Shown piece after piece: positions 1-64,000 of a stretch of 64,000 bases of DNA (its first letter is position 1; the number at the start of each line of letters is the position of its first letter). This DNA comes from Phycisphaerae bacterium. GTDB taxonomy: Bacteria; Planctomycetota; Phycisphaerae; UBA1845. The position numbers were made by a program, and so were the translations under genes. Below the pieces are notes generated by a model. The model saw nothing but the letters and a program-made list of their open reading frames with translations. It did no database searches and was not told the DNA's origin. The stretch covers positions 695 through 64,694 of the forward strand of contig JAJDDW010000010.1 of NCBI GenBank assembly GCA_029260115.1, in the 5' to 3' direction.

Positions 1-2
1 TG

Positions 3-83
3 GTACGCTTCGGTGAAGAACGCGAGCCTGAATCAACCGGTATCCTGGGCGAACTAGTTGCCCCTCAACCGGCAGTGGCCTAG
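3..83 (+). CDS. 3' end of an unidentified CDS (partial, runs off the window start)
   Basis: The frame is open from the window edge to TAG at 81-83 (VRFGEEREPESTGILGELVAPQPAVA*). An alternative frame stops at 55-57. No recognisable motif. Confidence 0.25.
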   Translation, partial: VRFGEEREPESTGILGELVAPQPAVA

Positions 84-283
84 TTATTTAATTTACGCGG
101 CGCGTTACGAGTCGAAAGTTTTCGTAAACACGTAACGCATTGTCGTTAGACAATACCTGCGTAAATCGTGGGTCCATTAACATCTCAGATCGACATTTAC
201 GCAGGGTAGATCAAACGCAAGCGTCTGACACACGGGATATTGTTTGCAAAGGCAAGTGTCCGGTCATGCCTTGGTTTGTTGGC

Positions 284-781
284 TTATGATGAATTAGCGC
301 TGCGAAGCGGCCATTTCCGAATCACCTCGCAGGAAACGATTGTAAATACGACGCCTGCTGCAACTAAGTGATACCAATGGAACACGAGCAAGGTCAGACA
401 CGACCCGCACATCGGCATGCCTAATTTCATTGAGCCTAGAAATAACAAGGGGAAAATTATGATAAACATCGCAAGTGCCAATCCCACCAACGCGGCGGCA
501 CCGTATACCTGTCGCATATTGGATGCCATTCTTGCTTTAGTTTCGTAATGTATCGTGATACGAAGAATGACAAACAACGACACGACACCTCCGAACAAGG
601 GAATCAAAGTGATGATAATTGAATTCACCGTTGGCACGCCAATTCGAAGCCAAGCATAAGACCCCTGTAAGAGACCAATCATGGCTAGCAATCCCAGGAG
701 CGATATATAATACAAAGGCCTTGGGATTTTCACGCCGACATCATTCAAATAGTAAAATCGATTTGACTTTTTTGTTTCCAT
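284..781 (-). CDS. Hypothetical multi-pass membrane protein (165 aa)
   Basis: The ORF has 4-5 long hydrophobic segments and an ATG start. No family recognised. Confidence 0.6.
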   Translation of the reverse strand: METKKSNRFYYLNDVGVKIPRPLYYISLLGLLAMIGLLQGSYAWLRIGVPTVNSIIITLIPLFGGVVSLFVILRITIHYETKARMASNMRQVYGAAALVGLALAMFIIIFPLLFLGSMKLGMPMCGSCLTLLVFHWYHLVAAGVVFTIVSCEVIRKWPLRSANSS

Positions 782-1079
782 GATAAAAACCGCCGAAGGC
801 CCGCGGGCCTGAGTGATCTTGTCATCTATGCTTTTTCAACCAGCAGCCCCAGTCGCACACATGTGTCTACGCTGTACAGTATTACGGTGTTTCTATAAGA
901 AGAGGATAAATTTTTATAATTTATATCTATATCAGCACTTAATTGGGATGCGAATCTCTTTCAAATGCAATCTGATCGAGGCGGAGGGGAGGCTGCACCC
1001 TCCGATGTCAGCATCTAGGCATTTCCCCAGCGGCGGCGTCTAAATGCACCAAAGTGAGGAGTTACGAATATGCAAAGTC

Positions 1080-2276
1080 TCAATCACCTTCCGTTTGTGC
1101 CGCAGTATCATCCATGTCGGCGACGCGGGTTAATTCTTGCTTGACAATGAATCGATGAAAGCTGTCCAGTGCGTTGGGATCGAGTTTCGCTTTCTCTCGT
1201 AGCTCATTTACCAGCTCCATCAAAGCGCGGTTGTTGCTTTCGCGAACAATCTGGGCGGTAAGCTCTACTTGGACATCGGCAAATGAGGGGGTGTAGCCAG
1301 GGTCAATTTCATCGCAGCGTACCAACAGAAAGCCATCCGACACATCTATCTCCGGGCTGACGTCTCCTTGACTTAGGTTATACAAGGCAACGACCGCAGG
1401 CTCATACCGTTCACGCACGCTACCCGGCGTCACCCATTCCCACGCGCCCCCGTCCACGGCATGCAGGCCATGCGATTGCGCCTTGGCGATTTCGGCGAAC
1501 GATGCGCCACTGGCTAAGTCCGCCTTGATTTTACGAATCACTTCGTGGGCCTTGGCCTTGGCACTGTCGTACGCATCGCGCGATGGGGTATCAACGCCTT
1601 CGGGCAAGTAATGCTGGACGCGGATGTCGATGAGTGACATGCGTCTGCGCGGAGGACGTTGAAGTTCATGCTGCGAGGCCTGATACGTTTGCCAAAGTTC
1701 GGCGCGCGTAGGCTCTGTCGTACTCGTCTTGATATTTGTATCGATAAAGCTGGAAATAACAATCTGCCGACGGATATGTTTTCGCACGCTTTCAAGCGTT
1801 TCGCCGTCCGCAGCTAACTGTCGCTCGTACACCCGCTGGCTGCCACCATGTGACAAGGTCACAATCTTACGGACCTCCGCATCCACATATCGATCAATTT
1901 GCTCACCCGCTTTTTCCGGCAATTTATCAGAAGCATGTTCAAAAAGTAATGTCTCAGAAATAGCGTCGTTTAACCATTGCGCGGCCCGACGCTGCACAAA
2001 AGTAGCGTAGGCTTGCGGGGTTGCGGTCGATCGTTTCTGGGCAAGCGCCTTCGCGTTATCACGCGCAAACTGATCGGCATGGATGCGCGTATCGCCAATG
2101 ATGAACGAATCCGCACTATCTCGCGCACGATCAGCAGCCACGCGGCGCTGCGCCCTTTCATTTTTCATATCCGCAGTGCGCGTTACGGATTTTTTTTTGG
2201 CTCCAACGCCTACAGATGAGCAGCCACAAGCGAATAGGCACAACAGAATGGCAAAATTAAACTTAAGCGACTTCAT
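1080..2276 (-). CDS. Parvulin-type peptidyl-prolyl isomerase, SurA/PrsA-like lipoprotein
   Basis: Lipoprotein signal (LLCLFACGCSS). The C-terminal PpiC-like block (SFAEIAKAQSHG...GGAWEWVTPG...GFLLVRCDEI) is typical of parvulin PPIases. The start overlaps the mfd stop by 14 nt. Confidence 0.8.
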   Translation of the reverse strand: MKSLKFNFAILLCLFACGCSSVGVGAKKKSVTRTADMKNERAQRRVAADRARDSADSFIIGDTRIHADQFARDNAKALAQKRSTATPQAYATFVQRRAAQWLNDAISETLLFEHASDKLPEKAGEQIDRYVDAEVRKIVTLSHGGSQRVYERQLAADGETLESVRKHIRRQIVISSFIDTNIKTSTTEPTRAELWQTYQASQHELQRPPRRRMSLIDIRVQHYLPEGVDTPSRDAYDSAKAKAHEVIRKIKADLASGASFAEIAKAQSHGLHAVDGGAWEWVTPGSVRERYEPAVVALYNLSQGDVSPEIDVSDGFLLVRCDEIDPGYTPSFADVQVELTAQIVRESNNRALMELVNELREKAKLDPNALDSFHRFIVKQELTRVADMDDTAAQTEGD

Positions 2277-5200
2277 GTTGTGCTCCTATTCGGTCAACAC
2301 CACGCGACAGCATACGCCGCAAAATGGCTAATAAAGTGTCCTGGTCCTCAAGATAGTTTGGCGGCGGCCGAAGGTGGATAGTCTGACCATCAGCCATGCG
2401 CACACTTCCAGGCGCGTCTACAAAAATAGGTTCCGCCTGTGCTGCCTGCTCGACTGTAAAGACAATATCCGGACGGTGCAAGCTGATCGACTTAATGCCG
2501 AAGCGCCGGCCTAGCACTCTCGCTTCCGCTAATTGAATCAAACGAGACACGGGTTTGGGGATTGGGCCAAACGCATCCAAAAGGTCTTTCTCAATCTGCT
2601 CTAAGTCCAGAAGCGTAACACCGCCTACCACGCGGCGGTAAATTTCGATGCGCGATCGCTCGGCCTGGACGTATCGCGGCGGGATGTGGGCGTCGATGTC
2701 CAGGTCAATATGCAGCGGTGGGGGTGTTGGGTCTGGCTCGTTTTTCTTCTTGCGCACAGCCTTTTCAAGCAATCGGCAATACATATCATATCCAACCGCC
2801 GCAATGTGACCGCTTTGTTCTCCACCGAGGATATTACCCGCGCCACGAATTTCAAGATCACGCATGGCGATACGAAAACCAGCGCCGAGTTCACTGAATT
2901 CTTCAATGGTCTTGAGTCGCTTAACCGCCTTTACGGTCGGTGGCCGATCTGGGGAAATTAACAGATAGCAATAAGCCCGATGATCCGACCGCCCGACACG
3001 GCCACGCAATTGATGAAGATCAGCCAGGCCAATGCGGTCGGCCTGATTGATGAAAATGGTATTCGCGGTGGGAATATCGATGCCGCTTTCGATAATGGTT
3101 GTTGCGACTAGCACATCGGCTTCGCGGCGCACAAATTTGTGCATGACCGCTTCCAGCTCGCCGGTTTTCATCTGACCATGGCCAAAGACAATTCTGGCTT
3201 CAGGGACGATCGAGGCAATGGTGTCAGCCATGGTGGCGATGCTACGCACGAAGTTGTGAATGAAATATACTTGGCCGTCACGATTCATTTCTCGCAGGAT
3301 CGCATCGCGGATTAATTGCCGTTCAAAGGCCCGAACTTCGGTCCCAATGGCCCGACGATCAACCGGCGGAGTTTGCAAAGAGCTAATATCCCGTAAGCCC
3401 ATCATGGACATATGCAGGGTGCGGGGGATTGGCGTAGCAGTGAGTGTGAGAATGTCTACCGTATGTCGCAACGCTTTCAGACGCTCTTTATGGGCCACGC
3501 CAAACCGCTGTTCTTCGTCGATGACAACCAGGCCTAGGTCTTTGAACGAAATGTCTTTGCTTACAAGACGGTGCGTGCCAACAACAAGATCTACCTGCCC
3601 GCGTTTGATACGTTCGACGATTTGCTTTTGCTCTTTGCCAGTTCTAAATCGTGATAGGCATTCGATGGCAAAGGGATAATCGGCAAAGCGCTCCTTAAAA
3701 GTTTTGAAATGTTGCTCCGCGAGCACGGTGGTCGGCACTAGCACGGCGACTTGTTTGCCATACTCGATAACCTTAAACGCCGCCCGCATAGCCAGCTCAG
3801 TTTTACCATATCCCACATCGCCGCAAAGCAGGCGGTCCATGGGACGATGACGGACTAGGTCGTTTCGTATTTCCTCAGATACTGAAAGTTGATCCTCGGT
3901 TTCTTCGTAAGTAAAGGCCGCTTCAAACTCACGCTGCCATGTGGTGTCCCTCGGATAAGCTACCCCATTCGAATCAGCACGAGCAGCCTGCACCTGCAGC
4001 AAACTCTCAGCCATGTCAGCCACGGAGTCTGCCGCTTGGTCCTTCATCTTCTGCCAGCGACGCCCGCCAAGTGTGGATAGGGTGGGCCGACGTCCGGCGA
4101 CGCCAATGTACTTTTGCACCAAATCGACCTGCGAGGTCGGCACATGGACGATAGCGCTGTCGGCAAATTCAAGCGTGAGAAATTCTTCGTGACAGCCTTC
4201 TTTGTTGCGCTGAAGTTTAGTCAGTCCTTGATAGATGGCTATACCATGCACGACGTGAACAACGTAATCACCCTTGCTGAGTTCGGTCCATGATTCTAGC
4301 GGCACGACGTGTCGATCTTTGCGAATGCGGCGGCGCTGTCGGTGTCGATGAAAAAGTTCGTGATGACCCACGACAATCGTATTGGTCGCGGACCAGTGGA
4401 AGCCTTTTTGCATTACGCCAATGTGTACGTTGACCTGAGACGATTTCACGCCGAGCGTATCAAAGATCATCTCCTGCAGGCGGGAACGCTCACCATCATT
4501 GTCGCATATAACGTGTACGCAGTGGTCATGGCTAAGCCGGCAAAGCTCCGCGACCGCTTGGGCTGAGTCCGATTCAAAACGGGTGAGCGATTTTACGTGA
4601 AACGCAAATTTGGTTTCATCATCAGATTGGCCACTTTGAAAACGACTGAGGTGAAGTTGTGGACGGGTCGAGAGGTCAGCCAAAATATCTGTAACCGGAA
4701 AAAGCTGACCTGCATCTCCGAGTCGATCTTTGAGCGTTTCTCCCATTTCCTGTATGTCTATAGGGTCGTCGAGAATGAAAAGCGTATCTTTAGGGAGATA
4801 TGTCAGCAGGGAAGTTTGCGATTCTGCTTCTTGAGGGTCTGGCTTATATACCCCGCATACGGCATACGATTTGAGCGTTTCGAAAGATCTTTGCGTGCTC
4901 ACGTCGAACTTGCGGATGGATTCCAGCTCGTCACCAAAATATTCGATACGCACCGGCTGGGTGTCTCCGGGCGAAAAAATATCTACAATATCACCGCGGC
5001 GGGCGACGTCTCCCGGAGATTCGACCAGATCGAGTCTTTCAAAGCCATGGTCAATAGCCCACGCGATCAGTGTCTCAGGCGAGGGCGATGAATTCTTTTT
5101 CTTTGTAGACGCCTGACCGATCATTAGCGTGCAGTCGGCTAGTTTAGCACGAGTTGGCACAGGTTGCATCAAGGCCTGGATAGGGGCGACGATGATGGGG

Positions 5201-5568
5201 CTTTGATATGCTTTCTTATTTGATGATCGTTCGTTAGCCCGCTGCAAGGTGCTGCAAAGGGCCAACCTTTCGGCATTAATTTCCCCACTCGCTGTTCCTT
5301 CGCCTGGCAATGTTTCCCAGGGAGGAAAAAAACTACACGCTCGTCCTAGGAATAGTTCGAGGTCTTCCCGCGCGCCGTCGGCGGCTTCCAAGTGAGCTGT
5401 GACATACATTACGGGCGATTGTAACTGTTTGGCAGTATAGGCCGAGACTAAAAGCGCAGACGATCCCCACAGTCCGGAAACCTGCACCACCTCGTGAGAG
5501 GGGTTGGCCAGCGTCCGAGCTAAAGTGCTCAATTGAGCATCCTCGGCGATAGTGGGGATCACCAACAC
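2263..5568 (-). CDS. mfd: Transcription-repair coupling factor Mfd
   Basis: 1101 aa. Superfamily-2 helicase motifs (LLCGDVGYGKTE, DEEQRFGV, TATPIPRTL), a CarD-like region (GDYVVHVVHGIA) and a TRCF C-terminal domain. GTG start. Confidence 0.95.
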   Translation of the reverse strand: MLVIPTIAEDAQLSTLARTLANPSHEVVQVSGLWGSSALLVSAYTAKQLQSPVMYVTAHLEAADGAREDLELFLGRACSFFPPWETLPGEGTASGEINAERLALCSTLQRANERSSNKKAYQSPIIVAPIQALMQPVPTRAKLADCTLMIGQASTKKKNSSPSPETLIAWAIDHGFERLDLVESPGDVARRGDIVDIFSPGDTQPVRIEYFGDELESIRKFDVSTQRSFETLKSYAVCGVYKPDPQEAESQTSLLTYLPKDTLFILDDPIDIQEMGETLKDRLGDAGQLFPVTDILADLSTRPQLHLSRFQSGQSDDETKFAFHVKSLTRFESDSAQAVAELCRLSHDHCVHVICDNDGERSRLQEMIFDTLGVKSSQVNVHIGVMQKGFHWSATNTIVVGHHELFHRHRQRRRIRKDRHVVPLESWTELSKGDYVVHVVHGIAIYQGLTKLQRNKEGCHEEFLTLEFADSAIVHVPTSQVDLVQKYIGVAGRRPTLSTLGGRRWQKMKDQAADSVADMAESLLQVQAARADSNGVAYPRDTTWQREFEAAFTYEETEDQLSVSEEIRNDLVRHRPMDRLLCGDVGYGKTELAMRAAFKVIEYGKQVAVLVPTTVLAEQHFKTFKERFADYPFAIECLSRFRTGKEQKQIVERIKRGQVDLVVGTHRLVSKDISFKDLGLVVIDEEQRFGVAHKERLKALRHTVDILTLTATPIPRTLHMSMMGLRDISSLQTPPVDRRAIGTEVRAFERQLIRDAILREMNRDGQVYFIHNFVRSIATMADTIASIVPEARIVFGHGQMKTGELEAVMHKFVRREADVLVATTIIESGIDIPTANTIFINQADRIGLADLHQLRGRVGRSDHRAYCYLLISPDRPPTVKAVKRLKTIEEFSELGAGFRIAMRDLEIRGAGNILGGEQSGHIAAVGYDMYCRLLEKAVRKKKNEPDPTPPPLHIDLDIDAHIPPRYVQAERSRIEIYRRVVGGVTLLDLEQIEKDLLDAFGPIPKPVSRLIQLAEARVLGRRFGIKSISLHRPDIVFTVEQAAQAEPIFVDAPGSVRMADGQTIHLRPPPNYLEDQDTLLAILRRMLSRGVDRIGAQHEVA

Positions 5569-5778
5569 CGTAATTCCATGTTAAGATTAAGGTCAGATAA
5601 TTGCAAAAAACGACTCGGACTGGACCTTGTGACCATACCCGACAACATTCGACAGGTATTCAGTGGTTTGTAAAGCCGATCGTTACTATGCTGCTACAGT
5701 AGGTTAAGTCGTTACACTACCCGCTCTCTAAAATATAGAATGAGAGACCTAGTCGCGATGGCCAACATGAGGATGTAA

Positions 5779-7734
5779 ATGTTAGCGAGAAACCGTAAAC
5801 TTTTAGCCATTATCTTTCTGTGTCCGCCGGGCATCTGCTTCGCTGGGCAGCCTAGTCCTTTACCTCCACAATTTACACTCTCCCGTTACATCCCTGCCGA
5901 TTTTTGGTTTGTAGCTAATTCGGTACCAAACCCCAAAAGCGAATGGATTCGCAACCAGTGGTTGCGCGTGGCTGATGCACTGGCAGCAAGTGGTATTGGC
6001 AATGACATCATATCCATAGTTTCAACTTTGACCGGGTGGGAGGAGACCGGAGAGGACGGGTTAGGTCCAGAGCAGCTGTTAAAGTTATTACGCGGTGTGC
6101 AATGGTGCGATATGTTGAACGGCGAAATCGCGGTCGCGGAGCGCATGCGCCGTGGATCACTGAATTATGAATATGTAATGTTGGCCAAGTCTTCCCCTGA
6201 TGAAGCGCGGAAAAATATGGCTGCCTTAGTCAAGATATTTCAAGCATTATCAGAAACGCGGGACGAGCTGCGCGTTACCCATAAGCAACAACGCGGCATC
6301 GACCAGTGGCTACTCCGCGCCGCTCAGCCAGCCCACTATGGCGAAGGGGATTTCAAACTAACGCTCATTAAAAAAGACGATATCGTTGGATTAATACTCG
6401 GCTCACAGGCGAGAAAAGAAGTATTGTCTCTCATTGCTGATAAGCCCGGTGCCCGGTCAATCTTACAATCGCCTCGTTTTATTGAAGCGTTTTCACAAGT
6501 TGACGCCCCTGAAGATAGCTACACATTTTTCGATGCCCGCATGTTGATCGATGATATCCGCATTGCTGCCATGAAGCGTATTAAGCAAGAGGGGAAATCT
6601 GAGAACGAATCACCGGCTATTCCAATTGTTAAAGCAGCGCTAAAACTGGTTGATATATACGACTATATGCTAACGTCCACACGCACCGAAGGCATGCAAC
6701 AGCACGTTCAAATGGTCACCCGCATTCAGCCAGATAAAAAACGTGCGCCTCTTGCTCGCATGATCTACGATCAACGCCCTATTAAACAATTTGATCGGTA
6801 TATCCCCGCTGACGTTTTATCATTTAGCATAGGCAGCCATGTAGATGTGAGTAGAGGATACCATCTTATTCGCCATTTTGTAGCAGAGCATGTGCCCGAC
6901 GGGGTTGGCAAGTTGTCGAAATTCGATGATATGCTTGAGACCATGGGATTCAACTTTGATCGCGACATCCTCAGCTGGCTCAGCGGCGAAACGATGAACG
7001 TCACGCTCCCCGCCTCTGCACCGACACCTATGTCACAGTACGACAACGTTTTGTTCATACGCGTGAAAGATCCAGAAGTCGCTTATGAAAAAGTTAATGA
7101 AGCATTGACTTTTGCCACCAATAAATTGCGAGAGATCGGTCAGCCCGTCTTTGTCCGTCAGGTTGACACGCCGAATGGTCAATGTTGCGAAGTCGTACAT
7201 CCGCTACTGGCTATGATCGGTCGTCCCGTGATTGGTGTTGCGGATAATTGGCTGTATATCAGCAACTCAGTCGACAGCGTTAATCGGTGCATGGCTGTGT
7301 CGCGTGGCGAAGCGCCTTCGGTATTGAAAAATAAACGATTCATTGACGAAGGGATTATACCTCCCGGCCCGGTACGATCGATTTCCTTTACAGATCGACG
7401 CCATTTTGGCCTGGAATTGGCCCGACAAGTGGCTGCGATCAACCAGCTTGGCGCAGTGATTCCATCACTACTACTAAAACAACACGAGCAATCGCCGGCC
7501 GACGATCTCCAGAAAAAAATCCAACATGTGCAACTTGTGACCCACCTAATGGGGGCAATGAGCAAATTACCGTTAGTGCTAAAGCAAATTAATTTCTACA
7601 GTTCGGAATCAAGCTACTGCACCTTTGATGGGCAATATTCTCGATCGCAGGGGCTAATCACCTATCGCAACCCCGTAGAAGAACTGTCAGACGAGCCATC
7701 GGCGGTGAACGTCGAAGTCGTCGTCACCCCGTAA
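5779..7734 (+). CDS. Hypothetical secreted protein (651 aa)
   Basis: Long ORF with an N-terminal signal-like segment (LLAIIFLCPPGICFAG). No catalytic motif recognised. Confidence 0.75.
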   Translation: MLARNRKLLAIIFLCPPGICFAGQPSPLPPQFTLSRYIPADFWFVANSVPNPKSEWIRNQWLRVADALAASGIGNDIISIVSTLTGWEETGEDGLGPEQLLKLLRGVQWCDMLNGEIAVAERMRRGSLNYEYVMLAKSSPDEARKNMAALVKIFQALSETRDELRVTHKQQRGIDQWLLRAAQPAHYGEGDFKLTLIKKDDIVGLILGSQARKEVLSLIADKPGARSILQSPRFIEAFSQVDAPEDSYTFFDARMLIDDIRIAAMKRIKQEGKSENESPAIPIVKAALKLVDIYDYMLTSTRTEGMQQHVQMVTRIQPDKKRAPLARMIYDQRPIKQFDRYIPADVLSFSIGSHVDVSRGYHLIRHFVAEHVPDGVGKLSKFDDMLETMGFNFDRDILSWLSGETMNVTLPASAPTPMSQYDNVLFIRVKDPEVAYEKVNEALTFATNKLREIGQPVFVRQVDTPNGQCCEVVHPLLAMIGRPVIGVADNWLYISNSVDSVNRCMAVSRGEAPSVLKNKRFIDEGIIPPGPVRSISFTDRRHFGLELARQVAAINQLGAVIPSLLLKQHEQSPADDLQKKIQHVQLVTHLMGAMSKLPLVLKQINFYSSESSYCTFDGQYSRSQGLITYRNPVEELSDEPSAVNVEVVVTP

Positions 7735-7743
7735 TCTTCACAT

Positions 7744-8943
7744 CTATTTCTGCGTGATTTTTACGGTTAATTCGTCGCGTATCGATTTCACACTCAAGTG
7801 TCCATGCCCAGCTAGTAAATCACCCACCACGCATCCCACAGTCTGGCCACGCCAGCCATCTAAGAGTTCAGGCTTGCTGCTTTCTTGGGTTGCATCACCG
7901 TTTCGTAACTGGACGAGCTGTCGAATCGTTTTTTGGGTAGCGACAAGCCCATAGGCTAATCCGTGTTCAAGGCAGTAACTCCGAATAGCGGCCTGTGTAA
8001 GCGCTACGATCGCCGCCTCTTTCGGTGTTTCCAGCTCACGATGAGGCCTATTTTGCTGCTTGGGAGGCGTTTTTTGCAGAGCTATCGCTACAATTTCAGC
8101 CACATCTTTGACGTCGCGCCGGCTAAGGTTATTGCCCCGAAGTTCAGATATTTCGGTAGGGTTTGATAATTGATGTTTTGCAATTTCAACCAACAGATGG
8201 TCTCGCAACACGGTTCGGGCAGGCCGATTCACCCTTTTAGCAAAGGCATCCCGCCACGCACTCAAATCGTGCAACACCACCAGCGAATGCCCGCGTAGCG
8301 ATCCGCCACCCTTGATTTTTGAGAATTTTTGCTCGTCGTTTTTTTGATAGGTGTTCATATCAACGAATTTGGAAAACTCTTCCTCGGCCCAGCTCAATCG
8401 TTTATTTTTTTTTAAATAGGCGTGTAGCTTTGCATGGACACCCAAAAGATGATTCACATCTTCCGCGCCATAATGAATCTGAGCCTCAGCCAACGGTCGA
8501 CGTCGCCAATCGGTCAGCGTTTTCGATTTATTGAGTTTCACGCCAAGAACTGAATGAACCAATCGTAACAAGCTCAATGGATAGTCGAGATCGCACAAGC
8601 CAGCCGCAATTTGTGTGTCGAATACTGCGGCGGGGGGCTGGCCAAGATGCTGCGCACACAGGGCCATGTCCTCATACCCGGCGTGAACGACGGTTGTGAT
8701 ATCTTTATCCGCTACAATTTCCCATACTTCGGTGACGTCGAGGTCCGCAAGCGGGTCCACAATAAACACCGCATCGGCAATGGCTATTTGAATAAGGCAG
8801 ACCTCGGGCATGTACCGATCTTCCATGACGAATTCGGTATCAAAACCTATAATACCAGAATCACGGCATTGCATACAGGCTTCGCTTAGCTGCTTAGCCT
8901 TTGTGATAAGGATAGGAGATGGCTTAGAATTAGTCGCGGCCAA
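7744..8943 (-). CDS. rnd: Ribonuclease D (DEDDy 3'-5' exonuclease with HRDC region)
   Basis: Exo motifs are present: GFDTEF, VVHAGYEDMA and HYGAEDVNHL. Length and C-terminal helical domains fit RNase D. Confidence 0.85.
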   Translation of the reverse strand: MAATNSKPSPILITKAKQLSEACMQCRDSGIIGFDTEFVMEDRYMPEVCLIQIAIADAVFIVDPLADLDVTEVWEIVADKDITTVVHAGYEDMALCAQHLGQPPAAVFDTQIAAGLCDLDYPLSLLRLVHSVLGVKLNKSKTLTDWRRRPLAEAQIHYGAEDVNHLLGVHAKLHAYLKKNKRLSWAEEEFSKFVDMNTYQKNDEQKFSKIKGGGSLRGHSLVVLHDLSAWRDAFAKRVNRPARTVLRDHLLVEIAKHQLSNPTEISELRGNNLSRRDVKDVAEIVAIALQKTPPKQQNRPHRELETPKEAAIVALTQAAIRSYCLEHGLAYGLVATQKTIRQLVQLRNGDATQESSKPELLDGWRGQTVGCVVGDLLAGHGHLSVKSIRDELTVKITQK

Positions 8944-9184
8944 TAGGCGTCTCTCGATTGTCCTACAGACAAATTTGTTATGGGAGGCTCCAGTCGCTAC
9001 GTGCGGACCAGCCCGCTCTGAGGCGTCGATATTTTAGCATCTCTCACCCACTCTGCCCAGCACCAAAAAGGACTCAGAGAATTGGCTCGTAAACATTGAG
9101 TAAACTGCGATTTCGCTTAAAATACTCCCTTGTATATATCGCGAATTCAGGACGAGTTCGCCAATTAGGCTGTAAGGACTATCC

Positions 9185-11794
9185 ATGACTCAGGCACCGG
9201 AATCTTCGGCACCACTAGAACGTATCATTGACCATCCTCTCATCGACGAGATGCAGGATTCTTATCTCACTTATTCCATGAGTGTGATTATGTCTCGCGC
9301 ACTCCCAGATATACGCGATGGTTTGAAACCCTCACAGCGGCGCATTTTAGTCGCCATGAACGACCTTAATCTAGGCCCGCGCGCTCAAACGAAAAAATGC
9401 TCGAAAATTAGCGGTGACACCAGCGGCAACTATCACCCACACGGTGACGCCGTCATTTACCCAACCCTAGTTCGATTGGCCCAGCATTGGAACTTGCGTC
9501 AGCCGCTCATCGATGGGCAGGGGAACTTCGGTTCGATCGACGGTGACCCGCCGGCGGCTATGCGATACACCGAAGCCCGCATGCACGCCGCAAGCGTCGC
9601 GCTCATGGACGACATCGAATATGACACGGTTGATTTTGTACCTAACTACGATAACTCGCGATTAGAACCAACTGTTTTGCCTGGCAAGTTCCCTAACCTC
9701 TTGGTCAATGGCGCTACCGGTATTGCTGTCGGGATGGCCACCAACCTTGCGCCTCATAACGTAGCTGAAGTGTGTGACGCGCTTCTGGCATTCTTAGATA
9801 ATCCCGAACTGACGCTCCAAGATATTATGTCGGTATTGCCTGGACCAGATTTTCCTACTGGAGGTCAAATTTGTGGCCGACGGGGTATTGTCGATGCTTA
9901 CACGACAGGCCGAGGTTCCATTACCATGCGTGGCCGATGCCATGTAGAGGAGAGTCGAACAGGCAAGAAAACGATCATAGTTACCGAACTACCATACTCG
10001 GTATTGCGATGCACGATAACAGAAAAAATTGCCATTGCCGTGAAATCTGGTGTGATTAAAGACGTATCGGCAGTCAACGACGCCTCAGACCGAAAGCAAG
10101 AAGTTCGCATTGAAATAGACCTTAAGCGCGACGCCAACGAAGATGTGATCATGAATCAACTCTTCGAGTACACCCCGCTTCAATCGAATTATCACATTAT
10201 GAATATCGCCTTGGTCGACCGTCAGCCGAAAACGCTGTCGATCAAAGAAATGCTGAGTTTATATGTCGATCATCGTAAGCAGGTCATTCGTCGGCGTACA
10301 AATTTCCTACTGCGCAGGGCCAAGCAACGTGCGCATCTCCTCGAAGGCTTGATCCTCGCTATCGACGACATTGATGAAATCATCGAGTTGATCAAGAAAT
10401 CACCTGATCCTGCAGCCGCTCGCGCTTCCCTGATCGCCCGACCGCTGCGGCTGACGGAATCCGACACGCTCATGAAGCTGCTTCCGCAAAGTTTTTCGGA
10501 TCGTTTTGCCGGGGTTGATAATCACCTTACTGCAGTTCAAGCCAATGCTATTTTGACCATGCAACTACAAAAGTTGACCGGACTAGAAATCGAAAAACTC
10601 GCAGCGGAATACACAAAACTTTCGGAGGAAATTGACGGCTATGAGGCGATCCTGCGCGACGAAAACCTGATTTTCGACATCATTCGCGAAGACCTGCACG
10701 AGATGAAACAAAAATTCGGCAACAAGCGGCGAACAGAAATTGTAGAGGCGAATTCTGATTTTAGCATTGAAGAACTCATCCCCGACGAGCAGGTCGTGGT
10801 CACTATTTCCCGTGAAGGGTATATCAAGCGCACAGATATGGACACCTATCGAACCCAGGGCCGAGGCGGCAAAGGGGTTCGTGGCGGAACCACCAAAGAG
10901 GGCGACTTCCTTGAATATCTGTTCGCGGTATCCACGCACGATTATTTACTCGTCTTCACTAGTCATGGCCGAGTATATTGGATGAGAGTATTCGACTTGC
11001 CAGCGATGGGGCGAACTGCGCGGGGCCGATCACTTGCCAACGTTTTACACATGAAAGAAGGCGAACAGCACCGGGCGGTGCTTCCAGTAAAAGCGTTTGA
11101 AGAATCTTACGTCTTCTTCGCCACCGCTAATGGCACAGTGAAAAAGACGCCGATGGCTGCGTTTTCTCGACCGAGATCGAATGGGATCATGGCAATCACG
11201 CTTGATGAGGGTGATGAGCTTATTAATGTCAGGCGTACGACAGGAGAAAACGAGATCGTGCTAGGCTCCAGTAGCGGAATGGCTATCCGTTTCGACGAGG
11301 ATGATGTTCGAGCTATGGGGCGAACCGCTCGGGGTGTACGTGGCATGTCACTCGCTGAAAACGACAAAGTGGTGTCGATGGTAGCGATTGACCCAGGCTC
11401 GTCGGTGCTGACTGTTTGCGAACTTGGCTTTGGTAAGCGAACCAAAATCGAAGAATACCGCAAAACTCGTCGAGGCGGTAAAGGTGTCATCAACATCAAG
11501 ACAACCGACCGAAACGGGCACGTGGTAGCTATCGCTGCAGTGGACGAAGGGCATGAGATCATGCTCGTTACGAAAAAAGGCATGATGCTCCGTACTGACC
11601 TCAGCGCCTTACGCGAAATAGGTAGAGCCACCCAAGGCGTTCGTCTGATAAGCTTAAAAGACGAAGATTCGGTCGTAGCCATCGCCAGAATGCTCCTTGA
11701 AAACGGCGATGTTGAAGAAGGCGCCACTGAAAATACCACGGAAAGCCCTAGCGAAGAGCCAGACGAGGGGGCAAGCGAGAATGAAACCCCATAG
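9185..11794 (+). CDS. gyrA: DNA gyrase subunit A
   Basis: [11 protein letters not shown], the [10 protein letters not shown] catalytic-Tyr motif, GyrA-box-like beta-pinwheel repeats and an acidic C-terminal tail. Confidence 0.97.
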
Positions 11795-11950
11795 GGGCAT
11801 TTTCACTGGCCTGGCGACCATTCTTACGTGGAGACGACAGTATTGCCGAAATATAGTATGAACAGGGCTAGCTAATGAAACCGGTGAGGTTATTGCCGGT
11901 ACAATGCATAGCCTGAGAGTTGGCTTCCTGTACATGAAAGTTGGTTTATT

Positions 11951-12337
11951 ATGCGAATTCGTTACACGATTCTTGCTATAGCGGCTATATCCATGTTTTT
12001 TGGGACTTCAACCGCGTTTGCTCAACTTTCTGTTGGCATCGGTCAGCGACCTGGCGAGATGGTTAATGGTGGCGTATTCCGTGCTCAATCGTTTGGTGCC
12101 CCGGTACAAATCACGGCAACGGGGCGACAAGGCTCCATTAGAACTGATTTTCTCGTAGAAGCCGTCAATATTGTTTTTACGCAGATTAATCAGGCTGTAG
12201 ATGCGTTTGCCGCTCTATTGGTTCTGCGGGCTGGTGGGGTTCCCTCTTTACCGGCGTTGCCTGATACGACGACGGTTCCTGACGCCACAAGGCGTAAGGC
12301 AGCCACTGTTATCAAGACTTCTCGTCATTGGCGATAA
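11951..12337 (+). CDS. Hypothetical secreted protein (128 aa)
   Basis: Signal peptide ending AFAQ. No family recognised. Confidence 0.5.
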   Translation: MRIRYTILAIAAISMFFGTSTAFAQLSVGIGQRPGEMVNGGVFRAQSFGAPVQITATGRQGSIRTDFLVEAVNIVFTQINQAVDAFAALLVLRAGGVPSLPALPDTTTVPDATRRKAATVIKTSRHWR

Positions 12338-12844
12338 GTTTGTAGCCCTACTAGGTGAAGGCTCCATCTCTGACCAAATCGGTAATGGCGAAGGCGTCGT
12401 ACCCACAGGCTTTTCTCCAGAATATTTCAAGGCGACAAAACACATTTTTCCATTACTTCGGCCCACACAAGCCTAATACGACATGAAGATGATAAAACAA
12501 CAACACTCCGCAGTTGCCGTCCGTAACCGTTAGTTGTCATGACAGTAACAAATCGATGTTTCTACTTAGATTTAATAGCTTGTAATATCATTAGTCACTG
12601 AAGCGATATCGCTTTTCCTCTACTCGCAATGTGCCTATTAATAGGGCCGATAACTGGAATATATCATATAAACAGCACACATATAGTTCTCAGGGAAAAT
12701 ACTTCCTGCTTAGTAGAATTTGTGGAGAAGAAAATTTTTTATGTGTCGGCAATAACCGCCGCGTCCTGTCGTTTAGCCCGCTGGTGAGGCCGGTTTCATG
12801 GGCGTTAGTCCACCGGTGGGGGCTGATATATAGGAGATTCAACG

Positions 12845-13633
12845 ATGAAGACTACAATGATGATCTTGTTGGCAACTAGCATGGGCAGCACTGCCTTGGC
12901 ACAACCACGGAGCAAACCTGGGGCCAACAGGGCTAACCCGTGCCTTAGACAATGTATGAATGATTTTCGTGAACAGGTCCAGACTTGCGTGAATAATGGC
13001 GGAGGTAGGCGAGACTGCGCCCCTCAGTTACGAGAGGGCCTGCGAGCCTGCAGCGAAGCATGCGATGGCGGGGCTAGCTGTCAGCAAATCTGCAAGGCAC
13101 GAGGCGGAAAAACTTTCCGTCGATGTATACAAGAGGGCGGTGACGAAGAAGTTTGTACGCAGCGCGGTCACGCCATGGGGTTGCGATGTATGGCACAAAG
13201 ATGTGGACAATTGCCTCCGTGTCCAGAAAACTGTAAATCGAAAAGTAAAGCGTTATTTGACACATGTATCGATGAAGGTGGCGATGACGAGGCCTGCGCT
13301 GAACAAGCCAGAGAAGCAGCCATGGCCTGTGTCGAAGCGGAATGTGACGAGCTTCCTGACTGCGTAGATTACTGTCGCTTTGCAGGTGGCCATATCATTA
13401 ATGCGTGCTACGACAATGAAAACGAAGACCTTCACTGCCGCCATCGAGGCGCATGGTTCTTGGGCCATTGTTTACGCGACACTTGCGACATGCCCGAGGC
13501 CTGCGAAGCTATATGCCGCATGGAAGCCGATGCCCTGCTCGCGGAGTGTCAATCGACTGTTGACGGCGACGATTGTCGCCACGAAGTTCACCAGGCCTTC
13601 GACGATTGTCTGTTCGAATTATGCGCGCCGTAG
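12845..13633 (+). CDS. Secreted cysteine-rich protein with five tandem about 47 aa six-Cys repeats
   Basis: AGGAG lies 8 nt upstream of the ATG, and the signal peptide ends ALAQ. There are 30 Cys with invariant spacing C-x3-C-x10-C-x(8,9)-C-x10-C-x(3,4)-C, repeated five times. Confidence 0.8.
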   Translation: MKTTMMILLATSMGSTALAQPRSKPGANRANPCLRQCMNDFREQVQTCVNNGGGRRDCAPQLREGLRACSEACDGGASCQQICKARGGKTFRRCIQEGGDEEVCTQRGHAMGLRCMAQRCGQLPPCPENCKSKSKALFDTCIDEGGDDEACAEQAREAAMACVEAECDELPDCVDYCRFAGGHIINACYDNENEDLHCRHRGAWFLGHCLRDTCDMPEACEAICRMEADALLAECQSTVDGDDCRHEVHQAFDDCLFELCAP

Positions 13634-13773
13634 ATCGCGGATGATGTAAGACGCTGGCAAGGCGCGATTCCGCGAGGTGCTTCTCTTTTAGAGAACTGAT
13701 CGGCGAATCGGAACCAGGGGAGACGCTTGTAGATCGCGTCTTGCACCAGCAGGTCATAGCATTTGATTGAGTC

Positions 13774-14379
13774 ATGATGGCTATGTTGAATACAAATGTC
13801 GATGCTTCCTGGGCTACGCTAATTGAGCGGGCCAAGCGCCAGGACCCGGAAGCCCTCGACGCCATCGTTGATCAATATGCGGGAAGGTTATTCGGTTTTT
13901 TCCATCGCATGTTAGGCGCACGCGACGGAGTGGAAGATTTGGTTCAGGAAGTTTTTGTTCGGGTGGTGCGGATGATTCCACAGTACGACGAAAAGGGACG
14001 ATTCGAGTCCTGGCTGTTTAGGATCGCGGCCAATCTGAATCGAGATCGCATACGAAAACTTCAGCGACAACCAGCTGTCTCTTTGGACGAAACCCAAGAT
14101 GACCAAGGAACAGATGCCGTCGAAGCTCGATCAGTATCCGCACATGAGCAAACCAGAGGGCCACAAGACGCGCTCGCGATGACGGAGGAGTTAGCTGATC
14201 TCCAAGATTGCCTAATGAAACTCTCATCGGAAGAGCGAACAGTTGTATTGTTACGGCATTATGGGCAACTTGAATATGCGGAAATTGCCCAGATGATGGA
14301 GACGCCTATCGGCACGGCACTAGCTAGAGCCCACCGAGGGCTGAAAAAACTTCGTCAATTGATGGAGTCGAGAACATGA
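13774..14379 (+). CDS. ECF-type RNA polymerase sigma-70 family factor
   Basis: Region 2 (DLVQEVFVRVVR, FESWLFRIAANLNRD) and region 4 HTH (LRHYGQLEYAEIAQMMETPIGTALARAHRGLKKL). Confidence 0.9.
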   Translation: MMAMLNTNVDASWATLIERAKRQDPEALDAIVDQYAGRLFGFFHRMLGARDGVEDLVQEVFVRVVRMIPQYDEKGRFESWLFRIAANLNRDRIRKLQRQPAVSLDETQDDQGTDAVEARSVSAHEQTRGPQDALAMTEELADLQDCLMKLSSEERTVVLLRHYGQLEYAEIAQMMETPIGTALARAHRGLKKLRQLMESRT

Positions 14380-14981
14380 GCCATGACAATCAAAAAAATC
14401 AGGGCTTTGCATCCGAGGAATCCTGGCTCAATGAGCATTTACTCGATAATGAAGAGCCGAACGCCGACTTTATCAAACTGCGCATGCGCATCGAGATAGA
14501 AGAGCAATGGCTACTCGAAGAACTGCAACAGGAAGACTTGCAATTCGTGGCTATCGATGTGCGGCGGGCCTTGCGGGAAAGAGTGAGACAGGAAATTGAG
14601 AACATTCAAGTTGAGCAGCTGCGAAAAATTCGAAGGCGTCTTAGGGGCTGGCCTATATGGGTAGGCACGGCCGTTGCAGCGGCTGCGGCGGTCGTGTTTG
14701 TGGTTACAAAACCATCACTCGTCGAGCATACAGATGCAGACGAATCAACCATTTGGCTATCCGCATTCGAAGCTTATACAACTGATACATTTGGAACTGA
14801 AATGTCTGAAATCGATAGCGAATTGAACACCTTTGCAGACTCGCTTGTCGCTTTAGACAACCCATGGCTATCGAATAACTGGGCATCTGAGCCTACAGAT
14901 TTCGACGAAAACGATAGGAACAATTCAGGATTGCAAGAGAAATCACGCAATCAAGGCGCGGGCGCGGAGTCAGGCACATGA
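14376..14981 (+). CDS. Putative anti-sigma factor (single-pass membrane protein)
   Basis: ATGA start/stop overlap with the sigma gene. One TM helix (WPIWVGTAVAAAAAVVFVVT). The position is typical of a cognate anti-sigma, but there is no zinc-binding HxxxCxxC motif. Confidence 0.55.
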   Translation: MSHDNQKNQGFASEESWLNEHLLDNEEPNADFIKLRMRIEIEEQWLLEELQQEDLQFVAIDVRRALRERVRQEIENIQVEQLRKIRRRLRGWPIWVGTAVAAAAAVVFVVTKPSLVEHTDADESTIWLSAFEAYTTDTFGTEMSEIDSELNTFADSLVALDNPWLSNNWASEPTDFDENDRNNSGLQEKSRNQGAGAESGT

Positions 14982-15811
14982 CACATGACATCAATAACAT
15001 AAGGTATCGATTTTCAGGCATCGCAGTCAGGCTCTGCATGGTTTTGTTGTGCAGCATAGCAGTGGATACCGTTCATGCCCAAAGCGACCAGCGTAACGAA
15101 AAACCGTTTAACCTCGCTGCCAGAGAGGGACGAGGACAGGCACGCGAACGGCAGCCACGACGGTGGCCATCGCAACGGATGGGCGAAAGGGATAATGATA
15201 CGCGACCAGATATGCGCGGTGATCGCAACAGGGAGGGCTTACCGCCACGTGAAGGGTTAGATGGCCCACCTGACCGTCGCGGGCCTAAGCCAAAAAGCTG
15301 GCAAGACCTTTCAAAAAAAGAGCGGGCTGAAGTGGTCGAATTTCTAGAAGAACATTTTCCACTTATGTCGATTGAATTAAAAAACTTGCGAGATCGAAAT
15401 CCTGAAGTCTTCAAACGCCGCATGCGTCGCGTCATCCCGGAAGTACGTAGGGTGATGGAGCTAATGAAGATCAACCCGCAGCGGGCTAAGCTTCACATTC
15501 AAGAACGCAAACTAGATATGCAAATGCGTTATAAAGCGAATATGTTCAGAAAAAGTCGTGATGATCTCCAGCGAGTGAAATTACGCCAGGAACTCGACGA
15601 CCTAGCCACCCAGGGTTTCGATGTGCAATTGCAGTTGCGTCAAATGGAAATTTCCGACCTTCAGACCCGAATGGGGGAGTTAGCCACCAGACTAGAGGAA
15701 GCCAAGGAATTACGCCCGAAGATGATTCGGCAGCGGGTGGAGACGTTACTGTCTGCAGACCGTAATCGACCACCCCGAGACGACATGGCGCAACCGGAAC
15801 GGCCAAGATAA
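14978..15811 (+). CDS. Exported highly charged Arg/Glu-rich helical protein (possible Spy/CpxP-like periplasmic partner)
   Basis: ATGA overlap with the upstream gene. Signal/anchor segment (LCMVLLCSIAVDTVHAQ). Long predicted helical R/E/K/Q-rich region. Confidence 0.65.
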   Translation: MTHDINNIRYRFSGIAVRLCMVLLCSIAVDTVHAQSDQRNEKPFNLAAREGRGQARERQPRRWPSQRMGERDNDTRPDMRGDRNREGLPPREGLDGPPDRRGPKPKSWQDLSKKERAEVVEFLEEHFPLMSIELKNLRDRNPEVFKRRMRRVIPEVRRVMELMKINPQRAKLHIQERKLDMQMRYKANMFRKSRDDLQRVKLRQELDDLATQGFDVQLQLRQMEISDLQTRMGELATRLEEAKELRPKMIRQRVETLLSADRNRPPRDDMAQPERPR

Positions 15812-15843
15812 TAAAGCCCGTGTTGTAAAATATAAGGAGGGAT

Positions 15844-15875
15844 GCAGGACGGGACAGCAATGTGCCCCGTCCTGC
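15844..15875 (+). terminator. Stem-loop downstream of the ECF operon
   Basis: Perfect 10 bp GC-rich stem, GCAGGACGGG (15844-15853) pairing with CCCGTCCTGC (15866-15875), and a 12 nt loop. It lies 33 nt after the stop. There is no clear U tract. Confidence 0.45.
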
Positions 15876-16200
15876 AATCACTTGCCGGCGCGTCACCCCG
15901 GCGAAGGATGTATATGGAAGGCGTTGAAAACTAAGCGATCCACACGCTTGTTAAGACGCAAAAAACGTCTCAAAGGTTTCAAAATACTTTCAAAAAAGCA
16001 GTATCTCGTGGACTCTGCCAAGTAAAACTCAGACACCCCATTCAAGTCGCGATATAATACGTGCAACCTATTCAACATATATAGTCTTAGGCCTCGGCAA
16101 GATATTGCACGCCAGGGTGATTTTTATGTGTTTTTTTGTAGCGGCAACGTAGCAGAGACTGTACTGCACCAGATTAACTCTAAGATGCCAGCCATTAAAA

Positions 16201-16233
16201 AAGCATGTGATGGAATATGACCATCTCATGCTT
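16201..16233 (-). terminator. Bidirectional rho-independent terminator after the RR/HK operon
   Basis: 13 bp stem with one mismatch (AAGCATGTGATGG / CCATCTCATGCTT) and a 7 nt loop. It is flanked by an A run on the left and T-rich sequence on the right, 46 nt past the response-regulator stop. Confidence 0.65.
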
Positions 16234-16278
16234 TTGATTGTATTTTCTATTCTCGGCTATTCCGTCGATTACATTTTT

Positions 16279-16962
16279 TTAAGGCACAAACTTATAGCCA
16301 ATGCTGTGAACAGTTACGATATGCCTAGGCTGCTTGGGGTCTGGCTCAATTTTTCGCCGTAGGCTCACGATATGGTTGTCCACCGTGCGGGTCGCAGGAA
16401 AACCTTCTAGCCCCCAAATCACATCTAAGAGGCGGTTTCGTTCCACGGGTTGTTCAGCTTTTTCCACCAGTAGTTTGAGAATCTCCAGCTCAAAGTGGCC
16501 AAGATTATGTACCACGTCACCATGCTCAACTTTACCTTTAACAAGGTCCACAGTGGCCGAACCAATAGTCAGGATGCGTGAAAGCCCCTTGCCCGCGTCA
16601 GTGCGACGCAATGCCGCTTTGATTCTCGCGAGTAGTTCCCGGACGCTAAATGGCTTGGTGATATAGTCATCCGCACCGACTTCCAGCCCTCGAACAATGT
16701 CGATTTCCTGGCTCTTCGCCGTCAACATGAGGATAGGCATGGTATGGCCAGCTTGTCTTATGCGACGGCAGACCTCCAGACCATCTAGCTTGGGCATCAT
16801 GATGTCGAGCAGGATGAGGTCTGGGCTTTCAGACAGTGCCGCCGCCAGTGCCGCTTCGCCATCTTCAGCTACCAATACCTGATAATTTTCAAACTCCAAA
16901 TTGTCACGCAGGCCTGCTACAATATCAGTCTCGTCGTCAGCTACTAGAATCCTTGTTGGCAT
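16279..16962 (-). CDS. OmpR/PhoB-family response regulator
   Basis: Receiver domain (ILVADDE, DLILLDIMMPKLDG, LTAK) plus a winged-helix C-terminal domain (VDNHIVSLRRKIE...IVTVHSIGYKF). Confidence 0.92.
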   Translation of the reverse strand: MPTRILVADDETDIVAGLRDNLEFENYQVLVAEDGEAALAAALSESPDLILLDIMMPKLDGLEVCRRIRQAGHTMPILMLTAKSQEIDIVRGLEVGADDYITKPFSVRELLARIKAALRRTDAGKGLSRILTIGSATVDLVKGKVEHGDVVHNLGHFELEILKLLVEKAEQPVERNRLLDVIWGLEGFPATRTVDNHIVSLRRKIEPDPKQPRHIVTVHSIGYKFVP

Positions 16963-17017
16963 GATTTTGTTCTCCGCTCGTCCCAGGTCATTACTATTTC
17001 GTTACATTGTACCTTGA

Positions 17018-18613
17018 TTATGTGGTCAAGTCTGTGCTTTGCTGTGGGTTTTCGTCGTCCCGTGATGACATTTCCTCATCCTTCGGCTCATCATCGGCCT
17101 GTGGCAGAAAAATTCTAAACGTGCTCCCTTTTACCAGGCGAGATTCTATATCAAGAATGCCACGATGGGCATCCACGATTTGTTTGACCAATGCGAGGCC
17201 CAATCCAGTGCCTCGCTGACGCCTGACTCGACTATCAGAAGCCCGAAAAAAGCCGTCCATAAGCTTGGAACGGTCTTCCGGGCGAATGCCAATCCCGTGG
17301 TCATGCAAGGAAATCAGCACGCCATGCTGTCCGCGGCGGACCTCGGTCGCTAGTTCAATCAGCAGATACCGTTCATTAGTGCTGTATTTGACGGCATTAC
17401 TGATAAGGTTGATAAGCACCTGGATCATGGCATCTCGGTCAGCCATGACGAGGGGGAGATTATCTTCAACCTCCAGACTATGTTCAAAACCAGCCCGCTC
17501 CAACTGCTCCCCATACGCGGCATAGGTTTCCTGGGCCACCTGACCCATGTTGATCGGATGAAATTCATAGACCTGCCTGCCTGTTTCAATACGGGCAAAA
17601 TCGAGAATGTTATTGATGAGATTTGTTAGTCTTGTACTTTCTCTGGTGATAATATCGTAATAGTCCTGCCGCTTTTCATCCGTCGTGATGCGCCCAGACT
17701 GCAAAGTCTCACTATACATACGAATCACAGCCAAGGGCGTTTTTAATTCATGGGATACATCCGCGACAAAATCTGATTTCATCTGAGCTAAGTCTAGCTC
17801 TTTCCTAGCCAATCGTACAAGAATCAGCATCGCAACAAGTAGCGTAACCAACGCGAATCCTGTCAATCCGAGATCGAACATCGTTTGGCCATACACCGTG
17901 CGTCGCAGTTCCTTCACATATTCTGGCGTCGGCTTGATTGTCCAAAATTTCATTGCACTGAGCAATTGCTGAGACCATCGTGTAGCTACGCCATCGCTAC
18001 GAACTAGCATGAGTCCCGTTGCAGGGGAGATTAACGGCTCTATCAAATCTCGACGAAGCATTGGCAATACGACGCGAACAACCACAGCTATCTTCTGCGC
18101 TTTCGCGTCAACTGTCCGATGGTAAGCAAGTACAATTTTCGTGCCCGCTAGCGTGTCGTACAACAGCTCTGTCCCTTGAGGCGTGACCTCTGGCGGGTCT
18201 TCAAAAGAGCGCACAGCAAACCTTGCGACCATCAAGTTCTCAAGTTTAGCCGGAGCATATTCAGCCGGTACTGCAGTCGCTAGATGGCTTCCGTCCCATG
18301 TGTAAACACCATCTATCCAACTTGGCCAATCTTTGGGCGGCAGCCACTCCTTCGGAGCCTGATTTCGGACATAATCCGAGGCTGATTCCAGTGAATTTGA
18401 TAATTGACGATTAAACGTACCTCTCGCGTGATTAGCGATATAGGTAGCTCGGTCCTCAACCTGGACCATCAGAATACTCATGAGAGATTGGGCATGCTTG
18501 AACGAAAGAACGACGCCTAATACGGCCAAGCCAATAGCGAGTACTACCATCCATAGTCCGGCAACACGCCAGGTGAGCGTGCGATTTGTTGCATGGGGTG
18601 TTGTTGCGGCCAT
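17018..18613 (-). CDS. Sensor histidine kinase (two TM helices, periplasmic sensor domain)
   Basis: H-box VSHELKTPL, N-box LISNAVKYS, and G boxes DHGIGI and GTGLGLALV. Confidence 0.9.
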   Translation of the reverse strand: MAATTPHATNRTLTWRVAGLWMVVLAIGLAVLGVVLSFKHAQSLMSILMVQVEDRATYIANHARGTFNRQLSNSLESASDYVRNQAPKEWLPPKDWPSWIDGVYTWDGSHLATAVPAEYAPAKLENLMVARFAVRSFEDPPEVTPQGTELLYDTLAGTKIVLAYHRTVDAKAQKIAVVVRVVLPMLRRDLIEPLISPATGLMLVRSDGVATRWSQQLLSAMKFWTIKPTPEYVKELRRTVYGQTMFDLGLTGFALVTLLVAMLILVRLARKELDLAQMKSDFVADVSHELKTPLAVIRMYSETLQSGRITTDEKRQDYYDIITRESTRLTNLINNILDFARIETGRQVYEFHPINMGQVAQETYAAYGEQLERAGFEHSLEVEDNLPLVMADRDAMIQVLINLISNAVKYSTNERYLLIELATEVRRGQHGVLISLHDHGIGIRPEDRSKLMDGFFRASDSRVRRQRGTGLGLALVKQIVDAHRGILDIESRLVKGSTFRIFLPQADDEPKDEEMSSRDDENPQQSTDLTT

Positions 18614-18850
18614 CGCGAACTACTCCAAACATCTTACGTAATGCCAAGCATCGGGAATTCCCGACCCGGCCTCAGCCTACCCCAATGAATGTAACCGAGC
18701 AGGGCGACGGGGGCGAGTGTAATGGCTACGAATTCGTATCGATTGATATTATAGACGAAACAACCGCTATCTCCGCTGGTAGTGATGATGAATTCTTACT
18801 ATATTCTATTGATGTAGGGGAGCACAAAATACTTAGGGAGAAAAATTTCG

Positions 18851-19933
18851 ATGGCTATTGCCACCCAAGAGCAGATTCTCGATCAACTAAAAACCGTCAA
18901 CGACCCAGAACTACATAAAGACCTTGTCACACTGGGCATGGTGAAAGATGTATCCGTTGATGGATCAACCGTGAAGGTTCATGTCGAATTGACCACGCCA
19001 GCTTGTCCACTGAAAGACCAAATTGGCGGGGACGTGACAAATGCTATCAAACGAATCGATGGCGTTGAAACCGTTCAAATTGAGTGGAGTGCTCGAGTTC
19101 GTTCGAGCCGCGATTCATCCGCTACGCAGCTTCCCGGCGTGAAAAATGTCGTCGCGGTCGGTGCGGGCAAGGGGGGGGTTGGTAAAAGCACCGCCTCCGT
19201 GCTTTTAGCTTATGGCCTACACCGGGCGGGCGCGAAGGTTGGCCTGATGGATGCAGACGTTTATGGCCCGAGCATCCCGACGATGGTGGGAATAGAAGGG
19301 GCTAAACCCGAAGTAAGTGGCGATAAGATTCTTCCGCTTGATGCTGGCGGTGTAAAAATCATGAGCATTGGTTTTATGGTCGATCGGGAAAAACCGCTTA
19401 TCTGGCGCGGGCCAATGGTTCACGGCGTGGTGAAGCAGTTTCTCGAACAAGTCGATTGGGGCGAGCTAGATTATCTTATCGTCGATTTGCCGCCGGGCAC
19501 GGGCGACGTCCCGTTGACCTTGGCTCAGTCTATTCCTATGACGGGGGCGGTTGTGGTTTGCACGCCGCAAGACGTGGCGCTCATCGATGCCCGCCGGGCA
19601 GTGAGAATGTACGAGCAGCTAAATGTCAGCTGTCTGGGTATTATCGAAAACATGAGCTATTACCTGTGCCCGAGTTGTGGCCATCGCGACGAACTGTTCG
19701 ATCATGGCGGTGCGAAGCGCGCGGCAGAAGAATTAGCCGTGCCATTTCTGGGAGATATTCCGCTCAACATAAACATTCGCATCAATGGTGATAGTGGACA
19801 TCCAGAGAAAATATTTACAGGTACACCAGATTATGTAAAGCAGGCTTTAGATCGAGTTGTCGCTAACACGGCAGGCCAAGTGAGTATCAAGAGTCAGTTA
19901 CAAGTAGCAGCACCAACATTGACTATCGAATGA
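18851..19933 (+). CDS. Mrp/ApbC/NBP35-family Fe-S cluster carrier ATPase with N-terminal DUF59 domain
   Basis: DUF59-like N-terminus (VNDPELHKDLVTLGMV...TTPACP), deviant Walker A GKGGVGKS, and a CxxC motif (CPSC). Confidence 0.9.
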   Translation: MAIATQEQILDQLKTVNDPELHKDLVTLGMVKDVSVDGSTVKVHVELTTPACPLKDQIGGDVTNAIKRIDGVETVQIEWSARVRSSRDSSATQLPGVKNVVAVGAGKGGVGKSTASVLLAYGLHRAGAKVGLMDADVYGPSIPTMVGIEGAKPEVSGDKILPLDAGGVKIMSIGFMVDREKPLIWRGPMVHGVVKQFLEQVDWGELDYLIVDLPPGTGDVPLTLAQSIPMTGAVVVCTPQDVALIDARRAVRMYEQLNVSCLGIIENMSYYLCPSCGHRDELFDHGGAKRAAEELAVPFLGDIPLNINIRINGDSGHPEKIFTGTPDYVKQALDRVVANTAGQVSIKSQLQVAAPTLTIE

Positions 19934-19975
19934 GGTAGCGACACAACGAATGAAACTCATGAAGGAGTCGGAAAC

Positions 19976-20476
19976 ATGAAGGCCTCTCATCTGCTAGCTG
20001 ATTTGATTGAAGGATCGAGAATTTGGACGCTAAAATTAACCGCCGACCTTAGCGGTAATGATTGGTACCATCAGCCCGCGCCAGGCATGGCTCATCCGCT
20101 ATGGTTATGCGGTCACTTGGCCGCGTCTGAGCACGCGCTTATTCACGACCGCTGTCTGGGTAACCCGGCGCTCGAGGCCTCTTTTTTAGCTCATTTTCCA
20201 ATCGGCACGCCGGTGAAATCTGTCCAAGCACACGATTATCCGCCGATAAAGGACGTGCTCAATGTCATGGCATATCTGCATGAAAAGACGTTGGTCGCCA
20301 TTCGAGGGATGGATGATGACGCCTTGGCCGAGCCTTGCGCCGGTGCGGAAGGGAAACCTCATCCGCATTATAAGGATAAAGCTGGCGCGATATGTCACTG
20401 CGCAAGGCACGAAGGATTCCACGCGGGCCAAATTGCTTCGATCCGAAGATTATTAGGAAAATCATTCTTACGGTAA
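19976..20476 (+). CDS. DinB-superfamily (four-helix bundle, putative metal-dependent) protein
   Basis: The size and the conserved His pattern (HPLWLCGHL...H...ARHEGFHAGQI) are characteristic of DinB/YfiT-like proteins. Confidence 0.7.
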   Translation: MKASHLLADLIEGSRIWTLKLTADLSGNDWYHQPAPGMAHPLWLCGHLAASEHALIHDRCLGNPALEASFLAHFPIGTPVKSVQAHDYPPIKDVLNVMAYLHEKTLVAIRGMDDDALAEPCAGAEGKPHPHYKDKAGAICHCARHEGFHAGQIASIRRLLGKSFLR

Positions 20477-20494
20477 TAGCCCCAAATATTACTC

Positions 20495-21187
20495 ATGCAA
20501 ATTCATGTAATTTTTTTAGGCCCCAGTAGAGAACTCGCTCGACGGGATGACATGTCGCTAGCACTGCCCGAGGGCGCGACGATAGCCGAGATGCGCAAAC
20601 AGCTTCAATCGCAGTGCTCACCACTACAAGGCAAGCTTGAAGCCGTACGCTTCGCGGTCAACAATAGCTACGCACTCGATAGCCAAACCATTTGCGACGG
20701 AGACGAAATTGCCTTAATCCCACCCGTGTCTGGAGGCGCAAGCCAGACCGTTATGGTTGATCTAATGGATACCCCAATCCGCGTAAAGTCAATGACCCAG
20801 TTTCTCGACGGAGGCGACCATTGCGGCGGCCAGGTCACATTTGTGGGTATGACCCGAGCAGAGTCTGACGACCAACATGGTCAGCTTTTGCGCCTCGATT
20901 ACGAAGCTTACGAGGGCATGGCCAAGGACGTGATGCGGCGGTTAGCTGACGAGGCGATAGCGCGGTGGTCATTGCGAACAGTTGTTCTGGTACATCGTGT
21001 CGGATCCGTTTCTTTGGGCGAAATAGCTGTTTTCATAGGCGTTGCCGCTGGGCACAGAGCAGAATGTTTTGACGCATGTCGTTGGCTCATCGATACGCTC
21101 AAACAAGACGCTCCCATTTGGAAAAAGGATGTCTTTGAAGATGGCTTCGTCCGCTGGAGCGGCTCGCCACACGTCACTCAAGAATGA
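20495..21187 (+). CDS. Fused molybdopterin synthase MoaD-MoaE
   Basis: The N-terminal about 80 aa are ubiquitin-like and end in the MoaD signature (IALIPPVSGG). A MoaE domain follows (GGQVTFVGMTR...YEAYEGMA...VLVHRVG...APIWKKD). Confidence 0.85.
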   Translation: MQIHVIFLGPSRELARRDDMSLALPEGATIAEMRKQLQSQCSPLQGKLEAVRFAVNNSYALDSQTICDGDEIALIPPVSGGASQTVMVDLMDTPIRVKSMTQFLDGGDHCGGQVTFVGMTRAESDDQHGQLLRLDYEAYEGMAKDVMRRLADEAIARWSLRTVVLVHRVGSVSLGEIAVFIGVAAGHRAECFDACRWLIDTLKQDAPIWKKDVFEDGFVRWSGSPHVTQE

Positions 21188-21957
21188 AACGCCGAGCAGG
21201 AGACGTAGCCTGTATGCATAAGATTTCACCAAAAGAAAATGAAACAGGTCGCAAAAAAAGAGCGGGGCTAATTCTTAAAGAATTACGTAAGCTTTACCCG
21301 GACGCCGACTGCGCGTTGCATTACAGAAGCCCTTTTCAGTTATTGATCGCCACGATTCTATCCGCTCAATCAACCGACGAGACCATCAACAAAATCACGC
21401 CGGTCCTATTTGCCAAGCACGGCACCCCCAAGGCCTTAGCCGCTGCCTCGCGAGAGAAGATTGAAGAACTAATTCACGCATCGGGCTTTTTTCGTCAGAA
21501 GGCCAAGAGCATTCAAGGCGCGGCCCAAGCTATTCTGGACGATTTCGGCGGCAAAGTGCCGGAGACAATCGAAGATTTAATTACGCTACCCGGCGTGGCT
21601 CGCAAAACGGCGAATGTGGTGATGGGGACGGCGTTTGGTAAAAATGTAGGCGTCGTCGTGGACACCCACGTAGGCCGATTATCCACGCTATTAGCCATGA
21701 CATGGCGCAGCAAGGATACGAAAGACGCGGTGAAAATCGAGCGTGATCTGATGGAGGTTATCCCCCAACAGCATTGGACGTACCTTTCGCATGCCCTGAT
21801 CTTTCATGGCCGACAGGTATGTTCGGCCAGGAAGCCAGATTGCGAGAATTGCAGCTTAGCAAACTTATGCCCATCCGCTGGCATCGCAGAAAGCCTTGCG
21901 ATTAACACCAAAACGCAGGCCACAACAAAAAAAGCCAAGAAAAGCAAATCGGCCTAG
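21184..21957 (+). CDS. nth: Endonuclease III (DNA glycosylase / AP lyase)
   Basis: HhH-GPD motif (LPGVARKTANVV), VDTHVGRL and a C-terminal 4Fe-4S Cys cluster (C-x6-C-x2-C-x5-C). ATGA overlap with moaDE. Confidence 0.92.
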   Translation: MKRRAGDVACMHKISPKENETGRKKRAGLILKELRKLYPDADCALHYRSPFQLLIATILSAQSTDETINKITPVLFAKHGTPKALAAASREKIEELIHASGFFRQKAKSIQGAAQAILDDFGGKVPETIEDLITLPGVARKTANVVMGTAFGKNVGVVVDTHVGRLSTLLAMTWRSKDTKDAVKIERDLMEVIPQQHWTYLSHALIFHGRQVCSARKPDCENCSLANLCPSAGIAESLAINTKTQATTKKAKKSKSA

Positions 21958-22037
21958 CCACACAAACCAAAGAACGGTTGGGTCGCATGGGTATGCGCTG
22001 CTTGCCCGTGTCTTTTGATAATGAAGCGCAAATGCGA

Positions 22038-22053
22038 ATATATATATATATAT
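22038..22053. repeat. (AT)8 dinucleotide microsatellite
   Basis: ATATATATATATATAT read directly at 22038-22053. It sits where the composition changes after nth. Confidence 0.9.
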
Positions 22054-22357
22054 CAAACGACGCACGTGATGCCTTTGTGATGACATTAACCGCGCTTCGT
22101 AGGGAGTGTCGGAGTGATGTCGATGGTTGCGGAGGGCATTGGGTGGTCCCGACGGCGGACGACGGTGAAATTAGGCGGTAACCGGCACGGTGGAGGCCTG
22201 GTCGTTTGGAAGAAATCATCGACTCCCCCGCGTTCAAAGGGCACGGGCTACCCGACGAATCACGAAAGTCGTTTGTACCGCGTGCATCACGATCGAGGAT
22301 AATTGACCATTTCATGTGGAATTGACTCTTCACCGTCATTGATCAATGTTGGTTCCG

Positions 22358-23758
22358 CTACAGCCTGACGGTTATCGAGAATTCGTCTTCCGGCAGAGAT
22401 CTAGCCGTGATTGATCCACCCAGTCGCTCCACGATCGTTTTGCATAGCGACAAACCCAAGCCGCAGTGAGCGCCGTCTTTCCGGCGCGCGATGTCACCGC
22501 GCCAAAATCGGTCGAAGACGCGTGTAACATCCTCGGGCTTAATCTGACCACCTGAATTCGCAACGCAGATTTCCAATGTTCCATTTCGCCGTCCGGCCTC
22601 GATCATTACGCTGCCACTGCGGTCAGTGTAGTTGACCGCGTTCTCAAAGAGGTTCGATAGTACCGTACTAAGCATTTGGTGATCCGTATCGATGGCCAAA
22701 TCCGTCTCGATCTGCCAGCCGACGTGTAGCCCTTTCTCGCGGGCTGTCACCTCGAAGGCTCCCCATGCGTCGCGAAGCATTGCCTCGATATTCGTGGACT
22801 CCTTCCCGATTGGTTCGCTTTGGGCATCGTGACGGACTATGGCCAGCAGATTCTCGACGAGCTTCTGTGTCTGTATGGTGATCGACAGGCATGTCGAGAT
22901 TGCTTCTCGATACGACGCCGAGTCGCGCTGTCGGGACAGGGTAACTTCCAACGTGGACCTGATTCCCGCCAGGGGCGTGCGTAGCTCATGCGCAACATCG
23001 GCTGTCATCGTCTTCTCTCGCGAAAAAGCCGCGTCGAGTCGCCCAAACAGATTGTTGAGCTGGTTCACAATCGGACGAAGTTCGCGCGGTGTTGTTGCGC
23101 GATCATTCCGCATTGCTAGTAGTTTCTCATCTATTCCGCTGATATCCCGTGCGAGTTGATCCACAGGTTTCAGCCCGACATGAATTAGCAACGCTAGTAG
23201 GCCGATAGTTGTCACCGCCGTCAATACGCCAATCAGCACCAAAACAAGGGCCAGCTGTTCGAGCGTGGCGTTTACATCCAATATGTCCCGTGCAAGGGCG
23301 AATCGAAGCCGTTCGGGCCGCAAGCGCGGATGCGTGTCATCGTCGAGGCGCGTTGTGATAGCTATGGTCACGATGCGGCCCGGTCTACCGTCCGGCAGTC
23401 TAATGGAATGAATAGAGGCCTTGTTCGTGCAGTCGTCAAAACTAAGTAGGTCTTGCCCATCTAAGGATGACGAGCGCTCGACGGCGGTGCCGTCAGCTAG
23501 CCAGACTTGGAAATATTCAGGACGCAGAGTTCGTTCGAATTCGACCATGTCGGCCTCAGTGAATTCCAACTCGATCCGCTCGTCGCTTTGCTCGATCATC
23601 GAGGCAAGCGTCTCTGCTTTCTCACGGAGCGTGTTGTCGAAATCCTGTTGAAGCGACGTGCGCATCAAAGCATATAGGGCTATCCCGGCAGCCATCAGAG
23701 CAAATGCCGTTCCAAGTCCGGTGCCGACAAGTAGTCTTCGTCGAAGCGACGGCATCAA
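22358..23758 (-). CDS. Sensor histidine kinase (CusS/QseC-like architecture)
   Basis: Two TM helices flank a periplasmic domain. HAMP-like region, H-box VAHELRTPL, N-box LFENAVNYT, G box GLGLSLC. 4 nt overlap with the upstream response regulator. Confidence 0.9.
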   Translation of the reverse strand: MMPSLRRRLLVGTGLGTAFALMAAGIALYALMRTSLQQDFDNTLREKAETLASMIEQSDERIELEFTEADMVEFERTLRPEYFQVWLADGTAVERSSSLDGQDLLSFDDCTNKASIHSIRLPDGRPGRIVTIAITTRLDDDTHPRLRPERLRFALARDILDVNATLEQLALVLVLIGVLTAVTTIGLLALLIHVGLKPVDQLARDISGIDEKLLAMRNDRATTPRELRPIVNQLNNLFGRLDAAFSREKTMTADVAHELRTPLAGIRSTLEVTLSRQRDSASYREAISTCLSITIQTQKLVENLLAIVRHDAQSEPIGKESTNIEAMLRDAWGAFEVTAREKGLHVGWQIETDLAIDTDHQMLSTVLSNLFENAVNYTDRSGSVMIEAGRRNGTLEICVANSGGQIKPEDVTRVFDRFWRGDIARRKDGAHCGLGLSLCKTIVERLGGSITARSLPEDEFSITVRL

Positions 23759-24429
23759 TCGGCCTCCCCGAGCACGTAGCCTTGGCCGCGGCGCGTGTGA
23801 ATCAGTCTAGGCTGGTCAACTCCTTCGAGTTTTTTACGGAGGTAGCCGACGTAGACGTCCACAACATTGCTTTGTGCCTCCGAGTGAAACTCGTAGATAT
23901 GCTCCCAGACGTCAGTGCGCGAGACCACTTCGCCGGCACGCATGGCAAGAAACTCCAACAGCGCGTATTCCTTGGGCGTAAGATCGACCGGCGAACCGGC
24001 TCGTTTCACGGTCCGCGATACTGTATTTAGTTCCAAATCAAGCACGCGCACGATCGGGTCCGGCTTCTCGTATCGTCGCCGCGCCAGTGCCCGCACTCGG
24101 GCCAGTAGCTCCTCGAACGCAAACGGCTTTGTCAGGTAGTCGTCCGCGCCAAGGTCGAGGCCGCTTACGCGATCATCAACAGTGTCCTTGGCTGTCAGCA
24201 GCAGGATGGGCGTTTTGTCACCCGCCTTGCGGAGGCGATTCAGAATGGTAAGGCCGTCCACAGTGGGCAACATGATATCCAACACAATCGCGTCGTAATC
24301 ATTAGAGCGCGCATACCACGACCCCTCCTCGCCGTCGTTGGACGAATCCACGGCGAATCCGGCCTCAGAGAGCCCCTGCACAACCGACTTGCGCAGAGGC
24401 TCGTAATCTTCGACAACCAACACACGCAT
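23755..24429 (-). CDS. OmpR-family response regulator (CusR-like)
   Basis: Receiver (VLVVEDY, DAIVLDIMLPTVDG, LTAK) plus a winged helix (VDVYVGYLRKKLE...IHTRRGQGYVL). Confidence 0.92.
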   Translation of the reverse strand: MRVLVVEDYEPLRKSVVQGLSEAGFAVDSSNDGEEGSWYARSNDYDAIVLDIMLPTVDGLTILNRLRKAGDKTPILLLTAKDTVDDRVSGLDLGADDYLTKPFAFEELLARVRALARRRYEKPDPIVRVLDLELNTVSRTVKRAGSPVDLTPKEYALLEFLAMRAGEVVSRTDVWEHIYEFHSEAQSNVVDVYVGYLRKKLEGVDQPRLIHTRRGQGYVLGEAD

Positions 24430-24493
24430 AATACCTCAATGCTAACATCCATATCGCCACTGGCCACGTCAGGTTCGGATCCTTTTCAGCCTT

Positions 24494-25006
24494 CTAGTCA
24501 TCATTGTCGTCGTTATCATCTTCGTCACTATCATCGTCGTGGTCATCGACAACCTTTCCTGTGGGGAATACTTGGATTTCCTTCTCAATTCCATTGATCT
24601 TCGCCTCAAGTTCGTAAACGACGATAAGTTTCTTCTCAACGACCACGACAGCACCCGCTGGAAAATGTTGCCCGATGGCCGAGCGAACGCCAGGGGGCGC
24701 GCTGGCGGCGGGGATGGTCTCCTCAGTCTGTAAGAGCGTTCCGTCGCTTAGCACGGAGGCCTCGTACTCCACGCCGTTTACGGACCATGCAGCTTCAAAC
24801 ACCATCACGCCATCGTCCTTTTCACGCTCCAGCTTAGTGAACATGGCACCGCCTGCATACTTAACCAGCGCCGCTCGCGCGGGACCGGGTACTTGATCCA
24901 ACGAAATTTTGACCTCGTCCAATGCCGCTGCCAACCCGACTAGCGCTACGGTACTCAGCAGTCCAACGCAGATCAATAAGATTCTATTCTGTCTTGCATC
25001 CATCAT
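24494..25006 (-). CDS. Exported PepSY-like (BLIP-like, DUF2874-type) tandem-repeat protein with a poly-acidic C-terminal tail
   Basis: Signal/anchor segment. Two repeats follow the pattern (V/P)P..(A/V)(R/K).A(L/I)...(Y/F)(A/P)G(A)...VE(R/K)E...V(F/Y)E(A/L). The C-terminus is DDHDDDSDEDDNDDNDD. Confidence 0.75.
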   Translation of the reverse strand: MMDARQNRILLICVGLLSTVALVGLAAALDEVKISLDQVPGPARAALVKYAGGAMFTKLEREKDDGVMVFEAAWSVNGVEYEASVLSDGTLLQTEETIPAASAPPGVRSAIGQHFPAGAVVVVEKKLIVVYELEAKINGIEKEIQVFPTGKVVDDHDDDSDEDDNDDNDD

Positions 25007-25701
25007 CTGTCTCCTTATACGTGTCTAAGTTACTCAGGCAAACGGGTTACGTGTCCCCTTGCCAACAATTACGAGTGTCAGGCCGGTATCCGAATACTGC
25101 TTCGGTCAAACATGCCTCCTAGGTGCGATACGCCCAAGTATACCTGCCGGTCTGAATCAGTTCTTCTGACGCGCCTTCGCACCGCGTGTGGCCCTTGTAC
25201 CGTAATTAACATGAGAAGAAGATGAGAGACGCAGTTAAAGTCAAAGAATCTGCGTTCTTTTTATTGTCCGGGCGGCCCAAGTTCTGCTGTTTGGACTGGG
25301 GAAGGCGATGATGTACACCGCATGTTATGGATGCGCCATTACGCAGATACTTTGAATCGGATGATTCTTTAATCGCAATGCCTTTATAACAAAATCCGAG
25401 CGGCGGGCGCGAGCGTCCCGTGCCTTCAACACGCTAGAAGTGTCGCCAATCTGCAGAACATTCGTAACATTTGTGACAATCCGAAGGCACCTGGCGCTGC
25501 TGGTTCTGATTATGTCGCTAAAGATGGAAACCTCGTGGATGTGATTTTAACATTCGCGCTCAAGAAAAGCTTGTTCAGGAGCTAGACAATTGTCACAAGC
25601 CTTCCCGGCCTGGCTTTCATATGCCATTATTCAGGCATAAGTATTGAATATGTGACGGTGAAAAATCAAGATGGCTGTGGCATTGATTTACGAGATGAGC
25701 T

Positions 25702-25736
25702 AAAAAAACCCTGGACGCCTCATTGGACGTCCAGGG
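25702..25736 (-). terminator. Rho-independent terminator of the Kazal-like gene
   Basis: 9 bp perfect stem, CCCTGGACG (25709-25717) pairing with CGTCCAGGG (25728-25736). On the minus strand it is followed by T7, the complement of the A run at 25702-25708. It lies 24 nt after the stop. Confidence 0.7.
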
Positions 25737-25759
25737 CCGTATGTCATCTGAGTTTGTTA

Positions 25760-25999
25760 TTAACTATCAATACCACCACTACAGCCAGTAGCGCACGCCA
25801 CGTAGGCATAGCAGCCATTTGGGTATGTAATACCATTATCACAAGTTACTGGGTCATAAACATCTGGGCACAAAATGTCGCCACGGTCGCAGCCGCCGCG
25901 AATTGGCTTGCCCTTAGCTTGGACATCAGCTACGAAGGCGAATGCACCTATCGCAGCCAACAATGTTAGAGTCTTACCGATCGGAATTAACCAGTTCAT
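25760..25999 (-). CDS. Small secreted Kazal-like cysteine-knot protein (79 aa)
   Basis: Signal peptide ending VQAKG. The core CPDVYDPVTCDNGITYPNGCYAYVAC resembles the Kazal consensus C-P-x-x-Y-x-P-V-C-G-x-D-G-x-T-Y-x-N-x-C-x-x-x-x-A-C. Confidence 0.55.
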   Translation of the reverse strand: MNWLIPIGKTLTLLAAIGAFAFVADVQAKGKPIRGGCDRGDILCPDVYDPVTCDNGITYPNGCYAYVACATGCSGGIDS

Positions 26000-26160
26000 G
26001 TCCTACTCCTAATCTAGCGGTAATGAAACATAGCCGATACGCATCGACCAATCTAATACGAGATTTTCCATTCGCCTTCCTAACCATTACGGCGGCAGGC
26101 CATGTTAGCATTGTACTGGAACGTACTTCGGATTCAATAGATAGCCACCCCTCTCGTACA

Positions 26161-26171
26161 GGGGGGGGGGG
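26161..26171. repeat. G11 homopolymer tract
   Basis: Eleven consecutive G read at 26161-26171. The tract is intergenic, between the divergent Kazal-like (-) and VOC (+) genes. Confidence 0.9.
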
Positions 26172-26275
26172 CGGAAAATAGTTTGGTATTCGGCCTCTGT
26201 ACGAGTAGAATGTTCGGCTGGTCAGCGAACGCTGCGCAGGTGCGGGCCAATTAGGAATAGTCGGAGGAAAGAGCC

Positions 26276-26620
26276 ATGCAGATTCATTATCTCGAAATCG
26301 TTACAAAGGATGTAGACGCAGTGTGTGCCGCCTACGCCGCTACGAATGGTGTGAATTTTGGCGAGCCAGACGCGGGACGCGGCAACGCACGGACGGCCGC
26401 ACTGCCGGGCGGCGGGCTGGTTGGGGTGCGGGCGCCCATGCACGAGGCAGAGGAGCCGGTAGTGCGACCCTACTGGCTGGTGGACGACATCGAAGTGGCT
26501 GTCGCCGCGGCAGTGGAGGCTGGCGGCGAGGTGGCCCACCCGCCGATGGAAATCCCAGGCCAAGGCAAATTCGCTATCTACATCCAGGGCGGCAACCACC
26601 ATGGCCTTTGGCAGCGGTAG
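26276..26620 (+). CDS. VOC / glyoxalase-fold family protein (114 aa)
   Basis: The N-terminus MQIHYLEIVTKD and the overall beta-alpha-beta-beta-beta pattern, ending FAIYIQGGNHHGLWQ, are typical of small VOC proteins. GGAGGAAAGAG lies upstream of the ATG. The gene is very GC-rich. Confidence 0.7.
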   Translation: MQIHYLEIVTKDVDAVCAAYAATNGVNFGEPDAGRGNARTAALPGGGLVGVRAPMHEAEEPVVRPYWLVDDIEVAVAAAVEAGGEVAHPPMEIPGQGKFAIYIQGGNHHGLWQR

Positions 26621-26860
26621 GCACACGCGGCAGCACAAGGTCGTGATAGCCGCCCGGCTAGTTGGTTCTTCAGCAGAGCGGTGACTGCGCGATTGCTTGG
26701 AAAATTATCGATTTGGGCAGCCATATCGGGGTTTGCTTGACAGGATGGACGCTGGCTTTTAGTGTGTGGGTTGTGTATGTACATGGCTGGTGGGCTTACG
26801 CTCACAGATTATACAGCTTTACCTACTTTTATTGGCTGGTAATGAATATTTGGGGTTGAT

Positions 26861-27046
26861 ATGCTTCCTGTACAAAAGAAATCGAAATGTCGGACACGTA
26901 CCCGACGTGCCCATCACGCCATTAGTGCGGTCAACCTTTGCTCATGCCCCAACTGCGGGAAACCTAAGCTACCTCACGCGGCATGCGGGGTTTGTGGCTA
27001 TGTCAGTGCGAAGTTGACGTTAACCTCGGATAAGAAGGAAGGGTAA
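26861..27046 (+). CDS. rpmF: 50S ribosomal protein L32
   Basis: MLPVQKKSKCRTRTRRAHH...CPNCGKPKLPHAACGVCG is the classic L32 zinc-ribbon sequence. Confidence 0.93.
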   Translation: MLPVQKKSKCRTRTRRAHHAISAVNLCSCPNCGKPKLPHAACGVCGYVSAKLTLTSDKKEG

Positions 27047-28050
27047 TGGCTGTCCGCATCGCGGTGGACGCGATGGGAGGCGATTTCGCGCCTCATGCCA
27101 TAGTCCAGGGCGTGGTTCTTGCCACGTCCGAACATCCCGATATAGAGGTGCTACTCGTCGGCGAGGAAACGTCTATCGAGGCATCGCTCGCCTCCGAGCC
27201 TACCGATTTCGATCGGTCCCGTATAGTCATCATTCATACTGATGAAGTCATTCCTATGGACGCCGCGCCAGTCGAGGCCCTACGTAAGTATAAAAATGCC
27301 TCCATGGTTCGCATGGCCGCATTATGCAAGCAGGGGGAAGCCGATGCCATGATAAGCGCCGGCAATACCGGGGCGCTGGCAGCCATTGCCCAATTGACCC
27401 TAAAACCATTACCGCAGGTGAAAAGACCGGGGATTGCGGTTATCATTCCTTCGTTCCATGGGCCGTTCGTACTTTGCGATGTTGGTGCTAATATACAAGC
27501 TAAGCCGCAGCATTTGCACGAATATGCGATCATGGCTGGCGTGTTTGCGGAGCGCCTATTGGGCATTGAAAAGCCAAGAGTTGCCCTGATTTCCACGGGC
27601 GAGGAAAGTGGAAAAGGCACTGGGCTGATCAAACAAACTTTTGAGATTTTGTCACAGGATTCGTCTTTGAATTTTGTGGGCAACGCCGAAGGACGCGAGC
27701 TGTTTGAAGACCGTTGTGATGTGGCGATTTGCGATGGTTTTGTGGGTAATATCATCCTCAAATTCGTCGAAGGCTTAGCCGAGGGTTTTGTGCGGACGAT
27801 TAAGCGAGAAGTTGAGGACGAACCAGAGGAAATACGAGGAAAATTTCTCAGCGCTATTGACCGCGTGTGGGCCAGGCACGATTACAGTCTTTATGGCGGA
27901 GCGCCTTTGCTTGGTATCAATGGCGTTTGTATCATCTGTCATGGCCGAAGTAACCAATATGCGGTTTCTAACGCGATAGGCGTCGCGAAACAGTTTGTCG
28001 AGCGAGACATCAACGGCGCGTTGGTCAAAAGACTGTCGCTAGCCAACTAA
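27046..28050 (+). CDS. plsX: Phosphate acyltransferase PlsX
   Basis: IAVDAMGGDFAP, SAGNTGA and the overall length match PlsX. TAATG overlap with rpmF. Confidence 0.95.
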   Translation: MAVRIAVDAMGGDFAPHAIVQGVVLATSEHPDIEVLLVGEETSIEASLASEPTDFDRSRIVIIHTDEVIPMDAAPVEALRKYKNASMVRMAALCKQGEADAMISAGNTGALAAIAQLTLKPLPQVKRPGIAVIIPSFHGPFVLCDVGANIQAKPQHLHEYAIMAGVFAERLLGIEKPRVALISTGEESGKGTGLIKQTFEILSQDSSLNFVGNAEGRELFEDRCDVAICDGFVGNIILKFVEGLAEGFVRTIKREVEDEPEEIRGKFLSAIDRVWARHDYSLYGGAPLLGINGVCIICHGRSNQYAVSNAIGVAKQFVERDINGALVKRLSLAN

Positions 28051-28060
28051 AGGTTTTTCA

Positions 28061-29053
28061 ATGACCAAATCTTTGCCGATTTGTATTCTTGGTACAGGCT
28101 CCTACGTACCCGAGGGCATTCGCGACAACCAATATTTTGAAAAAATCTTAGACACTTCAGACGAATGGATTGTCACCCGCACAGGGATCCGCACTAGGCA
28201 TTACGCAGCCGAGGACCAAGCGACTTCCGATTTGGCGGCCATAGCAGGTAAAAGAGCTTTAGAAGATGCCGGTCTGACAGTCGACGACATTGACATCATC
28301 ATTGTCGCCACAGCTACAGGCGACCATCAGTTTCCTGCTACCGCCGCAATAGTCCAAGACAAAATCGGCGCGAAGAACATCCCCGCTTTCGACGTTAGCG
28401 CCGCTTGTGCCGGCTTCCTATATGCAAGTATTACCGCATCAAGTTTTCTTAGCTCGGGTATGTATAAAAGGGCTTTAGTGATTGGGGCAGAGGCGCTTTC
28501 AAGATTTGCCAACTGGACGGACCGCACAACAGCCGTCTTGTTTGGAGACGCTGCCTCTGCTGCGGTTTATGGTATCGGAGAAGACCCTGACAGCTCGATG
28601 TTATACTACAATTTGGGTTGCGACGGTTCTCGGTCCCATCAAATTTGGGTACCGGCAGGCGGGTCACGACGACCGGCGGCGCATGATACAGTAGACGAAC
28701 ACTTGCATACACTGCATATGAAAGGCCGAGAGGTCTACAAGTTTGCGGTAGTTAAGATGCAACAAATTATCGACGATGCCTTAGGCTCAGCCAATCTCAC
28801 ACCAAACGATTTAGCCTTGGTTATTCCGCATCAGTCCAATCTACGCATTATTGAATCCGTGCGGGAAAAAATGGGGCTGCCAGCCGAGAAAGTGAGCGTC
28901 AGCATTCAGCGTTACGGCAACACGTCAGCCGCGTCAGTACCCATGGGCCTAGATGAAGCACGTCGAGCAGGCGTAGTCAAAAAGGGCGACATTATCTTGA
29001 TGGTGGCGCTGGGTTCCGGTCTAGTATGGGGCACGATGATTTTTCGGCTCTAA
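28061..29053 (+). CDS. fabH: 3-oxoacyl-ACP synthase III
   Basis: Active-site Cys context (FDVSAACAGFLYA), HQSNLRII and GNTSAASVP. Confidence 0.95.
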   Translation: MTKSLPICILGTGSYVPEGIRDNQYFEKILDTSDEWIVTRTGIRTRHYAAEDQATSDLAAIAGKRALEDAGLTVDDIDIIIVATATGDHQFPATAAIVQDKIGAKNIPAFDVSAACAGFLYASITASSFLSSGMYKRALVIGAEALSRFANWTDRTTAVLFGDAASAAVYGIGEDPDSSMLYYNLGCDGSRSHQIWVPAGGSRRPAAHDTVDEHLHTLHMKGREVYKFAVVKMQQIIDDALGSANLTPNDLALVIPHQSNLRIIESVREKMGLPAEKVSVSIQRYGNTSAASVPMGLDEARRAGVVKKGDIILMVALGSGLVWGTMIFRL

Positions 29054-29116
29054 AAGTTCTACTCTATATAGCATGTACATTATATCTGATTAATTTAGGC
29101 GTATGAAGATAAAGCA

Positions 29117-30058
29117 ATGAGTAAATCGGCCATTATATTTCCGGGGCAGGGATCACAAATCGTTGGCATGGGCCGCGATGTTTTTGAGTCCAGTGCTCGG
29201 GCTAAAGAGATTTTCAACGTGGCCAATGACGTCCTTGGCATTAATCTCACAGCCCTGTGTTTTGAAGGGCCAGCGGAAAAGCTCGAACCAACCGACATTC
29301 AGCAGCCAGCTATCCTAGTGACTAGTGTAGCCATCCTTGAAGCTTTTCGGGAAGCTGGCGGTGATGTCGAGCAGTTTCAACATGCTGGCGGATTGAGTTT
29401 GGGCGAGTATACCGCCCTGCATTTCGCCGGCGCGTTGAGCTTTGCTGATGCGGTCCGTTTGGTGCAGCGTCGTGGCGCGCTTATGCAGGAAGCAGCTGTC
29501 GCCTCTCCTAGCGGGATGGTTACTTTGATTGGCGCGGATGAAGAAAAAGCACAAAATTTATGCGACGCGGCCCGTGGCGATGGCGTTTTGTCGCCAGCTA
29601 ATTACAATTGTCCGGGTCAGATCGTGATTTCCGGTGATCGCGAGGCTTGTGCTCGTGCGGTAGACATGGCTGGTAATGCAGGATGTCGGGCGATTGCCCT
29701 GGCCGTGGCGGGCGCGTTCCATTCGCCATTGATGCAGTCTGCCGCTGATGCACTAAAAGAAATGCTTCAGGCTACAGATTTTCAGACGCCGCGCATTCCG
29801 GTGTTAGCCAATGTGAACGCCAAGAACCATGGCAGTCCGGACGAGATTAGGGATTGGCTATGTCGCCAGGTAACGCAACCGGTGCTTTGGTATAAATCGA
29901 TCCAGCGTTTGCTCGATGAGGGTGTGGATCGATTTGTAGAGGTTGGTCCAGGGCGTGTACTAACGGGCATGATGCGAAAAATAGATCGCAATGCAACGGC
30001 TGTGAATGTGAGTTCGGCCGAGACGATAGAAAAAATTATCAGCGAGCCAGTACAATAA
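29117..30058 (+). CDS. fabD: Malonyl-CoA:ACP transacylase
   Basis: FPGQGSQ, the GLSLGEY active-site Ser motif and AGAFHSPLM. Confidence 0.95.
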   Translation: MSKSAIIFPGQGSQIVGMGRDVFESSARAKEIFNVANDVLGINLTALCFEGPAEKLEPTDIQQPAILVTSVAILEAFREAGGDVEQFQHAGGLSLGEYTALHFAGALSFADAVRLVQRRGALMQEAAVASPSGMVTLIGADEEKAQNLCDAARGDGVLSPANYNCPGQIVISGDREACARAVDMAGNAGCRAIALAVAGAFHSPLMQSAADALKEMLQATDFQTPRIPVLANVNAKNHGSPDEIRDWLCRQVTQPVLWYKSIQRLLDEGVDRFVEVGPGRVLTGMMRKIDRNATAVNVSSAETIEKIISEPVQ

Positions 30059-30099
30059 CGTGGTTGTCACTGCATACGAAATTTCAAATTAAGGAAATC

Positions 30100-30840
30100 A
30101 TGGTAAATCGAACAGCTATTGTCACTGGTGGAAGCCGAGGTATTGGTCGCGCAGCATGCTTAGCACTCGCCGAGCGTGGGGCAGGCGTTTTCGCTTGTGG
30201 ACGAGATAAAGCGGCGTTGCAGGAAGTTTGCGACGAAGCCAAGCGACGAGAGCTATCTGGAACGATAGTGCCAAGTGTGCTCGATGTGACAGACAAAAAT
30301 GCAATCGATTCGTTGGTCGAAAGCGTCAGCGAATCAGCGGGCAAAATAGACATTCTGGTCAATAATGCAGGCATCACACGCGATGGTCTGCTGATGAATA
30401 TGGAAGACGACCAGTTCGAGGATGTCCTGACCACCAATCTGAGATCGGTGTTTTGGATGAGTAGAGCCGTTTCGCGACTCATGGTTCGCAAGCGATATGG
30501 CCGAATTGTGAATGTTGGCAGCATCTCCGGCGTGATGGGGAATGCTGGGCAGACTAATTACGCGGCAAGTAAGGCTGGTTTGATCGGATTTTCAAAATCC
30601 GTAGCTAAGGAATTGGCCAAACGAAACATTACGTGTAATGTGGTCGCTCCGGGGTTCATTGAGACGGACATGACCGCCTCGCTCCCGGAAAAGGTAGTAG
30701 ATGGAGCCAAACAGATTATTCCAATGGCTCGATTCGGAAAAACGGAAGAGGTGGCGGCGGTCATTGCCTTTTTGGCGAGCGAACCGGCATCTTATGTGAC
30801 TGGTCAGGTCGTGGTCATTGACGGCGGTCTGCATATGTAA
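30100..30840 (+). CDS. fabG: 3-oxoacyl-ACP reductase
   Basis: TGGSRGIG, NNAGIT, and YAASKAG with the SDR catalytic Y-x3-K. I chose the ATG at 30100, preceded by AAGGAAA, over the upstream TTG of the track ORF at 30064. Confidence 0.93.
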   Translation: MVNRTAIVTGGSRGIGRAACLALAERGAGVFACGRDKAALQEVCDEAKRRELSGTIVPSVLDVTDKNAIDSLVESVSESAGKIDILVNNAGITRDGLLMNMEDDQFEDVLTTNLRSVFWMSRAVSRLMVRKRYGRIVNVGSISGVMGNAGQTNYAASKAGLIGFSKSVAKELAKRNITCNVVAPGFIETDMTASLPEKVVDGAKQIIPMARFGKTEEVAAVIAFLASEPASYVTGQVVVIDGGLHM

Positions 30841-30994
30841 CTCCAAGCCTTGGTCAATGGCCATCAGTCGCGGGTAGTAGTTGCCATGCGGAAGTTGGTT
30901 GAGTCGTGCTTGCCCCTTTGGTGGGCATTAGCTACTATTGACATTGGCAGGAGATTGTACTGAAGAAATAAAGCTCTGTCCGGAGGAATCAGGC

Positions 30995-31249
30995 GTGCTT
31001 ACGGCAACCGAAATAGAAGATAAAGTTACTCAGATTGTTAGTGAACAGATGAGTGTCGATAAAGACGAGGTTTCTAAAAACACCTCATTTGTCAACGACC
31101 TCAATGCGGATTCGTTGGATACAGTTGAACTCGTCATGGAATTAGAAGACGAGTTCGATCTGACCATTCCAGACGAGGACGCAGAAAATCTGAAAACCGT
31201 CGGAGAGGCCATCTCCTACATTACGAAACACCTCGAAGGTAATTCCTAG
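30995..31249 (+). CDS. acpP: Acyl carrier protein
   Basis: The [17 protein letters not shown] phosphopantetheine-Ser motif. I chose the GTG at 30995, preceded by GGAGG at 30982-30986. The track ORF starts further upstream, at 30938. Confidence 0.9.
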
Positions 31250-31267
31250 CGGTAGATAGAACGACAT

Positions 31268-32509
31268 ATGAATCGACGCGTGGTAGTTACCGGAGTTGGC
31301 GCCGTTACGCCTTTTGGCGTAGGCGTTGATACGTTCTGGGATGCGCTTATCGAGGGAAAGAGCGGCTTGTCAATGAACACGCTCTTCGACCTCGAAGGGT
31401 ATTCTGTGCTTATTGGTGGTCAAATTCCCAATTTTGATCCCACGGATCATATTGAGCGCAAGGCCGTCAAACGTCTTGATCGCTATGCCCAATTCGCGAT
31501 GATCGCCATGGAAGAGGCGTTCAAAAAAACCGCATTGGACATGTCGAAAGTAGACTTATATCGCGCAGCTGTCATTTTCGGCTCTGGTATCGGCGGTATG
31601 AACGAGCTTGAGTCGCAAGCTTTGAGACTACTAACGAAGGGACCTAGCAAGGTCTCAGCGTTCACTATTCCCAAGTTAATGGTCAACGCGGCTAGCGGTA
31701 ATATCTCGATTGCGTACGGCGCCCGCGGGGAAAGCATCGCGGTCAGCACGGCCTGTGCATCTGCCACGAACGCTATGGGGGCAGCCCTGGAGTACATTCG
31801 TCGGGATAAGGCAGATGTTGTCTTCACTGGCGGTGCGGAAGCAGCCTTGTCGCCACTAGCTTTAGCGGCATTCGCTGCGATGAAAGCGTTGAGTCAACGA
31901 AACGATGATCCGCAACATGCTTCTCGCCCGTTTGATCGTGACCGGGACGGCTTCGTATTATCCGAAGGGGCTGGGGCGGTTATTTTCGAAGAGTTGGAAC
32001 ATGCGAAACGCCGTGGTGCGGATATCCAAGCTGAGGTAATCGGCTTCGCTTCAACTTCTGACGCGGAGCATATTACCCAACCATGTGAAGACGGTCGCGG
32101 GGCGGCTGAGGCGATGCAAAAAGCGATCGCGGATGCAGGCATCAGCCCTGCAGATGTGCAATATATCAATGCTCACGGCACGAGCACGCCGCTCGGCGAC
32201 GTAGCAGAGACTTTGGCGATCAAGAAGGTGTTTGGCGAGCACGCATACAAACTCGTCGTGAGCAGCACGAAAAGCTCTGTAGGGCATTCCCTGGGTGCCA
32301 GTGGTGGGATTGAGCTAATCGCGACGATGCTCGGCATGCAGCAGCGGGTGGTGCCGCCTACGATTAATCTGGAAAACCCGGATAAGCAGTGCGATTTAGA
32401 TTACTGCCCCAATACCGCCAGGGATATGAATTACGATATCTCGATCAACAACTCCTTCGGTTTCGGCGGCCATAACGCCTGTATGGTATTGAAAACTTTC
32501 AAAGGCTAA
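31268..32509 (+). CDS. fabF: 3-oxoacyl-ACP synthase II
   Basis: Active-site Cys (AVSTACASATNA), HGTSTPLGD and NSFGFGGHN. Confidence 0.95.
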   Translation: MNRRVVVTGVGAVTPFGVGVDTFWDALIEGKSGLSMNTLFDLEGYSVLIGGQIPNFDPTDHIERKAVKRLDRYAQFAMIAMEEAFKKTALDMSKVDLYRAAVIFGSGIGGMNELESQALRLLTKGPSKVSAFTIPKLMVNAASGNISIAYGARGESIAVSTACASATNAMGAALEYIRRDKADVVFTGGAEAALSPLALAAFAAMKALSQRNDDPQHASRPFDRDRDGFVLSEGAGAVIFEELEHAKRRGADIQAEVIGFASTSDAEHITQPCEDGRGAAEAMQKAIADAGISPADVQYINAHGTSTPLGDVAETLAIKKVFGEHAYKLVVSSTKSSVGHSLGASGGIELIATMLGMQQRVVPPTINLENPDKQCDLDYCPNTARDMNYDISINNSFGFGGHNACMVLKTFKG

Positions 32510-32517
32510 ATCAAGCC

Positions 32518-32553
32518 AAATTTCGTTGGCTGCGCCCCAGCAGATCGAAATTT
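32518..32553 (+). terminator. Stem-loop after the fab cluster
   Basis: AAATTTCG (32518-32525) pairs with CGAAATTT (32546-32553), with an inner CTGC/GCAG helix. It starts 9 nt after the fabF stop. No U tract. Confidence 0.35.
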
Positions 32554-32640
32554 ACCCCTGAATAAAACCAAATAATACACTGCGTCCTATAATCGTATCG
32601 CACGACGTTAAGGTACGGAGGCTATCCAGACGATATCTCA

Positions 32641-33027
32641 GTGAATATGGGATTATCGCAAGCTGACATTAACGCACTGTTTCCGGGAGAAGAGGTGGAG
32701 GTCGAAGCGCCTTTGACTGTGTCACCTCCGCCACCTGTCGCGCCTACACCGCCAGTTGTGCGCACCAACGACGTGCGGCGAATTCTACGCTTAAATGTAC
32801 CTCTTACTGTCGTGCTGGTTGAACGAGATATGCCCATCGAGCACATATTGGGTATGCGGGTGGGAACTATCATCGAGTTCGACGTTTCGTTTGATTCCGA
32901 GTTACGTCTTTTTGCCGCAAACCAAGCTATTGGTGCCGGGCACGCGGTAAAGGTAGCTGAGTCATTCGGTATTCGTCTGACGAAAACACTCACCGTAGAA
33001 GACCGAATCAAAGCGTTAGGCCATTAA
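32641..33027 (+). CDS. fliN: FliN/SpoA-domain flagellar switch-like protein with an N-terminal LSQxxIxAL peptide
   Basis: The C-terminal block LNVPLTVVLVERDMPIEHILGMRVGTIIEFD...GAGHAVKVAESFGIRLTK matches the FliN/SpoA fold pattern. The N-terminus MGLSQADINALF resembles the FliM/FliY CheY-P binding peptide, and a Pro-rich linker follows. The start is either GTG 32641 or ATG 32647. Confidence 0.75.
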   Translation: MNMGLSQADINALFPGEEVEVEAPLTVSPPPPVAPTPPVVRTNDVRRILRLNVPLTVVLVERDMPIEHILGMRVGTIIEFDVSFDSELRLFAANQAIGAGHAVKVAESFGIRLTKTLTVEDRIKALGH

Positions 33028-33094
33028 TATTCCATCACATATCGCCGCCGCTTATCGCCCTTAATCCTATATCCCGAATACCACAAGCGAAATC

Positions 33095-34336
33095 CTATTT
33101 GTCATCTTGGTTGTTGCGCATTCGCTCTAACCAGGCTAGTGCTTGCTGGCGATCTTTGACTTTTTCGTTTAGCTGTGCTCGATATAGCGAGGACAGTAGC
33201 CTTCCGAGCTGTGGGCCAGCATTTACGCCTAGCGATTTGAGGTCGTCGCCTGTAAGAAGTGGCGGGGGGGCAACAGCTGACTTCTCAATGTGTCGTGTGT
33301 TTTCAATTAGTTCGTCATAGACGCTCATGGCCTGGCCGCTAGCGCTCACCTCGGCATTTAGCAATATGACAAGCTCAGGCCAGCGCGGGTGTGCCATGAG
33401 CAGTTTCAAATCAGCCAGTTCTAAACGACGTGAATGGGCCGCTTCTGGCAACGAACCGATGAGCCATGAAATGTCGCTGGTTAGCCGATTGCTCAGGCGT
33501 AGCTCATGGCAAACTTGATTCACGATAGTCCGCGGTAGATGACACAACACCGCCGCGAATGCCAGGGATACTGGGATTTCTTCGTCTGGCAAAAAAGATA
33601 ATCGCGAGAGGGCGGTACGGTCAGCCGACAGATCATCCGACCAACTGGTTGCGAGATACCCGCGTAGACCGGCATCAATAAGCCACTGCCAGCCGCAGCC
33701 TCTCGAGGGGGCGGCGAGAATGGCTTCAAGCTCCATCGCGATGCGCTCCGCGCTAATGGCTCTAAGCTTAGGGGCTAGCTGTTTGATTTGTGATAGGGTA
33801 TCGGGATGAACGTCAAAACCCAGCCGAGCGGCAAACCTCACGGCCCGCAGCATCCGCAGATGGTCCTCTGCAAAGCGCTTTGTTGGCTCACCGATTGTAC
33901 GTAACAGCTTGTTTCGTAAATCTTCCTGCCCACCTACATAATCTATGACCTCATTTTTTTCGGTATCATAGAACAGGCCATTGATCGTAAAATCACGTCG
34001 CTGGGCGTCTTCCTTCGCCGTGGTAAATTCGACCTGTTCTGGGTGTCTTCCATCCAGATAATCGCCATCAGATCGAAATGTTGCTACCTCAATATCGTGG
34101 CGATACTTTCTGACTAAAACGACGCCGAACTGAGCGCCAACAACTCTAGCACGCGGGAACCATTTGCGAACTTGTTCGGGTAGGGCGTCGGTAGCTACGT
34201 CATAGTCCTTTGGCGATAGGCCAAGCAGTTCGTCCCGCACACATCCACCGGCGAGCAGGGCGATGGCCCCCTCCTGACGCAGCTTCGCGATCACCGCGAT
34301 GGCTGCTTGTTTAGCGGTGTGCGTGTGCTGGGGCAT
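33095..34336 (-). CDS. cca: CCA-adding tRNA nucleotidyltransferase / poly(A) polymerase family protein
   Basis: LAGGCVRDELLG...DYDVAT nucleotidyltransferase head, plus RRDFTINGL and ERIxxEL. Confidence 0.88.
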   Translation of the reverse strand: MPQHTHTAKQAAIAVIAKLRQEGAIALLAGGCVRDELLGLSPKDYDVATDALPEQVRKWFPRARVVGAQFGVVLVRKYRHDIEVATFRSDGDYLDGRHPEQVEFTTAKEDAQRRDFTINGLFYDTEKNEVIDYVGGQEDLRNKLLRTIGEPTKRFAEDHLRMLRAVRFAARLGFDVHPDTLSQIKQLAPKLRAISAERIAMELEAILAAPSRGCGWQWLIDAGLRGYLATSWSDDLSADRTALSRLSFLPDEEIPVSLAFAAVLCHLPRTIVNQVCHELRLSNRLTSDISWLIGSLPEAAHSRRLELADLKLLMAHPRWPELVILLNAEVSASGQAMSVYDELIENTRHIEKSAVAPPPLLTGDDLKSLGVNAGPQLGRLLSSLYRAQLNEKVKDRQQALAWLERMRNNQDDK

Positions 34337-34337
34337 G

Positions 34338-34931
34338 CTACTTCTTTTCTCCGGTTTCGCGTTCTAGCATGAGCATGACGTGCGTTCCGTAATTTCGTTG
34401 ATCGTATATATGCCATGTATCAAACACTTCTATAGCTGTTCCCTTTTTCACGTGTAACACCACGAGCTGATTATTTGTTGGATGGGGAGGTATCGCCTGC
34501 AAGCACGTGCAAACTTGGCCAGTATGGGTCAAATCCTGCGACTGGGCGTAGGGTGGATCGAAAAAGAATAAATCGAATGGCTCCATGGCAGAATGTGACA
34601 AAACGGCTGACCATGCATCGCGCCGTTCGATAGTCGTCAAGGATGCCGCGTCGAGTGTGTCGATGTTTTGCTGCAATATTTTGATAACATCTCGTTCGGT
34701 TTCAAAGAAACAACAGCTAGCTACACCTCTTGATAACGCTTCTAGGCCCATAGACCCGCTACCCGCGAATACGTCGGCAACCCGCAGCGGTGGGAGCGAG
34801 CCGGGCAGATCATAGTATACGCCTAATCGATCAAAGACCGCTTGGCGGATACGGTCTGGCATGGGCCTGGTGGTTGTCACCGCAGGCCAAAGAATCTGTC
34901 GCGACCGCCACTGACCTGCAATAATTCTCAT
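34338..34931 (-). CDS. rsmD: 16S rRNA (guanine966-N2)-methyltransferase RsmD
   Basis: MRIIAGQWRSR...TRPMPDRIRQAVFD, the DVFAGSGSMGLEALSRG SAM motif and FFDPPY. Confidence 0.88.
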   Translation of the reverse strand: MRIIAGQWRSRQILWPAVTTTRPMPDRIRQAVFDRLGVYYDLPGSLPPLRVADVFAGSGSMGLEALSRGVASCCFFETERDVIKILQQNIDTLDAASLTTIERRDAWSAVLSHSAMEPFDLFFFDPPYAQSQDLTHTGQVCTCLQAIPPHPTNNQLVVLHVKKGTAIEVFDTWHIYDQRNYGTHVMLMLERETGEKK

Positions 34932-35042
34932 AAGTTCCCTTGCTCGATGTTTGATAACTGATTGCGACGACTAATACTGGCTCTTATAATCGATCCAGCG
35001 AGAATAATTGGCAAGCATTACAATTTATGAAAGATCGTAACC

Positions 35043-35480
35043 ATGGGATCCATCCTCTGTGAACAATGTGCGGCAGCCTGCTGCCGGTATCTGGCCTTAC
35101 CTATTGATAAGCCTACGACACGTCGTGACTATGACGACATGAGATGGTACCTCATGCACGAAGGTGTCACCATATTTGTCGAAGAGGGCGACTGGTATAT
35201 TCAATACGCTACCCGCTGCAAAAACCTTGGTGCAGACAATCTTTGTCAAGTCTATGATAGCCGACCCGAAATCTGCCGCGAATACGAAGCGAAGGATTGC
35301 GATTATAGTGGCGGAAGTAGCGGGTACGAGTATTATTTTACGCACGCGAGCCAAGTGGAGACGTTTTACACAACTAAGACGGGCAAGAAATTGCCGTTAG
35401 ATGCGAGTCCGCCCCAGCGAAAATCTGCGACTAAAGGCAAGAATATGAAAAAGTCTCAGCTTGTTCAGCTAACCGCGTAA
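35043..35480 (+). CDS. YkgJ-family cysteine-cluster protein (CxxCxxCC, UPF0153)
   Basis: CEQCAAACC at the N-terminus and a downstream C...C...C pattern (CKNLGADNLCQVYDSRPEICREY). Confidence 0.75.
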   Translation: MGSILCEQCAAACCRYLALPIDKPTTRRDYDDMRWYLMHEGVTIFVEEGDWYIQYATRCKNLGADNLCQVYDSRPEICREYEAKDCDYSGGSSGYEYYFTHASQVETFYTTKTGKKLPLDASPPQRKSATKGKNMKKSQLVQLTA

Positions 35481-35499
35481 TCGGAACCTAAAAGGCACC

Positions 35500-36006
35500 A
35501 TGGCCCAGCGACACAACCATTACGAGGCTGCTTTCGAAGACTATGTCCGGTCCCGAGGTTGGCCTTACATTCCGGTTGATGAGCAAAAGAAGGCCATATT
35601 TTCCGGCGCTCGCGTGAAATCTTTTGATTTTCTCGTCTATCGCCCGGGAAAAATTGCTTGGCTCGCGGATATTAAAGGACGAAAATTTCCGTATGAAGGC
35701 GTGAGTGGCAAACGGTACTGGGAAAACTGGGTGACCGAGCTTGATATTGACGGCCTAAAACAATGGGATAAAGTTTTTGGTGATGGCTTTGAGCCAGGCT
35801 TCGTATTCGCATATTGGCTGGTAGGCCCGGAGTGCGAAGCTGCAGGATTGGATAGCCATCTATTCAAGGCTCGATATTACGCCTTTGCGTGGATTTCAGC
35901 CCAACAATACGCGCAACATGCTCGGGCACGTTCTTCTAGCTGGGGAACGGTGTCCATGCCCACTCGCGATTTTCGAAAAATGATTCAGCCGCTGCAAGAT
36001 GCCTGA
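35500..36006 (+). CDS. HYExAFE-motif protein with a PD-(D/E)xK nuclease-like core
   Basis: The N-terminus HNHYEAAFEDYV carries the eponymous motif. FDFLVY...LADIKGRK fits a D...(D/E)-x-K restriction-endonuclease-fold signature. Confidence 0.65.
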   Translation: MAQRHNHYEAAFEDYVRSRGWPYIPVDEQKKAIFSGARVKSFDFLVYRPGKIAWLADIKGRKFPYEGVSGKRYWENWVTELDIDGLKQWDKVFGDGFEPGFVFAYWLVGPECEAAGLDSHLFKARYYAFAWISAQQYAQHARARSSSWGTVSMPTRDFRKMIQPLQDA

Positions 36007-36283
36007 TCACGCGCCGCGCGGTATAGAGTATGAGGCTAAACAGCCTACATGAGTAAACCGCCGCTTGAGCCCGAGCGGGGGATAAGTTTGGCCTTAAGCC
36101 GCCGTTCCGTCCTTCCCACGCAGGTGGGAATCCAGTGCGAATTTACGAATGGTGGTGTGTGTCTAGCAAGGCTTTTTGGATATATATCAGCGATTGAACA
36201 GCGCTCTTTACCTTACATTTGCTGGTAACTACAATGGTCTGTGTGGGATAAGCGGGTTTTTGTACTATTTGCGAGGACTATTC

Positions 36284-36466
36284 ATGGCACGCGCTCTCTT
36301 GGTTTTGCTTATGGTTCATGCCGCCGCGTCGCAAGCGTTGGCACAAGTGCCAGCTCCGCTTGATGAGGCGGAGGGCGGCGTAATGACGATGGTCTGGGCG
36401 ATAGGCATTATCATTGTCACTGGCCTGTCATCAGTGATAAATCCAAAACGAACGCACATGACCTAA
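36284..36466 (+). CDS. Small exported / membrane-anchored protein (60 aa)
   Basis: ATG at 36284. Signal peptide MARALLVLLMVHAAASQALAQ, then a C-terminal TM helix (MTMVWAIGIIIVTGLSSVI). The track ORF starts further upstream. Confidence 0.45.
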   Translation: MARALLVLLMVHAAASQALAQVPAPLDEAEGGVMTMVWAIGIIIVTGLSSVINPKRTHMT

Positions 36467-36516
36467 TACTCAAAATGTTTGGTTAGGGCTACATTTCATA
36501 AAAGAAAGGTTTTTCT

Positions 36517-36819
36517 ATGCTCAATAAGAAATCTGTCATTGTCGCCTTGGTTGGCTTAAACATGGTATTGTTGCTGCTGCTGTTAGTACAGACCGGTACG
36601 TTGGCCTTGCCACGTGCGATGGCTTTAGCTGGTGGAAAAGCGGGAAACGTAGCCGTAGTCACCGCAAAGCCGTCTGGTCAATCTTTCGATGTGGTTTATG
36701 TTGTGGATCAAGCCACCGACCAACTTATCGCCTTTGCCCCAGTTAATATCCAAAATGGACAATATAAACACTTGGGCACGCGAGACTTAGCTAAAGATTT
36801 TTCTGGAAAGACTAACTAA
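36517..36819 (+). CDS. Small N-terminally anchored protein, paralog A (100 aa)
   Basis: AAAGG lies upstream of the ATG. One N-terminal TM helix, then an about 55 aa beta-rich module that aligns with the next gene. Confidence 0.6.
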   Translation: MLNKKSVIVALVGLNMVLLLLLLVQTGTLALPRAMALAGGKAGNVAVVTAKPSGQSFDVVYVVDQATDQLIAFAPVNIQNGQYKHLGTRDLAKDFSGKTN

Positions 36820-36841
36820 TCAACGGAAGGGAGCTTCAACT

Positions 36842-37183
36842 ATGAATTCTAAAGATATGACTATTGCTGTCCTTTCCACAACGAGTGTTGTGCTGCTGGT
36901 TGGTTTACTGGTGGTCAACGTCCTGCCAACCCCAGCCTTTGGTTCGGGTATGACAGCCACAGCTGGTAAGTATGTGGTTACTGTAGGCGTTGGCTCAGCG
37001 AACAATGAAGAATATGTGTATATAGCTGACACCTCATCTGACCGGATAGGCGTCTATCGATTTATCGGGGGCCGCATTGAGCTAAGTGCGGGCATCGACC
37101 TGGCTGAGTTCACAACAAATAAAAATAACGCATCAAGCCAGACCAGACCTACTAGCCGTTCGTCGCGGGGACGTAGACCGTAG
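36842..37183 (+). CDS. Small N-terminally anchored protein, paralog B (113 aa)
   Basis: GGAAGGGAG lies upstream of the ATG. Same architecture as 36517-36819, with shared pattern AG.(V/Y).V(V/T)......(V/Y)VY(V/I).D...D.(L/I)..(F/Y).........L....DLA.(D/E)F. Basic Ser/Arg-rich tail. Confidence 0.6.
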   Translation: MNSKDMTIAVLSTTSVVLLVGLLVVNVLPTPAFGSGMTATAGKYVVTVGVGSANNEEYVYIADTSSDRIGVYRFIGGRIELSAGIDLAEFTTNKNNASSQTRPTSRSSRGRRP

Positions 37184-37485
37184 CGAACGAAGATACGATC
37201 AAAATCGTAGATGAGATTCAATTAGGCTCGATAATCAATATCGGCCTCTGGTTCTCAATGCAACATAACGTACATTATCGGACGTTGAGGATAGGGGCCG
37301 ATAAAGCGGGTATTTGATGATTTCGAAGTCAATGTCGATGGTCCGCGATTAAATTAGAAATGGCGTCGAATATTGAAGGTATATGATCGATCATGCATCG
37401 CAGGTGCTGTTCAATGCTCGACGCTTGCCTTTAAGGAAGGCCTTAGGAACATGCTTTGAACTCTCTAGAGCCTCGTCTCTGGCTT

Positions 37486-38634
37486 TTATTTGCTACGCGC
37501 TTTGTCGAGGACTACTTTCTGTAGCTGATCATCCATTCTCGGCACCTGACTCTTGGCGGCGAAACTGTTGGTTAAATACTCGGCTAAGCTTTGCCGCTGG
37601 CTGGTCGAAAACTTGGCGTCTCCTCGAATCAACGACAACAGTTGCTTTGAAAAATCGTCGTCCGTTTGGTATAGGCATTCATCTCGGAATTCGCTTGGCA
37701 GCAACTCGGGATATGACAGCCGATTTGGAAACAACGGCTGACACCCAAGCATCATGGCCTCGACAACGGCTATGCCGAAATTTTCCTGGTTGGCAGTACT
37801 GACGACGATATCGCAACTGGAGACCAGGGTTAAATAATCATTTCGGGCGGGCACGAAACCGGCGTGACGGACGCGATGTTTTACGTCGTTGAAAAATTTC
37901 GCAAATTCCGGCGGGGCGGTCCGAAATTGTTCTCCAACTGCAACGATGTCAAAAGGTAACGACATTTGGTCGGCCTTGCGTAAGGCGTCAAAGAATGGTT
38001 TGGGGTTCTTATCGTATTCCCAGCGGTGACACCATAATATAGTTATGGGATCTTGGTTGTGACCAAGGTTATCGCCCTTTTCCTTATGATTAACGTCAAC
38101 TGCGGGATAAACTACCTGAGATTTCTTTTCGATACGCGACACGATTGCTGCAGGTACATGGTCTGGCATTTTGCGCAGTAAGTTGTCGGCTGCGGATAGA
38201 AAAGATTGTTGATGGGCCTGCGAATTAAACCAGACACTGTCAGCGGCTAGGCACGAAGTAATGTTGGTCATGCCATATTGATAGTCGCGCATATCACCAT
38301 CTGATAGCGGATAGGTAAGTTGATTTTCATGAAAATAACAGACGATTGAGATGTTGCGTAAATTCGATGGCAGCAGTGAACGAAGATCAGCTACGCTTAG
38401 CATGTCGTTGCAAAGAATCACGTCGACAGGCGCCACCCCCCCGCCTTGTAGCCAGTCAATTTCATGCAACGCAAACCACATAGCCGAGCCTCGCATACGC
38501 CATTTCCATTTACGCGCAGGAAGCTGAGCCAAGACACAATCATGTCGTGAGTGCTGGATAACAGTATCGACGAAAGCCGCATGCGATCCGCCATAATATG
38601 GTTCGAGTACGCCGACACGAAGTGGTCGTTGCAT
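37486..38634 (-). CDS. DUF3524-type glycosyltransferase, GTDC1 / tRNA-queuosine alpha-mannosyltransferase-like
   Basis: Motifs LEPYYGGSHAAFVD, LPARKWKWRMRGSAMWF, YFHENQLTYPL, RDYQYGMTNITSCLAADSVWFNS and MPDHVP closely parallel what I recall of human GTDC1. The C-terminal half is GT-B glycosyltransferase group-1-like (ENFGIAVVEAM). Confidence 0.75.
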   Translation of the reverse strand: MQRPLRVGVLEPYYGGSHAAFVDTVIQHSRHDCVLAQLPARKWKWRMRGSAMWFALHEIDWLQGGGVAPVDVILCNDMLSVADLRSLLPSNLRNISIVCYFHENQLTYPLSDGDMRDYQYGMTNITSCLAADSVWFNSQAHQQSFLSAADNLLRKMPDHVPAAIVSRIEKKSQVVYPAVDVNHKEKGDNLGHNQDPITILWCHRWEYDKNPKPFFDALRKADQMSLPFDIVAVGEQFRTAPPEFAKFFNDVKHRVRHAGFVPARNDYLTLVSSCDIVVSTANQENFGIAVVEAMMLGCQPLFPNRLSYPELLPSEFRDECLYQTDDDFSKQLLSLIRGDAKFSTSQRQSLAEYLTNSFAAKSQVPRMDDQLQKVVLDKARSK

Positions 38635-39012
38635 ATGTTGCGTCCATTGTGACAGGTCATATCATGATTTCAGGAACACGGCATTATAGTACATGAAAGG
38701 GTATCGCGATGGAAGAACATGACGAGCATCCCCCTGTTTCCAAACTCCTCGCCCTACTCTCCAATACCAACAGCAATACTGTCGAGGACACTCAATTCGA
38801 TCTCGCATACTACGGGGCCAGCGCGGTATCAATGGAACAAGGAACTTGAAGTGCGATGGCCCTGAGGTCGTACCGACATGCGGGCAGATATTATTTATTG
38901 ATAGCTCACACAAGTGAACGGTTGGACGTATAATCAGGCCACTAAAAGTACTGGACTTGCTACGTAGTCACGATTCTATTGGACACCCGTTACAGAATCT
39001 CGTGGAACGCTC

Positions 39013-39936
39013 ATGAACAATCTTCTCCAAGCTCAGCATGTTCGCGTGGAATTCGGATCCACCGTAGCCGTTAGTGATATATCGTTTGATTTAGCTGGTG
39101 GGCAGTTACTCGGATTGGTTGGTCCAAACGGGGCTGGTAAGACCACCCTACTACGCGTATTGGCTGGTTTGCAAGCGCCGACGCGTGGTGAAGGGTATGT
39201 GATGGGCAAACCCGTGCTGGGCAAGCACGAAATCGTTCGCCATCACATCGGCTTCGCGCCAGATTCCCCGCCGGTTTATGAAGAACTCACCGTCGAGCAA
39301 TTCCTACGCTTCATCGGCCGGGCATATGGCCTGGACGCTGATGAAACGAATGAACGTATTGACTATTGGCTGGAACAACTCTGGCTAACTGATAAGCGTG
39401 ATTCGGAAATCAAAAATCTTTCACGCGGTATGAAGCAGCGCATCACGTTAGCGCGAACTTTCTTACCCCAGCCTCACGTACTCCTACTTGATGAACCGCT
39501 GGCAGGGCTAGACCCCGCGGGGAGAATACAACTCCGCAACGTGTTGACGATGCTGTGCAATCAGGGGTGTGCGATGATTGTTTCGTCACACATCCTGTCC
39601 GACTTGGAAGCAGTCGCAACCCACATTGCGATTATCGAACATGGTAGCATACTCCGCTGGTCTGAAACAAGTGCCATGCATCACACAGACGAACATCGGC
39701 GAACATATAGCATGACTACGCTCGATAATCATGCTTCGCATACGGCGGCCCTCGAATCGATTGAAGGTGTTACGAATGTGATAGTCAACGGTCGCACCTA
39801 TACATTAGACTATCACGCGGGCGACGCGCACGCGGCTGAACTGTTACAAAATATTTTACAACAGCACATTTCAGTGTGTTCGTTTATGGTAGTCAAAACG
39901 ACATTGGAACAGGCGTACCTAAAAGCTGGCGTATAG
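39013..39936 (+). CDS. ABC transporter ATP-binding protein
   Basis: Walker A GPNGAGKTT, signature LSRGMKQR and Walker B LLLDEPLAGLD. There is an about 90 aa C-terminal extension. Confidence 0.92.
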   Translation: MNNLLQAQHVRVEFGSTVAVSDISFDLAGGQLLGLVGPNGAGKTTLLRVLAGLQAPTRGEGYVMGKPVLGKHEIVRHHIGFAPDSPPVYEELTVEQFLRFIGRAYGLDADETNERIDYWLEQLWLTDKRDSEIKNLSRGMKQRITLARTFLPQPHVLLLDEPLAGLDPAGRIQLRNVLTMLCNQGCAMIVSSHILSDLEAVATHIAIIEHGSILRWSETSAMHHTDEHRRTYSMTTLDNHASHTAALESIEGVTNVIVNGRTYTLDYHAGDAHAAELLQNILQQHISVCSFMVVKTTLEQAYLKAGV

Positions 39937-39947
39937 CAGGTGGATTA

Positions 39948-41450
39948 ATGAGCGAACGATTTCAATTGCCCGTCGCTATGATTAGCGTTCAGTATCACTT
40001 ACTCGGTAAGCATGCGCGTATATGGGGTATGAGCGTGCTGTATGGATTCGCCTTGGTCATCGGGTTTCTCGTCATGTGTCGCATCATGTATGAGGAGTCA
40101 GTCACAGTTTCTGCAGACGTCGCTCAAGCCGCTGCTTATATTATAGTGGGGATACAGCCATTATTCGCTATTCTCGGAGGTTCTAGTGCTATCTATCGCG
40201 CCATGCTTCGAGACTATGAAACCAAAATGTTCGAATCTCATCGCCTGACTCCAATGACTAATGTAAGCGTCGTACTTGGATACACATTTGGTCCAACGTT
40301 ACAAATCATGGCTTTGCTGTTGGTAAGCACCGTTTTTGGAAGCGTCATGACATTGATGGCTGGTGCATCACTTCCCATGTGGCTTTGTGGGAATTTACTT
40401 CTGATGTCTGGTGCGGTAACCATATGGGTCTTGGTCGTATTCTCCGGCATGAGATTAGCTAAGCCTATATCGCCCACACCTATTATGGTTGGCATCAGCA
40501 TATTGAGTACGTCGCTCATCGTTTTTCCTGGTGGTGGATTGCTATGTGGTTTTTATTCTATTTTTCTTTCCTGCTGGATTATGTCCCCCAACAACACCAT
40601 AAGCCCGGCGGCAGTTATTCTCGTATGCGCAGTCAATTTAATTTTTGCGTTGTTCTGGATATCGGCTGCGGCGGCAAAGTATCGACGCCCTGACTTGCCA
40701 GCCATGAATGCCACGCGCGGCTTGGCGTTTTTTGTTTGCTGGCTCGTTGTGTCGATTATCGGCATCCAGGTTTATGAACACGCTACGATAACAACTATGA
40801 AAAGTTTCCACGATTCGGAACTTCTCCTAAGTCAATGGGTGAGTACGATGATTGGTTCGTTGTTAGTTGGCGCTTTCCTAGTAAACAGCGCGGTGGCTTG
40901 TAGAATTGCAGTTCGTCGAGGTGCGGCCTCCCGCGGATGGGGAGACCGTGTCCCTCACTCACTCGTCACGTTCATGATCGCTCTTATGATCTGTGTCATC
41001 ATGTCAAGCGTAGGTTATTCACTGTGGAAGAGATGGTTATCAATCGATGGCGTTATCAACACGGAGGCAACTTTTCACGCCTGGGGTTATAGCCTAGCCG
41101 CGTGTATGTTGGCGATGTTCATGCTGCGTGGCTGGTTGGTGATGATCTACACGCGCGCTAAGAAACCTAAGTATGGAACCATATTCGTGTTCTTTTTGCT
41201 CTGGTGTGTGCCTATAGGGCTTGATGCATTACGTGCGGGATTGGAGTGCGATTTTCAAGGAGAGCCTGAAATGTCCTGGCTATTCGCCTGCTCTCCCGCG
41301 GGCACGATTGCTGCGGTCTGGGCCAACATGGGCCTTAATCTGTTTCCCGGCATCCTCGCACAGGCTGCAATTGCTGGTCTATTATCAATGTTAGCATGGC
41401 GATACACGCGCCGGATGCAATTGCCTGATACCTCCAAATTAGCGAGCTAG
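39948..41450 (+). CDS. Multi-pass membrane protein, putative ABC-2-type permease partner
   Basis: About 500 aa with at least 10 hydrophobic helices, immediately downstream of the ATPase. ATG at 39948 chosen; the track ORF starts at 39876, inside the ATPase gene. Confidence 0.7.
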   Translation: MSERFQLPVAMISVQYHLLGKHARIWGMSVLYGFALVIGFLVMCRIMYEESVTVSADVAQAAAYIIVGIQPLFAILGGSSAIYRAMLRDYETKMFESHRLTPMTNVSVVLGYTFGPTLQIMALLLVSTVFGSVMTLMAGASLPMWLCGNLLLMSGAVTIWVLVVFSGMRLAKPISPTPIMVGISILSTSLIVFPGGGLLCGFYSIFLSCWIMSPNNTISPAAVILVCAVNLIFALFWISAAAAKYRRPDLPAMNATRGLAFFVCWLVVSIIGIQVYEHATITTMKSFHDSELLLSQWVSTMIGSLLVGAFLVNSAVACRIAVRRGAASRGWGDRVPHSLVTFMIALMICVIMSSVGYSLWKRWLSIDGVINTEATFHAWGYSLAACMLAMFMLRGWLVMIYTRAKKPKYGTIFVFFLLWCVPIGLDALRAGLECDFQGEPEMSWLFACSPAGTIAAVWANMGLNLFPGILAQAAIAGLLSMLAWRYTRRMQLPDTSKLAS

Positions 41451-41528
41451 CTCTTCGCGAAAGAAATACTTGGTCTGAAATTTTTCGATCGTGTACAGTT
41501 TTGAACTGCATGGATACAATCGCCCATC

Positions 41529-42767
41529 ATGAACGCAACTATTTTCTCCACTATGTGGATGGCAGCCATGGCCGCTCAAACAGTCAACGCGACACAACTA
41601 CAATCAGGCACATGGCGTGCGTGGCTGGACAGTCCAGGTGGACCGCTTCCGTTTATCTTGGACTTACATCGTGAAGGCGATTCATGGCGCGCCGTCATAC
41701 ATAATGGCCGGGAACGTATCGACATCCCAACCGTCACGCTGAGCCACGGCAACCTTACACTCGGCTTTGATCATTACGATTCAACCATCACCGCTAAGAT
41801 AGCCGCGGATGGTCGATCTCTGAGCGGTGTATGGAATAAACAAAGTAGTGGAAAAAACATAGCAACTTTACCTTTCCACGCCCTCGCTAGCCAGACCGCT
41901 AGATTTGAACGAGGTGATGATAGCACAAAAAAAACAACCCCAAGCCAAGATGTAACCGGCCAGTGGGTTATTAAATTTTCCAAAAGCGACGACCCAGCTA
42001 TCGCTCAATTCAAGAAGCAAGCTAACGGTACCATCACGGGCACGGTCATGACGACCACCGGCGATTACCGTTTTCTCGAAGGCGATTTCTATGAATCTCA
42101 GTTGCGACTATCGGTCTTTGATGGTGCCCATGCCTTTTTGTTTCACGCAAAGTGGCAAGAAGACGGCACTTTAATCGGCGATTTCTGGTCACGAGATGTG
42201 TGGCATGAATCTTGGACGGCCAACCGTGATGAGCAAGCCAGTTTGCCAGACGACTTTTCACAAACGAAAATCGTCGAAGGGATAGACTTAAAGGCACTTG
42301 CTTTTCGTGATCTAGATGGTAACCCCAAATCGTTAGGTGACGCAGCCTTTGCAGGCAAGGCCATGCTCGTCGAAATTTTCGGTAGCTGGTGTCCCAATTG
42401 TCACGACGCTTCGCAACTTATGGTAGAACTCGACCGGGAATATAACGAGCGTGGTCTTCAAATCGTCGGCCTAGCTTTTGAACTTACTGGCGACTTCGCG
42501 CGAGACGCTCGACAAGTACGCCGCTTTGCTAAAAAACACGGCGTAAACTATCCCATACTTATCGCAGGCGTATCCGATAAGACCACCGCCTCAAAGCAAA
42601 TGCCTGTTATCGATAAAATTCGCTCGTATCCAACCGCTATTTTCGTTGACCGTAAAGGCATCGTCCGCTACGTCCACACCGGCTTCACCGGTCCGGCCAC
42701 TGGCCAAACTTACGAAACTTTGCGATCAACTTTCAAGCAGCGCATCGAAACGCTACTTAGCGAATGA
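41529..42767 (+). CDS. TlpA/redoxin-family thiol-disulfide oxidoreductase with a long N-terminal beta-rich domain
   Basis: The thioredoxin-fold active site FGSWCPNC sits in the C-terminal about 160 aa. The N-terminal about 240 aa contain duplicated lipocalin-like segments. Confidence 0.8.
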   Translation: MNATIFSTMWMAAMAAQTVNATQLQSGTWRAWLDSPGGPLPFILDLHREGDSWRAVIHNGRERIDIPTVTLSHGNLTLGFDHYDSTITAKIAADGRSLSGVWNKQSSGKNIATLPFHALASQTARFERGDDSTKKTTPSQDVTGQWVIKFSKSDDPAIAQFKKQANGTITGTVMTTTGDYRFLEGDFYESQLRLSVFDGAHAFLFHAKWQEDGTLIGDFWSRDVWHESWTANRDEQASLPDDFSQTKIVEGIDLKALAFRDLDGNPKSLGDAAFAGKAMLVEIFGSWCPNCHDASQLMVELDREYNERGLQIVGLAFELTGDFARDARQVRRFAKKHGVNYPILIAGVSDKTTASKQMPVIDKIRSYPTAIFVDRKGIVRYVHTGFTGPATGQTYETLRSTFKQRIETLLSE

Positions 42768-42789
42768 GCTTTATCAAGTCGCCCAGAAA

Positions 42790-44883
42790 TCAAGCCCCAT
42801 TCTGCTCTTTCTTCGTAACATCCGCACTCTCTTTAGTTTTTCCCAACAGATACTTATCAAACCATCCAAGATCCCAACCCATCTTGGCTTTGCGATGGGT
42901 ATAAGTCGTTAACCCATGGCCCTCGCCGGGATACACAACCAATTCCGTAGGTACTTTGAGATAATGCTTTAGCGCTCGATATAACGTGCGACTATGAGCC
43001 GGCGGTACACGCGGATCATTTTCGCCCACATGGATGAGTGTCGGGGTCTTGACCTTATGTAGATTGTACAACGGCGAACCTTTATGATACTCGCCGGGCT
43101 TGGTCCATGGCTGCCCCTTCATAAAATTGATGACATGCCCCGGCGTATCTTCCGTGCCCCACTGAATAATTTGGTCCAACACCCCCGCCCCGCTACTCGC
43201 CGCTTTGAATCTATCCGTTGTCGTAATTAAACAATTCGTGAGATACCCGCCATTGCTCCATCCCATTACACCAAGCCGATCAGGATCTGCAATTCCATCA
43301 GCCACTAACTGATCAACGCCTTTGAGAATGTCTTTGACTTCGATATCGTTTTCTCGTCCGATTAAACCTGTCAAGAACTTGTCACCATACCCTGTAGAAC
43401 CTCGATAGTTAGGGCTAAGCACTGCGTACCCCTTCGAGGCTAGTAGCGTTCGGCCATAGATCCAAAAGCGTAATTCAAGGTGTGTAGCTGAAGTCGGGCC
43501 ACCATGAAGTTCAACTACTGTAGGCAGCGGTGTGCCCGGTGTATAATCAGCCGGCAATTCGAGAATCCCTTCCACGTCATCACCGCCAGCCCCCTTCCAG
43601 CTATATCGTTTAATCTGTGGCAAAATCCAGCTATCTACCTGCGGATTAATATTTGTCATTCGATCAACACTGCCCGGTGAATTTACGATAAACGCATCCG
43701 GTGGATGTGTCGTTGCGGACATCACCACGGCTAACTGACTTCCAGATTTAGAAAAACTATAAGAGCCAACCACCACATCCACAGGTGTGAGCGGTGCTGC
43801 AACAACGTGCCCACTCGATAGCGCGGAAGGCATGCAATATAGTCGCTTCGTCGCTTTAACATCGCCCAGAAAACAAAGCTCGCGTGTATCGCCACGGAAG
43901 TAGGTACTGCCGCCAACTACAGTCACATCTGCAGGATTAGCTTGCGTTCGCAGGCTTTGCTTACCGTCTCGCCACTCGATTAGATAAATCACTGGGGAAT
44001 AGCCATCAAACGAAACATTAAAGGCTAGAGCGTCGCCATCCGCAGAAAAGGCGGCAGCGTCAAGCCAGCCATGCGGCACAGGATGGTCATCACGCCAACC
44101 ATCCGGGGTGACGTTGGTTATCTTCTTCGTCGCGGTGTCATACACGTCAATCTGTGACCAACCCTCGTTAGTCAATAAGGTGTCGTCCGGCGTAGTAATC
44201 ATTGCGATACGGCGCTCATCTGGAGACACATCGAACGTTGTAATGTATCGATGTTCGTCAACGATTTTTTCGCTGCGCCAGTGAATCAAATCGAGCTTCC
44301 AAACTTGAGAAAAGTCATTCACGCCGTGCGCATATTTGAGTGATTTGAATTCTTTACGAAGACTATTCCACTCATCCTCCACAATTTCAACCGACGTGGT
44401 GTAATAGAGCGATTGCCCATCGCCCGAAAGATTGAACTGTCCCATGCCATCAGCCACACGCGTTACCGGAAAAAGCTCCCCGCCATCCACAGCCACACGC
44501 CATACCTGCTTCTTACCGTTATAAGGCGCATCAGTCTCGTCACCGCGTTCACGACTGCTCGTGAAGTAAATATACTTGCCGTCCGGACTCCACTTCGGCG
44601 AGCTATCCGATGCTCGATCGAAAGTCAGGCGCCGAACCTTCTTGGTCGCTATTTCAACCAGCCATAAATCATTGTTGCGTTTTTCAGTAGGTGGCTCCCA
44701 CCGCGTCTCGCTATATACCAGATATTTTCCATCTGGCGAAAGCTGACAACCTGTCATCACACCTAACGAAAAATAATCATCCGCTTCGATCTGATGCGTT
44801 CGTTCTGCGTAACAAATTGACGAAAAACCGCCAAGACAAAAAATCAATACATGCACAAAAGCATTTCGACGAGCCATTAACAC
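42790..44883 (-). CDS. S9-family serine peptidase (prolyl oligopeptidase / acylaminoacyl-peptidase type) with an N-terminal beta-propeller
   Basis: Nucleophile motif GWSNGGY. Downstream Asp/His region (HVGENDPRVP, YPGEGHGL). Propeller-like WSPDGK repeats. Signal peptide. Confidence 0.9.
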   Translation of the reverse strand: MLMARRNAFVHVLIFCLGGFSSICYAERTHQIEADDYFSLGVMTGCQLSPDGKYLVYSETRWEPPTEKRNNDLWLVEIATKKVRRLTFDRASDSSPKWSPDGKYIYFTSSRERGDETDAPYNGKKQVWRVAVDGGELFPVTRVADGMGQFNLSGDGQSLYYTTSVEIVEDEWNSLRKEFKSLKYAHGVNDFSQVWKLDLIHWRSEKIVDEHRYITTFDVSPDERRIAMITTPDDTLLTNEGWSQIDVYDTATKKITNVTPDGWRDDHPVPHGWLDAAAFSADGDALAFNVSFDGYSPVIYLIEWRDGKQSLRTQANPADVTVVGGSTYFRGDTRELCFLGDVKATKRLYCMPSALSSGHVVAAPLTPVDVVVGSYSFSKSGSQLAVVMSATTHPPDAFIVNSPGSVDRMTNINPQVDSWILPQIKRYSWKGAGGDDVEGILELPADYTPGTPLPTVVELHGGPTSATHLELRFWIYGRTLLASKGYAVLSPNYRGSTGYGDKFLTGLIGRENDIEVKDILKGVDQLVADGIADPDRLGVMGWSNGGYLTNCLITTTDRFKAASSGAGVLDQIIQWGTEDTPGHVINFMKGQPWTKPGEYHKGSPLYNLHKVKTPTLIHVGENDPRVPPAHSRTLYRALKHYLKVPTELVVYPGEGHGLTTYTHRKAKMGWDLGWFDKYLLGKTKESADVTKKEQNGA

Positions 44884-45160
44884 TATAAATTCCTCCGAGT
44901 ACGATGATGTAATGAGGTATTACCGTTTGCAAACCCTAACGATACCTCCGAACAGCCATAGGCCAATGCGATGACCGCAGTTGAAAATTGTACTGTTATT
45001 AGGCATCTACAACAAATAGATGATGATGGCTGTGAGAAAAACGGCCATGCGGGCTTGTGTGTATTAATGTTCACTCTCACTCGAAAACATATCTTCCCCG
45101 CACACGAGCCATCGAGACAGATCATATCAACGCGACAAAATAAGACTATAGTTTTATGCG

Positions 45161-45391
45161 CTATGCGACTGATTCGTCGGAGGGTTGATCAGTCGGTGGC
45201 GTATGCAATTGCACCAACGGTGTCATAGTTGCCTTGGGGATGCTGTCGGCGCTTGGTGATGTGGCATGGCAAGATTTCCCCGAACTGCATCCACACCCAG
45301 CCTCCCCAGTCATTGATTTGCGCACCCAACGCACCGCAAAAAGTAGTGCCGTCCCTGCGAGTATTAATGCGATCCAGTCCTGAACACTCAT
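45161..45391 (-). CDS. FeoB-associated Cys-rich small membrane protein (76 aa)
   Basis: The ATG at 45391 lies 12 nt after the feoB stop. One TM helix (WIALILAGTALLFAV), then GCGCSSGKSC. The upstream part of the track ORF overlaps feoB and is discounted. Confidence 0.6.
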   Translation of the reverse strand: MSVQDWIALILAGTALLFAVRWVRKSMTGEAGCGCSSGKSCHATSPSADSIPKATMTPLVQLHTPPTDQPSDESVA

Positions 45392-45402
45392 ACCTGTCGC
45401 CC

Positions 45403-47691
45403 CTACACGAATAACCGGGAGGCAACGACAAACGTCACCCATGCCCCCAGGTAAGCCAGCGTCGTCATATACACAAACGTAAATATAGGCCAGCGCCACG
45501 AACGGGTTTCGCGTTTGATCGCAGCTAAGGTGCCACCACACTGACAACAAAGGGCAAAAAATACCATAATCGAAAGCGCAACTGGAAGATTGTAAATCGG
45601 TTGACCATTGGGATGTCGCGACGATCGCAGCTTCTCGCGCAAACCGACCGATTGCTCATCCACATTTTCGCCTAAATTATAAATCGTACCCATCGTAGCG
45701 ATCATAACCTCTCGCGCAGGAAAAGCCGCCAACACTGCGGTCCCCATACGCCAATCCCAACCCAGGGGCGCAACGACCGGCTCAATCCATCGACCCATGC
45801 GCCCGAGAACGCTTTGCCGTAAATATTCCCCTGCTTCATCCTGATCGATGCGATACAGTTGCGTATTCATCTGTAAGTCGAGTTCATCTAACGCAACAGT
45901 GTTCCCATCTTCCGCGATATCGTTCGCTTGTTCTATTTGCGATACCGCTGCGCCGTGTGCGGATACGATCTCCTGCCTTTGAGCTTCATGGGCTATGGCA
46001 ATTGACTCAGCATGTGGATAGTAACCCAAGGCCCAAACGACCACTGTAACTGCAAAAATAATCGTTCCGGCTGAAACGCAAAACTCCCGGGCTTGTTCGT
46101 AAGCTCGATGAAAAACCGTGCGCACCTTTGGCCAGCGATACGGTGGCATCTCCATTAGAAAAGGCTGCGGATCACCTTTGAGTATGGTCCGTTTGGCTAG
46201 CATCGCGACCAGAATAGCCACGACCGTTCCGACCATGTACATCGCAAGCAACACGAGCGCCTGCAGGCCAATCACGCCACCGAGCAATTGCGAGTCGGGA
46301 ACAAAAGCGCCAATAAATAACATGTAAACAGGTAAACGCGCGGAGCAGCTCATCAGCGGCGCGATAAGCATCGTAACAATTCGTGCCCGGCGATCCCCAA
46401 TGGTGCGCGTTGCTAAAATGCCCGGTACTGCGCAGGCAAACGAAGATAACAACGGAATAAACGATTTTCCGCCTAACCCAATCAATCCCATCCAACGATC
46501 GAGTAAAAAAGCTGCCCGAGACATGTACCCGCAATCTTCCATCACGGCCAGGAATAAAAACAGAATGACAATTTGCGGCAAGAACACCAGCACCGCCCCA
46601 ACCCCAGCTATCGCGCCATCAACAATCAAACTTTGTAACGGACCAACGGGCAACCACGCGGATACCATCTCACCGCCCGCAGCTATCGCCGAGTCCACCG
46701 CATCCATGATCGGTGTAGACCATGCGTAAATCGATTGAAAGCAGGCCCCCATCAATATCGCCAAAATAGCCAATCCCAACACGCGATGCGTGAGAATTTG
46801 ATCTGCCTTAGCCGTACCCGTTGGCCTACCCTCATCCCGCTTGACCGTTTCTGCGATCAAGCGATCAATCCAAGCGTATCGCACATCGCCTTCGATAGAA
46901 GCTAGTGAGTAGCCATTATCCACCACGGCCTTACGTTGTTCGCGCAGCAAGGATCGAAAATCTTCACCACATCTCATTCCCCATCGCTGTTCGTGATAGC
47001 CGCCATCGCCTAGAAGCGTTTGTAGTAACTCCGCGTTAAACGCCGAACGATCCTTGCCATTAGCGACGGGAGCTAATCCATCATGCATAGACTCAACAGC
47101 AGACATAACAGGGTAAGGCCAATCCAAGCCCATGCTAACGCTAGGCGATTCCACCGCCTCATCGATAGCCTGACAAAGCAAAGCCAAGCCTTTTTGTTTC
47201 GTAGCCACGATGGGGATAACGGGGCAACCGAGTCTGAGAGATAAGCGCTCGGCATCAACATGGACGCGCGACCTCTGCGCTAAGTCTACCATGTTTAGCG
47301 CAATGACCGTCGGTCGATTCAATTCAAGTATTTGAGAAACTAAAAATAGGTTTGCACGCGGATTGGTCGCGTCGATGACGATAACAATGACATCAGGCAC
47401 ATCCACATCGGCAAGCTCGCCCAATAACGCATCCAACACAATCGCCTCATCTGCAGAGTGGGCAGCTAAGCTATAAGTTCCAGGTAAGTCGAGAAGCGTA
47501 AGTGGCGTAAGGCCATATTCGCTGCGAATCTGACCGCTACGCGTATCCACCGTAACGCCGGGATAATTACCGACTCGGCAGCGATAGCCTGTAAGGGCGT
47601 TGAAGAGTGTAGTCTTGCCGGTGTTGGGATTACCCGCCAAGGCTACCAGCTTGTGACGACTAGCTGGCTGTTGCGCTACGTGGGTAGACAT
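45403..47691 (-). CDS. feoB: Ferrous iron transporter FeoB
   Basis: N-terminal G domain (GNPNTGKTTLFNALTG, DLPGTYS, NMVD) followed by the polytopic FeoB membrane domain. Confidence 0.95.
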   Translation of the reverse strand: MSTHVAQQPASRHKLVALAGNPNTGKTTLFNALTGYRCRVGNYPGVTVDTRSGQIRSEYGLTPLTLLDLPGTYSLAAHSADEAIVLDALLGELADVDVPDVIVIVIDATNPRANLFLVSQILELNRPTVIALNMVDLAQRSRVHVDAERLSLRLGCPVIPIVATKQKGLALLCQAIDEAVESPSVSMGLDWPYPVMSAVESMHDGLAPVANGKDRSAFNAELLQTLLGDGGYHEQRWGMRCGEDFRSLLREQRKAVVDNGYSLASIEGDVRYAWIDRLIAETVKRDEGRPTGTAKADQILTHRVLGLAILAILMGACFQSIYAWSTPIMDAVDSAIAAGGEMVSAWLPVGPLQSLIVDGAIAGVGAVLVFLPQIVILFLFLAVMEDCGYMSRAAFLLDRWMGLIGLGGKSFIPLLSSFACAVPGILATRTIGDRRARIVTMLIAPLMSCSARLPVYMLFIGAFVPDSQLLGGVIGLQALVLLAMYMVGTVVAILVAMLAKRTILKGDPQPFLMEMPPYRWPKVRTVFHRAYEQAREFCVSAGTIIFAVTVVVWALGYYPHAESIAIAHEAQRQEIVSAHGAAVSQIEQANDIAEDGNTVALDELDLQMNTQLYRIDQDEAGEYLRQSVLGRMGRWIEPVVAPLGWDWRMGTAVLAAFPAREVMIATMGTIYNLGENVDEQSVGLREKLRSSRHPNGQPIYNLPVALSIMVFFALCCQCGGTLAAIKRETRSWRWPIFTFVYMTTLAYLGAWVTFVVASRLFV

Positions 47692-47809
47692 TCGTGAAAA
47701 TCAGCCCGTTGTGGTATTTGTGTTGCGACATGTCGCATCACAAAAAAATTCCAGCCCTGAGGTTTTCTCAACTCAACAAGAAGAAAACCAATTATGATTG
47801 ATCTATAAA

Positions 47810-48052
47810 TTAGAGTCCGCTAGCTGCTGAGAGTAGGATCACCTCTTGATGACCAAGTCCCAGGCCGACAAGTCGATCATCGATGCGCACAATACAAGGC
47901 TTGCCGCAACGAACCATGGTAATCGAAGCCCCATCTACGAACCCCAAGTCTGCAAGGCGTTTCGCGCCAGTCCGGTGATTATCGATAGCCGACACATAGG
48001 CTGAATCACCAACCCGCAACTGCCGAAGGCTCCGCCCTCCCTGACTCACCAT
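47810..48052 (-). CDS. feoA: Ferrous iron transport protein FeoA
   Basis: SH3-like FeoA pattern (LRQLRVGDSAYV...RLADLGFVDGASITMV...CIVRIDDRLVGLG). ATG at 48052, preceded by GAGGAG. The track ORF starts at 48118. Confidence 0.85.
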   Translation of the reverse strand: MVSQGGRSLRQLRVGDSAYVSAIDNHRTGAKRLADLGFVDGASITMVRCGKPCIVRIDDRLVGLGLGHQEVILLSAASGL

Positions 48053-48123
48053 AATAGTCTCCTCACATCCACGCTCAGTTTCCATCTCTACAATGATCGA
48101 TGCTGGCCTCACTGTCAATAGTT

Positions 48124-48138
48124 GAGACTCAGTCTCAC
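48124..48138. promoter_or_regulatory. Perfect 15 bp palindrome TGAGACTCAGTCTCA abutting a TATAAT box upstream of feoA
   Basis: Read directly. On the minus strand the sequence is TACTATAATTTAGTGAGACTGAGTCTCAAC, which puts the palindrome 5 nt downstream of a TATAAT hexamer and about 72 nt upstream of the feoA ATG. Confidence 0.4.
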
Positions 48139-48342
48139 TAAATTATAGTAAACCAATACGGTTTTCGACCCGCACGCCGCGTGCCATGGCTTATCACAGT
48201 AGAAAAATCGCACAAACAGCACTGCAGAGCCTCAAATGCGTAGAATTGAGGTCTAGGCCCTAGATAGGTGGAATATGCTCTACTGAGAAGCCGGTGAAAT
48301 GCGATTTCGAATTATCGGACTATCGAGTAGACATGTAGCTGA

Positions 48343-48495
48343 TTCTTTTTGTCTCCATTTGGGCAACAAGATAGCAATCTTCAACGAACAATCACTAGCA
48401 CGACGGCTAACGAATTTTTTTGCTTTGATGCTGTTGGTTTTGGAGACGTTAACAACGATGGGGCCATCGATTACATAGAATTAACCGCGACTTAG
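48343..48495 (+). pseudogene. Start-less ORF remnant ending in a dockerin / FG-GAP-like Ca-binding motif
   Basis: The frame is open from a TGA at 48340-48342 to a TAG at 48493-48495. It encodes ...CFDAVGFGDVNNDGAIDYIELTAT*. There is no start codon or N-terminal domain. Confidence 0.3.
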
Positions 48496-48525
48496 CATCG
48501 CGTCTTTGTGCTCGCACGCGGCGAT

Positions 48526-48882
48526 TCATTCAGGCCAGCGTTCAAGCGTTGCGGTCACGCGCAGCGAAACGATCTCAACATCGGCGTCTTCTAAGTTTTT
48601 AACTGACTGCTGTATCAACTGATTTCTTATCGATGTCTTGAAAAATTCTTGCGTTGAAAATTGATCCACGATAATACGGATATCTTCACCTCTTACATGA
48701 CAGACAACGAAGCGATCAATTACCGCATCATCTTGTTCATATCCAGCCACTTGAACGGTATGGGCAGCGGCTTCAAATAATGTTAACATCGCCGCACGAA
48801 GGCGATCAAAATCCAATGTTGTCAGACGATCATTATAATCTATGCAATTATCGAAAAGCGTTTCGCGGATTAGCTCAATCAT
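48526..48882 (-). CDS. Hypothetical cytoplasmic protein (118 aa)
   Basis: ATG-initiated ORF 41 nt downstream of the kinase-NDT fusion gene, on the same strand. No family recognised. Confidence 0.6.
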   Translation of the reverse strand: MIELIRETLFDNCIDYNDRLTTLDFDRLRAAMLTLFEAAAHTVQVAGYEQDDAVIDRFVVCHVRGEDIRIIVDQFSTQEFFKTSIRNQLIQQSVKNLEDADVEIVSLRVTATLERWPE

Positions 48883-48923
48883 AACTTAGTGTCCGGGTGA
48901 TGATCGCAACGCAGGCGTCCGCG

Positions 48924-50093
48924 TCAGTCCATTCTCAATTGGTGATCGCCAATATAGTCGCAGCTTTGAAAATAATCGAAAAGCTCAGGCAACGTGCGAA
49001 ATACTCGGGTAGCAGTCTCAGTGACGAATGGCGAAGGCTCGCAATCGGCTCGCCAGATGACGAAGACTTCCTTGGTGCTCTCAAACGCATGCTGCAATTC
49101 ACGCTCTACGCCCGAAGACAGCGCTGGCCGACCGTCGGGAAGTACGGGAATGTAGCTAACGATCATATCTGATTGGTCAATCAATTTAAAATCACGGGCG
49201 TAAATTTGCGCGTCAATGTCGTGGGCAATCTGAGAAATTTCCAACACACTGATTGAAATTTCGCGCCCATTGACATTGAGGTCCACGGATTGCTCCCCGC
49301 GCTTAGTGGCCTCACCAGCATCATATAGAAGGCGCTTTTCATCCAAGTCTGCCGGATCAAACGTGATGAAATGTTCGGCTAGGGATGCTCGAAAAGATTC
49401 GATCTCAGCCATGATTTCCGGCAGCTCCAGCACGTGGGTCATGGGGAAAGAAGGATAAACCCGCTTTCGATGCTGTTCGAACATCAAGCGATACAGCGAT
49501 TGCGCCGCGACCGATGTATTCTCCCGGGCAACGACATAAGCGCAACCAAAACCAGACACCGCCTCAGCCATGGCTTCGGTAACGACAATTTCTTCTTCCC
49601 GCCAAACGAGAATATCCTTGAGCGTATGACGCACGCGATGCGCACGTGTGAGTCGTTCGTGAATCGCATCTACATTATCGACTAATATAATATACAGATC
49701 AGCATCGAGCTGAGCCATCTGCTCGTGGTCGTAAGCGTGAAACAAGCCATGCTTCCAGCGAAACGTGGCGTGCGTGTTGACGATGATGTTATTCCCAGCC
49801 TCCGCGGAGGCGAGCACGTCCTTGAAAACACTACGACGTAGTGATGTTAGCCGTTGCCGAGGAAGATCGAGAATGCGTCCAGCGGAAATGTCGGGCGCTT
49901 CCGCGTACATACGGTCGCCGACATTAAACAATTCGACCTCGTGACCATTGTCTGCGGCGAGTCGAACCACTTCGTCAAGAAATGGTTTCTTATCAACACC
50001 GACTTGCCCTGTAACAACGACACGCACACCGTGATGTCGTGGTGGGCGTTTTCCATCAAACAGGGAACGGCCGACTCCAGGAGTTTGCTGCAT
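48924..50093 (-). CDS. Fusion protein: archaeal-type adenylate-kinase-like domain plus nucleoside 2-deoxyribosyltransferase/DNPH1-like domain
   Basis: The N-terminal half parallels AdkA-type kinases: VVVTGQVGVDKK (degenerate P-loop), ELFNVGDRMYAEA, NIIVNTHATFRWKHGLF and DLYIILVDNVDAIHERL. The C-terminal half carries an NDT/Rcl-like pattern: RVYPSFPM..., DFKLIDQSDMIVSYIP....ALSSGVERELQHAFESTKEVFVIW. Confidence 0.6.
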   Translation of the reverse strand: MQQTPGVGRSLFDGKRPPRHHGVRVVVTGQVGVDKKPFLDEVVRLAADNGHEVELFNVGDRMYAEAPDISAGRILDLPRQRLTSLRRSVFKDVLASAEAGNNIIVNTHATFRWKHGLFHAYDHEQMAQLDADLYIILVDNVDAIHERLTRAHRVRHTLKDILVWREEEIVVTEAMAEAVSGFGCAYVVARENTSVAAQSLYRLMFEQHRKRVYPSFPMTHVLELPEIMAEIESFRASLAEHFITFDPADLDEKRLLYDAGEATKRGEQSVDLNVNGREISISVLEISQIAHDIDAQIYARDFKLIDQSDMIVSYIPVLPDGRPALSSGVERELQHAFESTKEVFVIWRADCEPSPFVTETATRVFRTLPELFDYFQSCDYIGDHQLRMD

Positions 50094-50112
50094 GAGGGAA
50101 ACTTAGATGAGG

Positions 50113-50670
50113 TTAAAATTCGAGCGGGTCGCCGAACTCGGCCACCCAGTAAATGGAACCATCGCTTCCGGTGCGAACAGCAACGCCAGCCTCTTTCCAA
50201 TTTTGACCGAGAATGATTTCGCGATGAGTTTCGCTTTCCATCCACAGACGAACGACATCCGCTGCGCTCTCCTGCCCTTCAGCTAAGTTCTCGCCCACCA
50301 TGTAGAAGCGATATTTTCCCGCCACCGATCGATTTGCAGGGCCATCATCCGTAATTGGATCGCGATGACCAAAGAAACCCAACTCGATCATCCGGCAAGC
50401 ATAGTCGGAAGCGACATTGGTTAATTTGTTATTGTTGGCTATCGGAGAAATTCCTTCGGCGGCGCGTTCAAGATTGATTAATTGAAAGGCTTGGTCGGCT
50501 AATAGATTAGCCTCTCCAGTCGTCATGCACTTGGCTGGCTCGGAATCTTGGGCTTTGAAATTCTCTGGCGGCGTGTATTGGCTAAAGCAACCGGTGCTCA
50601 ATGAGAGCATCGCAGCTAAGCCTAATCGCGTCGGCGACAACCTAATTTTCCATTGGCCGATAACCTGCAT
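50113..50670 (-). CDS. CAP/SCP/PR-1 domain lipoprotein
   Basis: CAP motifs GFFGHRDP, VGENLAEG and W...SETHREIIL. Lipobox LSLSTGC. ATG at 50670, preceded by GGAAGGG. The track ORF extends to 50766. Confidence 0.8.
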   Translation of the reverse strand: MQVIGQWKIRLSPTRLGLAAMLSLSTGCFSQYTPPENFKAQDSEPAKCMTTGEANLLADQAFQLINLERAAEGISPIANNNKLTNVASDYACRMIELGFFGHRDPITDDGPANRSVAGKYRFYMVGENLAEGQESAADVVRLWMESETHREIILGQNWKEAGVAVRTGSDGSIYWVAEFGDPLEF

Positions 50671-50926
50671 AATGCCCTTCCGCTTTGATAATGCAACGCC
50701 CACCATTGTATGTCGGCTTATCCGTCTAAACAAGCAAATTGCTTGAGCTAGTAAGTAGTGATGCAATTGTTACACACACAAACGAATAACCAAGCATTAC
50801 GGGTAAATAACGCCAGCATCATTAATAATCACAATACACTGAGCAGCCTTGCAAATGGCAAAAAACCGTGATTGATTGTCCGAAAACGCCGAAATCCTGC
50901 GTAATGTACGTGAACAGGCCCGCGAA

Positions 50927-52498
50927 TCAATTTTCTATATCGTCATCGTCAGATATAAACTGGGACAAATCGATCAAGCCCAAAGCAGCGAGCAGATCGA
51001 TCTGGGATTGGTTAAAGCGAACGACGGCGGAGGCATATCGTAGTCGGGCCTGGGTAGCGGCGTCCTGAGCTTGTAACACGTCTAACGTGGTCATGGCTCC
51101 GGCGCTCAGATTGGCCTCGGAGAGTCGCAACGCTTCTGCAGCAGATGAGACCTGATGGCTAGATAAATTCACCAACTCACTATTGGCTTTGCTTTCCTGC
51201 ACGGTTAGCACTACCTGAGACCGAACATTATCGAGCGCTCGATCTGCGTCATTGACCGCCTGGGCTTGCCGGGCTCCAGCCGTCTTGAGATCGCCTATTG
51301 AGGCTAACGTAAATCGCCAGCCTACACGGGCATTCGCACGCTGCTGATCGCTGAACGAAAACGTCTGGTCATTCCTGGAATTCCGAAGCCCGCCACCCGT
51401 TGCGTTATCAAACACGGCTCCAGCGGCGCGCGTCCCCAGGCTTTTATCCCCGCGATCAACGTTGTTGGCATGCGCGGTGATTCCACCATACTCATAACCA
51501 GCTTGAAATTGTGGCCCATACCCCCCCCACCAAGCTGAGCCAGTATCCGCAGTGATGGCCTCCATAAGTTCGCGCACACGCATGAGGTCCGGCCGAAATG
51601 CCAGGGCATAGCCTAACAAATCTTCTATCTCAACCGATTCACGCACCAGCCTAACTGGCGGCAACTCAGACAAGTTGGGGACTAACGTTACGGTTACGTC
51701 GAGGTGGAGTGTAACGCTCAATGCCACAGATGCGTCATAAAATGACTTCAAAGCAGATATAAAATCCTGCTGCCTCTGGGCCAGCCTAGCCTCAGCCCGT
51801 AAATCGTCGGCGAGCACGCCAGCACCGGTTTGGGTACGAAGTTTGGTAATGCGATGCAACTCTTCAGCTTCGGCTACGCCTTGGTGCATAGCTGACACCT
51901 GCGCCTGAGCGTAAACAAGATTGTAGAACTGTATAATCGCATGGCGAAGCGTTTGCTGCTGAACGGATCGCTCCTGAGATCGAGAAGCGGATAAACGTTT
52001 TTTAGCCGCAAGAATATCGTAGTACACCTGCCCAGGATTGATGATCCACTGAATAGCTATCGAAGGCTGAAACGTGTTGAATCCAACACCGACAATATTC
52101 CCCTCCGTCGCGCGAACACTTCCCTCTACGTGTTCAAACACTGCGGTGGGTACGATCGCGGGGAAAGCTGCCCCGACAGTGCTTTCCAGTCTGCCCTGAG
52201 ACGCGACCACCTGTTGGCGGGCGTTTTTGACTTCTAAATTATCTGCTAACGAAAGACGCGCGATCGACGATAGATCGACCGCAAACATCTCTGTGTACAT
52301 CGGTTTAATCTGAGAGGCGTCGAGCTGTAATGACTGCGAGGATTCGGCGACAGACTGCGGTAATAAATCCGGTCGCTGCGGCTCTTCAACGATTGGCTGA
52401 TGAGAAGCACATCCCGCTTGTGCGAAAACAATCGCCGCGATGACGCAGCCAAGTGTGCAAACTTTCCCAGGCTTTGCGATAAAAGCTATCATACACAT
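50927..52498 (-). CDS. TolC-family outer-membrane efflux protein
   Basis: Lipoprotein-like N-terminus. Duplicated TolC coiled-coil / beta-barrel repeat pattern (LSLADNLEVKNARQQV..., LDVLQAQDAATQARLRYASAVVRFNQSQIDLLAALG). Confidence 0.88.
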   Translation of the reverse strand: MCMIAFIAKPGKVCTLGCVIAAIVFAQAGCASHQPIVEEPQRPDLLPQSVAESSQSLQLDASQIKPMYTEMFAVDLSSIARLSLADNLEVKNARQQVVASQGRLESTVGAAFPAIVPTAVFEHVEGSVRATEGNIVGVGFNTFQPSIAIQWIINPGQVYYDILAAKKRLSASRSQERSVQQQTLRHAIIQFYNLVYAQAQVSAMHQGVAEAEELHRITKLRTQTGAGVLADDLRAEARLAQRQQDFISALKSFYDASVALSVTLHLDVTVTLVPNLSELPPVRLVRESVEIEDLLGYALAFRPDLMRVRELMEAITADTGSAWWGGYGPQFQAGYEYGGITAHANNVDRGDKSLGTRAAGAVFDNATGGGLRNSRNDQTFSFSDQQRANARVGWRFTLASIGDLKTAGARQAQAVNDADRALDNVRSQVVLTVQESKANSELVNLSSHQVSSAAEALRLSEANLSAGAMTTLDVLQAQDAATQARLRYASAVVRFNQSQIDLLAALGLIDLSQFISDDDDIEN

Positions 52499-52505
52499 AG
52501 TCCCC

Positions 52506-53837
52506 CTAGGAATCTGAAGCGAAAGCTATGATAGCTGCTCCGGATGTAACTGATCCACTCGTCGCAGTAATGACGGCTTCGTCGCCGCTTAAGCCTGAAA
52601 GAACTTCCGCCCAGATACCATCGTCGTAGCCAACATCAATTGGCATGGACTGCGCTTGGCCATTGGCGGCGACCATGACGATGGTTTGCTTATTATCCAT
52701 GCGAAGGGCTTTCGACGGAATCATCATAGCCTGCGTTTTTGATTCTAGTGCGATTGTCGCAGCCGCGTACATGCCAGGTGTCAAGTTTCCGGCACTGTTA
52801 TCAATATCAATTTCCGCTCGCATGGTGCGCGTGCTGGGCTTAATGGACGAGGCAATGCGCGTCATGGTCGCCTGAATGGGGCCCTGGTCCAATGCTTTTA
52901 CATCGATTGTAACAGATGCCCCCACTCGAACGAACGGCACATCCGTCTCGGAAATTTCAACGACTACGCGCATGCGATCTATCTTAGCTATCTGCAATAG
53001 CGAGGTAGTCATCCCCTCCTGGGCTGATCGGACAAATGCGCCATGATCGACATTGCGTTCGGTGATGACGCCATCAAACGGCGCGCGAATGCTCGCGTAT
53101 GTCATGAGCGTTCTAATTTTGTTGGTATTCGCTTGGGCGACCAAAGCCTGGGATTCCGCCACAGCGACATCTGCCTGGACCGCCTGGAGTTCAGAGGCTG
53201 CGCCTGAAACGTCGGCGTGAGCAATTTGCAATTGAGCCACAGCTATGGCATTGGCACTGCGTGCTTCGTCGACCGCCTGCTGAGGAATAGCTTTGCCTGC
53301 AAATAATTCCTCTTTTCTTTTGAGGTTAGCGGTTTCGAGTTCGCCTTCAGCTTCGTAACGTCGCACGCGCGCCTTAGCGATATTGACGTGCTGCTGGGCC
53401 TGAGCAACCTTGGCCTGCAGCGCCTGAACGCGACTAAGCTTAGCCTTGTGTACTGCTTGTACCTGCCGCAACTCATCAGCCATTTCTGGCACGCTAAGCT
53501 CGACGAGCACATCACCCTCTTTAACCTGACTACCAATGTTAACGTCAATTTTAGAAACGTACCCACTGGCTTTAGCATAAATATCTACAACTTCGTCAGC
53601 CATCAACGTCGCGGGACTGCACACTTCACGTTTCATAGGTCGGCGCACGGGCTTAGCCACCTCGACACGAACGGCTTTGCTAGCAGCTGCGCCACCTGGT
53701 TGCTGCGCATGAACAGTATCCGCATTGGCCCCAGCCAACAGTGCAAACACGGTGACACATGCAGCATAACGATATAACGAACCGCGAGTATTAACCCGCG
53801 TGGGCTCGCAATAAAAACGTAAGTTACATATTTTCAT
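52506..53837 (-). CDS. RND efflux periplasmic adaptor (membrane fusion protein)
   Basis: Lipoyl/barrel motifs (SGYVSKIDVNIGSQVKEGDVLVEL, IRAPFDGVITERNVD) and a long alpha-hairpin. Confidence 0.9.
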   Translation of the reverse strand: MKICNLRFYCEPTRVNTRGSLYRYAACVTVFALLAGANADTVHAQQPGGAAASKAVRVEVAKPVRRPMKREVCSPATLMADEVVDIYAKASGYVSKIDVNIGSQVKEGDVLVELSVPEMADELRQVQAVHKAKLSRVQALQAKVAQAQQHVNIAKARVRRYEAEGELETANLKRKEELFAGKAIPQQAVDEARSANAIAVAQLQIAHADVSGAASELQAVQADVAVAESQALVAQANTNKIRTLMTYASIRAPFDGVITERNVDHGAFVRSAQEGMTTSLLQIAKIDRMRVVVEISETDVPFVRVGASVTIDVKALDQGPIQATMTRIASSIKPSTRTMRAEIDIDNSAGNLTPGMYAAATIALESKTQAMMIPSKALRMDNKQTIVMVAANGQAQSMPIDVGYDDGIWAEVLSGLSGDEAVITATSGSVTSGAAIIAFASDS

Positions 53838-53876
53838 TTCTTTGTTCCAATCAATGTCAAGCTAACCACGTGAATA

Positions 53877-56800
53877 TCACGCGGCAAGAACAGTCGTCGG
53901 CTCGCGTTTTACCATTACGTACAAGCACGGGATCACTACAATCGACAACACCGTCGCGGCCAGCACGCCGCCGATGATGGTCCTAGCCAACGGCGCATTG
54001 GCCTCACCGCCTGCAAATCCAATCGCCATCGGTATTAACGCTAGCCAGGTAGTCAGTGAAGTCATCAGAATCGGACGCAACCGGATCCAAGTCGCCTGCT
54101 CCATCGCCTTACGAACGGTTTCCCCTTCGCGGACCCGCTGATTGGCGAATTCCAGCAAAATGATACTGTATTCCACTACAATACCAGCCATCATAATGAT
54201 GCCCATCGCAACAGGAATATTGAAATTCGTGCCTGTCAATTTCAACACGGCTATCACGCCAACAAAGCCCAACGGAACACTCATCAAAATAATTAACGGA
54301 ATTGAAAACGAACGAAGCTGAGCGACCATAGCCAGGTAAATCAAAATTCCAGCAACCATCAAGCCGTTGATAAATTGATCGAACGCATTATGCATCGTCT
54401 CCGTTTCACCTTTGATCTTAAAGCTGTAGCCCTTGTATTGATCTATCAAATTATATTCTGTACCTCTTTTGTCCGAAATACGCTCGCTTGGCAATTCGGG
54501 TGATAATTGCAATCGCTTTTCAATCTCACTGGCCACGCTTCCGGCATCGTACCCCGTGGCAACGTTCGCAAAAACATCCGTAACTCGCGTAATATTGTGA
54601 TGGTTAACCACCGCAGGTCCTGTCGTTCGATAGAAATCCGCGACAGTCCGTAGCGGTACGGGTCGATCACTGTTGGTTCCTGTAATGGGAATATCGCGCA
54701 ACGTTTCTAACGAATTGATATTTTGCTCTGTATATTGCGCTCCGATGAAATAATGATTGAAATTGCCTGCAATCCAAAACGCCGGATTAAATCCCACGCT
54801 AGAGTTCACAGCGGTAACGATATTTTTGATGACGTCCCGCTGCATAATCCCAAGCTGAGCCGCTTTTACCCGGTCCACCTCAACGCCTATCTGCGGGTAA
54901 TCCAAACGCTGTGCGATCCGAACGTCTGTCGTTCCTGGCATGCCCTCTACAATGCGTTTAATTTCCCGAGCAATGTCCTGCCCCTTGTGTAAGTCACTGC
55001 CACGTACCTGCACCTGAATCGGCGATGGCAGGCCAAAGTTCATAGCTGCTGTCATCATGCCGCCGGTATCATACGCAAAATCAACGATCGGAAATTCACG
55101 TGACAATCGCTCACGTAGCGAATCAACAATGGCAAACGTATCGGGCTTTCCGGCTTGTCCCTTAGTTTGAACCAACATGAATGCATCCATGGGTCCATTA
55201 TTAGGCGTATGCGCCGCAGGCCAATCCATAAGCACGCCGATGTTGGAAATTAAAATACGCAGGTTGGATTCCGGATATTTTTCGTCATTCGGATCAGAAT
55301 CTGGCTTACCAATTTCGTCAATAATGCTTTTTTCTATCGCTGCTACCACACGTTCGGTGTTTTCAATGCGCGTACCGGACGGCAAGCGAATATTAATAGA
55401 AAATTGTTGCGAATCTACAGCAGGGAATAATTCTGTCCCCATCGTAGTGGCTACTAGACCCGCGACAGCAAGTAAACCGACACTCACCAGAACAACCACG
55501 AATCGCATGCTTAATAATGTTGAAAAGAAACCGGCAAACCAGGCGGGAATCTGGTTTTTCGAATCTTGTCCATCCCCACCCTTGCGGCGCAATATCTTGG
55601 CACTAAATGTGGGTATTACAAACATCGCAATCAGATAGCTAGCAATAATGGCGAACGTCACGGTGATGGCTAAGGGTTCAAACAAAAACCTTGGAATACC
55701 CGTCAAGAAAACAATTGGGAAAAACACAATGATGAAAGTGATCGTCGAAACCAGTACTGGAAGCGAAACTTCTTTCGTACCATCTAGCGCAGCTTGCGTG
55801 TTAGATTTTCCCATCTCTAGATGGCGGACGATGTTGTCCAACACGACAATAGACTGATCCACGAGAATTCCTATAGCAAGCGCTAACCCGCCGAGGGTCA
55901 TACTATTGATCGTATCCCCCGTATAAAACAGGCCGATCAAAGCAGCGAGAATGGAAAGCGGTATCGCAAGAAGCACGATGAAGGTTAGCCGTAAACTGCG
56001 AAGAAATACGAGAACGACTAACCCGGCTAGTATCGCTCCCAACCCAGCAGAAACTTGCAACCAGCGAACCGAAGCCCGTACCGTACCCGATTGGTCCATC
56101 ACCACGCCGAGCACCAAATCCGCGGCTTTGGGATCTTCCTGACGCAATCGTACGCCAATCCGATTAAGCTTTTCTTTAATACTATCCACAATCTGCAACG
56201 TATTTGATCCGGGCTGGCGATAGATGGGGATGTATGCCATAGATGCGCCGTTGATACGAACTTTGTTGCCCTGAATCTGATGGCTATCTTTTATTTCACC
56301 AATGTCTCGTAGGAAAACGACCGAGCCGCCTTCCGTCTTGATTGGGAATTCATTCATTTCCTCCACCGTTTTGGTCATGGAGTTGGAGACTATCTGGTAA
56401 TCAATGTCTCCGATCTTGGCATTTCCCGTCGGGATAAAAACGCTCTGCTCGCCAAGCGTATTAACCACATCCATCGGAGAGAGACCCCGAGCGGCTAATT
56501 TCACGGGGTCGACATACGCCAATATGCGGCGCAATACACCACCGTACACCGCAGGCGCAATCACCCCACTAATCGCCTGCAATTTATTTCGCAGCCCGTA
56601 ATAGGCCACATCGTATAATTCTTTTTCCGTCATCGTTGGACTGGACACGCTCACCAGGCACAAAGGTACCGAAGCCGTCGGGTCAAAAGGCATAACCATC
56701 GGCGGGACGGTTCCCGGCGGAAGATAGAACATGTCCGACATGGCAAAAGACGTTACCTGCGACATAGCTGTATCGAGGCTAATGTCTTCTCGGAAGAAGT

Positions 56801-57077
56801 CTTTCACCACGCACACGCCGAGCATAGCCTTGCCTTCTTGATGTTCGATGCCCACAGATTGCCCGGTCCAACGCTCGAGCCGACTCATGATATCTTTTTC
56901 CATCACTTCAGGCGGCATGCCTGGATAGAAACAGACGATTTGCATGGCTGGCGTCTCGAACTGTGGCAGCAGGTCAGCTGGGATTTCCTGCATGGAGCGA
57001 ACGCCTACTACGGCTGTAGCAAGGACAAGTACGACCACCAAGTACGGGTTCCGTAGTGTGACTTCAATAGCTTTCAT
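53877..57077 (-). CDS. RND efflux transporter permease (AcrB/HAE family)
   Basis: 1066 aa with 12-TM RND topology and two large periplasmic loops. Conserved TM4-type segment (ALAIGILVDQSIVVLDNI). Confidence 0.93.
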   Translation of the reverse strand: MKAIEVTLRNPYLVVVLVLATAVVGVRSMQEIPADLLPQFETPAMQIVCFYPGMPPEVMEKDIMSRLERWTGQSVGIEHQEGKAMLGVCVVKDFFREDISLDTAMSQVTSFAMSDMFYLPPGTVPPMVMPFDPTASVPLCLVSVSSPTMTEKELYDVAYYGLRNKLQAISGVIAPAVYGGVLRRILAYVDPVKLAARGLSPMDVVNTLGEQSVFIPTGNAKIGDIDYQIVSNSMTKTVEEMNEFPIKTEGGSVVFLRDIGEIKDSHQIQGNKVRINGASMAYIPIYRQPGSNTLQIVDSIKEKLNRIGVRLRQEDPKAADLVLGVVMDQSGTVRASVRWLQVSAGLGAILAGLVVLVFLRSLRLTFIVLLAIPLSILAALIGLFYTGDTINSMTLGGLALAIGILVDQSIVVLDNIVRHLEMGKSNTQAALDGTKEVSLPVLVSTITFIIVFFPIVFLTGIPRFLFEPLAITVTFAIIASYLIAMFVIPTFSAKILRRKGGDGQDSKNQIPAWFAGFFSTLLSMRFVVVLVSVGLLAVAGLVATTMGTELFPAVDSQQFSINIRLPSGTRIENTERVVAAIEKSIIDEIGKPDSDPNDEKYPESNLRILISNIGVLMDWPAAHTPNNGPMDAFMLVQTKGQAGKPDTFAIVDSLRERLSREFPIVDFAYDTGGMMTAAMNFGLPSPIQVQVRGSDLHKGQDIAREIKRIVEGMPGTTDVRIAQRLDYPQIGVEVDRVKAAQLGIMQRDVIKNIVTAVNSSVGFNPAFWIAGNFNHYFIGAQYTEQNINSLETLRDIPITGTNSDRPVPLRTVADFYRTTGPAVVNHHNITRVTDVFANVATGYDAGSVASEIEKRLQLSPELPSERISDKRGTEYNLIDQYKGYSFKIKGETETMHNAFDQFINGLMVAGILIYLAMVAQLRSFSIPLIILMSVPLGFVGVIAVLKLTGTNFNIPVAMGIIMMAGIVVEYSIILLEFANQRVREGETVRKAMEQATWIRLRPILMTSLTTWLALIPMAIGFAGGEANAPLARTIIGGVLAATVLSIVVIPCLYVMVKREPTTVLAA

Positions 57078-57460
57078 GCGACTCCGCTGATATCAGAAAA
57101 GAAAGAATATTCGTCCCCAAAGGCAGCCCGGCCCAAGCTGCACACTTTAGCGCATATCACAATTCAGAGAACCAATACAATCCTGGTCGCTCTCATTGCA
57201 CATACATATCGATCATTGTTCTAGATCCGATGCTCATCATCAACAAAGTAGGCGGCGTCAGAAATTAGCGTTGATTGGGAGGATCAACTTAACCGCGATC
57301 TTGAGAATGTATATATTCTCATCGAGGCTACCTGTAAACCAGCTTGAGTATCAGTATAGTAACATACCCGGTGAGGATACGCTTGGAGCATCGTTGTTGA
57401 TTTTTCCCTTCGAATCGATTGCTAGAATGAATATTTGCCGATGTCGTGAAGTTGACACCA

Positions 57461-58990
57461 TCACATCTGCCGATCTAGTCTGCGGTAATGAATGGCTTCC
57501 AAGATATCTTCAGTGGCAATGGCCTCTCGTCCGGCGAGGTCCGCGATAGTACGAGATACTCTCAAAACTTTATCGTGAGCGCGGGCAGACAAGCCAAGTT
57601 CCGTCACGGCCTGTTGCAGCACGGATTCACAGGCATTATCCAACTGGGCATATTTTCGCAGCGATTCTCCCTGCATGCGCGCGTTGGTTGTTGGCGCTAT
57701 AGATGCAAATCGCGCCTGCTGAATATGACGCGCACCCATGACCTGTTCACGAATGTCCGAGGACGATGTACCATTCTTTTTGTTACGCAATTCTTGAAAC
57801 GGTACGGCTGGCACTTCGACGTGTATATCTACTCGGTCTACCAGCGGGCCACTGATGCGAGATAGGTAGCGCTCAATTTGAACGGGACTACATTTGCACG
57901 CCCGACGCGCGTCGGTGTAATACCCACACGGACAGGGATTCATCGCGGCTACGAGCATGAACGAAGCCGGAAACGTAATTGTAGCCTGCGCGCGAGCCAC
58001 TGTAACGGTTGCATCCTCTAACGGCTGTCGCAATGCTTCCAACACCGCCCTAGAAAATTCGGGGAACTCATCCAAAAATAAAATGCCAAAATGAGCCAAA
58101 GATACTTCACCTGGCTGAGGGATGCTACCGCCGCCAACCATCGCTGCGGTGCTAGCAGAGTGGTGCGGCATGCGCACTGGGCGCGTTGCGAGCAAAGGCT
58201 GTTCGGATTTAAGTTGGCCAGCTATGGAATGAATGCGCGTTGCTTCCAAAGATTCTTCAAGAGTAAGCGGCGGCATCACGGTAGGCATGCGCTTCGCTAG
58301 CATCGTCTTACCAGAACCGGGCGGACCGATCATCAACAAATTATGCATGCCCGCTGCAGCGACCGTCAGGGCCCGCTTAACATGCTCTTGCCCACGCACA
58401 TCAGCAAAATCGCAATCGTACGCCGCTAACTTATCAAACACTGCTTCCACATCGACAACGATAGGATCGATTTCCAATTGCCCAGTGAGAAATCCTATCG
58501 CCTCTGAAAGCTGACTAACCGGAATGACATCTATACCCGACACGACTCCGGCTTCTGTCGCATTTTCCACAGGCACAATAATCCCAGTAAAGCCCCGCTG
58601 CTTCGCAAGCATCGCAGCCGATAGTGCGCCCTTCGTAGGCCTGACACGACCATCTAAAGCTAGCTCGCCGCAAATCAAATACGAATCCGCACGGTCCGTC
58701 ACCGCATCGCCGTTGGCACATAAAATACCTATAGCGATTGGCAAATCAAATGCAGGACCTTCCTTGCGAAGATCAGCCGGGGCAAGATTGACAACTGCTT
58801 TGTGCCGTGGGAATCGATAACCTGAATTCTGTAGCGCGCTGCGCACGCGCTCAATGCTCTCTTTGACGGCAGCGTCCGGTAGGCCAACAACAGTTGCGCC
58901 AGCGAACCCGCGACGCGACACATCAACTTCCACCTCGATAGGGATGGCGTCAATGCCGAAAAAAGTCGCACTATGTAAACGAGCTACCAT
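57461..58990 (-). CDS. YifB/ComM-family Mg-chelatase-like AAA+ ATPase
   Basis: Lon-protease-like N-terminal domain (GLPDAAVKESIERV), Walker A GPPGSGKTM, Walker B LFLDEFPEF and a C-terminal Mg-chelatase domain. Confidence 0.93.
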   Translation of the reverse strand: MVARLHSATFFGIDAIPIEVEVDVSRRGFAGATVVGLPDAAVKESIERVRSALQNSGYRFPRHKAVVNLAPADLRKEGPAFDLPIAIGILCANGDAVTDRADSYLICGELALDGRVRPTKGALSAAMLAKQRGFTGIIVPVENATEAGVVSGIDVIPVSQLSEAIGFLTGQLEIDPIVVDVEAVFDKLAAYDCDFADVRGQEHVKRALTVAAAGMHNLLMIGPPGSGKTMLAKRMPTVMPPLTLEESLEATRIHSIAGQLKSEQPLLATRPVRMPHHSASTAAMVGGGSIPQPGEVSLAHFGILFLDEFPEFSRAVLEALRQPLEDATVTVARAQATITFPASFMLVAAMNPCPCGYYTDARRACKCSPVQIERYLSRISGPLVDRVDIHVEVPAVPFQELRNKKNGTSSSDIREQVMGARHIQQARFASIAPTTNARMQGESLRKYAQLDNACESVLQQAVTELGLSARAHDKVLRVSRTIADLAGREAIATEDILEAIHYRRLDRQM

Positions 58991-59194
58991 GATTATCCAG
59001 TATGATCCTGTATAACAACGAAATTAGTCAATACCAATATTACGTTTTAATGCCATACATATGATGCTCGAATAGATTTAATGCCAATAAATACCACGCC
59101 AACGATCAATCACACGGGGCAAACAGAAGTTTACCCTAACCACCCAAAGCGCAATTCACATTTGCGGGCATCAAATTATCGCGGATCGAGCTCA

Positions 59195-59671
59195 TTAGTA
59201 CTTCAAACCATCTTTGCGTATGTGGACATAGGGCTTTGCCTCAATGTCCCCTTCGCCTGCTTCGACCGTAGCTGCGAAAACAAGATGATCGCCAACCGAC
59301 ATTTGACTCACAACATGACACCCCATATGTGCGATGGCATCAGTCAACACAGGTCCGTATTTAGATGCTTCCGTTGACAAACCTACGAATGCGTCCTCTT
59401 CGAGAGAAAATCCTTTTCCAAAATGTTTGAACATGGCCGTCGGGTTCTCGCCAATCACATTCAGCACGAACCGCGAAGATCTCTCAAGCAATGACAGGAT
59501 AGGCCTGCCTGCTAGCAGCGCAACCGTAATCGACGGTGGCTCAAAGCAGGCCTGCTGCATCCATGACACTAACATGCCCGAAGAAGTACCTTCATGAGCA
59601 CACGTAAGAATGGCACACCCACTTGGCATGCGCCCAATCGCTACGCCGATATGTTGACTATCTGATTTCAT
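59195..59671 (-). CDS. Flavin reductase-like (split-barrel FMN-binding) protein
   Basis: The pattern MPSGCAILT...GMLVSWMQQACFEPPSITVAL...GDHLVFAATV is typical of the flavin reductase domain family. Confidence 0.75.
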   Translation of the reverse strand: MKSDSQHIGVAIGRMPSGCAILTCAHEGTSSGMLVSWMQQACFEPPSITVALLAGRPILSLLERSSRFVLNVIGENPTAMFKHFGKGFSLEEDAFVGLSTEASKYGPVLTDAIAHMGCHVVSQMSVGDHLVFAATVEAGEGDIEAKPYVHIRKDGLKY

Positions 59672-59822
59672 AACCTCTACTCGCTATTTGAAATGCAACG
59701 AACGAATCATCGTTGTGCATATAACCAAGATCGTAAATGGAGGCCGCAGAACACGCAAGCATAAGGTTCAGGGGGCATTTAACAGGGTTAAATCTTTGAA
59801 AGTTGTGGTCGCAAAGTGGTTT

Positions 59823-60656
59823 TTATGAAGCCAAATTCTTCATATACACATCATATCGAACGGATCGTCCCATGTACGTCGTGCTTACGTCAGGTAAAAT
59901 CGGCTCGGCCAGTTTCGCACGTTTTACGACCACCCGCTTTGTCTCCACGCTCCGGGCAGAAGCAAGTAGCTCTACTGCATCTACATCATCGCCAACAATT
60001 TTTCTACAAACACGAAGCTCTTTCTTCACCGCGGCTGATTTCTGACGAGGTGGGTGCATAGGATCAACATAAATGACATCGGGGCGATCCGCTTCAAATA
60101 TAAGCTGCAACTTTTCTCGCGCATCCCCCACCACCAACGACATACGCGAAACTATCTCCCGCACGGCAGCGTCACAATCGACAACACCTCGCCTCAAACC
60201 ATCTTGCAGAATCGCACCAATCACAGGATTTCGCTCGATCATCGTGACATGACACCCCAAACAAGCCATGAGGAAAGCATCGCGCCCCAGGCCCGCCGTC
60301 GCATCTACGACGTGCATGCCACCGCTTTGCAATCCCAACGCCCGGCCAATTAACTGACGTCGGCCACCACCAGATAACCTACGATATCCGGTTGCGCCCC
60401 CGGCAAAATCTACACGTACGGGACGCACACCTGGTATGGACAAATCACGCAAACTCACGCCATCAAAATCTACGACTAATAAAAAATCGTAGGTTGTAAA
60501 TTCATCACCTTCGCAAACTAAATCCAGTGACATAGTCCGAGCCAATTCGCACGCCTTAGTCATCACAGCCTTGTCGTCACCATTTGCAATGACCCCAACA
60601 CGCGACGGTTCGATGCCTGTTTGAACTGACATGGCATCCCTAGGCGTCATGAGCAC
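59823..60656 (-). CDS. Class I SAM-dependent methyltransferase, RsmJ-like (16S rRNA m2G1516 type)
   Basis: VVDATAGLGRDAFLMACLGCHVTMIERNP and DVIYVDPMHP match the RsmJ/DUF548 signature. Confidence 0.75.
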   Translation of the reverse strand: MLMTPRDAMSVQTGIEPSRVGVIANGDDKAVMTKACELARTMSLDLVCEGDEFTTYDFLLVVDFDGVSLRDLSIPGVRPVRVDFAGGATGYRRLSGGGRRQLIGRALGLQSGGMHVVDATAGLGRDAFLMACLGCHVTMIERNPVIGAILQDGLRRGVVDCDAAVREIVSRMSLVVGDAREKLQLIFEADRPDVIYVDPMHPPRQKSAAVKKELRVCRKIVGDDVDAVELLASARSVETKRVVVKRAKLAEPILPDVSTTYMGRSVRYDVYMKNLAS

Positions 60657-60659
60657 ATG

Positions 60660-61157
60660 TCACTTTTTGCCCAGCGATCTTTGATTTGCAAAAAAATCGG
60701 TAAGCATAGCGCCACAGTCCCTAGCCATGACGTCCCCTACTACATCAACGTAATGATTGAGACGCTCATCCTGGGTAATAGAATACAACGAAACACACGC
60801 CCCAGCCTTGGGGTCTCGAGCGCCAAAGACTAGCCTCGGCAATCGCGATTGCACAATCGCGCCAGCGCACATGGGACAAGGCTCTAACGTGACGTACATC
60901 GTACACGCTTCGAGACGCCAACTACTCAGCGCACTAGCCGCAGCGGTTAACGCGATCATTTCTGCGTGAGCGGTGGGGTCTTGCAATCTTTCCCGCTGGT
61001 TATAACCACGCCCGATGATACGCCCTTGGTGAACAACCACCGCCCCTACAGGGACTTCATCTTCATCAGAGGCAGCCAGCGCCTCGCGGATAGCCGCCTG
61101 CATGAATTTTTCATCGCATTCTAGCACGTTATTATTCTCGATGTAGAACAGGATCAT
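60660..61157 (-). CDS. tadA: tRNA adenosine(34) deaminase
   Basis: HAEMIAL and PCPMCAGA zinc motifs. The size is typical of TadA. Confidence 0.92.
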
Positions 61158-61167
61158 TCAACCGTCG

Positions 61168-61647
61168 CTACGAACTAGCCAAGGCGGCAAGCGTATCAGA
61201 CAAGACGTCACTACAACCCGCTAGGTCAACCTTCAGTAATCGCTCAAGGCGATCATGTAATTCATTTGCGACGTCTATAGCCGCGTTCAGACGTTCGGCT
61301 TCGCTACCGATGCAATAGGTTGGGTCCGGCAAGGGCCAATGCACACATACTGGAGCGCCTACCCAAGTTGGACATGTCTGAGCGGCAGCCGCCTCGCATA
61401 GTGTGATGACAATATCGATAGGTTTATCTTTGAATTCGTCCCAGCTCTTAGACCGCTGGTCTTTCATAGAAAAACCAAGCTGCCGCATGGCGTCTATCGC
61501 AAGTGGGTGAATGAACCCCGCAGGGTGTGAACCCGCGCTGAATGATTGAATGCTATTTCCGCCAAGATGCCTGAGAATAGACTCTGCCATCTGCGACCGA
61601 CAGGCATTCCCAGTACACAAGAAAAGTATCGCAGGTGGCGTTTGCAT
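61168..61647 (-). CDS. arsC: Arsenate reductase (thioredoxin-coupled, LMW-PTP fold) / low-molecular-weight phosphatase
   Basis: P-loop CTGNACRSQMAE plus a downstream Cys pair (TLCEAAAAQTCP), as in ArsC of the LMW-PTP family. Confidence 0.8.
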   Translation of the reverse strand: MQTPPAILFLCTGNACRSQMAESILRHLGGNSIQSFSAGSHPAGFIHPLAIDAMRQLGFSMKDQRSKSWDEFKDKPIDIVITLCEAAAAQTCPTWVGAPVCVHWPLPDPTYCIGSEAERLNAAIDVANELHDRLERLLKVDLAGCSDVLSDTLAALASS

Positions 61648-61815
61648 ATCGAACTCGGATTCTATTTACGCGCTCGCTGATTACCAATAATGAGCCATTG
61701 CGCGCAATGACCATGCATCAATGCTGGACGAATCCTATCACCATATGTACCTCGCGTCGAGATTTCTACCTCGTATAGGCTTTTCTCGTGTGTTCATTTG
61801 ATGGCGAAGATCAAG

Positions 61816-63441
61816 TCATGGGCAAAGAGCCGCGGCGCGTTCCGCACAAACGTTGTCCCATAAGGTAGTGCAGCAGAAAGCATCTTCTTCGCAAACCGAC
61901 TGGCAGCAGGTCTGATCACTACAGCCCATTCCGTTCGCGGCTTCCACATCACAAGCATTCGTACTTCCGATGCAAGCAGGGAATCCATTTACAATACCAT
62001 TGGCTTTGGCGGCACATGTCTGGTCCCAAGCCGTATCACAGCAGAATGGATCAATCTGGCAGGTTTGGTTACAAGCACTGCCATCATCACAGCCAGGCGT
62101 GTTATTGTTGGTTGCGTCAAAACAATCACCGGCACCAGCACCGCAGGCCGCTGGACCACGGCCTGGATCATTTCCACAATATATGGTCAATGTGCCATCA
62201 CCCTGTTCGCCTTGGAAGCCGCCAATGCGAATCAAGTAGTCCTGACCCGTCACAGCCGTGAAAATCGCACGTGAATTAGCTATCGCACCACAATCGTCAT
62301 CGCTACACGCAAACGGCAAATCTGCATCCACAGGACATCCGCTGCCTTCGTATATCATCATCTTCGTGTCGTACAAACTTCCACATAGGCTCACAATGAC
62401 AAGGTTGGGACACGTCGAGGTATACAGATACCAAATGTCAGATTCAACGTGCGTATAACTGCCTAAGCTGCAACCTGCGGGTGCATCCGCCTCGTCAGGC
62501 CCATCGGTTGTCGCATCGGTATTAGAGAATGAACGGTCACCCTCGCCGATAGCAATTGGCGTCAGACAGGAATCATTGGTAAGCGCTCCACCCGCTGTCG
62601 TCTGGCAGTTTGTGTCACAAGTCGTACCATCAGGAGGATCACACTGTTCACCAGACTCCACCACATTATTTCCACAAACTGAACCAGGAGGGACACCGCC
62701 ACCACCTCCTCCGCCGCCGCTAGTTAGGGGACATCCCGCCGCGTCGACGCTAGTTCCTCTCGGCGTGTTCATACAGTCATCAAGGCTATCAATCACGCCA
62801 TCCATGTCGGTATCGCGCTCGTTAGATGCACATCCGTTAGCATCAACCGAAGCGCCATCTGCCGTATTTTCACATCGATCGATATCGTCGTTGACGCCGT
62901 CACCATCCGTATCAGGCCCCCCCGCACTTACCGGACAGCCCTTGTCGTCAATATTCGCATCTGGCGCAGTATTGGCGCATTCATCAACATCGTCCGTAAA
63001 TCCATCGTTATCGCTATCGCGCTGGCTGGCAGCGCAGCCAAGTATATCAACCGTCGAACCTGCCGCGGTGTTATCACAAGTATCAATATCATCCGAGACG
63101 CCGTCGCCGTCGGCGTCCGGGCCGCCAACTGGGCAACCCGTTGCATCCACTGTCGTATTTGCCGGCGTATTCGTGCACTGGTCATCACCGTCCAAAACGC
63201 CATCGCCATCAGCGTCCGCTACGCCAACAGTACAACCCCTTGCGTCCACCGTCGCACCTTCACGTGTATTCGCGCAATCGTCATTAGCATCCGTCACACC
63301 ATCACCGTCTGCATCCAATGCCTGCCCCGGTGGTGGGTCAGGTACGGTCATCGGCGTACATGCAACACCCCCTACCATCAACACCAATGCACAAACAAAA
63401 GCTACCGAACAGAATTGCTTCTTAGCCCATACCAGTTGCAT
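61816..63441 (-). CDS. Large secreted protein with thrombospondin type-3 Ca-binding repeats, a CGNxxxExGExCD cysteine repeat and twin C-terminal FCC-x3-WD-x2-C modules
   Basis: Signal/anchor segment. At least 8 copies of D-x-D-x-D-G-V-x-D-x-x-D-x-C-x-N-T. A Gly8 run. VCGNNVVESGEQCDPPDGTTCDTNC. The C-terminus contains CQIDPFCCDTAWDQTC and CEEDAFCCTTLWDNVC. Confidence 0.88.
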   Translation of the reverse strand: MQLVWAKKQFCSVAFVCALVLMVGGVACTPMTVPDPPPGQALDADGDGVTDANDDCANTREGATVDARGCTVGVADADGDGVLDGDDQCTNTPANTTVDATGCPVGGPDADGDGVSDDIDTCDNTAAGSTVDILGCAASQRDSDNDGFTDDVDECANTAPDANIDDKGCPVSAGGPDTDGDGVNDDIDRCENTADGASVDANGCASNERDTDMDGVIDSLDDCMNTPRGTSVDAAGCPLTSGGGGGGGGVPPGSVCGNNVVESGEQCDPPDGTTCDTNCQTTAGGALTNDSCLTPIAIGEGDRSFSNTDATTDGPDEADAPAGCSLGSYTHVESDIWYLYTSTCPNLVIVSLCGSLYDTKMMIYEGSGCPVDADLPFACSDDDCGAIANSRAIFTAVTGQDYLIRIGGFQGEQGDGTLTIYCGNDPGRGPAACGAGAGDCFDATNNNTPGCDDGSACNQTCQIDPFCCDTAWDQTCAAKANGIVNGFPACIGSTNACDVEAANGMGCSDQTCCQSVCEEDAFCCTTLWDNVCAERAAALCP

Positions 63442-63706
63442 ACCACTCTCCTACCGTCATCTGCGCAAGCTCAGCCATGACACACGCATGGAATACCGAG
63501 CGCGCGGACGAGTCCGCGTCTGCAAACTTTATGGCCAAACCAAGAGTAAAAGCAACCTCTTATACATATCTTGACGGTTATCGGTGTAGATCGTGATTTA
63601 TTTTGCCTTGCGAATTCCCATCGATCGCCCTAATCTCCAAGTTATCGTTGATCTTCAGCAGTTTTGGGCGATCGTCCGGATACATCGGACCATAAGATGA
63701 TGAGCC

Positions 63707-64000
63707 ATGACAGACAGCTATCGGACCGGCATCGGATACGACATCCACCGACTCGTCGATGATCGACCGCTGATCATCGGTGGCGTGAAAATCCCTCATA
63801 ACAAAGGATTACTAGGCCATAGCGACGCCGACGTCGTCCTCCACGCCGTCACAGACGCCCTACTCGGGGCTGCGGGGCTAGGCGATATTGGCGATTTGTT
63901 TCCTGATACCGACCCGGCATACAAAGACATCGACAGCAAAATCCTACTCACCAGAGTCATGGAAAAACTAAGAGCCTCAAATTACACTCCTTCCAACCTC
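63707..64000 (+). CDS. ispF: 2-C-methyl-D-erythritol 2,4-cyclodiphosphate synthase (5' part, runs off the window end)
   Basis: My own translation from the ATG at 63707 gives [81 protein letters not shown]... These are canonical IspF motifs. The gene is absent from the ORF track because it is truncated. Confidence 0.9.

What the first reader, a model, noticed from the sequence alone, without database searches (positions are those of the whole stretch)
12845..13633. Secreted protein made of five tandem six-cysteine repeats with invariant spacing, next to an ECF sigma operon
**What the sequence shows.**
- After a signal peptide, the entire mature protein is five consecutive 43-47 aa units.
- Each unit has the Cys spacing C-x3-C-x10-C-x(8,9)-C-x10-C-x(3,4)-C, giving 30 Cys in total.
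- There is an acidic patch before the fourth Cys of each unit (EGGDEEVC, EGGDDEAC, NENEDLHC, VDGDDC).
- The gene has a strong AGGAG ribosome-binding site and lies 140 nt upstream of an ECF sigma / anti-sigma / periplasmic protein operon on the same strand.

**Why it matters.** I do not recognise the repeat as a named family. It is not the DUF326 CxxCxxxC type, and it is not EGF or Kazal. It could be a disulfide-rich structural module, a metal store or buffer, or a redox sensor feeding the ECF pathway.
Basis: seen in the sequence. Interest (0 to 1): 0.55.

Follow-up and report, generated by a model that had tools for sequence, protein, structure and literature searches.

The report
Secreted triple-disulfide helical-hairpin repeat protein
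A small exported bacterial protein is built from five copies of an uncatalogued 46-residue module, predicted to be two helices pinned together by three disulfide bonds, and in its closest relatives its gene always sits directly in front of an envelope-stress sigma-factor operon.

Summary
ORF 12845-13633 (+) encodes a 262-aa protein: a signal peptide followed by five units with invariant spacing C-x3-C-x10-C-x8/9-C-x10-C-x3/4-C, 30 Cys in all.

The unit is not an orphan. A profile of the five units finds 292 protein clusters (E<=1e-3) in 1.84 billion representatives. These carry 2 to about 40 units with the same spacing.

Bacterial genomes with several tandem units were mainly Planctomycetota and Myxococcota, with single Binatia and two proteobacterial MAGs. 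No Pfam, NCBIfam or PDB entry models the unit.

AlphaFold2 with a 120-unit alignment gives a helix-turn-helix hairpin (pLDDT 96.7). Across the family, C3+C4 and C1+C6 are lost together. This supports a three-rung disulfide ladder rather than a metal site.

Larger members combine the repeat with dockerin, PKD and Kazal domains, which are extracellular.

The ECF link is real but narrow. All five independent loci with this ECF sigma / anti-sigma / basic periplasmic-protein operon carry the Cys-rich gene immediately upstream. Only 1 of 18 other family loci has any sigma gene nearby.

Verdict: an unmodelled extracytoplasmic disulfide-stapled alpha-hairpin repeat, analogous to plant alpha-hairpinins and CHCH proteins. 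Here it is a stand-alone version coupled to an ECF module. Its role in that module is inferred, not shown.

The parts
12735..12844 (+). Conserved 5' leader or promoter region of the Cys-rich gene. The core 12768-12822 is nearly invariant, contains the hairpin GGCCGGU...ACCGGU, and carries a GGCAAT-N16-CGTTTAG stretch with ECF-like spacing.
   Evidence: It is 86% identical to L001 over 105 nt. The CDS is only 74% identical and synonymous sites are saturated. There is no Rfam match. Folding gives z = -2.0. Its function was not tested.
12832..12836 (+). Ribosome-binding site AGGAG, 8 nt before the ATG.
   Evidence: Read from the sequence. It is conserved in L001.
12845..13633 (+). CDS of the 262-aa Cys-rich repeat protein, stop codon included.
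   Evidence: Purifying selection, omega about 0.08.
12845..12904 (+). Signal peptide (aa 1-20, A-L-A|Q).
   Evidence: Read from the sequence. It is conserved in the L001 ortholog. No predictor was run.
12941..13063 (+). Unit 1 (Cys33-Cys73), spacing 3-10-9-10-3.
   Evidence: Helices 32-50 and 55-73 in the whole-protein model.
13079..13204 (+). Unit 2 (Cys79-Cys120), spacing 3-10-9-10-4.
13220..13345 (+). Unit 3 (Cys126-Cys167), spacing 3-10-9-10-4. This is the unit closest to the family consensus.
   Evidence: Modelled alone with a 120-sequence alignment: pLDDT 96.7, helix 3-20, turn, helix 25-43.
13361..13486 (+). Unit 4 (Cys173-Cys214). It has an atypical loop (NENEDLH) and the segment HCRHRGAWF, and is the unit best conserved among orthologs.
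   Evidence: 81% amino-acid identity to L001.
13502..13624 (+). Unit 5 (Cys220-Cys260), spacing 3-10-8-10-4.
13700..13751 (+). Conserved block in the 140-nt spacer before the sigma gene (GGAACC...GACGCTTG...GCGTCTTGCACC). It is a candidate promoter.
   Evidence: Alignment of five loci. No terminator-like site lies in the spacer. The -35/-10 assignment is unresolved.
13774..14379 (+). ECF sigma factor, 201 aa.
   Evidence: Sigma70_r2, r4_2 and TIGR02937 hits.
14376..14981 (+). Putative anti-sigma factor, 201 aa. It has one TM segment, no Cys, and an acidic periplasmic tail.
   Evidence: Weak NF052375 anti-sigma hit, E=3e-5, below the curated cut-off. Position and 4-nt overlap. Tail charge about -15.
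14978..15811 (+). Basic 277-aa periplasmic protein (mature charge about +15). Orthologs carry an LTxxQ-like motif.
   Evidence: One of five orthologs hits PF13801 Metal_resist at E=0.009. No PDB relative.
16279..18613 (-). OmpR-type response regulator and histidine kinase. They stay next to the four-gene cluster in window, L001 and L002.
   Evidence: ORFs in the window, syntenic with the Pfam-annotated RR and HK genes in L001 and L002. A functional link was not tested.

Best explanation
**Shown or strongly supported**
- The gene encodes a Sec-exported protein whose mature part is five 46-residue alpha-alpha hairpins.
- The Cys positions (i, i+4, i+15 in helix 1; j, j+11, j+15/16 in helix 2) mirror each other around a tight G-G-acidic turn.
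- The unit belongs to an uncatalogued repeat family. It occurs mainly in Planctomycetota and Myxococcota, with a few Binatia and proteobacterial MAGs.
- In that family, tandem units are joined by short Pro-rich, acidic linkers. They are combined with extracellular domains (dockerin, PKD, Kazal).

**Inferred**
- The six Cys of each unit form a three-rung disulfide ladder C1-C6, C2-C5, C3-C4, 15 disulfides in all. This would make a very stable, acidic (net about -16) rod or string of beads in the periplasm or on the cell surface.
- In this lineage the stand-alone five-unit version forms one conserved unit with an ECF sigma / anti-sigma / basic periplasmic-protein operon. It is probably co-transcribed or co-regulated with it.
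- It most likely acts in the envelope as a partner or output of that stress system. A plausible contact is binding of the acidic repeat protein to the strongly basic 277-aa protein.

Confidence is about 0.8 for fold and family, about 0.7 for disulfides over metal, and about 0.35 for a direct role in the ECF module.
For: **Family**
- The profile of the five units finds 292 representative proteins with E<=1e-3 and 126 with E<=1e-10, with up to 38 matched stretches.
- There are 675 units with exactly the same spacing in the top 150.
- Consensus: C-E-E-R-C-xxx-A-xx-V-F/Y-xx-C-L-xx-G-G-D-E-E-x-C-xxx-A-xxx-L-xx-C-L-x-E-x-C. The loop Gly is 91% conserved. Ala is 62-65% conserved one turn after C2 and C4.

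**Fold**
- Ten helices in five pairs in the single-sequence model.
- One unit with 120 aligned units gives pLDDT 96.7 and a helix-turn-helix.

**Disulfide ladder**
- Of 813 full-length units, 809 have six Cys and 4 lack exactly C3+C4. None has an odd number.
- With C1, C2, C5 and C6 fixed, C3/C4 are both present 740 times, both absent 6 times (six different proteins), and never singly absent.
- With C2-C5 fixed, C1/C6 are both present 822 times and both absent 75 times. They are singly absent 42 times, mostly a CxxC-shifted variant or terminal units.
- The turn C-x3-G-G-x4-C superposes at 0.4-0.8 A on the viscotoxin helix-turn-helix. That helix-turn-helix is known to be closed by Cys16-Cys26 (established knowledge).

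**Export**
- The protein has a signal peptide.
- 112 of 138 full-length relatives have an N-terminal hydrophobic run.
- Dockerin, PKD and five Kazal domains occur in larger members.

**ECF coupling**
- The Cys-rich gene lies directly upstream of sigma in window/L003, L001, L002, L129 and L130.
- Upstream synteny is broken in L001 and downstream synteny in L002, yet the cluster persists.
- No terminator-like site lies in the spacer.
- The 5' leader is more conserved than the coding sequence.
- Charges are complementary: -15.7 for the repeat protein and +14.7 for the 277-aa protein.
Against: - No coordinates were available, so S-S distances in the models were not measured.
- The HMM and regular expressions select for Cys, which biases the count of complete units. 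The paired-loss result is less affected.
- No expression, localisation or redox data exist.
- The ECF link holds only within one clade. The 277-aa protein is 53-62% identical across those loci, so part of the conservation could be inherited synteny.
- Among 18 non-orthologous family loci, only L008 has a sigma-like gene, and it is divergent.
- No shared promoter motif could be established between the two upstream regions.
- The proposed binding to the 277-aa protein rests only on opposite charge.
Confidence: 0.55

Rival explanations
1. Redox or oxidative-folding sentinel. The 15-disulfide protein would be the sensory input of the ECF system. When periplasmic disulfide formation fails or thiol/reductive stress unfolds the protein, the reduced form, alone or through the basic 277-aa protein, triggers loss of the anti-sigma factor and releases sigma.
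For: - The four-gene cluster is strictly conserved.
- The anti-sigma factor has no Cys and so cannot sense redox itself.
- The repeat protein and the periplasmic tail of the anti-sigma factor are acidic, and the 277-aa protein is basic.
- Units 4-5 carry an ortholog-specific conserved surface, HCRHRGAWF.
Against: - There is no direct evidence.
- The family at large is not ECF-linked, so sensing would be a lineage-specific co-option.
- A triple-stapled hairpin is expected to be unusually resistant to reduction, which makes it a poor sensor.
- Being first in the cluster is equally consistent with being a regulated product.
Confidence: 0.13
2. Periplasmic metal (Cu, Zn or Cd) buffer or store. Thiolates lining each hairpin, together with the acidic loops, would bind metal. 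The ECF operon would be a metal-stress system.
For: - The mature protein is 12% Cys and has acidic loops.
- One ortholog of the 277-aa protein weakly hits PF13801 Heavy-metal resistance at E=0.009, and orthologs carry an LTxxQ-like motif.
- Metal-responsive ECF systems are known (general knowledge).
Against: - Cys are lost in partner pairs and never singly.
- The spacing is that of a helix-helix ladder, not the CxxC/CC/CxC clusters of metallothioneins.
- There is no DUF326/Csp match.
- His and Met are scarce.
- Family members carry extracellular disulfide-type domains such as Kazal.
- Sec export into an oxidising compartment favours disulfides.
Confidence: 0.1
3. Polyprotein precursor. As in plant alpha-hairpinin precursors (a signal peptide plus 5-12 tandem hairpin modules), the protein would be cleaved in the linkers to release five stable hairpin peptides with antimicrobial, inhibitor or signalling activity.
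For: - The architecture is the same as that of Sm-AMP-X and Tk-AMP-X precursors (PMC7191063).
- Linkers are short and conserved among orthologs: CDGGASC, CGQLPPC, CDELPxC, CDxPEAC.
Against: - The linkers have no recognisable processing motif.
- In the family, linkers are Pro-rich spacers (28% Pro), and units are embedded in large multidomain surface proteins. This argues for a structural module.
- The units are acidic (mean -3.4), unlike most membrane-active peptides.
- No peptidase or exporter gene lies in the cluster.
Confidence: 0.07
4. Bystander. This would be an ordinary extracytoplasmic structural or adhesive repeat protein whose position next to the ECF operon is inherited synteny without functional coupling.
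For: - The family is generally not ECF-linked.
- All five linked loci come from one clade.
- ECF sigma genes are very numerous in Planctomycetota (general knowledge; PMC7826278).
Against: - The linkage survives where flanking synteny is broken on either side, at a divergence where synonymous sites are saturated.
- The genes share a strand, the spacer is short, and no terminator-like site was found.
Confidence: 0.2

Closest known systems
Plant alpha-hairpinins (EcAMP1, MiAMP2, Sm-AMP-X, Tk-AMP-X; CX3C-Xn-CX3C)
   Same: - Two antiparallel helices are stapled by ladder disulfides (Cys7-Cys29 and Cys11-Cys25 in EcAMP1; PMC7191063).
- They are secreted.
- They are encoded as a signal peptide plus 5-12 tandem modules.
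   Different: - They have four Cys and two disulfides, not six and three.
- They lack the conserved x10 spacing and the G-G-acidic turn.
- They are plant peptides released by proteolysis.
- No sequence relationship was detected.
- The resemblance is best read as convergence on one fold.
Mitochondrial intermembrane-space twin-CX9C (CHCH) and twin-CX3C (small Tim) proteins
   Same: - They form a helix-turn-helix hairpin with Cys one face apart, oxidised in a periplasm-like compartment.
- CX3C and CX9C/CX10C spacings both occur (reviews listed).
   Different: - They have two disulfides per hairpin and a single domain, not tandem repeats.
- They are eukaryotic and imported through Mia40.
- There was no Pfam CHCH hit.
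- Here one hairpin combines a CX3C rung and a CX10C rung on each helix.
Thionin / viscotoxin helix-turn-helix (Pfam PF00321)
   Same: - There is local similarity over 20-24 residues around the turn (FxxCLxxGGxxExC against YNTCRLGGGSRERC).
- The similarity is 29-32% identity at 0.4-0.8 A rmsd.
- The same x9 loop is closed by a disulfide (Cys16-Cys26 in viscotoxins, established knowledge).
   Different: - Thionins have a beta-alpha-alpha-beta fold of 46 residues with other Cys partners.
- Only the turn aligns.
- Pfam scores pass the cut-off in two relatives only by summing weak repeat matches, with no single domain passing.
- The repeat is not a member of this family.
kappa-Hefutoxin / CS-alpha-alpha toxins (PF08095) and Cerebratulus toxin B-IV
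   Same: They are disulfide-stapled alpha-hairpins. Weak hits: E=0.068, E=0.08-0.13, and 1vib.
   Different: They are single 22-55 residue animal toxins with other spacings, and none of the matches is significant.
Csp1/Csp3 copper storage proteins (DUF326)
   Same: They are Cys-rich helical bacterial proteins, and Csp1 is exported.
   Different: - They are four-helix bundles with unpaired thiolates lining the core and CxxxC/CxxC motifs.
- There was no Pfam match.
- Here the Cys behave as pairs.

Membership tests
Uncatalogued six-Cys alpha-hairpin repeat (this family, defined here) | Spacing C-x3-C-x10-C-x(7-11, mostly 9)-C-x10-C-x(3-4)-C in tandem units. | tested here: met
   All five units fit. 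680 of the units in the top 150 relatives have 3-10-9-10-3/4.
Uncatalogued six-Cys alpha-hairpin repeat (this family, defined here) | Helix-turn-helix fold with a Gly-Gly-acidic turn. | tested here: met
   AF2 pLDDT 96.7 for unit 3. The loop Gly is 91% conserved in the family. Units 1-3 have GG; units 4 and 5 deviate.
Uncatalogued six-Cys alpha-hairpin repeat (this family, defined here) | Ladder disulfides C1-C6, C2-C5, C3-C4. | tested here: inconclusive
   Paired loss of C3+C4 (6 against 0 single) and of C1+C6 (75 against 42, mostly shifted variants) supports this. C2-C5 follows by elimination. There is no chemical or coordinate evidence.
alpha-Hairpinin | Four-Cys motif CX3C-Xn-CX3C. | tested here: not met
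   The unit has six Cys. The rung next to the turn is at x10, not x3.
alpha-Hairpinin | Helix-loop-helix fold with ladder disulfides. | tested here: met
   (fold by prediction, pairing by co-loss).
CHCH / twin CX9C (Pfam CHCH) | Two CX9C motifs and a Pfam match. | tested here: not met
   The spacing is x10 plus x3. No Pfam hit at E<=1.
Thionin (PF00321) | Domain-level match over the 46-residue profile. | tested here: not met
   Only profile positions 7-30 align. No single stretch passes. The query protein itself has no thionin hit.
DUF326 / Csp copper storage | Pfam DUF326 repeat match. | tested here: not met
   No hit at E<=1.
Kazal / EGF | Pfam match of the repeat itself. | tested here: not met
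   No hit for the repeat. Kazal domains occur as separate domains in relative P0020.
ECF sigma factor (neighbour gene 13774-14379) | Sigma70 regions 2 and 4 only, about 200 aa. | tested here: met
   PF04542 E=3.5e-18, PF08281 E=1.8e-13. TIGR02937 scores 96 bits against a cut-off of 42.9.
Spy / CpxP / ZraP (LTXXQ, PF13801) for the 277-aa protein | Pfam match and LTXXQ motifs. | tested here: inconclusive
   One of five orthologs hits PF13801 at E=0.0093. Two orthologs carry the motif DLTQAQRKQI. No PDB match.

The most novel reading that the evidence does not exclude
The five-hairpin, 15-disulfide protein could be a dedicated extracytoplasmic signalling component of the ECF system. It would act as a folding-state or redox gauge, or as a ligand, that works with the basic 277-aa periplasmic protein to control a Cys-free anti-sigma factor. 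That would be a new input mechanism for ECF sigma factors, built on a new disulfide-stapled hairpin repeat.
Probability: 0.12. Interest if true: 0.75.

Novelty: new variant of a known kind. Interest (0 to 1): 0.45.

Why it matters
- **An uncatalogued domain.** A sizeable extracellular repeat family has no model in Pfam or NCBIfam and no solved structure. It comprises about 300 clusters at 50% identity with up to about 40 units per protein, mostly in Planctomycetota and Myxococcota. A family model would annotate hundreds of 'hypothetical' Cys-rich surface proteins.
- **A bacterial counterpart of a known fold.** The module parallels the disulfide-stapled alpha-hairpin known from plant alpha-hairpinins, mitochondrial CHCH and small Tim proteins, and animal CS-alpha-alpha toxins, but with three rungs. 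It is a compact 46-residue scaffold predicted to be very stable, and could interest protein engineers.
- **A testable ECF question.** The conserved cluster with an ECF sigma / anti-sigma pair offers a case of an accessory extracytoplasmic protein in ECF signalling in a poorly studied phylum.

Tried and rejected
- **Word-indexed protein search.** The whole protein returned only itself, and the 120-unit alignment returned nothing. This is a tool limitation, not absence: the L001 ortholog and the whole family exist.
- **Metagenome scans.** Scans with the ortholog alignment and with the 277-aa protein alignment both ended with no tblastn-confirmed locus.
- **Whole-protein fold search.** It gave only generic designed or TPR-like helical repeats with TM below 0.3. 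Inter-unit packing is unreliable (pTM 0.38).
- **Single-hairpin fold search.** Nothing was significant because the query is too small.
- **Rfam.** No family matched the leader or the spacer.
- **Leader recurrence.** A BLASTN search for the leader or the sigma-upstream block elsewhere in 128 held loci found only the orthologous sites.
- **Promoter assignment.** The attempt to read an ECF -35/-10 pair in the sigma-upstream block failed. GGAAC to CGTC is 22 nt, too long for canonical ECF promoters.
- **Genome DNA-pattern scan.** Only loci with three or more tandem units in one ORF were accepted.
- **C2/C5 paired loss.** This could not be tested, because the regular expression mostly picked out-of-register spans.
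- **Literature.** Searches found no description of this bacterial repeat.
Full report
**1. The observation**

The ORF at 12845-13633 (+) is real and is as described.
- It encodes 262 aa, preceded by AGGAG 8 nt upstream of the ATG.
- It starts with a typical Sec signal sequence (MKTTMMILLATSMGSTALA|QP), read from the sequence.
- The 30 Cys fall into five units with gaps 3-10-9-10-3, 3-10-9-10-4 (three times) and 3-10-8-10-4. The units are joined by five-residue linkers.
- Outside the Cys the units are only 17-33% identical. No DNA-level tandem repeat is detectable, so the duplication is ancient and only the Cys framework has been kept.
- A codon-level pattern for the framework hits twice in the window, against none in 100 shuffles.
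- The acidic patch before the fourth Cys is present in units 2-5 but not in unit 1.
- An ECF sigma gene starts 140 nt downstream (Sigma70_r2 and r4_2). It is followed, with overlapping stop and start codons, by a single-pass anti-sigma-like protein and a 277-aa exported protein.

**2. A real gene under constraint**

An ortholog of identical length lies in L001, in the same position. The record title of another contig of that assembly names it a Planctomycetota MAG (isolate Dive100_bin1.21).
- Amino-acid identity is 71% and nucleotide identity 74%.
- Synonymous sites are saturated (pS 0.70) and dN is 0.16, so omega is about 0.08.
- All 30 Cys are conserved.
- Units 4 and 5 and the linkers (CDGGASC, CGQLPPC, CDELPxC, CDxPEAC) are the best-conserved parts. 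They include a non-consensus segment, ENEDLHCRHRGAWF.

**3. Not an orphan: an unmodelled repeat family**

Named libraries do not cover it.
- Pfam-A and NCBIfam give nothing for the protein.
- PDB sequence search gives only a spurious HspBP1 match.
- The word-indexed protein search returned only the protein itself.

An exhaustive HMMER search with a profile of the five units against 1.84 billion representatives gave a different picture.
- 292 proteins have E<=1e-3, 126 have E<=1e-10 and 30 have E<=1e-30.
- They carry 2 to 38 matched stretches.

The matches are not loose Cys-rich noise.
- In the top 150 proteins, 680 units have exactly 3-10-9-10-4 or 3-10-9-10-3.
- The consensus is P-x-C-E-E-R-C-xxx-A-xx-V-(F/Y)-xx-C-L-xx-G-G-(D/S)-E-E-x-C-xxx-A-xxx-L-xx-C-(L/V)-x-E-x-C.
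- The loop Gly is 91% conserved, and Ala lies one turn after C2 and after C4.
- About thirty family members scanned against Pfam and NCBIfam match no model for the repeat.
- Sub-threshold hits to Thionin and Hefutoxin are discussed below.

General family features:
- Linkers are most often 5 residues (range 3-25), with 28% Pro, and are acidic.
- Units carry a mean charge of -3.4.
- 112 of 138 proteins that start with Met have an N-terminal hydrophobic run.

Larger members add dockerin type I, PKD and, in one case, five Kazal domains. All of these are extracellular domains.

Loci with three or more tandem units in one ORF were found in these groups:

| Group | Loci |
|---|---|
| Planctomycetota (Phycisphaerae, Planctomycetia and unclassified MAGs) | L012, L024, L026, L040, L061, L098, L105, L111, L121 |
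| Myxococcota | L048, L091 |
| Ca. Binatia | L022 |
| Gammaproteobacterial / proteobacterial MAGs | L070, L106 |

**4. Fold and Cys chemistry**

- The single-sequence AF2 model of the whole protein has ten helices paired exactly as the units predict. Mean pLDDT is 68 and pTM 0.38, so inter-unit packing is unreliable.
- Unit 3 modelled with 120 diverse units gives pLDDT 96.7: helix 3-20, a four-residue turn, helix 25-43.
- The Cys lie at i, i+4 and i+15 in helix 1, and at j, j+11 and j+15/16 in helix 2. This is a mirror image about the turn, with all Cys on one helical face. That is what an antiparallel ladder C1-C6, C2-C5, C3-C4 requires (inference from geometry).

Independent support comes from loss patterns in the family.
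- Of 813 complete units, 809 have six Cys, 4 lack exactly C3 and C4, and none has an odd number.
- With the outer four Cys fixed, C3/C4 are both present 740 times, both absent 6 times (in six different proteins) and never singly absent.
- With the inner four fixed, C1/C6 are both present 822 times and both absent 75 times. They are singly absent 42 times, and most of these are a variant in which C1 is shifted to CxxC, or terminal units.

Paired loss is the signature of disulfide partners, not of independent metal ligands. Together with Sec export and the extracellular partner domains, I take disulfides as much more likely than metal thiolates (about 0.7). I could not measure S-S distances because model coordinates are not exposed.

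**5. Comparison with known structures**

- Fold search of the whole model returns only generic helical repeats.
- The single hairpin is too small for significance.
- A profile search of PDB sequences gives only marginal local matches: viscotoxins (E=0.03-0.06, residues 9-28) and kappa-hefutoxin (E=0.08-0.13).
- These are the helix-turn-helix parts of disulfide-stapled hairpins. The viscotoxin turn superposes at 0.4-0.8 A with about 30% identity. It has the same x9 loop, closed by Cys16-Cys26 (established knowledge).

The nearest architectural analogues are plant alpha-hairpinins. They have two antiparallel helices, two ladder disulfides and a CX3C-Xn-CX3C motif, and are encoded as a signal peptide plus 5-12 tandem modules (PMC7191063). 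The mitochondrial twin-CX3C and twin-CX9C proteins are also close. None is a sequence relative, and the defining motifs are not met (six Cys, x3 plus x10 rungs). The module works like these families but is not a member of any. I found no paper describing the bacterial repeat.

**6. The ECF neighbourhood**

The 277-aa protein has only four relatives in the word-indexed database, at 53-62% identity. Every contig carrying one of them has the Cys-rich gene immediately upstream of the sigma gene.

| Locus | What is present |
|---|---|
| L001 | Full-length gene |
| L002 | Last two units, cut by the contig end next to a transposase-like fragment |
| L130 | Last three units, at the contig start |
| L129 | Last 30 residues, at the contig start |
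| L003 | The same sequence as the window |

That is 5 of 5 loci. The cluster holds although L001 has two extra genes inserted just upstream, and although L002 loses synteny beyond the adjacent response-regulator / kinase pair.
- The spacer has no terminator-like site.
- It contains a block conserved in all five loci. I could not assign canonical ECF -35/-10 elements to it.

Among 18 non-orthologous family loci, a phmmer search with the sigma factor finds only one sigma-like gene. It is divergently oriented next to a Ser/Thr kinase, in L008. The paralogs in the two sibling MAGs (L026, L061) are not next to a sigma gene. The coupling is therefore a property of this orthologous group, not of the repeat.

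**7. Mechanism**

*Shown:* an exported five-hairpin protein of a new repeat family, and a conserved four-gene cluster with an ECF module.

*Inferred:* 15 ladder disulfides giving a rigid, acidic (about -16) envelope protein, and co-expression with the ECF operon.

*Speculative:*
- The protein may interact with the strongly basic 277-aa protein (about +15).
- Orthologs of that protein show an LTxxQ-like motif and one weak PF13801 hit.
- The anti-sigma factor has no Cys, so any redox sensing would have to be delegated.

I rank the readings as follows.
- Structural or binding envelope protein that is a partner or product of the ECF system: best.
- Bystander: 0.2.
- Redox or folding sentinel: 0.13.
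- Metal buffer: 0.1.
- Processed polyprotein: 0.07.

**8. Verdict**

- The finding is a genuine, uncatalogued extracellular disulfide-stapled alpha-hairpin repeat. It is a new variant of a known structural principle, with a lineage-specific and functionally unexplained association with an ECF sigma module.
- Interest is moderate. It merits a family model and a structure, and it gives a tractable hypothesis for ECF accessory proteins. Nothing yet shows an unprecedented mechanism.

Noticed in passing
window 12735-12844 (core 12768-12822); L001:7762-7866: The 5' leader of the Cys-rich gene is 86% identical between window and L001. The coding sequence is 74% identical with saturated synonymous sites. 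The leader folds into a hairpin-rich structure (z = -2.0), has no Rfam match, and contains GGCAAT-N16-CGTTTAG with ECF-like spacing. It is a candidate regulatory RNA or promoter, but only two sequences are available.
   Followed up: partly
window 13700-13751; L001, L002, L129, L130 equivalents: The block GGGAaCCA..GACGCTTG..GCGTCTT upstream of the sigma gene is conserved in five loci. GGAAC to CGTC is 22 nt, too long for a canonical ECF promoter, so its nature is unresolved.
   Followed up: partly
L002:1-465: In MAG Dive96_bin2.90 the ortholog is reduced to its last two units. It abuts the 3' end of a transposase-like ORF at the contig start. This is either an IS insertion or an assembly break at an IS.
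   Followed up: no
L001:3421-7482 versus window 12338-12844: L001 carries a hybrid histidine kinase / response regulator and a radical-SAM gene between the 128-aa secreted gene and the Cys-rich gene. The window has only a 507-nt spacer there. The breakpoint lies just upstream of the conserved leader.
   Followed up: no
window 16279-18613 (-): An OmpR-type response regulator and a histidine kinase, convergent with the ECF operon, stay adjacent to the four-gene cluster in window, L001 and L002, even where further synteny is lost.
   Followed up: no
L026:980-1945 and L061:344-1456: The two sibling MAGs each carry a six-unit paralog of the repeat protein. It is divergently paired with another Cys-rich secreted protein (17 Cys in 166 aa; 26 Cys in 462 aa). 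No sigma gene lies nearby.
   Followed up: partly
window 14978-15811 and orthologs P0003-P0006: The 277-aa periplasmic protein is very basic (pI about 10.5), with an Arg/Pro/Gly-rich N-terminal half and a coiled-coil-like C-terminal half. Two orthologs contain DLTQAQRKQI (LTxxQ-like), and one hits PF13801 Metal_resist at E=0.009. It may be a distant Spy/CpxP/ZraP-type protein.
   Followed up: partly
P0067, P0009 (family members): The Pfam Thionin (PF00321) whole-sequence score exceeds the gathering cut-off only by summing weak matches to many repeats. No single domain passes. Automated annotation could therefore mislabel family members as thionins.
   Followed up: yes
P0013 (870 aa, 15 matched stretches): This is a subfamily variant in which the first rung is CxxC instead of Cx3C (for example PCEACAMELE...). 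It shows that the outer rung tolerates a one-residue shift.
   Followed up: no
window 11951-12337 (+): A 128-aa ORF with a signal peptide lies between gyrA and the Cys-rich gene. It is conserved after gyrA in L001 (2731-3129) and has no family match.
   Followed up: no
The word-indexed protein search and the tblastn-confirmed locus searches are effectively blind to this Cys-rich family, even missing a 71%-identical ortholog. 'No homologs' from those tools should not be trusted for such proteins.
   Followed up: yes

Follow-up and report, generated by a model that had tools for sequence, protein, structure and literature searches.

Here, we describe a bacterial open reading frame (ORF) whose product, judged from its sequence, is apparently a full-length and functional counterpart of the animal tRNA-queuosine mannosyltransferase QTMAN (GTDC1). 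The best explanation of our data, to which we assign a probability of roughly 0.55 and which leans on analogy with the animal enzyme, is that the product would be a hexosyl-, probably mannosyltransferase acting on queuosine at position 34 (Q34) of tRNA. Since this full-length counterpart belongs to a widespread bacterial family, bacteria may make sugar-decorated queuosine.

The animal enzyme was reportedly discovered as late as 2023, and studies of its physiological role are said to be continuing. It makes mannosyl-queuosine (manQ34) on tRNA-Asp, as reported by Zhao et al. 2023 according to the citations in PMC11755703 and PMC12518689. The papers searched regard mannosyl- and galactosyl-queuosine as modifications of animals, mostly of vertebrates, and glutamyl-queuosine as the bacterial one (PMC10690763). 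In the searchable literature on DUF3524, QTMAN, GTDC1 and manQ, nothing was found on bacterial members or on bacterial glycosyl-queuosine; a paper retrieved for GTDC1 and HGT was rejected, as it merely used an anti-GTDC1 antibody.

Results and Discussion

Gene, domains and predicted fold

The gene lies on the minus strand of the window, i.e., the whole 64-kb stretch of DNA that was analysed. Its coordinates, together with those of the domains and motifs, are collected in Table 1. It appears monocistronic, with a divergently oriented gene upstream and a convergent one downstream. Its promoter is presumably located in the divergent intergenic region, where a single weak sigma-70-like match was found on the minus strand (38918->38890). 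Promoter-like matches showed no excess over shuffled sequence (6 vs 3.2 +/- 2.1), and the terminator scan gave the same picture. An Rfam scan upstream of the ORF found neither a preQ1 riboswitch nor any other riboswitch or RNA element at E<=1.

Table 1. Features of the QTMAN-family gene and its product in the window.
Feature	Coordinates	Strand	Details
QTMAN/GTDC1-family GT4 glycosyltransferase CDS, complete	37486..38634	-	ATG to TAA, 382 aa
Divergent intergenic region, 378 bp	38635..39012	.	shared with ABC-transporter ATPase gene (39013-39936, +)
QTMAN_N (formerly DUF3524) domain, N-terminal	38098..38616	-	aa 7-179; Pfam PF12038
GT1-type C-terminal domain	37618..38073	-	aa 188-339; PF00534, PF13692
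EPYYGGSH motif	38581..38604	-	aa 11-18; G15, G16, S17, H18 almost invariant in bacteria and animals
LPARKWKWRMRGSA motif	38482..38523	-	aa 38-51; W45, R46 invariant; P39, W43, R48 almost invariant
YFHENQLTYP motif	38308..38337	-	aa 100-109; H102, E103, Q105, Y108 invariant in bacteria and animals
RDYQYG ... SCLAADSVWFNS block	38221..38289	-	aa 116-138; D117, F136, N137, S138 kept family-wide
HRWEYDKNP motif, start of C-domain	38002..38028	-	aa 203-211; R204, D208, K209 invariant
E-x7-E motif, ENFGIAVVE	37759..37785	-	aa 284-292; E292 invariant; E284 = E or D

The N-terminal domain matches nearly the entire QTMAN_N profile (positions 2-168 of 168, 203.5 bits at a cutoff of 25, E=2.6e-60). The C-terminal domain is recognized by PF00534 (50.9 bits, cutoff 26.4, E=1.7e-13) as well as by PF13692 (E=9.5e-9). 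By GT-B convention the N-terminal Rossmann half binds the acceptor, and by this analogy QTMAN_N is the presumed acceptor-binding half, while the GT1-type domain is presumed to be the nucleotide-sugar donor half.

All motifs for which the initial annotation had drawn parallels to GTDC1 were found in the translation. Among them, LPARKWKWRMRGSA represents a family-specific basic/aromatic loop, RDYQYG (aa 116-121) and SCLAADSVWFNS (aa 127-138) lie within one block, and MPDHVP occupies aa 156-161. The HRWEYDKNP motif is a hallmark common to the ORF protein, animal QTMAN and a phage glycosyltransferase (GT) lineage described below; its R and K would bind the donor diphosphate, as in GT4 enzymes. The E-x7-E motif is typical of retaining GT4 enzymes. 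Fifteen residues are invariant in 24 diverse sequences, which include the window protein, human and alligator (W45, R46, H102, E103, Q105, Y108, N137, R204, D208, K209, Y267, G287, E292, G297 and P303). From these features we predict a catalytically intact two-domain GT-B enzyme of the retaining GT4 type.

The AF2 model (pLDDT 89.3, pTM 0.90) consists of alternating beta/alpha elements in two Rossmann halves, and a GT-B fold is predicted with confidence. A structure search returned 421 PDB matches at E<=1e-3, and the top matches among those listed are GT-B enzymes. The structural neighbours are retaining GT-B enzymes; the closest solved folds include BshA, MshA, SenB and a tetrahydrobiopterin glucosyltransferase. 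Generic retaining enzymes of the GT-B / GT4-GT5 type (BshA, MshA, PimA, SenB, HepE and archaeal glycogen synthase) share the fold (TM 0.6-0.7) and the E-x7-E-type C-domain with the ORF protein, but are only 10-17% identical to it, and its N-domain falls into a different Pfam family. No solved structure of the QTMAN family was found in the PDB, by sequence or by fold; the sequence search gave C-domain fragments only (E>=1e-3). Since the maximal 19-residue hydropathy is 1.26, neither a transmembrane segment nor a signal peptide is predicted. The protein looks soluble and cytoplasmic, and its pI of 6.5 is not basic.

Comparison with the animal enzyme

The ORF had been proposed to encode a full-length bacterial homologue of GTDC1, which agrees well with the end-to-end PF12038 match and with 38% identity in both domains. 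BLASTP aligned the N-domain with aa 1-164 (E=3e-37) and the C-domain with aa 279-415 (E=1e-31) of protein P0122. P0122 corresponds to human QTMAN, with one residue differing in the alignment, and is 96% identical to the named macaque QTMAN. In a profile comparison by hhalign, bacterial and animal QTMAN were aligned over 352 collinear columns (probability 100%, E=2.1e-90). Both pairwise and profile alignment show that the DUF3524 motifs are conserved and that the likeness extends beyond a generic GT-B fold. A crinoid GTDC1 was found within the best 150 cluster representatives matching the window protein.

PF12038 and PF00534 are arranged in the ORF protein as in animal QTMAN, collinear end to end, and both share GGSH, W45/R46, HENQxxYP, RD, FNS, HRWExDKxP, E-x7-E and YPE. 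Unlike the animal enzyme, the ORF protein lacks an interdomain linker of roughly 100 aa, and its N-domain is less basic (pI 6.6 vs 8.8 in human QTMAN). A further difference concerns the supply of queuosine, which animals salvage and which the bacterial host of the ORF would make de novo.

The central question is whether bacterial and animal proteins act on the same acceptor. An alternative reading holds that they form one family with different acceptors, the Q-tRNA mannosyltransferase activity having arisen in the animal branch. The bacterial enzymes might then glycosylate, for instance, a small metabolite of the cytoplasm, a 7-deazapurine or a base or nucleoside of the queuine type in free form, a tRNA-bound Q precursor (oQ, preQ1) or some other RNA. 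This would fit the less basic bacterial N-domain, the absence of Q-gene synteny, riboswitch and fusion at the loci examined, and the fact that no bacterial glycosyl-queuosine is on record (PMC10690763). Free 7-deazapurines are known acceptors of other GTs, e.g., of HuiG from the huimycin pathway (bioRxiv 10.64898/2026.04.15.718813). Most enzymes among the nearest solved structures use small acceptors such as malate, inositol phosphate, selenophosphate or tetrahydrobiopterin, but these structural matches, being merely 10-17% identical, reflect the generic fold.

The pattern of conservation speaks against a change of acceptor. We defined conserved columns by at least 85% agreement in 21 bacteria of different phyla, and animal agreement by the same residue in at least 5 of 6 animals. 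By this measure, 51 of the 56 columns conserved in bacteria, all N-domain motifs included, carry the same residue in animals. Identity between bacteria and animals (35% in the N-domain, 42.5% in the C-domain) is about that among bacteria (39% and 42%), so that the acceptor domain shows no hint of having diverged. Group-specific changes in the N-domain would be expected for a new acceptor, whereas only two conserved differences between bacteria and animals were found there, K44->H and P96->K. Judged by the alignment, the conserved core is equally constrained in both groups, a pattern that favours the same acceptor over a different one. We regard the different-acceptor reading as less likely than the preferred one, though as its strongest competitor.

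Distribution of the family

To the initial annotation, a full-length bacterial copy of GTDC1 suggested either an undescribed glycosyl-Q or related hypermodified base in this lineage or another acceptor for an ancestral enzyme. The homologue is real but no oddity: using the HRWEYDKNP motif as a scan pattern, we find the family in at least 594 species genomes of many phyla, and 966 clusters (50% identity) match the window protein at E<=1e-30. Carriers include Planctomycetota, Desulfobacterota, Spirochaetota, Bacteroidota, Chloroflexota and others, with at least one cultured strain, Desulfatibacillum alkenivorans DSM 16219. The bacterial family is widespread and already known to databases. NCBI labels its members 'DUF3524 domain-containing protein' or 'tRNA-queuosine alpha-mannosyltransferase domain-containing protein', and the automatic label at JGI is 'glycosyltransferase involved in cell wall biosynthesis'. 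Ten unusually long members contain QTMAN_N and GT1 only, with N-terminal extensions that have no Pfam match, and none represents an informative fusion.

The clades of the family follow taxonomy, and the ORF protein groups with sequences from Phycisphaerae. In the window, housekeeping genes of bacterial type surround the ORF (gyrA, plsX-fabH-fabD-fabG-acpP-fabF, RNase D, CCA-adding enzyme and RsmD), and the GC content (0.488) and GC3 (0.507) of the ORF are similar to those of adjacent genes. From its sequence, the gene looks native to the chromosome. An artefactual origin (contaminating eukaryotic DNA, a pseudogene or an ORF arisen by chance) is effectively refuted by these flanks and the neighbour-like GC, by the intact ORF with all family-invariant residues, by the missing animal linker insert and by the grouping with Phycisphaerae.

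Gene context

To survey gene neighbourhoods, we clustered every ORF lying up to 10 kb to either side of 77 homologues, together with those of the window. The commonest neighbour clusters are generic (ABC ATPases at 14 loci, histidine kinases at 11), and each of the remaining ones occurs at 5 loci or fewer and is limited to certain lineages. No conserved operon emerged from the 77 loci. The gene is scattered and stands alone outside glycan clusters, a placement that is usual for tRNA-modification genes.

A link to queuosine was sought with tblastn in 80 loci (1.22 Mb), using E. coli QueA, Tgt, QueC, QueD, QueE, QueF, QueG and GluQRS as queries. The sole match was a QueC gene on the opposite strand, 2.4 kb from the homologue at locus L046. 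About two matches are expected by chance, and we rejected the gene-context link, which is at or below chance. The window itself is in line with the earlier statement that no tgt/que genes are adjacent: the Pfam scan of its 41 ORFs gave none, and a tblastn search of the entire 64 kb with eight proteins of the E. coli Q pathway gave no match.

Genes for other RNA-modification enzymes were encountered near some homologues, i.e., an RsmB/F-like gene at three related spirochaete loci and RlmN at locus L074. In the Phycisphaerae clade, a CCA-adding enzyme (within 10 kb) and RsmD are encoded nearby. Such neighbours are suggestive, but occur at about chance frequency and are phylogenetically dependent; for both reasons they were left uncounted as evidence.

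The gene context also bears on the reading as an ordinary GT4 glycosyltransferase of cell-envelope or exopolysaccharide synthesis. The JGI name suggests such a role, a second GT4 gene lies downstream at three Desulfobacterales loci, and the C-domain, though not the N-domain, gives sub-threshold NCBIfam matches to GT4 equivalogs for EPS, LPS and teichoic acid. Yet these matches reach at most 27.5 bits where cutoffs of 274-550 apply (the best one 27.5 vs 400; equivalogs include EpsE, HpsP and XYAG1), and the N-domain is QTMAN_N and not Glyco_transf_4. Moreover, the Pfam scan of the window ORFs revealed no glycan cluster, no glycan neighbour recurs in the 77 loci, and the protein has no predicted membrane segment. 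We therefore consider an envelope function improbable.

Proposed function and comparison with known systems

According to the preferred reading of a Q34 hexosyltransferase, in which the ORF protein is a bacterial orthologue of animal QTMAN, the C-domain would bind a nucleotide sugar, by analogy probably GDP-mannose. The family-specific N-domain would dock a queuosine-bearing tRNA, by the same analogy perhaps tRNA-Asp, at the anticodon loop. A configuration-retaining transfer of the hexose to one of the hydroxyls in the Q34 cyclopentene-diol would follow, yielding a manQ-like glycosyl-queuosine. Acceptor (Q34-tRNA), sugar donor and tRNA species of the bacterial enzyme are all inferred from the animal counterpart.

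The known bacterial decorator of Q34 in tRNA-Asp is the glutamyl-Q tRNA-Asp synthetase GluQRS / YadB (PMC10690763). As a functional analogy, the ORF enzyme would use the same cyclopentene-diol and plausibly the same tRNA. GluQRS, however, has an unrelated fold, that of a truncated class I aaRS, and forms an aminoacyl ester instead of a glycoside. In animals, Q34 is also glycosylated by the tRNA-queuosine beta-galactosyltransferase QTGAL / B3GNTL1, which belongs to a GT2-type (GT-A) family. Unlike this enzyme, the ORF protein has no GT2 domain, and none was found among the window ORFs scanned. The HuiG-type enzymes of huimycin biosynthesis belong to the GT-B class and use a 7-deazapurine as acceptor (bioRxiv 10.64898/2026.04.15.718813). 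They differ from the ORF protein in a PF13439-type N-domain, in the use of a free base and GlcNAc, and in their location in actinomycete clusters; the window contains no such cluster.

With the conserved core kept, hundreds of species carrying the family and at least one of them in culture, bacterial Q glycosylation is directly testable. If true, bacteria would gain a new tRNA nucleoside and the origin of the animal enzyme would be reframed. Structural studies of tRNA recognition would also gain a tractable target of ~380 aa, intron-free and lacking the linker of the animal protein. If false, a strongly conserved GT family would have a new acceptor.

A related phage lineage

A phage GT lineage is specifically related to the QTMAN family through its C-domain (hhalign probability 99.5%, E=1.5e-22) and shares the motif HRWxxDK(N/R)P with it. 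Kinship of the N-domains was considered and rejected, given an hhalign probability of 0.5% and no match to the Pfam QTMAN_N model. The phage genes (L081; P0399-P0401, P0403) adjoin FolE, Gat-QueC, QueD, an oxidoreductase and, in some lineages, DpdA. In every lineage the GT gene lies inside a row of 7-deazaguanine genes, and three lineages also have DpdA or a DpdA-sized ORF. The phage GT is thus set among viral 7-deazaguanine genes, whereas the QTMAN family is chromosomal. Such gene rows may faintly suggest that the GT lineage is associated with 7-deazaguanines, and they hint at a sugar-bearing 7-deazaguanine DNA modification, which is possible and unreported.

Could the ORF protein itself be a glycosyltransferase of DNA modification or phage defence, i.e., of a conflict system? 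We judge this highly improbable. The related phage lineage in 7-deazaguanine rows, some with DpdA, and a faint match to the Pfam GT4-conflict family (PF20706, E=0.035) point in this direction, but the latter scores 13.5 bits at a cutoff of 26, and PADLOC left the protein unmatched. Full QTMAN homologues are missing from plasmids, phages and viral contigs, where only the C-domain-related phage lineage was found. Likewise, neither dpd nor restriction or defence genes were found nearby, in the window or in the 77 homologue loci, and the family clades follow taxonomy.

Taken together with the Q34 hexosyltransferase reading, a wider scenario can be drawn. Glycosyl-queuosine would not have originated with animals: members of several bacterial phyla would make a manQ-like hexosyl-Q34 via the QTMAN family, and animal QTMAN would form a single branch within an ancient bacterial family of tRNA-modifying enzymes. 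The phage sister lineage may have been co-opted for putting sugars on 7-deazaguanine bases bound for DNA. As a whole, we put this scenario at slightly under even odds.

A search of 5.8 billion proteins with the phage GT gave a sole match outside its own lineage. This protein (P0402), encoded on a short contig with nothing informative around it, is a QTMAN_N protein.

Domain architecture and predicted structure

At the position given in the initial annotation we recovered a complete ORF, running from start to stop codon (see table), and all peptide motifs quoted there are present in its product (aa 11-18, 38-51, 100-109, 116-121, 127-138 and 156-161). In Pfam, the protein matches QTMAN_N (PF12038, formerly DUF3524), the N-domain of the animal tRNA-queuosine alpha-mannosyltransferase QTMAN (GTDC1), scoring 203.5 bits where the gathering threshold is 25 (E = 2.6e-60). 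The model is covered end to end (profile positions 2-168 of 168) and is followed by a GT1-type C-domain (PF00534, E = 1.7e-13) with an intact E-x7-E motif (E284...E292). None of the NCBIfam equivalogs scored near its own cutoff, and a PDB sequence search found no relative except generic GT4 C-domain fragments. The base composition of the ORF (GC 0.488, GC3 0.507) is like that of the genes around it, and an artefact is unlikely. No hydrophobic segment or signal peptide was detected in the protein, and an enzyme that glycosylates envelope glycans is an improbable reading.

The AlphaFold2 model, built from a 42-sequence alignment, is confident (pLDDT 89.3, pTM 0.90) and shows two beta/alpha halves. 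The Foldseek matches listed are all generic retaining GT-B enzymes (10-17% identity, TM 0.6-0.7), with archaeal glycogen synthase, MshA, BshA, SenB, HepE and PimA as fold neighbours and no solved QTMAN structure among them.

Comparison with animal QTMAN

A human GTDC1 sequence was used solely as a search query; apart from one residue of the alignment it matched the database protein P0122, which is 96% identical to macaque proteins named tRNA-queuosine alpha-mannosyltransferase. All later human-side comparisons were made with P0122. BLASTP aligns the window protein with P0122 in two collinear segments, both at 38% identity (N-domain, E = 3e-37; C-domain, E = 1e-31). Between them, human QTMAN has a linker of about 100 residues, which is absent from the bacterial protein. 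Profiles built from 21 bacterial and from six animal sequences align with each other over 352 columns (hhalign, 100% probability, E = 2.1e-90). The residues W45, R46, H102, E103, Q105, Y108, N137, R204, D208, K209, Y267, G287, E292, G297 and P303 are invariant across an alignment of 24 sequences. Across the 21 bacteria, which were drawn from different phyla, 56 columns are at least 85% conserved; at 51 of these, five or more of the six animals share the bacterial residue. On average, bacteria and animals are 35% identical in the N-domain and 42.5% in the C-domain, close to the values among bacteria themselves (39% and 42%). The identity in both domains, the profile match and the shared invariant residues thus place the similarity beyond a generic GT-B fold, with the DUF3524 motifs conserved, and support the cautious initial interpretation as a full-length GTDC1 homologue.

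GT-B enzymes bind their nucleotide sugar in the C-domain and their acceptor in the N-domain. Here, the N-domain motifs GGSH, WKWR, HENQxxYP, RD and FNS are kept between bacteria and animals as well as the donor-side motifs HRWExDKxP, E-x7-E and YPE, and fixed N-domain differences are confined to two columns (K44->H and P96->K). At the sequence level, this argues for an acceptor that is the same as, or very like, that of the animal enzyme. Together with the cytoplasmic character of the protein and its scattered, stand-alone and vertically inherited gene, the conservation of acceptor motifs best supports a retaining hexosyltransferase whose target in tRNA would be the cyclopentene-diol of Q34; we put the probability of this reading at roughly 0.55. 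If the animal enzyme is a guide, mannose from GDP-mannose would be attached in tRNA-Asp at the allylic 3-OH of queuosine, where that enzyme places it (PMC12518689). The main rival, a member of the same family with another acceptor, draws on the missing contextual tie between the bacterial genes and queuosine and on the nearest solved folds, which act on small molecules, but is less probable, given the equal conservation of the N-domain motifs in animals with only two fixed exchanges.

Distribution of the family

A word-indexed search found 5580 proteins with E <= 1e-5 to the window protein. The best 120 of these are 48-100% identical to it, and those with a name stem chiefly from MAGs of Planctomycetes, Phycisphaerae or Phycisphaerales. 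Names borne are 'DUF3524 domain-containing protein' and 'tRNA-queuosine alpha-mannosyltransferase domain-containing protein'. An exhaustive HMMER search at E <= 1e-30 yielded 966 clusters (50% identity), with a crinoid GTDC1 among the best 150. By scanning one genome per GTDB species, at least 594 carrier species were confirmed, among them Planctomycetota, Desulfobacterota, Spirochaetota, Chloroflexota, Verrucomicrobiota, Lentisphaerota, Zixibacteria, KSB1, Proteobacteria and Bacteroidota (including Rhodothermales and Ignavibacteriales), as well as the cultured Desulfatibacillum alkenivorans DSM 16219. In a neighbour-joining tree, bacterial clades largely track taxonomy, the animals form one clade and the window protein falls inside the Phycisphaerae.

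From these names and counts, bacterial homologues are already on database record, and the window gene belongs, as an ordinary member, to a large, annotated bacterial QTMAN branch. The moderate interest of the gene lies mainly in a functional question: do bacteria glycosylate queuosine? The literature searched makes no mention of 'DUF3524', and its papers on QTMAN, GTDC1 and mannosyl-queuosine do not discuss bacteria. No homologues were found in plasmid and phage records, the viral-contig scan gave a single relative, similar in the C-domain only, and PADLOC had no match; a glycosyltransferase of defence or DNA modification is unlikely.

Two side observations concern individual members. The P0301 cluster (545 aa) carries an N-terminal extension of about 180 aa ahead of QTMAN_N, without Pfam match; five members of this length lie on separate contigs, and the extension is reproducible within its sub-lineage; long family members hold no further recognisable domain. 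Locus L010 (JANQQE010000011.1) is labelled 'Alphaproteobacteria bacterium', but its homologue groups within the Phycisphaerae clade, with 53% identity to the window protein, and both flanking gene clusters are common to L010 and L006, a locus of Phycisphaerae; an incorrect MAG label or a mis-binned contig may be the cause.

Genomic context

Locations of the features discussed, in the window and in loci of other genomes
Feature	Location	Strand	Remarks
QTMAN-family ORF	window 37486..38634	-	ATG to TAA, 382 aa
ABC-transporter ATPase gene and 524-aa protein	window 39013-41450	+	divergent, upstream of QTMAN-family gene
Three consecutive small ORFs (96, 100, 113 aa)	window 36176-37183	+	convergent, downstream of QTMAN-family gene
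CCA-adding enzyme (PolyA_pol head, tRNA_NucTran2_2) and RsmD (Cons_hypoth95)	window 33095-34931	-	
FliN/FliMN_C-domain ORF	window 32641-33027	+	128 aa, E = 3.5e-15
QueC	L046 3625-4311	-	35% identity to E. coli QueC
Gene row of phage glycosyltransferase (GT)	L081 170-8644		IMGVR_UViG_3300035698_003099
Phage GT	L081 2978-4057		359 aa, motif NHRWEFDKNP
P0399 (phage-like GT)	L088-L090		FolE, Gat-QueC, oxidoreductase, DpdA-sized ORF beside GT, ParB, QueD, weak radical-SAM match
P0401 (phage-like GT)	L091-L094		Gat-QueC, FolE, unannotated ORFs, faint PIG-L match, ATP-grasp gene
P0400 (phage-like GT)	L095		5-kb contig: oxidoreductase, DpdA-sized ORF beside GT, ParB only
P0403 (phage-like GT)	L096		QueD, ParB

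The window is ordinary chromosome with gyrA, RNase D, plsX-fabH-fabD-fabG-acpP-fabF, CCA-adding enzyme, RsmD, feoB, an RND-type efflux set and two-component systems. The QTMAN-family gene looks monocistronic. Around it we found no Rfam elements and no promoter or terminator matches above chance; the 64-kb window holds no tRNA genes and, as initially noted for the adjacent genes, no tgt or que gene. The 524-aa protein is multi-pass, hydrophobic and without Pfam match, overlaps the ATPase gene by 61 nt in the ORF call and is presumably an unclassified permease partner. The small ORFs lack Pfam matches, and all three products are hydrophobic in an N-terminal stretch; those of 100 and 113 aa look like paralogues. 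The FliN/FliMN_C ORF, beside the genes for fatty-acid synthesis, stands alone as the only flagellar gene in the window.

ORFs were called in 80 homologue loci and the window and clustered, and no neighbour was conserved across phyla. Eight E. coli queuosine-pathway proteins were compared with the 1.22 Mb of loci sequence. The sole hit was QueC in L046, a Desulfobulbia MAG, 2.4 kb upstream of the homologue on the opposite strand; a single QueC in this amount of sequence is no more than chance predicts. In three spirochaete loci (L018, L023, L026), all of one lineage, an RsmB/F-type m5C methyltransferase gene (about 260-300 aa; in L023 PF01189, E = 6.5e-29) directly follows the homologue. Since the two genes abut or overlap on the same strand, they possibly form an RNA-modification operon. 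In L074, an RlmN-like radical-SAM rRNA/tRNA methyltransferase gene (RlmN_N and Radical_SAM) lies immediately upstream of the homologue, with a gap of 1 nt, and the two genes appear co-oriented and translationally coupled. The block of CCA-adding enzyme and RsmD, at a distance of 2.5-5 kb from the window gene, recurs within 10 kb in the closest Phycisphaerae relatives (clusters 3, 9, 10 and 11; L002, L003, L010 and others), which is lineage-level synteny only. Roughly 2% of bacterial genes serve RNA modification. Because of this background and the phylogenetic dependence of the examples, we do not regard such neighbours as significant.

A phage lineage with 7-deazaguanine genes

The one match of the viral-contig scan, L081, holds a tight row of FolE, a Gat-QueC fusion, a GFO/IDH/MocA-type oxidoreductase, the GT, a DpdA-like transglycosylase (phrog_887, E = 1.6e-24), ParB and terminase. 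Searched against 5.8 billion proteins, its GT gave five matches, one QTMAN_N protein and four phage-like relatives. All four of the latter lie in rows with 7-deazaguanine-associated genes, that of P0400 showing only the oxidoreductase, a DpdA-sized ORF and ParB; the DpdA identity was verified for the L081 ORF only, and the ORFs of 284-298 aa elsewhere are putative DpdA by their size and position. The weak radical-SAM match near P0399 may be QueE. The lineage profile matches the QTMAN family in the C-domain only (hhalign probability 99.5%, E = 1.5e-22), with no detectable relationship between the N-domains. As the acceptor domain differs, these rows tie the GT lineage only loosely to 7-deazaguanine chemistry. 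A description of a sugar-bearing phage 7-deazaguanine was not found in the literature searched. The rows suggest a sugar-bearing 7-deazaguanine in the DNA of these phages or in a base made by them, and may point to a glycosylated DNA base that is as yet undescribed.
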